Source: a candidate division WOR-3 bacterium (GTDB lineage Bacteria > Hydrothermota > Hydrothermia > LBFQ01 > DSFT01). From it: 35,810 nucleotides of DNA. A model generated the notes under the pieces. It did not search any database and had not been told where the DNA came from. It was given only the letters and a program-made list of their open reading frames with translations. The stretch is taken from positions 1 through 35,810 of the forward strand of contig CBFGJN010000004.1 of the NCBI GenBank assembly GCA_965649115.1, in the 5' to 3' direction. Positions 1 through 35,810 of the stretch are shown in pieces. A program made the translations under genes and the position numbers. Positions within the stretch are counted from its first letter, which is position 1; every line of letters begins with the position of its first letter.

Positions 1-17
1 TGAAAAATTGAAAACTT

Positions 18-32
18 ATGCTTTAAAATTTT
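18..32 (+). promoter_or_regulatory. Putative CRISPR leader promoter (-10 TAAAAT at 24-29)
   Basis: ATGCTTTAAAATTTT is the same -10 context seen upstream of most transcription units in the window; it lies ~70 nt before the first repeat. Confidence 0.55.
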
Positions 33-96
33 GGTGCTGGACGACTTGTTATATACATCGTCGTAAGGTGGTCAAGGGGTAAAAGGCAAGGCACGG

Positions 97-325
97 GTTT
101 TTATCGTCCCTATAAGGGATTGAAACAATGTTTTGAAAACAATTCTTCTGTGAGATATTTTAGTTTTTATCGTCCCTATAAGGGATTGAAACTTCATCAA
201 ATAGTTGCTGAAATTTCCATCCATCTTCGTTTTTATCGTCCCTATAAGGGATTGAAACGCAAAGTCAATAATGTCAAACCTGTGGTAGTCCCAAAGTTTT
301 TATCGTCCCTATAAGGGATTGAAAC
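97..325 (+). CRISPR. CRISPR array, 4 identical 30-bp repeats and 3 spacers (36, 36, 37 bp)
   Basis: GTTTTTATCGTCCCTATAAGGGATTGAAAC at 97-126, 163-192, 229-258, 296-325; internal TCCCT-ATA-AGGGA stem; 3' ATTGAAAC handle typical of Cas6-processed type I/III repeats; extra GGGATTGAAAC at 326-336; no cas genes in the window. Confidence 0.97.
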
Positions 326-335
326 GGGATTGAAA

Positions 336-2792
336 CTAATCTGACTTTTTAACTAATTTATATAGGATTTCCAATGCTTGTTTAGGTGTTATTTCATCAG
401 GATTTATATCAATTTCAATTGGACTATTTGAAATTTTAAAATTTAGTAAAATCTCATTTGCTCTATTTATAATCCATTCTGGAATGCCTGCTAATTTAGC
501 GACATATATTCCATAACTTTTATCAGATGAACCTCTTATAACCTTTCTTGTAAAAATAACATTATCCTCAAATTCTTTTACTTCCATACAATAATTTTTA
601 ATGCCTTTTATCTCATTTTCAAGTTTTGTTAATTCATAATAATGGGTTGCAAATAATGTTTTAGCCTTTATGTAATTTTGAATATATTCAATAATTGCTC
701 TTGCAATTGCTATACCATCATATGTAGAAGTTCCTTTTCCTACCTCATCTAAAATAATAAAGCTTTTTTCAGTGCTATTATTTAAAATATAGGCTGTTTC
801 TATCATTTCCGCCATAAATGTTGATACACCTGAACTTATATCATCACTTGCTCCAACTCTACTAAAAATTCTATCAACAATATGAATATTAACTTTTTTT
901 GCGGGAACAAAAAAACCACACTGTGAAAGTAATATAATAATAGCATTTTGTCTTAAATAAGTTGATTTTCCTGACATATTTGGTCCTGTTAGTATAATTG
1001 CATTATTTTCATTGTTAAGAAATAAATTATTTGGCACAAATTCATCATTTAAAGCTTCTACGATAGGATGTCTTCCATCAATAATTTCAATTATTCCATC
1101 ATCATTAAATTCAGGTCTTGACCAATTATTTTCAATACTAATTTGTGCTATTGAGCAATTTAAATCAACCTCCCCTAAAAATTCAAAAAATAATCTTAAA
1201 TCTTTTGAAAATTCTAAAATTTTTCTTCTTAAATTGTTATATATCTCCTTTTCAATAGTTAAAATTTTTTCTTTTGCATAAGCAATATCTTTTTCAATTT
1301 CTATAATTTTCTTATTTTTGAATCTCAAAGTATTTACAAGTGTTTGGATGCCCTCCCAATCGCTTGGAACTTTATCTTTATAAGATTTTGTAATTTCAAT
1401 ATAATAACCATAAACTTCATTATAACCAATTCTTAAAGTTGGTATTTTTGTTCTTTCCTTTTCATATTTTTCAATTTCTGAAATAAGTTTTTCACTTTCA
1501 TATAAAATTTTTCTATATTTGTCAAGCTCCTCATTTATACCATCTCTAATAACATTTCCATCTGAAAAATTGTAAGGTGGATTATCTGAAAGTGTTTTGA
1601 TAATTTCATCTGAAATTTCTTTAAGTTTATCAATGTTTTTAAAGAATTTCTCAAAAGGTTGTAAATCTTTTAATATATCGTAAATATCTATCCAACTTTT
1701 AATTGAATAGGCAAATTTTAATAGTTCAATTGGTGGAATTCTATTAGCTGATATTTTTCCAAGTTTTCTTTCAGGGTCACCTATAAGTTCTAAAATTTTT
1801 TGAATAGTTCTTAATTTATCTTTAAATGTTATAAGTGCCTCAATTCTATTTAATCTTAAATTAATTTTTTCAAAATTAATATATGGATTACTTAAAGCTT
1901 TCCTTAAAGCTCTTGAGCCGACTGGTGTTTTCGTTTTATTTAAAATTGAAAATAAATTTATTCCTTTTGAATCTGCTCTAATGCTTTCAAAAATTTCAAG
2001 ATTTCTAATTGTTTGCTTATCTATATTCATATAAACACTTAAATTACCAATTTTAATAAACTTTATGTGATTTAATGAATGCGGTTTATTTAATTTCAAA
2101 TACTTAATTAAAACAGCAATACTTCTAATTGCTAAATTTGGAACTTTTAATCCAAAATAAGATGTTGGCTCTTTTTTGAAAAAATCTTTGAAAACTTCAA
2201 TAGCAGTTATATATTCATATTCAATTTGAGGAAATTTTACAATATGAGCATTTTTAAGTTCTAAATTCAAATTTTCGGGAATAATAATTTCCTTTACTTC
2301 AATTTTATTTAAAAACTCAAAAATTTTGTTTAATTTATCTTCATAAACTGTTAGTTCTCCTGTTGAAATATCAAGGACAGCAAGACCACAATTTTGTCCA
2401 AATTGATATAGACTTGAAATGTAGTTGTTTTCATTTTCATTTAGAAAATCCTCATCAATAATAGTTCCAGGGGTTAAAACTTCAATAACTTCTCTTTTCA
2501 TTAAATTTTTCGTTTCCATTTCATCCATTTGTTCAGCAATTGCAACTTTTAAACCAAAACTTAATAATTTTTTTATATAAACATTTGCAGACTTTACAGG
2601 GATTCCACACATGGGAACTCTTAAATCCTTACCCATTGGCTTGCTTGTTAATGTTAAATTTAATAGTTTTGAAACTTTATATGCATCATCTAAAAACATT
2701 TCGTAAAAATCACCAAGTCTAAAAAGTAATATCGCATCTTGATATTTTTCTTTCAGTTTTTTATATTGATTGTAAATTGGCGATGCTTTCAT
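336..2792 (-). CDS. mutS: DNA mismatch repair protein MutS
   Basis: N-terminal LFRLGDFYEMF, Walker A TGPNMSGKST, STFMAEM, LDEVGKGTS, FATHYYEL, SYGIYVAKLAG. Confidence 0.97.
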   Translation of the reverse strand: MKASPIYNQYKKLKEKYQDAILLFRLGDFYEMFLDDAYKVSKLLNLTLTSKPMGKDLRVPMCGIPVKSANVYIKKLLSFGLKVAIAEQMDEMETKNLMKREVIEVLTPGTIIDEDFLNENENNYISSLYQFGQNCGLAVLDISTGELTVYEDKLNKIFEFLNKIEVKEIIIPENLNLELKNAHIVKFPQIEYEYITAIEVFKDFFKKEPTSYFGLKVPNLAIRSIAVLIKYLKLNKPHSLNHIKFIKIGNLSVYMNIDKQTIRNLEIFESIRADSKGINLFSILNKTKTPVGSRALRKALSNPYINFEKINLRLNRIEALITFKDKLRTIQKILELIGDPERKLGKISANRIPPIELLKFAYSIKSWIDIYDILKDLQPFEKFFKNIDKLKEISDEIIKTLSDNPPYNFSDGNVIRDGINEELDKYRKILYESEKLISEIEKYEKERTKIPTLRIGYNEVYGYYIEITKSYKDKVPSDWEGIQTLVNTLRFKNKKIIEIEKDIAYAKEKILTIEKEIYNNLRRKILEFSKDLRLFFEFLGEVDLNCSIAQISIENNWSRPEFNDDGIIEIIDGRHPIVEALNDEFVPNNLFLNNENNAIILTGPNMSGKSTYLRQNAIIILLSQCGFFVPAKKVNIHIVDRIFSRVGASDDISSGVSTFMAEMIETAYILNNSTEKSFIILDEVGKGTSTYDGIAIARAIIEYIQNYIKAKTLFATHYYELTKLENEIKGIKNYCMEVKEFEDNVIFTRKVIRGSSDKSYGIYVAKLAGIPEWIINRANEILLNFKISNSPIEIDINPDEITPKQALEILYKLVKKSD

Positions 2793-2881
2793 AATTTAAA
2801 ATTTTAAAGCAAACAATAAATGGAGTATTTTAAAAGCGTAGCCTTATAATTTTTCTTAACTTTAAAATTTTAAGCTATTTT

Positions 2882-3574
2882 ATGAAACTTCTATATGAAG
2901 GAAAGTCCAAGAGAGTTTATGAATTTTCGCAGAACGAAGTAGTTTTAGAATTTAAGGATAATGCTACTGCTTTTAATGCTCAAAAACATCAAGAATTTAA
3001 AGATAAGGGTAAAATAAATTGTTTATTTTCTGAATTTTTCTTCAAGTTATTAAGTGATATGGGCATAAAAAATCACTTTATTAGAAAATTAAATGATAAT
3101 CAAATGTTATGTAAGAAAGTTGAAATTTTAAAAATTGAAGTTGTTATTAGGAATATAGCGACAGGCTCAATTGTAAGAAGACTTGGAATAGAAAATGGTT
3201 TTGAATTTCAGGAACCATTAATTGAATTCTTCTATAAAGATGATAAATTGAATGACCCAATTTTATGTAAGGAGCATATAAAAATTTTAAAATTAGCAAA
3301 TGATGAAGAAATAAAAACTATGGAAAATATAGCTTTCAAATCAAATGAAATTTTAAAATCATTTTTTGAAAAATTTAATTTAAAACTTGTAGATATAAAA
3401 TTTGAATTTGGAAGATATAATAATGAAATCGTTTTAGCAGACGAAATTTCTCCTGATATTTTTAGAGTTTGGGATAATTTTGGAAATAGTTATGATAAAG
3501 ATGTTTTTAGATTTGAAAAAGGAAATTTAATTGAAGCTTATAAAAGACTTGGAGAAATTATAGGAATTTTATGA
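2882..3574 (+). CDS. purC: SAICAR synthase
   Basis: LYEGKSK, EVVIRNIATGS, FFYKDDKLNDP, LVDIKFEFG, LADEISPD motifs. Confidence 0.96.
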   Translation: MKLLYEGKSKRVYEFSQNEVVLEFKDNATAFNAQKHQEFKDKGKINCLFSEFFFKLLSDMGIKNHFIRKLNDNQMLCKKVEILKIEVVIRNIATGSIVRRLGIENGFEFQEPLIEFFYKDDKLNDPILCKEHIKILKLANDEEIKTMENIAFKSNEILKSFFEKFNLKLVDIKFEFGRYNNEIVLADEISPDIFRVWDNFGNSYDKDVFRFEKGNLIEAYKRLGEIIGIL

Positions 3575-3975
3575 TAGGTATTGTTGTTTCTGAATTTAAT
3601 AAAATTATTACTGAAAAATTATTAGAAGGAGCAAAAAAGGTTTTAGAAGAGAATCATTATAATTATGAAATTTATTTTGTAAATGGCTCATTTGAAATTC
3701 CTATTATGATAAAACTTTTAAGCAAAAAGAAGAAATTTGATGGATTTATTGCTATTGGATGTATCATAAAGGGAGAAACGGAACATTATAAATATATAGC
3801 AAAATCCGTTAGTTATGGAATTATGAAATTATCGCTTGAATTGGAAATTCCAATAACATTTTCTATATTAACAGTTGATAATTTAGAGCAAGCTTTAAAT
3901 AGAGCAGGTGGAAAATTTGGAAATAAAGGAGAAGAATCAGCAAAAGCTCTTATTAAAATTCTAAAAAATCTATGA
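3571..3975 (+). CDS. ribH: 6,7-dimethyl-8-ribityllumazine synthase
   Basis: IVVSEFN, GSFEIP, IKGETEH, RAGGKFGNKG motifs; ATGA overlap with purC. Confidence 0.93.
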   Translation: MIGIVVSEFNKIITEKLLEGAKKVLEENHYNYEIYFVNGSFEIPIMIKLLSKKKKFDGFIAIGCIIKGETEHYKYIAKSVSYGIMKLSLELEIPITFSILTVDNLEQALNRAGGKFGNKGEESAKALIKILKNL

Positions 3976-4808
3976 AGTTTTCTTTAATTATGGCAACTTA
4001 TGGAAGGAGTAATGAAATAAGAAATTTTTTAATTTCTTTAAAAAATCAAACCTATAAAAACTTTGAACTTATCGTAATAGACCAAAATGAGGATGAAAAA
4101 GCATATAAAGTTATTAAAGAATTTGAAAATGATTTTGAAGTTAAGTGCTTTAAGGTTAATTTCAAAGGACTTTCAAAAGCAAGAAATTACGGAATGAATT
4201 ACATTAGTGGAGATATTATTGCTTTTCCTGATGATGATTGTGAATACCCGAGCAATTTATTAGAGAATGTTAGGAGTTTTTTTGAAAAAAATTCTAGGTA
4301 TCATATACTTTGTGTTTTTGCTATTGATAAGAATAACAATAAGGAATCATTAGGCAGATGGTTTAAAAGTTCAAAAAATATTTATATAACGAATTTTATG
4401 AGAGTTTGTCCTTCACCTTGCTTATTTATAAGAAATAATGAGAGATTTTATTTTGATGAAAATTTTGGCTTAAATTCTAAATATAAATCATCAGAAGAAA
4501 TGGATTTAATTTTTAGACTATTAAAAAAAGGCTATAAAGGCTATTTTGAAAGAAATTTATTTATTTACCATCCGTATAAAGAAAATTCAAAAGAAAGAGC
4601 ATATTATTATGGTATTGGAATGGGTGCCTTTTTCAGAAAACATTTAAAAAGTGATTTTAAATTATTATTTCCTTTTGTTGAAAATTTAATAATTAGACCA
4701 ATAGGTGGAATGATTTTAAATGGAATAACTTTAAGAAAAGAAAAATTTTTTAAAAATTTATATGGTTTTATTGGAAGGTGGAAGGGATTTGTGAGTTATG
4801 ATAATTGA
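3972..4808 (+). CDS. Glycosyltransferase family 2
   Basis: SLIMATYGR, ELIVIDQ, GLSKARNYG, IAFPDDD (DxD) motifs. Confidence 0.9.
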   Translation: MKFSLIMATYGRSNEIRNFLISLKNQTYKNFELIVIDQNEDEKAYKVIKEFENDFEVKCFKVNFKGLSKARNYGMNYISGDIIAFPDDDCEYPSNLLENVRSFFEKNSRYHILCVFAIDKNNNKESLGRWFKSSKNIYITNFMRVCPSPCLFIRNNERFYFDENFGLNSKYKSSEEMDLIFRLLKKGYKGYFERNLFIYHPYKENSKERAYYYGIGMGAFFRKHLKSDFKLLFPFVENLIIRPIGGMILNGITLRKEKFFKNLYGFIGRWKGFVSYDN

Positions 4809-5847
4809 TACACTGATTGTAAATAGGAAAGTTTCAGGTATTGGCTCTTATACAATAAATTTATTAAAACATCTTAAAAAGTACATCCATTTTAAAGTTC
4901 TAACGCACTTACCAGAAATTTTTGGAAATAATTACGATTTTATTTTAGCACCAAGAATTTTAGAAAATAATCCTATTTTAAGGCATTTGTATTTACAAAC
5001 AATTATCCTTAAAGAACCTATTTTTAGGACTTATCATTCAATTTCATTATTTAACAAAGGATTACAAATTATTACAATTCACGATATTCTACCTATTTTA
5101 TTTCCACAAAGGTATAAAGAGCAATACTACTTTTTCAATTTCCTTTTAAAACCATTCATAAAAAAAATTGATTTCATCTTTACAGTTTCAAAAAAATCAA
5201 AGGAAGATATAATCAAATTCTTTAATGTTAATGAGGAGAAAGTAAAAGTTTTTTATCCTTCTTATGATGAAGAACTTTTTAAGCCAATTGAAAATTATGA
5301 AGAAGTTTTAAATTTTAAGAGGAAAATGAAATTGGATAATTATTTTTTAATAGTTGGGGCACAATTTAAACATAAAAATGTTGAAATAGCTATTAAAGTT
5401 ATGAAATTTTTTAAGGATTTTAAACTTGTTATTGTCGGAACAAGAAAACCTTATGAAAATGAATTGAAAAAACTAATACATGAACTTAATCTTGAAGAAA
5501 GAATAATAATTTTTGATTATTTAGATGCGAAAAATTTAAAATTTCTATATTCAGGAAGTTTATTATTATTATTTCCTTCAAAATATGAAGGATTTGGAAT
5601 ACCCGTTCTTGAAGCTATGGCTATGGGTGTTCCTGTTATAGGAACGAAAGCTGTTGAAGAAGCAGGAGGAGATGCTATTGAATATGCAGATTTTGATGAT
5701 ATTGATAGTTGGAAGTTTGCTATTGAAAAGGTTTTAAATAAAAGAGAAAGTTATATTATTAAAGGATTTGAAAGAATTAAAAATTTCAGTTGGGATAAAA
5801 CTGCTTATGAAATTTCAATGTTTTTCAAAAATAATGGAATTGTTTAA
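4798..5847 (+). CDS. Glycosyltransferase family 4 (GT-B)
   Basis: ITIHDILP, HKN, FPSKYEGFGIPVLEAMAMGVPVI, FSWDKTA. Confidence 0.92.
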   Translation: MIIDTLIVNRKVSGIGSYTINLLKHLKKYIHFKVLTHLPEIFGNNYDFILAPRILENNPILRHLYLQTIILKEPIFRTYHSISLFNKGLQIITIHDILPILFPQRYKEQYYFFNFLLKPFIKKIDFIFTVSKKSKEDIIKFFNVNEEKVKVFYPSYDEELFKPIENYEEVLNFKRKMKLDNYFLIVGAQFKHKNVEIAIKVMKFFKDFKLVIVGTRKPYENELKKLIHELNLEERIIIFDYLDAKNLKFLYSGSLLLLFPSKYEGFGIPVLEAMAMGVPVIGTKAVEEAGGDAIEYADFDDIDSWKFAIEKVLNKRESYIIKGFERIKNFSWDKTAYEISMFFKNNGIV

Positions 5848-5899
5848 TTAAATGTTAAGTCTTTGAATATCAATAACTTGTTAAAGTTTTAAGGAAAGA

Positions 5900-6102
5900 A
5901 GCTTTGTCTAATAATTATTGCTAAATGTTTGATTATCAATAACTTACAAAAATTTTAAAGAAATTATTGATTTATCGGGGGGATTTTAGGGGGGCGGAGC
6001 CCCCACAGCCGAAAAATGGGCATTTTAAAGGCGTAGCCTTTATTTCAGGGCGGGTGGGCAAAATAAGAAAAATAAATACTTTCAGAATTCTTAGACACAG
6101 CA
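5900..6102 (+). mobile_element. MITE copy E1 (203 bp, orientation A)
   Basis: Ends AGCTTTGTCTAATAATT / AATTCTTAGACACAGCA; flanks aaggaaaga (5891-5899) and caggaaaga (6103-6111) form an 8/9 direct repeat; similar along its length to the other copies. Confidence 0.88.
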
Positions 6103-6139
6103 CAGGAAAGACATTTATAAACCTTAAAATTTTCAAACT

Positions 6140-7492
6140 TTGAGAATTTCTTATGTTTTAATTCCAGAAATTATTGAAGCAATAGAAAATAAAGACTTTA
6201 AGTCTTTAAAAGCATTAGTCCAAAATTTACACCCTTTTGATATTGCAGAAATTGTTGAAGATTTGGAACCTAATAAAGCGGTTCTTATATTAAGACTCTT
6301 AGATAGTGAAAAATGCTCTGATGTTTTAACTTATTTAGAAGGAGATAAATTGGAAGAGATTATTAAAAGCTTTTCTGATAAACAAATTTTGGAATTATTT
6401 GAAGAAATTGATGATGATGATAAAGTTGCTTTGTTTGAGGAATTACCACCATATCTTGTTCAAAGAATTATTTCAATTTTACCAAAAGAAGAGAAAGAAG
6501 TTGCTCTTAAATTGTTAAATTATCCTGAGAATTCTTGTGGTAGGATAATGAACACAGATTTTGTTTCAATAGAAGAAAATTTAAATATATTTCAAGCTAT
6601 TGAAATTATTAAGAAAAGTGATGTTTCAGATGAGGCATTAGTTAGTATATTTGTTATAACGAAGGAAGGAAAACTAAAAGGTTATGTTAAAATTACAAAA
6701 TTATTGAGAAGTGATTTTAACTTAACATTATCTGAAATTTGTGAAAGCATTGTTTCAGTTTCTGCCTATGATGACAAGGAAACTGCTGCAAAAATAATGA
6801 AAAACTACGATTTATTTGTCCTTCCAGTTGTAGATAAAGAAAGTAGAATGTTAGGCGTTATAACAATAGACGATATTGTTGATATTATTGAAGAAGAGGC
6901 AACAGAGGATATATATAGATTTGTAGGTTTAATTGACCCCGAAGCAAGATACTTTGATTTATCTTATAGAGAAAAAATTTTAAAAAGACTACCAGCAATT
7001 ATTTTAATGGTTATACTTGGAAATATCTCAGGTTTTGTTTTAAATAGTTATGAAAAAATTATTTCACATCTAACAATTTTAACATTCTTTTTACCAAACC
7101 TGGCTAACACTACAGGAATAATTGGCTCACAAGCTTCCGCTTTCACAATAAGAGCAATTGCAACAGGAGAAATAGAAAGAAATTTAAGGGCTTTTTTAAA
7201 ATTGTTTATTAAAGAATTTTCAACAATTTTAATCATTTCTATTATTATAGCATTGGGAATGTTTATAATAGCATTATTCAGAGGAAATTTTTTTATAAAG
7301 CTTGCAATAGTTGTAAGTTTAACTTCTATTGTTTCATCAATAATAGCTAATACTTTCGGTTTTTTAACACCACTAATTTTAAGAAAAATGAATATAGACC
7401 CTGCTGGAACCGATATTCCCTTAATTACAACAATTGGGGACGCTCTAACTTACATTACATATTTTACACTTGCCAAAATTATTTTATTTTAG
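6140..7492 (+). CDS. mgtE: Magnesium transporter MgtE
   Basis: LHPFDIAE N-domain, tandem CBS (GRIMNTDF; LPVVD..GVITIDD), TM region with IDPA and ITTIGD; TTG start. Confidence 0.95.
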   Translation: MRISYVLIPEIIEAIENKDFKSLKALVQNLHPFDIAEIVEDLEPNKAVLILRLLDSEKCSDVLTYLEGDKLEEIIKSFSDKQILELFEEIDDDDKVALFEELPPYLVQRIISILPKEEKEVALKLLNYPENSCGRIMNTDFVSIEENLNIFQAIEIIKKSDVSDEALVSIFVITKEGKLKGYVKITKLLRSDFNLTLSEICESIVSVSAYDDKETAAKIMKNYDLFVLPVVDKESRMLGVITIDDIVDIIEEEATEDIYRFVGLIDPEARYFDLSYREKILKRLPAIILMVILGNISGFVLNSYEKIISHLTILTFFLPNLANTTGIIGSQASAFTIRAIATGEIERNLRAFLKLFIKEFSTILIISIIIALGMFIIALFRGNFFIKLAIVVSLTSIVSSIIANTFGFLTPLILRKMNIDPAGTDIPLITTIGDALTYITYFTLAKIILF

Positions 7493-7493
7493 T

Positions 7494-7845
7494 GGGCAGT
7501 GGAAGGGCTAAGACTTAGGTTACTTTACTAACTTTTTCAATTCACTTGAAGCTTTGAAAGCTGGAACTTTTCTTGCTGGAATAGTTATTGTTTGACCAGT
7601 TTTAGGATTTTTACCTTTTCTTTGATTTCTTTTTCTAACTTCAAATGTTCCAAAACCAATTAATCTAACTCTTTGACCTTTTGCAAGAGCATCCTTTATT
7701 GCTGAAAATACAGCATCAACAGCAGCTTTTGCATCTTTCTTGGTTATCCCTGATCTTTTTGCTACCTCGTTTATAAGTTGTGCCTTGTTCATAGCTCACA
7801 CCTCCTTTTTAGGTTTTTTTCTTTTCCTTTTCCCTTCCACTGCCC
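7494..7845. repeat. Perfect 14-bp inverted repeat bracketing hup
   Basis: GGGCAGTGGAAGGG at 7494-7507 and its exact reverse complement CCCTTCCACTGCCC at 7832-7845. Confidence 0.9.
7520..7792 (-). CDS. hup: DNA-binding protein HU
   Basis: [37 protein letters not shown]; strong SD AAGGAGGTG upstream. Confidence 0.96.
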
Positions 7846-7862
7846 TGACATCCAGTGTGAAA

Positions 7863-7892
7863 ATTTTAAAGCATCAAATTTTAAAATGTCAA
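7863..7892 (-). promoter_or_regulatory. Sigma70-type promoter of hup
   Basis: Minus strand TTGACA (7892-7887), 18-nt spacer, TAAAAT (7868-7863). Confidence 0.75.
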
Positions 7893-8237
7893 GTCATTTT
7901 TAACTTTAAATATACCCCCTATAAATTTTTTTGATTTTAAAGATTTAAGTAATAAAATGACAAATTATTTTTAATTTATTTGTTCGTAACTATATTATAA
8001 TTACAATCAAAAGGATTAGCTTTACAATACCAAAATTTTCTATAAAATAAAAATACAAAAACTAACCATTATAAGAAAATAAAAAATTTTTTATAATAAA
8101 AAATTTAAAATAGTTTTAAAATAAAATTTTATATAATTTGTCAATTTAATTCATTACTAATTTCGTAAAAAATAGTTATTTAAATAGTCAAATTAATTGT
8201 CAATAACTCATTAAAATTTTCTGAAATTGTGGGCGGG

Positions 8238-8443
8238 TGCTTTGTCCAGTAATTATTGCCTAAGTTATTGGTAGTCAAAAACCTATTAAAATTTTAATAA
8301 ATTACTTGATTTATCAGGGGTTTTAATGGGGGGCGAAGCCCCCCGAAGCCGAAAAACGGGTATTTATAAGGCGAAGCCTTATTTTCAGGGTGGGTGGGGA
8401 AAATATAGAAATAATCATATTTTTAGAATTACTAGACAAAGCA
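8238..8443 (+). mobile_element. MITE copy E2 (206 bp, orientation A)
   Basis: TIRs TGCTTTGTCCAGTAATT / AATTACTAGACAAAGCA (16/17 match); hairpins GGGGGGC-GAA-GCCCCCC and TAAGGC-GAA-GCCTTA; no target duplication visible. Confidence 0.9.
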
Positions 8444-8477
8444 CGAAAGAAAAATTAAATGCCTTAAAATTTTCAAC

Positions 8478-10940
8478 TTGTTTGAAATTTTAGTTTCAAT
8501 AGCGAATTTTCAAAACTTCATAAATTATGAAATTTTTGCTGAATTTGATGATAGTTTGAACATAATAAAAGGTTATGAAACAATATATTATATTAACAAC
8601 TCAAAAGATACATTAAAATATATTGAATTAAACCTTTATGCTAATGCTTTTAGACCAAATTCAAAGTACAATCAAGATATTAAAAATAAACTAAAAGTTA
8701 AAAAAACAGGGATAGATAGAGCAAAATCAAAAGATTGGGGCTATATTATAATTGATAGTTGTTCAGAAAAATTTGATACAAATGATATGCTAATGCGTGT
8801 CTATAAAACCATTTTACCTAAAGAAACGACAAAAATTTTTATAAAATTTACACTTAAAATTCCAAAACTATTTGATAGATTAGGTAAATCGGAAGAAGAA
8901 TATGAAATTACACAATGGTATCCGAAGGTTGGTGTTTATGATGAAAGAGGATGGAGAACCTATGGTTATAGATATAATACGGAATTTTATGGAGATTACG
9001 CAAATTGGAAAGTTTCAATAAAAGTTAAGAAAGACTATATAGTAGGAGCAAGTGGTTATCTCATAGACTCAATAATAGATGATAATTTTAAAATTCTAAC
9101 TTATAAGCTTGAAAGAGCACATGATTTTGCTTTTGTAATGAGCAAAAGATACAAAGTTGAATTAGTAAATTATGATAGTATAAAAATTTACATCTTGCAC
9201 TATTCAAATGATAGTAATTTTATAAAGACAGCAAAATATCATTCAATAAATGCTTTAAAAATTTTTAGTAAAAAACTTTATCCTTATCCATATAAAACGC
9301 TTACAATTGTTGAAAGTCATTTAAGAGCAGGAGGTGGAATGGAATATCCAGCATTAGTTCTAATAACAAATCCAAAAGAATTTAAGAGTAGAAGATTTAG
9401 ATTAATAAAAAATTCAAAAAATTATTACTTAGCAATTGTTATAGCTCACGAAATTGGCCATCAGTGGTTTTATGGAATTATAGGAAATGATGAAGCTTAT
9501 GAAGCTTGGTTAGATGAAGGAATGAATAGTTACCTTGAAGATTATTACAATCATTTAGTTTTTAGTGATGAAAGTATTTACAATATATTTGGAATTTTTA
9601 AAAAAATTATGAAATTTTATTTAGGAAATTATGATTTTAGACTATTTAGTGATTATTTTGTTTATTTAGAGCCATACGATGAGCCAATGTTAGGAAAACC
9701 TGCTTGGGAAATGAAGAATTATTGGCAAGTTTATAATAGAGGAAAAAATTTAATGCTTGCCTTAGAAGATATTGTTGGAGATAGTTTGTTTGATGTAATT
9801 CTTAAAGAGTATTTTAAAAGGTTCGCTTTTAAACATCCAAGAAGTGAAGATTTTATAGAGTTAGCAGAGGAAATTTCAAATTTAGACTTAACAGCATTTA
9901 AAAATCAATGGTTATACGGTAAGGGACTACCAAATTATAGTGTTTATAAGACTATTAACAACAAATTCTTAATAAAAGGCACATATAAATATCCAATTTC
10001 TACAATTATTGACAATAATCTTTTAAAGCTAAAACCAGACACAATTGTTAATGGTAAAAAAATAATTATTGACCCATATAATAGAGTTCTTGAAAGTGAT
10101 GAATGGGATAATACTTATCCTAGAAGATTTGAAATTAAACCATTTTTCAATATCCCCAAAATGGGTTATTATCAAATAAGTTATATTCCATTTATTTTCT
10201 ATAATCCTTTTGATAATTATTTCTTTGGAATATATTTAAGAGGTTCTGAAAGTTATAAAAGACACTTTTTTAGTTATGGTGGAAATACGAAAGGTGATTT
10301 TTATTTAGGTTTTTGGGAAAATAACTTTTTATTTAATTTGAAGTTTGTAAAAAATATATTTAATTTAGATTTTGGTTTTAAAAATAAGTTCATTCAATTT
10401 CTTATTTTTAATGATTATATAAATGACCTTTCTTATCTTGATGGAAATTATTTTGAGAAAGCTAATGTTTGGGGAATTAAAATAAATGGATTTTATAAAA
10501 ATTTAAAAGTTTTTTCAAAAATTTCAAAAGATTTTCAAAAATTCAATATAAATTACAATTTCAAAATTTCAAGAATGCTAAATCTGAAATTATCTTATTA
10601 TCGTATATTTGGAAGTTATCCAATACACGAAAGAATTTACATTGATGGTGGATTTCTTTATCCAAGAGCATTTGAGATTCTACTGCCTTATAAAGGAAAT
10701 TGGTTTTATTCAAAATATCTTGTTTTTAATGATGGAATATACTCAAGAAGAGGCGAAAATATATTTTCAGATGAATTTGTTCTTTCGGAAATTAAATTTA
10801 GTCTTTTTGGTCCTTTTGGAATTTATTCAACATTAGGATGGACGGGTAAAACTTATATAGATTATGGGATTTATTTGAAGTTATATAAATTTGAAATTAA
10901 ATTTGTGAATTTTAATAGCTTTATAGTAAAATTAAATTGA
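8478..10940 (+). CDS. M1 family metallopeptidase with aromatic-rich C-terminal extension
   Basis: GGMEYP exopeptidase motif, HEIGH Zn motif, WLDEG third ligand; TTG start. Confidence 0.9.
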   Translation: MFEILVSIANFQNFINYEIFAEFDDSLNIIKGYETIYYINNSKDTLKYIELNLYANAFRPNSKYNQDIKNKLKVKKTGIDRAKSKDWGYIIIDSCSEKFDTNDMLMRVYKTILPKETTKIFIKFTLKIPKLFDRLGKSEEEYEITQWYPKVGVYDERGWRTYGYRYNTEFYGDYANWKVSIKVKKDYIVGASGYLIDSIIDDNFKILTYKLERAHDFAFVMSKRYKVELVNYDSIKIYILHYSNDSNFIKTAKYHSINALKIFSKKLYPYPYKTLTIVESHLRAGGGMEYPALVLITNPKEFKSRRFRLIKNSKNYYLAIVIAHEIGHQWFYGIIGNDEAYEAWLDEGMNSYLEDYYNHLVFSDESIYNIFGIFKKIMKFYLGNYDFRLFSDYFVYLEPYDEPMLGKPAWEMKNYWQVYNRGKNLMLALEDIVGDSLFDVILKEYFKRFAFKHPRSEDFIELAEEISNLDLTAFKNQWLYGKGLPNYSVYKTINNKFLIKGTYKYPISTIIDNNLLKLKPDTIVNGKKIIIDPYNRVLESDEWDNTYPRRFEIKPFFNIPKMGYYQISYIPFIFYNPFDNYFFGIYLRGSESYKRHFFSYGGNTKGDFYLGFWENNFLFNLKFVKNIFNLDFGFKNKFIQFLIFNDYINDLSYLDGNYFEKANVWGIKINGFYKNLKVFSKISKDFQKFNINYNFKISRMLNLKLSYYRIFGSYPIHERIYIDGGFLYPRAFEILLPYKGNWFYSKYLVFNDGIYSRRGENIFSDEFVLSEIKFSLFGPFGIYSTLGWTGKTYIDYGIYLKLYKFEIKFVNFNSFIVKLN

Positions 10941-10962
10941 TGTGTCCGAAATTTATGAATTT

Positions 10963-12360
10963 TTAAGGAAATTCTTCTTTTATGAGTTCTAATTCATTTT
11001 TTAATTTTTCAATAATTGGATTTTCTTCCTTAATTAGCATTTCTATCTCTTTATAGTTATAGTTTAGTAGATTTAAAGCTTTCTTAATTTCATTAATATA
11101 TTCTTTTGCAGATTGATAGGTGTAATCATTACTAAATATAAACTTGATTTTATTTTCCTCTTCAAGAATTTCAGATGATGATATTATACCAAGAGCAATT
11201 GGATTTTGCTTTTCAAAATAGTCTAAAAGTTTATCTTTGAGTGTTAAAGGCTTATCTTCTTTAACTTCATTTTCAGCTTTCTTATAGACGATATTATAGT
11301 TTTCTAATATATTCATTATTTGAATTGTTTTTGGCATAAGGCACATTCTTGAAATGAAAAATTCAAGCCATATTCTTGGTGTTATTGAATATCTAATTGA
11401 ACTTTCCATTTCAAGAGCTAAATTTAAAATTAACATTAAATCTTCTTTTTTATAGTCTTTTCTTTTATTTTCCAAAACTTCTTTAAATACATTAAATAAA
11501 AATTCATTAAATTCCTTAATAAAATCTAAAATAGAAACATTTTTTTGTAGAATGTCATTTAAAATTGAAAGAGCCTTATTAATATTTCTTGAAAAAATTT
11601 CCTTTAATAAGTTTTCAAGTTTTTCCCTTTCAATAGAGCCAAGAACATCTAAAACATCCTTATATGTAATTTTTCCATCACAAAACATTCTCATTTGATC
11701 CAATAGAACAAGAGCATCTCTTAATGAACCTTCTGACCTTCTTGCTATTTCTTCTATTGCTTTTTCTTCAATTTCAATATTTTCAATTTTTATAATTTCA
11801 TTCATTCTTTGAACAATTTCAAATGTTGATATAGGTTTAAAATCGTACCTTTGTAATCTTGAAATAACAGTTGGTGGAATTTTTTGGGGGTCAGTTGTAG
11901 CAAATATAAATACTACATGTTTTGGTGGTTCCTCAAGTGTTTTAAGAAGTGCGTTGAATGCTTCAATTGTAAGCATATGAACTTCATCAATTATATAGAC
12001 TTTATATCTACCTCTAACAGGTAGAAATTTTACATTTTCTCTAATTTGTCTTACTTCATCTATTCCTCTATTACTTGCTCCATCAATTTCTATAACATCT
12101 ATATGTCTTGAATTTTCAATATCTTTACAGGATGAACAAGTTCCGCAAGGATTTTCAATAATATCTTCATAACTTTCACAATTTAGGGCTTTTGCTAAAA
12201 TTCTTGCTGTTGTAGTTTTTCCAACACCTCTTGGACCTGAAAATAAATATGCTTGTGATATTCGTTTTTCTTTAAGAGATCTTCTTAAAGCCTTAACAAT
12301 ATGCTCCTGTCCTATGTGTTCATTAAAATTTTTTGGTCTGTACTTCACTGCTAAACTCAT
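10963..12360 (-). CDS. dnaX: DNA polymerase III subunit gamma/tau
   Basis: KYRP, GPRGVGKTT, Zn-binding Cys cluster, EIDGASNRG, IIDEVHML, FNALLKTLEEPP. Confidence 0.96.
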   Translation of the reverse strand: MSLAVKYRPKNFNEHIGQEHIVKALRRSLKEKRISQAYLFSGPRGVGKTTTARILAKALNCESYEDIIENPCGTCSSCKDIENSRHIDVIEIDGASNRGIDEVRQIRENVKFLPVRGRYKVYIIDEVHMLTIEAFNALLKTLEEPPKHVVFIFATTDPQKIPPTVISRLQRYDFKPISTFEIVQRMNEIIKIENIEIEEKAIEEIARRSEGSLRDALVLLDQMRMFCDGKITYKDVLDVLGSIEREKLENLLKEIFSRNINKALSILNDILQKNVSILDFIKEFNEFLFNVFKEVLENKRKDYKKEDLMLILNLALEMESSIRYSITPRIWLEFFISRMCLMPKTIQIMNILENYNIVYKKAENEVKEDKPLTLKDKLLDYFEKQNPIALGIISSSEILEEENKIKFIFSNDYTYQSAKEYINEIKKALNLLNYNYKEIEMLIKEENPIIEKLKNELELIKEEFP

Positions 12361-12395
12361 TTTTAAAATTTTAAAGTTGATAGATTAAAGCTTCG

Positions 12396-12599
12396 TACTG
12401 TGTCCAATAATTCTGAAAATATAATCATTTCTTATTTTGCCCACCCACCCTAAAAATAAGCCTTCGGCTTATAAATACCCATTTTTAGGCTATGGGGGGC
12501 GGAGCCCCCCTCAAAACCCCCCGTAAAATATATAATTTTCTTAAAATTTTTATAAGTTATTGACAATCAATAACTTAACAACAATTATTGGACAATGCA
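12396..12599 (-). mobile_element. MITE copy E3 (204 bp, orientation B)
   Basis: Ends TACTGTGTCCAATAATT / AATTATTGGACAATGCA; exact 9-bp target duplication AAAGCTTCG at 12387-12395 and 12600-12608. Confidence 0.92.
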
Positions 12600-12642
12600 A
12601 AAGCTTCGCCTTCCATAAAATCAATAGGTTTTAAGGTATTGT

Positions 12643-14424
12643 TTATTGAAAGTGTTCAGAATAATCTTCAAGAGGATATTTTTCTTTAAGCTCTCTTTCA
12701 AAGGAACTTATTAAATTTTGTAAGTTTTTTTGATATAATTGAGATTTAATAATTAATTTTTGACTTTCAAATTGACTTAGATCAGGCAGTTTTTCTTCTA
12801 ACTTTTTATAAACAATAAAACCTAAATCATGTTCAAAAACATCAATGTCATTTATATTCTTTTCAAAAACCCTACTAAAAAACTGGTCTTTCTGATTAAA
12901 TGGTAATCCTTGAATGTACATATCTGATGTTATTAAACCTGTTTCAAGGATAATAACTCTTGGGTCATTATTAAATAAGTTTCTTATTGAAATGGTGTCA
13001 TTATTTTTTAGATATTCTTTAACTTTTTCAATAGAGCTTTTCAAAATTTCTTTCTTTTTCTTATTTATAAGCCTTGCTTCAATTATAGCTTTAACTTCAT
13101 CGTAACTTTGATAACCTTCCTTTTTCTTATCAATTATTCCAAAAGCCACTAAAAAATTACCCATATCGTATATTCTTGAAAATTCACCAATTTTACCTTT
13201 TTCTAAGAATTTTCTTAATTCTTCATTTTCTCCAACAATAGGATAAAATTGTGAATTTATCGGAATATATATCGTTGTATCTATTCTAAAAGCTTTTAAA
13301 TTTTTTGTTTTAATAGCATTTTTAATGCTATCAATAATTAATTTCTTCGTTTCTATTGAAGGTTTTATCTTAATGAGAATTTGGCTAAAATCAATAGTGT
13401 CTTTTTTCTTCTTATCAATTTTATAAATATAATATCCAAGAGGTGTTAATATAGGACCAATTATTTCATTTTCATTTGCTTTTAGAAAGCTATCCCTTAT
13501 TTCAGGAAACAAATTATTAATTAAGAAATTCCTAACTTTCCCTGAATCATTCTTTGTTATTAAATCCTCTGAAAATAGAAATGCTAATTTATTAAAGTTT
13601 TCACCACTTTTAGCTTGTTCCTTTATACTTTCAATTTTATCTCTTGCTAAAATTGTATCATTATATGATGGAACTTTAAAGGCACGAATAACAATAAGTT
13701 TTACTCTTGAAGGTGCTTTAAATTCTTCTTTGTTTTTATTGTAGTAATTCTTTTTTTCTTCTTCTGAAATTTTAATAGTATCTGGAACTAATGATGCTGG
13801 AATGTTTGCATATAGAATTTTTACTTTTCTATTTCTATAAATAAACTCGAACTTTGCTTCTTCATCAGAAACATTTGACATAACTGCCAAATAGTATCTT
13901 ACTATATCTCTTGGAATTTCAGTTTTTAACCTTTCTTCATAAAATTTAAAAAACGGAATTGACCTTTGGTCTCTAAGAAGCGAAATATATTTACCATAAT
14001 CAAATTTACCATTTGTGTAAAAAATTGTATCATTTATAACTTCTGGTGGTGGGAATAAAACAATTGTTTTAACAATAGCATCTTTTGTGAGTGAAATTTT
14101 TAAATCTTCTAATAATAATCTCCATCTTATCCTATCAACTAATTCATCAAAAACTTTCTTTCTTAAATTTTCAATTTCATCGGCTGTTAGTTCTCTTCCT
14201 AATTTCCTTGTTGTATCATTTATTGCTTTTTCAAGTTCTAAATTAAATTCGTTATAAGTTAATTCATAGTTTCCAATTTTAGCAATAACTCCTCTTTCCC
14301 AAGGTTGATAGACTTTGTATCCTAATATATTAGCTCCAAGTTCAAGACCTATCCAACCTATGAATGCTAAAATAAGAATCCAAAGAACAAAAACTCCTAT
14401 TCTTCTCATTGTTTGCATTATCAT
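12643..14424 (-). CDS. PpiD/SurA-type periplasmic chaperone (parvulin-like domain)
   Basis: N-terminal membrane anchor (VLWILILAFIGWIG), SurA_N-like region, parvulin-like F..LA..FSED..T...SG and GPI.T..GY. Confidence 0.8.
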   Translation of the reverse strand: MIMQTMRRIGVFVLWILILAFIGWIGLELGANILGYKVYQPWERGVIAKIGNYELTYNEFNLELEKAINDTTRKLGRELTADEIENLRKKVFDELVDRIRWRLLLEDLKISLTKDAIVKTIVLFPPPEVINDTIFYTNGKFDYGKYISLLRDQRSIPFFKFYEERLKTEIPRDIVRYYLAVMSNVSDEEAKFEFIYRNRKVKILYANIPASLVPDTIKISEEEKKNYYNKNKEEFKAPSRVKLIVIRAFKVPSYNDTILARDKIESIKEQAKSGENFNKLAFLFSEDLITKNDSGKVRNFLINNLFPEIRDSFLKANENEIIGPILTPLGYYIYKIDKKKKDTIDFSQILIKIKPSIETKKLIIDSIKNAIKTKNLKAFRIDTTIYIPINSQFYPIVGENEELRKFLEKGKIGEFSRIYDMGNFLVAFGIIDKKKEGYQSYDEVKAIIEARLINKKKKEILKSSIEKVKEYLKNNDTISIRNLFNNDPRVIILETGLITSDMYIQGLPFNQKDQFFSRVFEKNINDIDVFEHDLGFIVYKKLEEKLPDLSQFESQKLIIKSQLYQKNLQNLISSFERELKEKYPLEDYSEHFQ

Positions 14425-14462
14425 AAGTTTGAAAAGTTTAAAGCAATAATTATTTGCCTTTA

Positions 14463-14666
14463 TGTTTTGTCTAAGAATTCTGAAATGTAGATTATTTCTA
14501 TTCTTTGCCCGCCCACCCTATATTTAAGCCTTCGGCTTACAAATTCCCATATTTAGGCTAAGGGGGGCGAAGCCCCCCTATAATCCCCCATAAAATCAAT
14601 AATTTCTTTAAAAATTTTATAAGTTATTGACTATCAATCACTTAACACCATTTACTAGACAAGGCA
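14463..14666 (-). mobile_element. MITE copy E4 (204 bp, orientation B)
   Basis: Ends TGTTTTGTCTAAGAATT / ATTTACTAGACAAGGCA; same internal modules as E3. Confidence 0.88.
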
Positions 14667-14675
14667 TTAGATAAT

Positions 14676-14797
14676 TGCTTTGTCTAGTAATTCTAAAATT
14701 ATTCATTTTTCTATATTTTTCCCATCCACCCTGAAATTGAGCCTTTGGCTCTACTTATTTGCCCCCCTTAATTCCCCTCGAAAAATCAATAATTTCA
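14676..14797 (-). mobile_element. Truncated MITE copy E5, tandem with E4
   Basis: Starts TGCTTTGTCTAGTAATTCT exactly 9 nt after E4; retains CCCATCCACCCTGAAA, GAGCC-TTT-GGCTC and the C-tracts; right boundary approximate. Confidence 0.8.
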
Positions 14798-14915
14798 GAT
14801 CTTCTTGTTTCATTAAAAATCCATAAACCGATCCATGAATATTAGAGCTTCAAGAAAATTGCTTTTTCCTTAGTTTGGACTTCCATAATTTTAAAGTGCT
14901 TTAAACTTTTAAAAA

Positions 14916-15398
14916 TTGAAAATTAAAACAATAGATATTCCATCGGTTGGTAAGAGATATGATATTACTACTGAAAGTAATTCAAAATTCGTTTTAATTG
15001 ATTATTTTTCAGGTTTTAAAGAAATTTACATTTTAAAGGATAATCAAACAATTGGATCAATTAAGTTGAATAATGATGAAGCAAATCAACTTGCTATTTT
15101 ACTTTCAAGAATGTTTTTAAAAGATTTTTTGGAAAAAAGAATAGATGTTATATTTCAAAGTTTAGCAATAGAAACAGTTAAAATTGAAGAAGATTTTAAA
15201 AGTATTAATAAAACTATTGAGGAAATAAAATTTAGAACATTTACGCAGACTTACATTATTGCTATTATAAGGAATGAAAAACCAATAGTAATGCCACAAC
15301 CATCAGAAAAAATTTTAGAAAATGATATTTTAGTTTTGCTTGGAAATATTGAAGATATTGAAAAAGCTAAAATTTATTTAAGAAATCTAAAACAATAA
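14916..15398 (+). CDS. TrkA-C (RCK_C) domain protein, KhtT-like cation:proton antiporter regulatory subunit
   Basis: KhtT-like N-terminus (I..VGKRY.I), C-terminal KTIEEIKFR...IIAIIRN...P...I.ENDILVLLG; TTG start. Confidence 0.8.
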   Translation: MKIKTIDIPSVGKRYDITTESNSKFVLIDYFSGFKEIYILKDNQTIGSIKLNNDEANQLAILLSRMFLKDFLEKRIDVIFQSLAIETVKIEEDFKSINKTIEEIKFRTFTQTYIIAIIRNEKPIVMPQPSEKILENDILVLLGNIEDIEKAKIYLRNLKQ

Positions 15399-15443
15399 TT
15401 TTAAGATGTCTTATCTAGCAATTCTAAAACCAAGCAATTATTT

Positions 15444-15968
15444 TTATTTTTTCTCAATAGGAGCTAATAGAATATAAGGAGTTTTTGGTTCTTTATCAGG
15501 AGGAACATACCAAGTCTTTGACAAAATAGAGTCTCCTTTCGGACCAAGTGATTTTATAAATCTATACATAGCTCTTAAATCCTTATCTGATATTTGATGA
15601 TAATTGTGCCAAGGCATGGGTGGTCTTTCCTTTCTTGTTCTAAACATATTTACCCATTCGTCTTCAGTTATTGTATTAACTAAAATTCTTAGATTTGAAG
15701 GATAAGTTGTTCCCCAAGGTCCTCTATATCCAATTTTATTACCAACTAACCATTCACTTTCAGGAAGTTTTCCTCCCGATATATCCCAACCAGGTGTATG
15801 ACAATCATTACAACCACCTATAAGGATAAGATATTTCCCTGCTTCCTCCGGCGTTTTAGATTTTACATATATTACGCTATCTTCAACAGTTTCTTTCTCT
15901 TTTTCTAATTTTTCTTTTTCACAAGCAATCAAAAAGTTCAAAAATAAACAGAGTATAGAAAGTCTCAT
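15444..15968 (-). CDS. Monoheme cytochrome c lipoprotein
   Basis: Lipobox FLIA-C, GGCNDCHTPG (CxxCH), GPWGT.YPSNL, PPMPW; start moved from the track's TTG 15989 to ATG 15968, which lies 7 nt after a TAAAAT box and opens the signal peptide. Confidence 0.85.
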   Translation of the reverse strand: MRLSILCLFLNFLIACEKEKLEKEKETVEDSVIYVKSKTPEEAGKYLILIGGCNDCHTPGWDISGGKLPESEWLVGNKIGYRGPWGTTYPSNLRILVNTITEDEWVNMFRTRKERPPMPWHNYHQISDKDLRAMYRFIKSLGPKGDSILSKTWYVPPDKEPKTPYILLAPIEKK

Positions 15969-15992
15969 AGGTAAAATTTTAAAGGACAAAAA

Positions 15993-16129
15993 TCTAGTAA
16001 TTCTAAAAATATAATTATTTCTATATTTAAGCCTTTGGCTTAAACTTCGCCCCCCTTAATCCCCCCATTATTTCAAGTATTTCAATGAATTTTTTATAAG
16101 TGATTGATTATCAATTATTAGACAAAGCA
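15993..16129 (-). mobile_element. Internally deleted MITE copy E6 (orientation B)
   Basis: Truncated end TCTAGTAATTCT, AAGCC-TTT-GGCTT hairpin, half hairpin CTTCGCCCCCC, intact end AATTATTAGACAAAGCA; a further degenerate end at ~16153-16175. Confidence 0.8.
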
Positions 16130-16195
16130 TCATTTTGTGCCTTCCTATTTTGTGCTTATCTAATAATTCTGAAAGTATCTGTGAAAATTCCCATT

Positions 16196-16867
16196 TTAAG
16201 GCTTTGCCTTGAACTTATAGCTTAAATTTTTATTAGGGTAAGGACAGAATTTATATATTGGGCAAATAGAACATTTTGGTTTGTAAGAGCAAATAGCTTG
16301 GCCGAATGCAACAAGATATAAATTAACATCTCTCCATAAATGTTTAGGAATAACTTTATATAATTCTTTTTCAGTTTGTAAGGTATTTTTAGTTTTTACC
16401 CAACCTAATCTATTTGATATTCTGTGAACATGAACATCAACAGCTATCAAATCTTTTTTATAAACATTTGACAAGAAAACATTAGCAACTTTTCTTCCAA
16501 CACCTGGAAGATTAATTATTTCTTCGTAGTTATTTGGAATTTTACCTTTATATTTTTCAAGAATGATTTTAGAAATTTCTTTGATGTATTTTACTTTTCT
16601 TTTATAGAATGATATTGGCTTTAATAGTTTTTCAAGTTCTTCATCAGTTAAAGCTAAAATTTTCTCGGGACTATCAGCAATTTCAAACAATTTTTTTGAG
16701 ATTTCAGAAGTAATACTATCTTTGGTTTGAGTTGATAAAACTGCCATTATTAAGCTCTTGAATGGTTCGTTATTATGAACTTTAATCATCTTTTTAACTG
16801 TTGCTTTATCTTCTGGCCAATTTTCAAATTCATTTTTCAATATATTCAGAATTTCTTCAACATTCAT
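16196..16867 (-). CDS. nth: Endonuclease III (HhH-GPD, 4Fe-4S)
   Basis: LSTQTKD, LPGVGRKVAN, IAVDVHVHRISNRLG, C-x6-C-x2-C-x5-C. Confidence 0.93.
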   Translation of the reverse strand: MNVEEILNILKNEFENWPEDKATVKKMIKVHNNEPFKSLIMAVLSTQTKDSITSEISKKLFEIADSPEKILALTDEELEKLLKPISFYKRKVKYIKEISKIILEKYKGKIPNNYEEIINLPGVGRKVANVFLSNVYKKDLIAVDVHVHRISNRLGWVKTKNTLQTEKELYKVIPKHLWRDVNLYLVAFGQAICSYKPKCSICPIYKFCPYPNKNLSYKFKAKP

Positions 16868-18330
16868 TATGGATAAATTTTTGGTTTTATATTTTCCAAT
16901 ATATTAATTTGATTATTGTTCTTCGTTGTTTTGGAGGTTAATAGAAATTCGGAGCTTAAAAATTCAACAACTTCATCTGGTAATTTTCTATCTATTGAGG
17001 AAAAATCTTTTATCAAGTTTTCAACAGTGTGGGTATAAGTTTGTCCTTCAATAAAATCTTTACTTTCTAAAATGTAAATTAAAAATTCTAAATTGTTAAT
17101 TGGTCCTAAATATATTGTTTCTTTAAGAGCTTGAATAAGCCTTTTTCTTGCTATTTCTCTATTTTCTCCATAGGAAATAAATTTTGCAATCATTGGGTCA
17201 TAAAATGGACTGATTTCATTACCTGAGATATATCCATAATCTATCCTTACATTAGGTATTATTGGATATTCAATATATTCAATTTTTCCTGTTTGAGGAA
17301 AGAAATTGTTTAATGGATCTTCTGCGTATAATCTTGCCTCAATTGAATGTCCTCTAAATTTAATATCTTCTTGATTTATGTTTAGTTTTTGACCTTCCGA
17401 GATTAAAATTTGAAGAGCTATTAGATCATAACCACTAATCATTTCACTTACAGGATGTTCAACCTGTATTCTTGAATTTACTTCAAGAAAATAAAATTCC
17501 CCATTTGAATATAAGAACTCAACCGTTCCTGCATTTGTGTAATTTGAATATTTTATAATTTTTTTAGCATAGTCATATAATTTTTTTCTTTCATCATCAT
17601 TCAAAGCCGGACTTAAAGCTTCTTCAATAATTTTTTGTTGTCTTCTTTGAATTGAACATTCTCTTTCTCCAAAAACCAAAATATTTCCATAATTATCAGC
17701 AATAATTTGAACTTCAATATGTCTTGCAGGATAAATATATTTTTCTACAATTATTCTATCATCAGAAAAATTGTTTAGAGCTTCTCTTTGGGCAGAAAGA
17801 ATAATTTCATCTAAATTTTCAAAGCTGGTTATTTTTTTCATTCCTTTACCACCACCACCTGCTGATGCTTTTAATAGAACAGGAAGACCAATTTTTTGAA
17901 TATAATTTTTAATTTCATTTAAATCTCTTAAATCAAGAGAACTTTCAGCAATAGGAATTCCTAATTCTTTTGCTAATTTCTTAGCATTGGCTTTATCTCC
18001 CAATAATTCTATTGCTTTATAGTTTGGCCCTATAAATTTAATTCCATTTTCCTCTACAATTTTTGCAAATTTGCTATTTTCAGCTAAAAAACCATATCCT
18101 GGGTGGATAGCATCAACGTTGAATTTTTTAGCAACATCAATAATTTTTTCTATATTTAGATATTCTAATGGTTCTTTTATATTTTCAGAATAATCTGCAT
18201 ATTTAACGAAAGGTAAATTTTTGTCAATATCAGAATATATTACAACACTTTCTATTCCAAAAACCTTAAGCGTTCTAATGATTCTTAAAGCAATTTCACC
18301 TCTATTCGCTACTAAAACTCTTTTAAACAC
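16867..18330 (-). CDS. accC: Biotin carboxylase subunit of an acyl-CoA carboxylase
   Basis: VLVANRGEIA, IHPGYGFLAEN, GGGGKGM, ERECSIQRR, FLEVNSRIQVEHP, FYDPMIAK; no fused BCCP domain, so substrate specificity is uncertain. Confidence 0.88.
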   Translation of the reverse strand: MFKRVLVANRGEIALRIIRTLKVFGIESVVIYSDIDKNLPFVKYADYSENIKEPLEYLNIEKIIDVAKKFNVDAIHPGYGFLAENSKFAKIVEENGIKFIGPNYKAIELLGDKANAKKLAKELGIPIAESSLDLRDLNEIKNYIQKIGLPVLLKASAGGGGKGMKKITSFENLDEIILSAQREALNNFSDDRIIVEKYIYPARHIEVQIIADNYGNILVFGERECSIQRRQQKIIEEALSPALNDDERKKLYDYAKKIIKYSNYTNAGTVEFLYSNGEFYFLEVNSRIQVEHPVSEMISGYDLIALQILISEGQKLNINQEDIKFRGHSIEARLYAEDPLNNFFPQTGKIEYIEYPIIPNVRIDYGYISGNEISPFYDPMIAKFISYGENREIARKRLIQALKETIYLGPINNLEFLIYILESKDFIEGQTYTHTVENLIKDFSSIDRKLPDEVVEFLSSEFLLTSKTTKNNNQINILENIKPKIYP

Positions 18331-18737
18331 TACTCAATATTTGCTCTTGGTCTTGGTGCTTGACGAGTTATTGTTTCTTGTTTTTGTTGAACTTTTTGAG
18401 CTTGCTTTAATGTTTCAAGTTTATCAATTTTAACAAGTTTATATATTGTCTCTTCAATTAATAAGTAATAATCATCACCATATCTAAAAACAGGATAATC
18501 ACCTACCCACTCACCGTCTCTTTTTAGTTTTATTATGTCAGTTTCTTCAACCTTGAAACCTCTTTGCCTTGCCAAAATTTCAGTAGCAATAATTGAAATT
18601 ATATCAGGATTTTGACTTACATAATCAAGAAGTTCAGATGGAATTTTTATATCACTTATACCTAATTCACCTGCTGCTAGTAAAGCGAGTTCTTTTTTTG
18701 AAAGTTTTGATAATTCGTCATATAATTTATCCCGCAT
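18330..18737 (-). CDS. Hypothetical protein (135 aa), first gene of the accC-nth unit
   Basis: Clean ORF coupled to accC; TAAAAT box 7 nt upstream of the ATG; no family recognised. Confidence 0.7.
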   Translation of the reverse strand: MRDKLYDELSKLSKKELALLAAGELGISDIKIPSELLDYVSQNPDIISIIATEILARQRGFKVEETDIIKLKRDGEWVGDYPVFRYGDDYYLLIEETIYKLVKIDKLETLKQAQKVQQKQETITRQAPRPRANIE

Positions 18738-18772
18738 AATGAAAATTTTAAAGGATAAAAATTTTATTTTTG

Positions 18773-18952
18773 TGCTGTGTCCAAAAATTCTGGAATTATT
18801 TATTTTTCAAAAGCCTTCGGCTTTAAAGTACCCATTTTTTGCTTTGGGGGGCAGAGCCCCCCTAATAATCCCCCCATAAAATCTATAATTTCCTCAAAGC
18901 TTTTATAAATTATTGATTATCAATCGCTTAACAATAATTATTGGACAAAGCA
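18773..18952 (-). mobile_element. MITE copy E7 (180 bp, orientation B)
   Basis: Ends TGCTGTGTCCAAAAATT / AATTATTGGACAAAGCA; left flank TTATTTTTG (18764-18772). Confidence 0.9.
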
Positions 18953-18961
18953 AAATTTTTA

Positions 18962-19153
18962 TGCTGTGTCTAGTAATTCTGAAATGTAGATTATTTCTTA
19001 TTTTGCCCGCCCTCCCTGAAAATAAGGCGGAGCCTTATAAACGCCCATTTTTCGGCAGAGGGGGGGCTTTGCCCCCATAAAATCAATAGTTTTATTGAAA
19101 TTTTCGTAAGTCATTGATAATCAAGCATTTAGCAATAATTACTGGACAAAGCA
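18962..19153 (-). mobile_element. MITE copy E8 (192 bp, orientation B), tandem with E7
   Basis: Ends TGCTGTGTCTAGTAATT / AATTACTGGACAAAGCA; begins 9 nt after E7; right flank TTATTTTTG (19154-19162) duplicates the left flank of E7. Confidence 0.9.
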
Positions 19154-19162
19154 TTATTTTTG

Positions 19163-19240
19163 TGCATTTTTTGCCTTAATTTCAGCGTTTTTCCCACCCG
19201 CCTTGGAATAAAGGCTGAGACTTTATAATGCCCTCTTTAT
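19163..19240 (-). repeat. Degenerate older MITE remnant
   Basis: TTCCCACCCGCCTTGGAATAAAGGCTGAGACTTTATAATGCCC aligns by eye with E8 TTGCCCGCCCTCCCTGAAAATAAGGCGGAGCCTTATAAACGCCC; boundaries approximate. Confidence 0.6.
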
Positions 19241-19304
19241 TAAGTTTTTCTTATGCTTTAAAATTTCAAGCTCAAAAGAATTCCTTATATTAGAATTTTT
19301 CTTT

Positions 19305-19321
19305 TTATGCTTTATAATTTT
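19305..19321 (+). promoter_or_regulatory. Putative promoter of the tRNA-Trp/rpmG/secE/nusG operon
   Basis: TATGCTTTATAATTTT (TATAAT 19313-19318); a second similar box TATGCTTTAAAATTT has its hexamer at 19259-19264. Confidence 0.6.
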
Positions 19322-19334
19322 CGCACTTGCTGAT

Positions 19335-19408
<74 letters not shown>

Positions 19409-19411
19409 CTT

Positions 19412-19561
19412 ATGCGTATTGTGATAGCCTTAGAGTGTAAGGTTTGTGGCAGGAGGAACTACAAAACAACAAAAAACAGGGATAAGAAAGAAAAATTAAG
19501 TTTGATGAAGTATTGTAAGTGGTGTAAGAAACATACTGAACACAACGAGAAAAAGGTTTAA
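19412..19561 (+). CDS. rpmG: 50S ribosomal protein L33, Zn-ribbon form (not in ORF track)
   Basis: Translated by hand: MRIVIALECKVCGRRNYKTTKNRDKKEKLSLMKYCKWCKKHTEHNEKKV (49 aa, two CxxC). Confidence 0.96.
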   Translation: MRIVIALECKVCGRRNYKTTKNRDKKEKLSLMKYCKWCKKHTEHNEKKV

Positions 19562-19565
19562 AAGT

Positions 19566-19781
19566 ATGAATAAGTTCTTATCAACATTAAAAAGTTTTCC
19601 TAAGTTTATATCTGAGTCTATTGAAGAGACGAAGAAATTAACATTTCCAACGAAAGAATCAATAATTGCTGGAACTTCTGCTGTTTTTATCGTTTCAATA
19701 ATTCTTTCAATTTATATATTTTTAATTGATTTTATTGTTTCGCAAATTATAGCATATATTATAAAAGTTTTTGGAGGATGA
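19566..19781 (+). CDS. secE: Preprotein translocase subunit SecE
   Basis: E.KKLTFPT motif followed by one TM helix; lies between rpmG and nusG. Confidence 0.92.
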   Translation: MNKFLSTLKSFPKFISESIEETKKLTFPTKESIIAGTSAVFIVSIILSIYIFLIDFIVSQIIAYIIKVFGG

Positions 19782-19785
19782 TTTT

Positions 19786-20379
19786 ATGGAAAAGAAAGAA
19801 AAAGTTTGGATTGTTTTTTATACAAGAGCAGGCAGAGAAAAGAAGGCAGAGCAAATTATAAAAGGTCTTATTGAAAATATGGACTTAAAAGACAGAATAA
19901 GTAGAGTTTTAGTTCCTTCTAAATTAATGGAAAAAGTTAGAAATATCAAAAATAGCATAAGGAGAGTTTCCTTTGAAAAACCTATATATAAAGGTTATAT
20001 TTTCGTTGAGATGGAAGAAGATCCTGACCTTGTTGATTTAATATCAAAGGCTGCAGGAATAAAAGCTTTACTTAAAAAAGAAGAGGAAAAGAGTGAGAAG
20101 GGTCCTGGAAACATTGTTAGGTGGACATTTTTAAAGCTTTCAAAAGATGAAATAGATTATATAGAAAAAATCGTTGAGTTAGAAAATAGAAAAAAGGAAG
20201 AAAAAACACCATTCCTTAAAGGTCAAAAGGTCAGGATTGTTGCAGGTCCTATGAAGGACATGCAGGGTGAAGTTATAGATGTTAATAAAGAGAAAGGTAA
20301 ATTAAAAGTTAAAGTTGAGATATTTGGTAGGCCAAGTGAAGTTGAAGTAGATTTTATACAAGTTGAAAGTCTAACATAA
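19786..20379 (+). CDS. nusG: Transcription elongation factor NusG
   Basis: NGN domain ([14 protein letters not shown]) and KOW ([10 protein letters not shown]..; VEIFGR); start set at ATG 19786 behind GGAGG (19773-19777). Confidence 0.93.
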
Positions 20380-20393
20380 AGAAGGAGGTTTAT

Positions 20394-20828
20394 ATGGCTG
20401 CTAAAAAGGAAGTTGTTGCTAAGGTGAAATTACAATTACCTGCTGGTCAGGCTACGCCTGCTCCTCCTGTTGGTCCTGCACTTGGACAGCATGGTGTTAA
20501 TATAATGGATTTTGTTAAAAAGTTTAACGATGCAACAAGAGATAAAATGGGAATGATTTTACCTGTTGAGATAACAATATATAAAGACAGAACTTATGAA
20601 TTTGTTGTAAAAACGCCACCTGCTTCATTTTTAATTAAAAAAGCAGCGGGAATTGAAGTTGGAGCACATAGACCTGGTCATGAGGTTGTTGGTAAAATAA
20701 CAAGAAAACAACTAAGGGAGATAGCTCAAATTAAACTTCCTGATCTAAATACGGATAATATAGAGGCTGCTATGAGAATTATAGAAGGAACTGCAAGAAA
20801 CATGGGTATTCAGATTGTGGAGGATTAA
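20394..20828 (+). CDS. rplK: 50S ribosomal protein L11
   Basis: [30 protein letters not shown]. Confidence 0.98.
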
Positions 20829-20831
20829 AGC

Positions 20832-21551
20832 ATGGCTAAGCATGGGAAAAGATACTTAGAATTGCTTAAAAAGTTTGATCTGACGAAAGAGTATCCACTA
20901 AAAGAAGCTGTTGAAATCGTTAAAAATTTAAAAAGTGCAAAATTTGATGAGACTGTTGAATTATCAATAAAAACAAATCTTGACCCTACTAAGGCTGATC
21001 AAATTTTAAGAGGTGCTGTTGTTCTTCCATACGGTAGAGGTAAAACAGTTAGGGTTCTGGTTATTGTTAGGGATCCTGAAAAGGAAAAGGAAGCAAAAGA
21101 AGCAGGAGCTGATTATGTTGGGTATAATGAGTATTTGGAGAAGATAAAAGAAGGTTGGCTTGATTTTGATGCTATTGTTGCCACACCAGATGTAATGCCC
21201 GAACTTGGAAAACTTGGTAAGATATTAGGACCGAGAGGTCTTATGCCTTCTCCAAAAACGGGAACTGTCACAAATGAAATAAAGCAAGTGGTTAGCGAGT
21301 TAAAGAAAGGAAGAATAGAATACAAACTTGACAAAAGTGGAAATTTACACTTGCCCGTTGGTAAATCTTCTTTTCCATCAGAATATATTTATGAAAATGT
21401 TTTAGCTGTTTTTGATGAAATTTTAAAAAATAAGCCTTCTGGTGCTAAGGGTTCATTTATAAAGTCTGCTTATCTTTCATTAACTATGAGTCCATCTGTA
21501 AAGCTATCTTTGAATGATATTTATAAGTTAGTAAGGGAGAGAGCAAAATGA
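20832..21551 (+). CDS. rplA: 50S ribosomal protein L1
   Basis: [28 protein letters not shown]. Confidence 0.98.
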
Positions 21552-22072
21552 TAAGTCCTTCAAAACAAAAGAAAATTGATATTGTTAATGAAGCCAAAAA
21601 TTTAATTTTAAATTCAAAGGGATTTTATATTATAGACTATAAAGGTTGGAATGTCGCAGAAATAAATACACTTAGAAGAAAGTTAAGGGAAAAACAAGCA
21701 CAAATGAAAGTTATTAAAAATACTTTATTTACTATTGCTCTAAAAGATTTGAATATAAATGTTTTTGAAAAGTTTGAAGGAACTAATGCTTTTGTTTTTA
21801 TAAGGGGGGATGAGGTTGAACCGTTAAAAGTTATTTCTGAATTTATAAAAGAGACTAATAAAGGGTCTTTAAAAATTGGTTATATAAATGGTGTAAAGTA
21901 CGATTCTAATCAACTTGAAGTTCTTTCAAAATTACCACCTATAAGTGAGCTTAGAGCAAAAGTTATAGGGACAATAAATGCTCCAATTTATAGCTTAGTA
22001 TATAGCTTGAAAGCTCTATTAATTAATTTAGTGCTTGTTTTAAATCAAATAAAAAGCAAGAAGGAGGAATAG
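21548..22072 (+). CDS. rplJ: 50S ribosomal protein L10
   Basis: DYKG..V.E...LRR.LR, V.KNTLF..AL, LSKLP; operon position. Confidence 0.95.
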
Positions 22073-22075
22073 CGC

Positions 22076-22462
22076 ATGGCTAAATTAACTGTTGAGCAGA
22101 TCGTTGAGGCTATTGAAAGCCTCAGTGTGATTGAACTTGCTGATCTTGTAAAAGCTCTTGAACAAAAATTTGGGGTATCTGCTGCTGTTCCCGTAGCAAC
22201 TGCTGTTGTTCAAGGAACAAGTTCAGCCACCTCTGCACCTGTTGAAGAGAAAACAACATTTGATGTAATACTTGCAGATGCAGGAGATAAAAAAATTCAA
22301 GTTCTAAAAGTTGTTAGAGAAATAACAGGTTTGGGATTAGCTGAAGCTAAGGCTTTACTTGAAAGCTTACCCAAACCTATCAAGGAAGGTGTTTCAAAAC
22401 AAGAAGCAGAGGAAATAAAGAAAAAACTTGAAGAAGCAGGTGCTAAGGTGGAACTAAAATAA
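22076..22462 (+). CDS. rplL: 50S ribosomal protein L7/L12
   Basis: [39 protein letters not shown]. Confidence 0.98.
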
Positions 22463-22466
22463 ACAA

Positions 22467-22487
22467 AGCCCCTCATGTTGGGGGGCT
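22467..22487 (+). other. GC-rich stem-loop between rplL and rpoB (possible attenuator, processing or stability hairpin)
   Basis: AGCCCCTCA-TGT-TGGGGGGCT, 9 bp with one G-U pair; no U-tract on the + strand. Confidence 0.55.
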
Positions 22488-22513
22488 AAAAACACAAATG
22501 GAGGTTAATCTCT

Positions 22514-25500
22514 ATGATTCAAAGAATTGGTTATAAAAAAGAACGTTTTGAAATGCCTGATCTTTTAAATATTCAGCTTGAATCTTATAAAAATTTTTTA
22601 TATGAAGGTTTAGGTGCTTTATTTAAAGAAGTTTTTCCTATCGTTGATTTACAAGAAAGGTACATTATTGAATATAAGGGTTATAAAGTTGGTGAGCCAA
22701 GGCACACGCCTGAAGAGTGCTTACAAAAAAATTTAACATATTCTATACCTATATTTGTTCGTATGAATCTTAAAAAAATTAGACCACAAACAAAAACTAT
22801 TGAATATGAAAAAGAGCAGGAGATTTATTTTGCTGATATTCCATATATGACAGAAAAAGGAACATTTATAATAAATGGTGTTGAAAGAGTTGTCTTAAAT
22901 CAGATTCATAGATCTCCCGGCGTTTATTTTATGATTCAAGAAAAGGAAACAGAAGTATATACAGCACTTTTAGTTCCTTATAGAGGTCCGTGGATTAGTT
23001 TTACTATTGATGGTTCAAAAGTTATAACAATGACTGTTTCTAAAAGAAGAAAAATTCCTATTACAAGATTTCTTAGAGTTTTAGGTTATGAAGATTATAG
23101 AGATATTATAAAAGAATTTTTACATCCAGAGGAGCTTGATATTGATGATGAAAAATTATTGATGGGAAAATATGTTTTAATTGATGATGCTGTTAGTTCG
23201 GAAACAGGTGAAGTAATTTTCAAAGTTCAAACTGAAACAGGGGAATTTAATAGAAGAGAAGTTACAGAAAAATTCATTCAAGATATGAAAAAAGATGGTG
23301 TTAAAATACTAAGGGTTGTTAGCTTACAGGACCCCGCAGCAGAGGCATTTATAACAACTTTTAGACAAGATAGGATTAAAGATGTTAATAAATCATTAGC
23401 TAATATATATAGGGTTTTAAGATATACACCTCCCAAAAGCACACAAGATGCAAGGGATTTTGTTGAGAAATTTTTCTTTTCAGGAGAAAAACTTTATCTT
23501 GGGGAGGTGGGGAGATATAAGCTTAATCTAAGATTAAAGCATGAAGAATTTGGATTTAATAAACCATCTGAAAATGAATACAGATTAACAAAAGAAGATG
23601 TTATTGTTATTATTAAAAGACTAATTAATTTATATAGAGGTGATGAGCCAGAGGATGATGTAGATGATATTTCAAATCGTAGAGTTAGAACTGTTGGAGA
23701 AAGATTGTATGAGCATTTTAGAACTTCTTTGATTAGAGCTTCAAGGGCAATAAAGGAAAAAATGCTTACAGAAATGGAAGATTTAACGCCTAAAAAGTTA
23801 TTTAATCCAAAATTATTAACTGCTTCATTTGCAAACTTCTTTACAACTGATACACTTTCGCAATTTTTAGACCAAACGAATCCATTATCAGAATTAACTC
23901 ATAAAAGAAGGATTTCTGCCCTAGGTAAAGGGGGTCTTTCAAGAGAAAATGCAGGTATTGAAGTTAGAGATGTTCATCCTTCACACTATGGAAGAATTTG
24001 TCCAATTGAAACACCTGAAGGTCAAAATATTGGATTAGTTATGTCATTAACAACATATGCGAAAGTAGATGATTTTGGATTTATTAGAACACCTTTAAGA
24101 AAAGTTAAAAATGGAACATTAACTGATGAAATTGTATATGTACCGCCGTATGAAGAGTACGAATATAAAATAGCAGGTGGCGATATTAGAGTAGATGAAA
24201 ATGGAAAAATTTTAGAAAAACGAATTTTAGTAAGACATAGAAGAACATATAAAATTGTTTCAGCTAAGGAAGTTGATTTTGTTGATGTTTCTCCAAGACA
24301 ACTTGTTTCTCCTTCTTCATCTCTAATTCCATTTTTGGAACATGATGATGCTAACAGAGCACTTATGGGTTCAAATATGCAAAGACAAGCTGTTCCTTTA
24401 CTATTGCCTGAGCCACCAATTGTTGGAACAGGCATGGAACAAAAAATAGCAAGGGATTCTGGAACACTTATATTAGCAAAAAGAGATGGAACTGTGACTT
24501 ATGTTGATGCTTATAAGGTTATCGTTATTCCAGATGATAAGGAAAAGGATTTCTTTGGCATTGATGAGTATAAACTTACAAAGTTTCAAAGATCAAATCA
24601 GGGAACAATAATTCATCATGTTCCTGTTGTTAGAGTTGGTCAAAAAGTTAAGAAAGGTGATATTATTGCAGAAATGGTGGCAGTTAAAGATGGTGAATTA
24701 TCACTTGGAAAGAATTTATTAGTTGCTTTTGTTCCTTGGTACGGTTATAATTTTGAAGATGCTATTGTTGTTTCTGAAAGATTTTGGAAAGATGATATAT
24801 TTACATCAATTCATATAGATGATTATGAAGTTGAAGTTAGAGAAACAAAGGCAGGTCCAGAAGAGATAACAAGAGACCTTCCTAATGAAAGTGAAGAAGC
24901 TTTAAGAAATCTTGATGAGTTCGGAATTGTTAGGGTTGGAACAGAAGTTAAACCTGATGATATCCTTGTTGGTAAAATATCTCCTGAAGGTGAGAAAGAA
25001 TTAACACCAGAGGAAAGGCTTCTTCAAGCTATATTTGGAGAGAAACTGAAAAGTGCAAGGAACGTGTCAAGAAAAGTCCCACCAGGGGTTAGTGGAACAG
25101 TTATAAAAACGATTATTCTTACAAAGTACTCTGAAAATCGTCTTAGTAAGGAAATTTTACAAGAAAGATTGAATGAAGTTGAAAGGAATTATAAGGAAAA
25201 CTTACAAAGGGTTAGAAATAGACTTCTTGAACTTTTAGAAGATACATTGAAAAATGTTGAATTCAAAGAGGATATTAAAAACAAATATGGTGAAATTATT
25301 TTCAAGGCTGGTGAGAAATTTTCAAAAGAAAAAGTTAAAAATCCTTTTGAAATTGAATGGAATGAAAGTTTTGTGGATGATAGTAAAATTATTAAGAAAA
25401 TAAAACGATTTTATGAACAAGCAGAAAAAATTATAAGTTCTATTGAGGAAAAGTATAAAATTGATAGTGAATTAGTTAAGAAAGGAGATGATTTGCCAGC

Positions 25501-26416
25501 AGGTGTGATACAACTAATAAAAGTTTATATTGCTCAAAGAAGAAGATTTGTTGTTGGTGATAAGATGGCAGGAAGGCATGGAAATAAAGGTGTTGTTTCA
25601 ATAATAGCACCTATTGAGGATATGCCGTTTTTAGATGATGGGACACCGGTAGATGTTGTTCTTAATCCCCTTGGTGTTCCTTCAAGAATGAATGTTGGTC
25701 AGATATTAGAAACATTATTAGGTTGGGCTGGTGTTGAACTGACTAAAAAATTAAGGAATTTACTAAAACAAAATAAAGATGTTTCTGAAATAAGGAAATT
25801 TCTATTAGATATTTACAAGCCCCATAAAGATAAAGAATTTATTGAGTTTTTAAGAAATGCCAAAGATTCCGAAATTATTGCTTATGCAAGAGAACTTGCT
25901 GAAAAAGGAATAAGATATGCATGTCCAGTATTTGAAGGACTTACTTTGGAAGAAGTTAAAGAACAGTTGAAGTTAGCAGGTTTGCCTGAAGATGGTAAAG
26001 TTAGATTAAGAGATGGTAGAACAGGTGAGTACTTTGATTATCCTGTTACAGTTGGCTATATGTACTTAATGAAACTTATTCATATGGTTGAAGATAAAAT
26101 TCATGCAAGAAGTATTGGTAAGTATTCACTTATTACTCAACAACCACTTGGTGGAAGGGCACACTTTGGTGGTCAAAGGTTTGGAGAAATGGAAGTTTGG
26201 GCTGCTGAGGCACATGGTGCTGCTTATGCACTTCAAGAATTATTAACAGTTAAAAGTGATGATGTAATTGGTAGAAATCTCTTGTATAGGTCAATTATAA
26301 GAAATAATTTACCACCAGAACCTGCTATGCCTGAATCCTTTAATGTTTTAGTTAAAAAGCTTAGAGGACTTTGCTTAGATGTTCAAGTTAAAACTGAAAA
26401 GGAGAGGAAATCATGA
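22514..26416 (+). CDS. rpoB: RNA polymerase beta subunit
   Basis: FIINGVERV, LSQFLDQTNPLSELTHKRR, CPIETPEG, GDKMAGRHGNKG, GGQRFGEME. Confidence 0.99.
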   Translation: MIQRIGYKKERFEMPDLLNIQLESYKNFLYEGLGALFKEVFPIVDLQERYIIEYKGYKVGEPRHTPEECLQKNLTYSIPIFVRMNLKKIRPQTKTIEYEKEQEIYFADIPYMTEKGTFIINGVERVVLNQIHRSPGVYFMIQEKETEVYTALLVPYRGPWISFTIDGSKVITMTVSKRRKIPITRFLRVLGYEDYRDIIKEFLHPEELDIDDEKLLMGKYVLIDDAVSSETGEVIFKVQTETGEFNRREVTEKFIQDMKKDGVKILRVVSLQDPAAEAFITTFRQDRIKDVNKSLANIYRVLRYTPPKSTQDARDFVEKFFFSGEKLYLGEVGRYKLNLRLKHEEFGFNKPSENEYRLTKEDVIVIIKRLINLYRGDEPEDDVDDISNRRVRTVGERLYEHFRTSLIRASRAIKEKMLTEMEDLTPKKLFNPKLLTASFANFFTTDTLSQFLDQTNPLSELTHKRRISALGKGGLSRENAGIEVRDVHPSHYGRICPIETPEGQNIGLVMSLTTYAKVDDFGFIRTPLRKVKNGTLTDEIVYVPPYEEYEYKIAGGDIRVDENGKILEKRILVRHRRTYKIVSAKEVDFVDVSPRQLVSPSSSLIPFLEHDDANRALMGSNMQRQAVPLLLPEPPIVGTGMEQKIARDSGTLILAKRDGTVTYVDAYKVIVIPDDKEKDFFGIDEYKLTKFQRSNQGTIIHHVPVVRVGQKVKKGDIIAEMVAVKDGELSLGKNLLVAFVPWYGYNFEDAIVVSERFWKDDIFTSIHIDDYEVEVRETKAGPEEITRDLPNESEEALRNLDEFGIVRVGTEVKPDDILVGKISPEGEKELTPEERLLQAIFGEKLKSARNVSRKVPPGVSGTVIKTIILTKYSENRLSKEILQERLNEVERNYKENLQRVRNRLLELLEDTLKNVEFKEDIKNKYGEIIFKAGEKFSKEKVKNPFEIEWNESFVDDSKIIKKIKRFYEQAEKIISSIEEKYKIDSELVKKGDDLPAGVIQLIKVYIAQRRRFVVGDKMAGRHGNKGVVSIIAPIEDMPFLDDGTPVDVVLNPLGVPSRMNVGQILETLLGWAGVELTKKLRNLLKQNKDVSEIRKFLLDIYKPHKDKEFIEFLRNAKDSEIIAYARELAEKGIRYACPVFEGLTLEEVKEQLKLAGLPEDGKVRLRDGRTGEYFDYPVTVGYMYLMKLIHMVEDKIHARSIGKYSLITQQPLGGRAHFGGQRFGEMEVWAAEAHGAAYALQELLTVKSDDVIGRNLLYRSIIRNNLPPEPAMPESFNVLVKKLRGLCLDVQVKTEKERKS

Positions 26417-29400
26417 AGGAGAGATTTAGAGAAGATGTTTTAACAAGAGTGTCACCGAAAAAAATAAAATCTATCGTTATAAAATTGGCTGATCCAGAAA
26501 CGATAATGAGTTGGTCTTATGCAGAGATGAAGGGTAGGGAAAGGCGTGAATTTGGTCTTGGTGAAGTTATTAAAGGTGAAACAATAAATTATAGGACATT
26601 AAAACCAGAGCCAGGGGGTTTATTCTGTGAAAGGATTTTTGGTCCTGTAAAGGATTATGAATGCTCTTGTGGAAAATATAAAGGTAAGAAGTATGCGGGT
26701 GTTATATGTGATAGATGTGGTGTAGAAGTAACTGATTCAAGAGTAAGAAGAGAGAGAATGGGTTATGTTAAATTGGCTGTTCCAGTAGCTCATATTTGGT
26801 TTTATAAAATTCCACCTTCAATTATGGGTGTTCTTCTTGATATATCTAGGCAAAATCTTGAAGATGTTTTATATTATGGTTCATATGTTGTTTTAGATCC
26901 AGGAAAAGTTCCAAATCTCAAAAAGGGTGAAGTTATTTCAATAAATAAGTATCAAGAGTTAGTTAAAGAGTTTGGTGAAAAAGCTTTTAGGGCTGGGATG
27001 GGAGCACCTGCTATTAAAGAATTATTGGAAGAATTTTCTCAACCTGTTGAAAAAGGTAGCAAAACAACGAAATTAGAAAAACTATATGATGAGTTATCTT
27101 ATAAATTAAAAATAGAAAGGTCAGTAATAGTAAGAAAGAAAATTTTACAAAAATTAAGAATTGTTAAAGCTTTTGTTGAGTCAGGCGTCAAACCACATTG
27201 GATGATATTAGAAGTTCTTCCTATTATTCCCCCTGATCTTAGACCAATTGTAGCATTAGAAGGTGGTAGATTTGGTTCAAGTGATATTAACGATCTTTAT
27301 AAAAGAGTAATTTATAGAAATAACAGATTAAAGCAATTTTTGTCAGATATTCCTACACCAGAACCAATACTTATAAACGATAAGCGTATGCTACAAGAAG
27401 CAGTAGATGCAGTATTAGATAATTCAAGAAGAAAGAAACCGGTTTTGGGAAGAGGAAATAGAAAATTGAAATCGCTTTCTGATGATATAAGAGGCAAAAA
27501 GGGTCTTTTAAGGAGAAATTTACTTGGTAAGAGGGTTGATTATTCAGCGAGAAGTGTTATTGTTGTTGGTCCAGAATTAAAGATGCATCAAGTTGGTGTT
27601 CCAAAGGAAATAGCTGTTGAACTTTGGAGACCATTTATAGAAAAGAAATTGGAAGAACTTGGACTTGCTGAAAATATAAGAGGAACGAGAAAATTACTTA
27701 GAAGAAGAACCAAGGAAGTTTGGGAGATACTTGAAGAGGTTTCAAGGAATCACCCTGTTTGGTTAAATAGAGCTCCTACATTACATAGACCATCTATCCA
27801 AGCATTTGAACCTGTAATTGTTGAAGGTAAAGCTATCAGATTACATCCACTTGTTTGTGCAGCATATAATGCAGATTTTGATGGGGACCAAATGGCTATA
27901 TTCTTGCCTTTATCGCCGGAGGCTCAACTTGAAAGCTATATGTTATTATTATCAGTTCATAATATTCTTTCACCTGCCCATGGCAAACCGCTAGCTAGTG
28001 CAAGTCAAGATATGGTAATTGGTATAAATTACTTAACAAAAGTTAAGCCTAATGCTAAGGGTGAAGGAAAAGTTTTCTATTCAATAGATGAAGCAATAAA
28101 AGCATACGAAAATAATATCATTGAATTACATGCGTTAATAAAAGTTCCTATATCAAAACAAGAACCTCTTTCTAATATCCCACCTGTGGAATTTGTTGAA
28201 ACGACAGTTGGAAGAATTCTATTTAATAGTATATTGCCTTCTGAATACAGGAAAAAATATGGTTTTATAAATAAGGAACTTAAAAAAGGAGATATATCTG
28301 ATATTGTTTATAAGTGTCATAGATTACTTGGTGAATGGGCAACTGCTGAATTTCTTGATAATATGAAGGATTTAGGATTTAAGTATGCTACCAAGTCTGG
28401 AACAACATTCGGTATAGATGACATCATTATTCCTGAAAAGAAGTACGAAATTATTGAATCTGCATTTAAGGAACTTGATAAAATAAATAGAAGACTTGAA
28501 AAAGGTGAAATATCAAGAGCTGAACACTATCAACAAGTTGTTGATTTATGGCAGATAACAACAGAAAAAGTCAAACGCGAATTAGAAAATGCACTTGAAA
28601 AAGATAAAAATGGATTTAATCCTATTTATATGATGGTATATTCAGGAGCAAGAGGAAATATAACTCAAACAATGCAACTTTCAGCTATGAGAGGATTAAT
28701 GGCAAGACCAAGTAGAAAAGGTGAAATTGGTGATTTAATTGAAATTCCTGTTATTTCTTCATTAAAAGAAGGATTAAAAATGATGGAATACTTTATATCT
28801 ACGCATGGTGCAAGAAAAGGTCAATCCGACACTGCTCTTAAAACTGCTGATGCTGGTTATTTAACAAGAAGGCTTGTAGATGTTGCCCAAGATGTTATTG
28901 TTACAATTGAAGATTGTGGAACAGTAAGAGGTAGAACAATAAGGGGTCCAAAAATTGCCTCTAAAATTTTAGGAAGAATTGCTCTTGATGATATTTACAA
29001 TCCAAACAATAATGAAATTATTGTAAAAGCTGGTGAAGAAATAGATGAAGAAAAAGCTGAATTAATAGAAAAGCTTGGAATAGAAGAGGTTCCTGTTCGT
29101 TCTGTTTTGTATTGTGAGGCAGAATATGGTGTTTGTGCTAAATGTTATGGTAGAAATTTAGCGACAGGTAAAATTGTTGATATTGGAGAGGCGGTTGGTA
29201 TTATAGCTGCTCAGTCAATTGGAGAACCGGGAACTCAATTAACATTAAGAACATTCCACACGGGTGGTGTTGCTGAAAAGATAGCTGAAAAGAATTATCA
29301 TGAATCACCTTTTGATGGTAAGGTTGAATATATTGGAATAAATGTCCTTCAAACGGATGATAAAAAAATTGTAATTAGTAAAAAAGGAAAAATTAAAGTA

Positions 29401-30606
29401 ATATCAAAAGATAATAGAGAAAAAGTCTTTGATGTTCCTTATGGAAGTGAGATTTTCGTTGATGATAACTCATTTGTGAAACAAGGGGAGAAACTTGTTG
29501 AATGGGAACCATATTCTCTTCCAATAATTATCACTAAGGAAGGTGTTCTTGAATTTTATGATGTTGAAGAAGGATTTACATTGAAAGAAGAAAAACAAGA
29601 AGGAAAAGTTGAATATGTAATTGAAATAATAAGACAAAAGAGAGCATATCCAAGAATTGCTGTTAAAGATAAGAAAACTGGTCAGATTTTGGAAGAAATT
29701 TATCTTGTTGATCAAGCAAGACTTACCCAAAGAGCCTATGAATTATACAAACAATCAAAGCAAATTAAAAATTTCAGAGAGAGAGATGTTGTCAAACCTG
29801 GTGAAATAATAGCAAGATTACCTAAGATAACTGCTAAAACAAGGGATATAACCGGTGGATTACCTAAGGTTGAAGAGTTATTTGAAGCAAGAGTTCCAAG
29901 AAATAAAGCAATACTTTCAGAATTTGCTGGAACGATAGAGACTATTGAAATGGATTCTAAAAGAGGTAATTTTAGAATTAGAATTTTAAGTGATGATGGA
30001 AAATCAAAAGAATATGAAGTTCCATATGGTAAGTACTTACTTGTTAATGAAGGGGACCATGTTGAAGCTGGTGATCCTCTAACTGAGGGTGAATTAGATC
30101 CTCATGATTTACTAAAAATAAAAGGCAAAGACTATGTTCAAGAATACTTATTTGAAAAAATACAGGAAATTTACGGAACATCTGGTGTAGAAATCAATGA
30201 TAAACATATTGAAATTATTGTAAGGCAAATGTTAAGAAAAGTTAAAATAGAAAGCTCTGGAAATACTAATTTATTTGAAGATGATATTGTGGATTATGTG
30301 AAAGTTAAAAAGGAAAATGAAAGGGTTCTTAAAGAAGGTGGTAAGCAAGCTACTTATACACCAATTCTTCTTGGAATAACAAGGGCAGCATTATCAACTG
30401 ATTCATTTATATCAGCTGCTTCTTTCCAAGAAACTACAAAAATTTTAGCATTTGCAGCTATTGAAGCAAAGGAAGATGAACTTCGTGGATTGAAAGAAAA
30501 TGTAATTATTGGTGGTTTAATACCTGCTGGCACAGGTAGAAGAGATTTGAGAGATATTAAATTAGCAGTTGAAGAAATGAAAGAGAAAGAAAAAGAAAGA
30601 GCCTAA
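26413..30606 (+). CDS. rpoC: RNA polymerase beta' subunit
   Basis: GLFCERIFGP, LLGKRVDYS, NADFDGD active site, GEPGTQLTLRTFH. Confidence 0.99.
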   Translation: MKERFREDVLTRVSPKKIKSIVIKLADPETIMSWSYAEMKGRERREFGLGEVIKGETINYRTLKPEPGGLFCERIFGPVKDYECSCGKYKGKKYAGVICDRCGVEVTDSRVRRERMGYVKLAVPVAHIWFYKIPPSIMGVLLDISRQNLEDVLYYGSYVVLDPGKVPNLKKGEVISINKYQELVKEFGEKAFRAGMGAPAIKELLEEFSQPVEKGSKTTKLEKLYDELSYKLKIERSVIVRKKILQKLRIVKAFVESGVKPHWMILEVLPIIPPDLRPIVALEGGRFGSSDINDLYKRVIYRNNRLKQFLSDIPTPEPILINDKRMLQEAVDAVLDNSRRKKPVLGRGNRKLKSLSDDIRGKKGLLRRNLLGKRVDYSARSVIVVGPELKMHQVGVPKEIAVELWRPFIEKKLEELGLAENIRGTRKLLRRRTKEVWEILEEVSRNHPVWLNRAPTLHRPSIQAFEPVIVEGKAIRLHPLVCAAYNADFDGDQMAIFLPLSPEAQLESYMLLLSVHNILSPAHGKPLASASQDMVIGINYLTKVKPNAKGEGKVFYSIDEAIKAYENNIIELHALIKVPISKQEPLSNIPPVEFVETTVGRILFNSILPSEYRKKYGFINKELKKGDISDIVYKCHRLLGEWATAEFLDNMKDLGFKYATKSGTTFGIDDIIIPEKKYEIIESAFKELDKINRRLEKGEISRAEHYQQVVDLWQITTEKVKRELENALEKDKNGFNPIYMMVYSGARGNITQTMQLSAMRGLMARPSRKGEIGDLIEIPVISSLKEGLKMMEYFISTHGARKGQSDTALKTADAGYLTRRLVDVAQDVIVTIEDCGTVRGRTIRGPKIASKILGRIALDDIYNPNNNEIIVKAGEEIDEEKAELIEKLGIEEVPVRSVLYCEAEYGVCAKCYGRNLATGKIVDIGEAVGIIAAQSIGEPGTQLTLRTFHTGGVAEKIAEKNYHESPFDGKVEYIGINVLQTDDKKIVISKKGKIKVISKDNREKVFDVPYGSEIFVDDNSFVKQGEKLVEWEPYSLPIIITKEGVLEFYDVEEGFTLKEEKQEGKVEYVIEIIRQKRAYPRIAVKDKKTGQILEEIYLVDQARLTQRAYELYKQSKQIKNFRERDVVKPGEIIARLPKITAKTRDITGGLPKVEELFEARVPRNKAILSEFAGTIETIEMDSKRGNFRIRILSDDGKSKEYEVPYGKYLLVNEGDHVEAGDPLTEGELDPHDLLKIKGKDYVQEYLFEKIQEIYGTSGVEINDKHIEIIVRQMLRKVKIESSGNTNLFEDDIVDYVKVKKENERVLKEGGKQATYTPILLGITRAALSTDSFISAASFQETTKILAFAAIEAKEDELRGLKENVIIGGLIPAGTGRRDLRDIKLAVEEMKEKEKERA

Positions 30607-31622
30607 TGTTATTTACATTATTTTTATTAGGTGGGCGAATTTATAGCCCACCTGTTTATCTAATTTTACCTGATAGTGGAGATTTAAAAATTTTATCAGA
30701 AGAATTTTTAAAAGGATTTAGTTTTGCTATTAAAGATGAATTTGATTTTAATGTAATTGATGAAGACCCTGATACAAATGTGGAATTTTCAAAAATTTAT
30801 GAAAATATCATTAGTAAAAATCCAAAAATTATAATTGGACCAATTTTAACAAAACATCAAAAAATTTCAGCAGAGATTTCTATGAGAAATAAAATTATTC
30901 AGATTTTACCAATAACTTATGATGTTTCACTTGGAACGTTTGGAAATTATGTTTATCCTTTTAATTTTAAAATTTATATGGAACTTCAAAAATTTCTTGA
31001 ATTTTTAAGAGAAAACGGAGATACAAATTTTGTTTTATTTTATGAGAGTACAATAAATGGTCTTTCAATAAAGAAATTTTTAGATAGTTATTATTCTGTT
31101 CCTACAATACTTGTAAAAAATGGTAAAATTTCAAAGATTGAAGCTTCTGAAATTATAAATGATATAAAAGGTTATAATTCAGTCTTGTTTTCTGATAATG
31201 GTTTAAATTCAATCAATTTATATTTAGCATTAAGGTCATTAGGTTATAAAAAGAATGTTTATGTTTTTGATAATTGGCTTAAAGAGGATGTTCTTAATAA
31301 AATTATTGGTATGACCGAAAAATTATATGCTATAACACTTCAAAATATAACTTATTCAAGCTACCTTTTGAAACTTGATAGAAAATTTAAATTTATTGAA
31401 GATTATAAGAAGTTTTATAATTCTGAGCCATCAATGGCAGCACTTATTGGTTATGATACTGGTTTCCTTGTAAAACTTGCCCTAAAATCAAATGATATTA
31501 AAGAATTTTTATTGAAATTCGGTATTTTAAATGGGATAAGTGATGACTATCTTATTTCAAAAAATCCATCGTACATTAAAATTTTAAAACTTACAGATAG
31601 GGGATTTGAGGAGGTTAAATAA
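30606..31622 (+). CDS. Periplasmic binding protein type I fold (LppC/LivJ-like)
   Basis: ILP.SG....L...F.KG, IIIGPI, F...Y...Y..EPS..A..GYD pattern; TAATG-coupled to rpoC. Confidence 0.6.
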   Translation: MLFTLFLLGGRIYSPPVYLILPDSGDLKILSEEFLKGFSFAIKDEFDFNVIDEDPDTNVEFSKIYENIISKNPKIIIGPILTKHQKISAEISMRNKIIQILPITYDVSLGTFGNYVYPFNFKIYMELQKFLEFLRENGDTNFVLFYESTINGLSIKKFLDSYYSVPTILVKNGKISKIEASEIINDIKGYNSVLFSDNGLNSINLYLALRSLGYKKNVYVFDNWLKEDVLNKIIGMTEKLYAITLQNITYSSYLLKLDRKFKFIEDYKKFYNSEPSMAALIGYDTGFLVKLALKSNDIKEFLLKFGILNGISDDYLISKNPSYIKILKLTDRGFEEVK

Positions 31623-31774
31623 TGAAATTTTGGATTGCTTTTCTTTTATCTCTATTACTTCAATTGATAGCGCTTATTCTTACACTTTATGGAGATACTA
31701 TTATTACTCCAATTCTATTTTTTGTCTCATTATTTGTAATTTCAATTTGGGGGATTGTTAATTATAATGATTAA
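31622..31774 (+). CDS. Small 2-TM membrane protein (50 aa, not in ORF track)
   Basis: MKFWIAFLLSLLLQLIALILTLYGDTIITPILFFVSLFVISIWGIVNYND; TAATG overlap upstream and 8-nt overlap downstream, filling the gap exactly. Confidence 0.75.
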   Translation: MKFWIAFLLSLLLQLIALILTLYGDTIITPILFFVSLFVISIWGIVNYND

Positions 31775-32039
31775 GGCACAATTAAGTTTATATATTTTTA
31801 ATTATAATGGAGATAGAGGAGAAATTATCAGAGAATTTTGGAAAATTTTAAAAGAAAATCATTTTAAATTTATATCTAATTCCTTTTCTACAATTGTTTG
31901 GACTAATGATGATAAAAAATTATTTGAAGTTCTTTATTTTGCTTATGAGAAGTTTAAGAATTATGGAATTGTTTTTGACATTAAAATTTCAAATATTGGA
32001 CCTTATCCTGAATTTGAAATAAGGGATGATGAATTATGA
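31767..32039 (+). CDS. YkoF/MTH1187-like (thiamine-binding-type) small protein
   Basis: AQLSLY.. start, ..FST.V....L pattern, ~90 aa; start set at the in-frame ATG 31767. Confidence 0.55.
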   Translation: MIKAQLSLYIFNYNGDRGEIIREFWKILKENHFKFISNSFSTIVWTNDDKKLFEVLYFAYEKFKNYGIVFDIKISNIGPYPEFEIRDDEL

Positions 32040-32893
32040 AGGGTGTTTGGACTGCACTAATTACACCATTTGATGAAAATTTAAAAATTGATTATGAAAG
32101 TCTTGAGAAATTAATTAATTATCAAATTGAAAATAACATTGATGGAATTGTTTTATTTGGAACAACGGGGGAATCTCCTACAATTGAAGAAGAGGAATTT
32201 TTTGAAGTTTTAAAATTTATAAAGCGTTTTAATATAGATGTTATTGTTGGAACGGGAACAAATAGTACCAAAAAAACAATTGAAAAAACAAAAAAAGTTA
32301 TGGATATTGGTTTTGATAAATTTCTAATTGTTTCACCATATTACAATAAACCTAATTTTAATGGACTTTACGAACATTTTAAAAACATTCTATTAACTAA
32401 TGCTAAAATTGTTATTTATGAAATTCCTTCAAGAACAGGAATAAGTATTCCTATTGAAGTTTTAAAAATGCTTAAAGATGAATTTAAAGATAATGTTTTA
32501 GCGTTGAAATTTTCAAATAGTGATTTAGATTTGTTAAGCAGAATTATTTTGGAAATTAAAAATTTAAATGTTTTGAGTGGAGATGACAATTTAACACTTC
32601 CTATGATGAGTCTTGGAGCATTTGGTGTTATTTCCGTTTTAAGTAATGTTTATCCCAAGGAAATAAAGGAACTAGTTTATAGTGCCTTAAATGGAGATTT
32701 TATTAAGGCAAAAGAAATTCACTATAAAATGTACAAACTTTTCAAATTAGCATTTCTTGAAACAAATCCAATTCCAATAAAGTACATAGCTTATAAGAAG
32801 AAATTAATAAAAACGCCGTATTTAAGACTTCCATTGTCTCAACTTTCAGAAAAAAATAAAGAAATAATTGATAATTTTTTGAAAAATGAATAA
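32036..32893 (+). CDS. dapA: 4-hydroxy-tetrahydrodipicolinate synthase
   Basis: TALITPF, GTTGESPT, SPYYNKP, IPSRTG, LSGDD, ETNPIPIK. Confidence 0.95.
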   Translation: MKGVWTALITPFDENLKIDYESLEKLINYQIENNIDGIVLFGTTGESPTIEEEEFFEVLKFIKRFNIDVIVGTGTNSTKKTIEKTKKVMDIGFDKFLIVSPYYNKPNFNGLYEHFKNILLTNAKIVIYEIPSRTGISIPIEVLKMLKDEFKDNVLALKFSNSDLDLLSRIILEIKNLNVLSGDDNLTLPMMSLGAFGVISVLSNVYPKEIKELVYSALNGDFIKAKEIHYKMYKLFKLAFLETNPIPIKYIAYKKKLIKTPYLRLPLSQLSEKNKEIIDNFLKNE

Positions 32894-33902
32894 AAATCTA
32901 AAAAGCTTAACATTAAAGCAACTTTCAAAAATTGGTGAAAAACCTTATAATGGTATTCAAATTTATAGGTGGATTTGGAAAAAGGGCGAGGAAAATATAA
33001 GTAATTTTACAGATATTTCAAAAAATTTAAGAAATAAACTTATCCAAGATGGATATTTTGTTGGTAAAATAAAAGAAATTGATAGGGTTTATTCAAATGA
33101 TGGAAGTATTAAATTTGTATTTGAAGATGGATATGAAGCAGTTTATATGCCCGATAATGATAGAATAACAGTTTGTGTTTCAAGCCAAGTTGGCTGTGCT
33201 TTAAAGTGTCAATTTTGTGCTACTGGACTTTTGGGTTTTAGGAGAAACTTGGAATGGTGGGAAATTGCTGATCAAGTTCTACAAATTAGTAAAATTACTA
33301 ATAAAAAAATTACAAATGTTGTTTTTATGGGAATGGGTGAGCCTTTATTAAATTTTGAAAATGTTAAGCAAGCAATAAGAGTTATGACTTCTCATATAGG
33401 TTTAAATATAGGAGCAAGACATATTACAATTTCTACAAGTGGTATTGTTCCAAAAATATATGAACTTGCTGATTTTGAAAGAAGAGTTAAACTTGCTATA
33501 TCTCTTCATTCTGCTATTGAAGAAAAAAGAATTAAAATTATGCCAATAGCAAAGGCTTACAGTTTAAATGAACTTAAAGAAGCACTAATGTATTACTATG
33601 AAAGGAAAAAAAGAAAAATTACAATAGAATATATTCAACTTAAAGGTTTTAACGACCAAAACGAAGATATAAAAGCTTTAAAGGAATTTATAAAAAATTT
33701 AAATTGTAAGATAAACATTATCCCATATAATAAAGTTGATTACTTTCCTTGGGAAGTTCCAAGTGAAGAAGATGTTTATGATTTTTATGATAGATTGAAG
33801 AAAGAAATTAAAGATGTTGTAATTACTATAAGATGGTCAAGGGGAAGGGATGTTTATGGAGCATGCGGACAGCTTGGATTTGAATTCATTAATAAAAAAT
33901 AA
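32886..33902 (+). CDS. rlmN: Dual-specificity RNA methyltransferase RlmN
   Basis: CVSSQVGCALKCQFCATG, VFMGMGEP, LAISLH, GACGQL. Confidence 0.96.
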   Translation: MNKNLKSLTLKQLSKIGEKPYNGIQIYRWIWKKGEENISNFTDISKNLRNKLIQDGYFVGKIKEIDRVYSNDGSIKFVFEDGYEAVYMPDNDRITVCVSSQVGCALKCQFCATGLLGFRRNLEWWEIADQVLQISKITNKKITNVVFMGMGEPLLNFENVKQAIRVMTSHIGLNIGARHITISTSGIVPKIYELADFERRVKLAISLHSAIEEKRIKIMPIAKAYSLNELKEALMYYYERKKRKITIEYIQLKGFNDQNEDIKALKEFIKNLNCKINIIPYNKVDYFPWEVPSEEDVYDFYDRLKKEIKDVVITIRWSRGRDVYGACGQLGFEFINKK

Positions 33903-35154
33903 TGATAGAATTTTAGTAGCATTTTCAGGAGGTCCAGATTCAGTTTTCCTTGTTAAAAAGCTTTTGGAACTTAAAAACAAAATAAATTTTGAATTTTCCA
34001 TATGCTATATAAATCATAAATTAAGAGATGAAGCTTATCTTGAAGAAGAATGGGTAAAAAACTTTTCTAAAAAATATAACTTAAAGTATTATATTGTTAG
34101 AGTTGATGTTTTAGATTTTTCAAAAAAGAAAAAAATTTCAATAGAAACTGCTGGTAGGATTTTAAGATATAGAATTTTAAATAAAATTTCAAGAAGGGAT
34201 AATTATAATAAAATTGCGACTGCTCATCATTTAAATGATGCTCTTGAAACATTTTTATTTAATTCTATTAGGGGAAGTGGAATTTTTGGACTTGTCTTAA
34301 AACCTAAATACAAAAACATTATAAGACCATTAATTTTATATTCAAAAGAGGAAATTTTGAGTTTTTTAAGTAAAGATGAATATCTTATTGATAAGACGAA
34401 TTTTCAGAGTGAATTTTCAAGAAACTTTATAAGAAATGAAATTGTTAGTAGAATTAAAGAAAAATTTCCAAGCTATATTAAAGGTTTTAGAAAAACATAT
34501 TTAAACTTACTTGAACTAACTAACTATTATAGAAAAAAATTCAAAAAGTTATTTAGAGTTTCCTTAATCTATAAGGATAGTAATATAAAAATTTTCAAAA
34601 GAGAAAGTTTTTCAAGTCTTAAAAGCTATGAACTAAAAATGTTTTTTTCAAAAATTGTAAAAGAGCCAAGCTTTGAACATTTAGAAAGAATTTTAAAAAT
34701 TATGAAAAATGAAGGTAAAATTAATATATCAAGAAATTACTTTTTTGAAGTTAGAGGAAATTTTGTTGGAATTTACAAAAAGAAGTTGAATTTTGATTAT
34801 CTTTTTTACATTTATCCAAAGAATGAAATAATCTATATAAAAGAATACAATATGAAAATTATTGTTTCTGTTTCAAATAAACCAAAAATTGGTAAATTCA
34901 TTATCAACTTTAATTTAAAAAACATTTTTAGTCCAATTATTATTAGGAAAAGAAAAAAAGGTGATAAAATTTCAAACAAAAAACTTAAAGAAATTTTTAT
35001 AAATTATAAGATTCCTAATTTTATAAAGGATTTTATTCCAGTTGTCCAAAAAGATGGTAAATTGTATTCTCCTATTAAAGGTTATTTTGAAAGTGGAGAA
35101 AAATTTTTAATAATTGAATTTCAATGTCCAATTTTCAACGAAATAAAAGTTTAA
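33850..35154 (+). CDS. tilS: tRNA(Ile)-lysidine synthetase
   Basis: VAFSGGPDS PP-loop, IATAHHLND, IIRPL, SRNFIRN; true start may be downstream (e.g. TTG 33880). Confidence 0.94.
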   Translation: MFMEHADSLDLNSLIKNNDRILVAFSGGPDSVFLVKKLLELKNKINFEFSICYINHKLRDEAYLEEEWVKNFSKKYNLKYYIVRVDVLDFSKKKKISIETAGRILRYRILNKISRRDNYNKIATAHHLNDALETFLFNSIRGSGIFGLVLKPKYKNIIRPLILYSKEEILSFLSKDEYLIDKTNFQSEFSRNFIRNEIVSRIKEKFPSYIKGFRKTYLNLLELTNYYRKKFKKLFRVSLIYKDSNIKIFKRESFSSLKSYELKMFFSKIVKEPSFEHLERILKIMKNEGKINISRNYFFEVRGNFVGIYKKKLNFDYLFYIYPKNEIIYIKEYNMKIIVSVSNKPKIGKFIINFNLKNIFSPIIIRKRKKGDKISNKKLKEIFINYKIPNFIKDFIPVVQKDGKLYSPIKGYFESGEKFLIIEFQCPIFNEIKV

Positions 35155-35228
35155 TGAAGGCATAAAGCTTAATTTAATTACTTGGACAATTTATGCTTTA
35201 AAATTTTAAACTTAAAGGAGGTTAAAAA

Positions 35229-35738
35229 ATGATATTTCTTATATCCTATATAAGTGAGAAAGCATATATTTCTGAATATGTTGGTGAATGGAAATATGAG
35301 TACTCAAAAGATCTTGGCAATTTCAAAAAGGTTCAAACACCAATTCATAAACAAAATCCTATTTTTGAAAAGAAAGTAAATCCTTATAGAATGCCATATA
35401 GAAAACCTTCTAATAATTTTCAAATAATGGATAGTTTATCAAATGAAGTTAGGATTACCTATTCAGGAACAGTTAGAGATGTTAAAGCTGCTTATTCAAA
35501 GAGAATTGGTAAAGTTGTTTATGTTTGGAGTGAGAATGATCCATCGTGTGGTGGTTCTTATTGTCTTCATGTTTGGAGGGAAGGTTATTCTTACATTTAT
35601 GTTTTTTCATGGTCTGGAACTTCTGACCCTGATATAGCAATAGGTGATACAAACAGATGGGCATTAATAAGCTTTAATGATGCTGCTGATGATAGTCTTT
35701 ATTGGATTTATTTTGCTTTGTCCAATAATTATTGTTAA
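35229..35738 (+). CDS. Hypothetical, probably exported protein whose 3' end is supplied by a MITE (possibly truncated)
   Basis: TAAAAT box (35199-35204) and SD AAGGAGGT upstream; the final residues ALSNNYC-stop are read from the MITE end. Confidence 0.65.
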   Translation: MIFLISYISEKAYISEYVGEWKYEYSKDLGNFKKVQTPIHKQNPIFEKKVNPYRMPYRKPSNNFQIMDSLSNEVRITYSGTVRDVKAAYSKRIGKVVYVWSENDPSCGGSYCLHVWREGYSYIYVFSWSGTSDPDIAIGDTNRWALISFNDAADDSLYWIYFALSNNYC

Positions 35739-35810
35739 GCGATTGATAATCAATAATTTATAAAATTTTTAAGGAAATTGTTGATTTATTGGGGGGATTA
35801 TTAGGGGGGC
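35714..35810 (+). mobile_element. MITE copy E9 (orientation A, runs off the window)
   Basis: TGCTTTGTCCAATAATTATTGTTAAGCGATTGATAATCAATAATTTATAAAA is identical to the reverse complement of the right end of E7. Confidence 0.9.

Follow-up and report, generated by a model that had tools for sequence, protein, structure and literature searches.

To our knowledge, promoter-targeted transposition in bacteria is known from a single superfamily, the Mutator-like elements of the TnGBS, ISLre2 and ISKra4 groups, and its mechanism still has the status of a proposal. The account of these elements in the available passages of PMC3942029 finds a canonical -35 box 13-17 bp downstream of their insertion sites, proposes that differences between the two ends set the orientation, notes that the promoter stays functional, and cites the integration of yeast Ty3 at RNA polymerase III start sites as an analogy. 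Correia elements of Neisseria and other bacterial MITEs are short and non-coding, end in inverted repeats and duplicate their target; they are plentiful between genes, in many cases immediately upstream of one, and may hold promoter-like motifs. As to their choice of site, the review passages describe an intergenic preference and no fixed promoter distance or orientation (PMC10969869). In IS903B, the inverted repeat begins GGCTTTGTTGAATAAAT and insertion is marked by a 9-bp repeat (PMC10569121), while IS903 prefers the target motif WTTYA-9 bp-TRAAW, which directly flanks the duplication (PMC2577343). No strict orientation rule for IS903 is reported in the passages available from these two sources.

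Here we analyse a stretch of 35,810 nucleotides (the window) from a draft genome of 1.85 Mb and 27.6% GC in the Ca. Hydrothermia group, together with the copies of its repeated element in the rest of that genome. The source is an uncultured hot-spring bacterium. We consider it likely that MITEs with IS903-like ends are moved in trans and that their integration is aimed via the host -10 element. A literature search returned no description of the promoter-homing element family.

A MITE family that makes up 5% of the genome

The element is non-coding, about 205 bp long and bounded by inverted ends of 17 bp, and its target is duplicated over 9 bp. Its profile matches the genome 732 times, which amounts to 5.3% of the sequence, and about 233 of these matches are full length; in 225 full copies the 17-bp end consensus TGCTKTGTCYARTAAWT is present at both ends. 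Perfect 9/9 duplications flank 95 of the 225 and 8/9 duplications a further 17, compared with 1 and 1 among shuffled pairs, and the signal is confined to register 9. The description as a MITE, which the earlier note had based on inverted ends and duplications in a few copies, is therefore borne out across the genome: the family is a MITE by its short, non-coding, multi-copy form, its inverted ends and its duplication of fixed length. In these properties and in its intergenic abundance it resembles the Correia-type elements as described in PMC10969869, and no Rfam family matched the copies in the window. Near its far end the element carries an internal promoter-like motif that points outward; this motif is preceded by a G-rich hairpin and may be a poor target. 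These genomes assemble poorly because 106 of the 198 contig ends of the draft assembly sit at a copy of the element.

Element copies upstream of promoters

The host -10 consensus is CTTTAAAATTTT, a highly conserved motif of 11-12 nt, and these promoters show no conserved -35, in line with the previous suggestion that they rely on the -10 region. Most strict copies of the motif (582/813) lie just upstream of an ORF start, 482 of the 582 with a leader of 6-11 nt, and 29 of the 45 tRNA genes have it 4-16 nt ahead of the mature 5' end; several of the latter are occupied by an element. From these sequence statistics we take the motif to be the promoter -10 element, mostly ahead of leaderless genes.

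The window contains 11 profile matches, and five of its nine scored 3' ends face a promoter at 21-22 nt. E1, a full copy (5900..6102, + strand), is separated by a 22-nt gap (6103-6124) from the mgtE -10 box TAAAAT (6125-6130), ahead of a TTG start at 6140. Its flanking 9-mers (5891-5899 and 6103-6111) match at 8/9 positions, and it appears to have inserted into an older copy, of which a fragment corresponding to profile positions 22-67 remains at 5852..5897 (+). Two further full copies have no matching duplication in their flanks: E2 (8238..8443, +) lies 21 nt from the TAAAAT (8465-8470) of an 820-aa gene starting at 8478, and E4 (14463..14667, -) lies 22 nt (14441-14462) from the TAAACT (14435-14440, -) of a gene starting at 14424. 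Between them, the full copy E3 (12396..12601, -) stands 22 nt (12374-12395) from the -10 box of dnaX (12368-12373, -; ATG at 12360) with the duplication AAAGCTTCG intact at 9/9 on both sides (12387-12395 and 12602-12610). The 5'-truncated E5 (14677..14798, -) follows E4 head-to-tail across a 9-nt spacer (14668-14676), and E6 (15993..16130, -), which is internally deleted and truncated at its 3' end, is oriented like the others relative to the promoter at 15976-15981 (-). E7 (18773..18952, -) is the promoter-proximal copy of a pair, 22 nt (18751-18772) from the -10 box at 18745-18750 (-) of a gene starting at 18737, and adjoins the distal copy E8 (18962..19153, -) through a 9-nt spacer (18953-18961). 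This pair as a whole is flanked by TTATTTTTG at 9/9 (18764-18772 and 19154-19162), whereas the inner spacer differs, AAATTTTTA. An internal fragment of another copy (profile positions 122-177) lies at 19180..19235 (-), and a full copy on the + strand, beginning at 35713, runs past the window end (35713..35810 in the window) to contig position 35925, and nothing resembling a promoter motif lies 12-23 nt beyond its 3' end.

On re-reading the sequence, the five gaps that the earlier note had counted by hand (E1, E2, E3, E4 and E7) were all correct, as were the duplications it gave for E3, E7+E8 and E1. Its figure of five out of five promoter-adjacent copies is nevertheless a selected count, because the copy at 35713 has no promoter at its end.

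One end at a fixed distance from the -10 box

Across the genome, the -10 motif lies exactly 21-22 nt from the promoter-side (3') end in 176 of 478 intact flanks, whereas the opposite end, read outward with the identical motif definition, has it at that distance in 4 of 324 and shows no distance peak. The proposal that the same end always faces the promoter at 21-22 nt thus holds genome-wide as a peak at one end only. A fixed orientation with one end beside the promoter is a feature that the family shares with TnGBS, ISLre2 and ISKra4 elements (PMC3942029). Of 485 intact 3' ends, 183 have the motif at 20-23 nt and 64 at 12-16 nt (33 at exactly 14); another element comes next in 105 (at exactly 9 nt in 93 of them), 7 are at contig ends and 126 fall into none of these classes. 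Within this last group, 36 adjoin a neighbouring copy that is degenerate and 15 show a looser -10 box at one of these distances, which leaves 75, out of the 478 scored ends, where neither register holds anything like a promoter motif. The 12-16 nt class is a second, smaller insertion register that had previously been missed, and the share of perfect duplications in the 14-nt class equals that in the main class. Counting TAAAAT as -12 to -7 puts the duplicated 9 bp at about -34 to -26, so that they cover the -35 position, as had been proposed. A second species, G002, follows the same spacing rule: in a count by hand of 24 non-stacked ends, at loci picked by similarity to E1, the motif is 21-23 nt away from 16 and 14 nt away from 4.

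Neighbouring copies point the same way, head-to-tail, in 227 cases, against 36 inverted arrangements, and the head-to-tail stacks, which the earlier note overlooked, have a 9-nt spacing. In 34 full-length pairs, an intact duplication is found only at the promoter-side copy in nine and only at the distal copy in three, and 12 pairs have one and the same 9-mer at all three flanking positions (strictly so in 11; in the twelfth, one comparison falls just under the 8/9 cut-off). Some two-copy units seem to have moved as one, which had also gone unnoticed.

The promoter precedes the insertion

Going from the element towards the promoter, the duplication comes first, and the 13 nt that then separate it from the -10 box are not conserved. 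At mgtE, each of the four genomes compared from the same genus (G001-G004) keeps the motif and lacks the element, while the single neighbouring-genus genome has no such motif there. Conversely, three sites that are filled in relatives are empty here, on contigs C8, C19 and C20, and still have their -10 box. The earlier note had raised the possibility that the -10 box travels with the element; at these four loci the box is retained at the empty site, and the promoter is a pre-existing target and not cargo. If the element were instead a mobile promoter whose true boundary lay beyond the -10 box, this could account for dnaX, which has E3 and a promoter here and neither an intergenic region nor a promoter in the closest relative, G002, and the outward-pointing motif inside the element would be in keeping with it. 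However, the duplications flank the inverted ends and leave the promoter outside, the intervening 13 nt are unconserved, and the idea fails at all four empty sites, so we give it almost no credence.

Occupancy of the motif differs by context. Gene promoters with the strict consensus are occupied in 218 of 582 cases, over a third, as compared with 0 of 109 motif copies in coding DNA, 0 of 32 within elements and 13 of the 86 remaining intergenic copies, which precede no ORF start (mostly RNA genes and short ORFs). The low occupancy outside promoters is confounded by selection and local sequence, and the zero in coding DNA in particular because selection removes insertions there. This last figure would also be expected if insertion were essentially random and only copies placed just upstream of the core promoter and harmlessly oriented survived, in a genome that leaves little neutral space because about 88% of it is coding (ORF proxy). 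Yet survival cannot yield a precision of 1-2 nt, a single orientation or reuse of the same 9 bp, as in the 12 of 34 pairs above; the other element end has no distance peak, and sites further upstream would be equally harmless but are not used. We therefore regard random insertion with selection as very improbable, and favour integration that is aimed at the -10 element.

How the -10 element is sensed

The -10 element might be sensed in two ways. A transposase might read the motif CTTTAAAATTTT directly, without RNA polymerase, through a DNA-binding part that docks on it and sets the active sites a fixed distance upstream, as TnsD of Tn7 does at its attachment site. The length and conservation of the landmark, a distance exact to 1-2 nt and the targeting of tRNA, RNA and protein-gene promoters alike would all agree with this, as would an integration site placed between about -35 and -18, a region that bound polymerase would cover. 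Against it, none of the 32 strict motif copies within elements is occupied (chance 3e-7 at the promoter rate of 0.375), and only 13 of the 86 intergenic copies without an ORF start are. These two counts may instead reflect a poor, G-rich target or unannotated genes. On balance, direct reading strikes us as a serious but somewhat doubtful possibility, and we lean slightly towards contact with promoter-bound RNA polymerase.

A possible source of the transposase

No transposase was found in the window, as the earlier note had stated, nor in the whole draft genome or its genus. In the host genome, the Pfam models PF01609, PF13586, PF13359, PF00872 and PF00665, the NCBIfam models for ISLre2 and ISKra4 and a search for the IS256 type all gave no match; the four other genomes of the genus had none to PF01609, PF00665 or ISKra4. 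PF01609, absent from all five genus genomes, matched 9 of 14 control genomes, whereas the ISLre2 model matched 0 of the 14, which makes that search uninformative. Longer elements with the same ends enclosing a DDE transposase, which had been put forward as a possible source, were not found in the host genome: no ORF there is bounded by element ends, and no repeated segment of at least 450 bp resembles an insertion sequence. All 10 metagenome matches to the end sequence are MITEs, and the transposases found in the same order are of the IS982 and IS1380 types and lack these ends.

The element end consensus, TGCTTTGTCCAATAAAT, is identical to the published IS903B end at 14 of 17 positions (PMC10569121). 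Together with the 9-bp duplication, likewise common to IS903 and IS903B, this is suggestive of the IS903 group of the IS5 family; as no transposase was found, the assignment is based on the length of the duplication and on 17 nt at the element ends. Unlike IS903 and IS903B, the element is non-coding, and the target preference of IS903 is a weak palindrome beside the duplication (PMC2577343), which does not account for a promoter landmark 13 nt away. The earlier note had compared the element to ISLre2 and TnGBS; the likeness is one of behaviour and probably not of kinship, with ends resembling IS903B and no ISKra4 match. Mobilisation by a Mutator-like transposase of the TnGBS, ISLre2 or ISKra4 kind is accordingly unlikely in our view: no ISLre2, ISKra4 or IS256-type match was obtained (the ISLre2 model matching none of the controls), and where those elements insert 13-17 bp upstream of a -35 box (PMC3942029), here the end adjoins the -35 position itself at promoters lacking a -35 box, with the -10 box 21-22 nt (or about 14 nt) away. 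Judged by the ends, the transposase would also belong to another family, and what has spread, to 5% of the genome, is a non-autonomous derivative.

A model for promoter-guided insertion

We propose that a transposase encoded outside the assembled genome, probably of the IS903 group as the ends indicate, moves the MITEs in trans, and that the integration machinery takes the -10 element as its landmark. A 9-bp staggered cut would fall about 13 nt ahead of the -10 box, or about 5 nt ahead of it in the minority register, so that one particular element end would come to lie 21-22 nt (or about 14 nt) from the box; small differences between the two ends plausibly determine which. As the duplicated 9 bp would remain on the promoter side, with the DNA from about -34 downstream intact, the gene would keep its promoter. 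Repeated insertion at the same 9 bp would then build the head-to-tail stacks, in which the newest copy would mostly be the promoter-adjacent one. The integrase of Ty3, a eukaryotic retrotransposon, is tethered by TFIIIB/TFIIIC; although Ty3 and the MITE are unrelated in sequence and chemistry, the likeness would lie in transcription machinery guiding a mobile element to a precise promoter position.

In its fullest form, which we put forward tentatively and hold to be rather less probable than the model in outline, an IS903-type (IS5-family) transposase, not related to the Mutator-like enzymes of TnGBS and ISLre2, has independently evolved guidance by the transcription initiation complex, reading promoter-bound RNA polymerase at -10-only promoters in two registers (about -35/-26 and -27/-18), with over a third of consensus promoters tolerating, or even having recruited, the MITE. 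The family shows that 5% of a compact genome can come to consist of a mobile element with no genes broken, and it marks promoters in a phylum for which we found no transcription data in the literature. The case would add a seemingly unrelated family to promoter-targeted transposition, a new geometry in which the element end occupies the -35 position of promoters without a -35 box, and hundreds of natural insertions in one small genome from which the rule can be defined to the nucleotide. If the model holds in its fullest form, it would offer a second system, and a tractable one, in which to ask how promoters are sensed by a transposase.

Spacing between the element and the -10 motif

The ~200-bp repeat family that the earlier note had described in the window is real: a profile built from 119 full copies gave 11 matches within the window and, at E <= 0.001, 732 across the draft genome (1.85 Mb, 99 contigs, 27.6% GC), whose contig C4 opens with the window. 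About 233 of the 732 are full length, and together the matches cover 5.3% of the genome. The target duplications are as first described, with AAAGCTTCG around copy E3, TTATTTTTG outside the pair E7+E8 and an 8/9 match around E1, and all five hand-counted gaps from the element end to the -10 hexamer are correct, at 22 nt for E1 (6103-6124), 21 nt for E2 and 22 nt for E3 (12374-12395), E4 (14441-14462) and E7 (18751-18772). The accompanying count of five promoter-adjacent copies out of five was selected, however, as a further copy at 35713, which runs past the window end, has no promoter at its end. The window also holds a CRISPR array at 91-325, with at least four 30-nt repeats (Rfam CRISPR-DR2) and extending to the window start, and, adjoining it at 336-2792 on the minus strand, an 818-aa ORF.

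Plotted genome-wide, as had been proposed, the distance from element to motif peaks at 21-22 nt at the 3', promoter-side end only. Among 478 intact 3' ends with flanking sequence, 132 have their first -10-like motif at 22 nt and 44 have it at 21 nt, whereas the identical motif definition read outward from the other end gives 3/324 and 1/324 at these distances and no peak anywhere; the motif definitions were set after inspection of the data, with this other end as the internal control. When all 485 intact 3' ends are considered, the motif lies at 20-23 nt in 183 and at 12-16 nt in 64, while 105 run directly into the 5' end of a next copy (93 at exactly 9 nt) and 7 are at contig ends. The remaining 126 comprise 36 that abut a degenerate next copy, 15 whose -10 box at those distances is of a looser form and 75 with none. 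The sister species (G002) follows the same spacing rule: at 24 non-stacked ends counted by hand, in loci selected by similarity to E1 independently of context, the motif lies at 21-23 nt in 16, at 14 nt in 4 and elsewhere or nowhere in 4.

The motif as a promoter element

The strict motif occurs 813 times in the genome, and 582 of these occurrences lie just upstream of a start codon opening at least 60 codons, our ORF proxy for gene starts. In 482 of the 582, only 6-11 nt separate hexamer and start codon (for example in the window at 6125-6142, 12360-12373 and 18735-18750), so that most genes seem, from sequence, to be leaderless. The motif also lies within 80 nt upstream of 33 of the 45 tRNA genes, in 29 cases 4-16 nt before the mature 5' end, and tRNA genes begin 8-9 or 14-15 nt downstream of it, which argues for a transcription signal and not a translation signal. 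On these grounds we take the motif to be the promoter -10 element. Upstream of the window tRNA gene at 19335-19408 there are two tandem promoter-like motifs, near 19250 and 19305 (region 19243-19408).

Promoters free of the element show no conservation upstream of -17 and hence no -35 box, and a scan for classical -35/-10 pairs returned 86 sites against 80.8 in shuffled sequence, which is no excess. With TAAAAT numbered -12 to -7, the last base of the element is -35 and the duplicated 9 bp span -34 to -26, which bears out the earlier placement of the target duplication at the -35 position. Because the duplicate copy remains on the promoter side, all DNA from -34 downstream is native.

Occupancy differs between classes of motif. 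A copy stands at 20-23 nt from 165 of the 582 gene promoters and at 12-16 nt from 53, giving 37.5% in total, compared with 0/109 motif copies within coding DNA, 0/32 strict motifs inside the elements themselves (chance 3e-7 at the promoter rate) and 13/86 other intergenic copies, mostly promoters of tRNAs, other RNAs or short ORFs. This pattern tips the balance towards working promoters, and away from the bare motif, as what is recognised, but it is not decisive, because selection purges insertions in genes and because the internal motif is preceded by a G-rich hairpin that may make it a poor target. The internal motif, CCTTAAAATTTTT, is promoter-like and points outward on the opposite strand of each copy, at element positions ~50-62 (for example window 5940-5960); it adjoins a TTGATTATCAA palindrome near the element's far end, and might drive outward transcription.

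Evidence for transposition with the promoter as target

Identical 9-mers flank 95 of the 225 full copies, and a further 17 have flanking 9-mers that match at 8/9 positions, compared with 1 and 1 in shuffled pairings, and duplication registers of 7, 8, 10 and 11 gave no signal among these copies. The duplication is situated between element and promoter, and the 13 nt that separate it from the -10 box are not conserved. At four loci an orthologous empty site still has its -10 box. The mgtE promoter, CTTTAAAATTTTCAAACT-TTG, is kept in element-free form in 4/4 same-genus genomes compared, and the single neighbouring-genus genome compared has no such motif at mgtE. Conversely, three promoters occupied by one or two copies in relatives have no copy in this genome and retain the -10 box (contigs C8, C19 and C20); in these comparisons the relatives are different strains, 88-93% identical. 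The dnaX locus is less tidy: in the sister species (locus L007) the dnaX start directly adjoins the stop codon of the PpiD-like gene before it and lacks a promoter, and in the present genome the interval between the two genes holds E3, a promoter and part of an older copy (window 12361-12642). In four hot-spring or coal runs, contigs break at the copies and no clean empty-site allele was readable, because the joints are short-sided and repeat-derived. The position of the duplication and the empty sites retaining a -10 box dispose of the possibility, raised in the earlier note, that the box travels with the element; the promoter is what this transposon targets.

A second register

Roughly one in four of the copies next to a promoter lies ~14 nt from the -10 box and not 22 nt. 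If these copies used a different -10 box, their leaders should differ, but leader lengths are identical in the two classes, which rules this out. Deletion by microhomology was rejected as the full origin of the register: the TG that it predicts precedes the motif in only 17/53 of the 14-nt class, a modest enrichment over 57/359 empty promoters, and perfect duplications are equally frequent (14/31 in the 14-nt class and 43/93 in the main class). Taken together, the equal share of perfect duplications, the equal leaders and the modest TG enrichment show that this is a genuine alternative position for docking, closer to the -10 box by 8 bp.

Stacked and gene-associated copies

Neighbouring copies mostly run head-to-tail (227 cases, against 36 inverted), and clusters comprise up to five profile matches. 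Among 34 full-length pairs with 9-nt spacing, the three 9-mers agree in 12 (strictly in 11; in the twelfth a single comparison falls just under the 8/9 cut-off), a sign that the same 9 bp were hit repeatedly. In 9 pairs the promoter-side copy alone has an intact duplication and in 3 the distal copy alone, so that the promoter-adjacent copy is usually the newest. In three pairs, including E7-E8 in the window, the outer 9-mers match and the inner spacer differs, which suggests that a two-copy unit moved as one; in seven, all three 9-mers are different. Nearest-neighbour identity among copies ranges from 68% to 100%, with 21/187 at 98% or above, and this spread argues for an old family that is probably still active.

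Some copies are associated with genes. At C11:31359-32784, element 3' and 5' ends bound a 1,426-bp unit, a possible gene-carrying composite, which has a perfect 9-bp duplication (TATATCTTT) on its flanks and a promoter 22 nt away; inside it are a gene of 246 aa and a small one that is ribbon-helix-helix-like. Separately, a six-copy family of DUF5618/HEPN-like genes of ~155 aa (C7:48766-49119, C13:7271-7753, C22:10890-11360, C50:3247-3726, C61:5316-5786 and C71:3393-3821, all in the genome of the window) has final codons and a stop homologous to MITE positions ~20-45, and several of these genes continue into a MITE body whose 3' end is normal and lies 22 nt from the promoter that follows.

Search for a transposase and origin of the element

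Longer elements with the same ends enclosing a transposase, which the earlier note had suggested looking for, did not emerge; only MITEs were found. Seven transposase family models (Pfam PF01609, PF13586, PF13359, PF00872 and the integrase-type PF00665; NCBIfam ISLre2 and ISKra4) had no match in this genome, although the ISLre2 blank says little because that model matched no control genome, and PF01609, the integrase-type model and ISKra4 had no match in four other genomes of the genus. End pairs 0.5-4 kb apart with matching 9-mers were only stacks and the one gene-carrying composite candidate, half-element matches 0.5-3 kb apart yielded no candidate, and looser end pairs enclosing an ORF were rejected as autonomous elements since the enclosed ORFs are host genes. 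A YREK-motif scan gave 19 matches with, by eye, no transposase-like ORF, and self-comparison of the genome gave no IS-like repeat. Multi-copy ORFs were likewise rejected, being by eye endonuclease-like and other paralogs, along with the Pfam-tested DUF5618/HEPN-like family; an 881-bp 'element' around a methyltransferase gene proved to be merely a paralog with copies on either side. A tblastn search with ORFs of the order's 12 PF01609-match loci returned nothing but host genes, most of them neighbours of the transposases.

Beyond this genome, a degenerate 19-mer of the element end gave mostly chance matches and the sister species in public collections, and an exact 21-mer found 10 metagenome loci, all MITEs. 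With a 17-mer and one mismatch allowed, the family was found among 201 genomes of the phylum only in the present genome (776 matches), the sister species (272) and one further genome of the genus, G003 (3); among the single matches elsewhere, the 18 loci examined, from nine genomes with at least two matches each, had no paired ends and no profile match. As many as 106 of 198 contig ends lie at a copy (within 250 nt), making the repeat a main cause of the fragmented assembly, and a multi-copy insertion sequence would probably drop out of a bin assembled in this way. Sequences that flank copies in the sister species frequently fall on separate contigs of the present assembly.

The published IS903B ends read GGCTTTGTTGAATAAAT... 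and the direct repeat of IS903B is 9 bp long (PMC10569121); the element consensus end, TGCTTTGTCCAATAAAT, is identical to the IS903B end in 14/17 positions. Thin as the evidence is, this end identity and the shared 9-bp repeat make a source in the IS903 group of the IS5 family likely. The target motif reported for IS903 directly flanks the duplication (PMC2577343) and fails to explain a landmark 13 nt away. G013, which belongs to the same order, has six contig ends (loci L125-L130) that break off ~125 nt into an identical repeated element, whose first 17 nt are those of the MITE end and which then opens a reading frame; its body was not recovered and is absent from the bin. The bin also has an IS1380-family transposase on two contigs of 1,133 bp each, and no link between these and the repeated element was found.

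Relation to known promoter-targeting elements

Our literature searches returned no description of this element, nor of promoter homing by IS5-family elements, and the available portions of a 2024 review of prokaryotic MITEs describe intergenic location and no promoter-distance rule (PMC10969869). TnGBS, ISLre2 and the ISKra4 group are established cases of elements that insert in a set orientation upstream of promoters, at 13-17 bp upstream of the -35 box; asymmetry of their ends has been proposed to set the orientation, and contact with the polymerase initiation complex has been proposed as the mechanism (PMC3942029). The earlier comparison with ISLre2 and TnGBS thus stands for the behaviour, which is the same in kind, but does not extend to the position of insertion, the type of promoter or, as far as the ends suggest, the transposase family, in all of which the present element differs.
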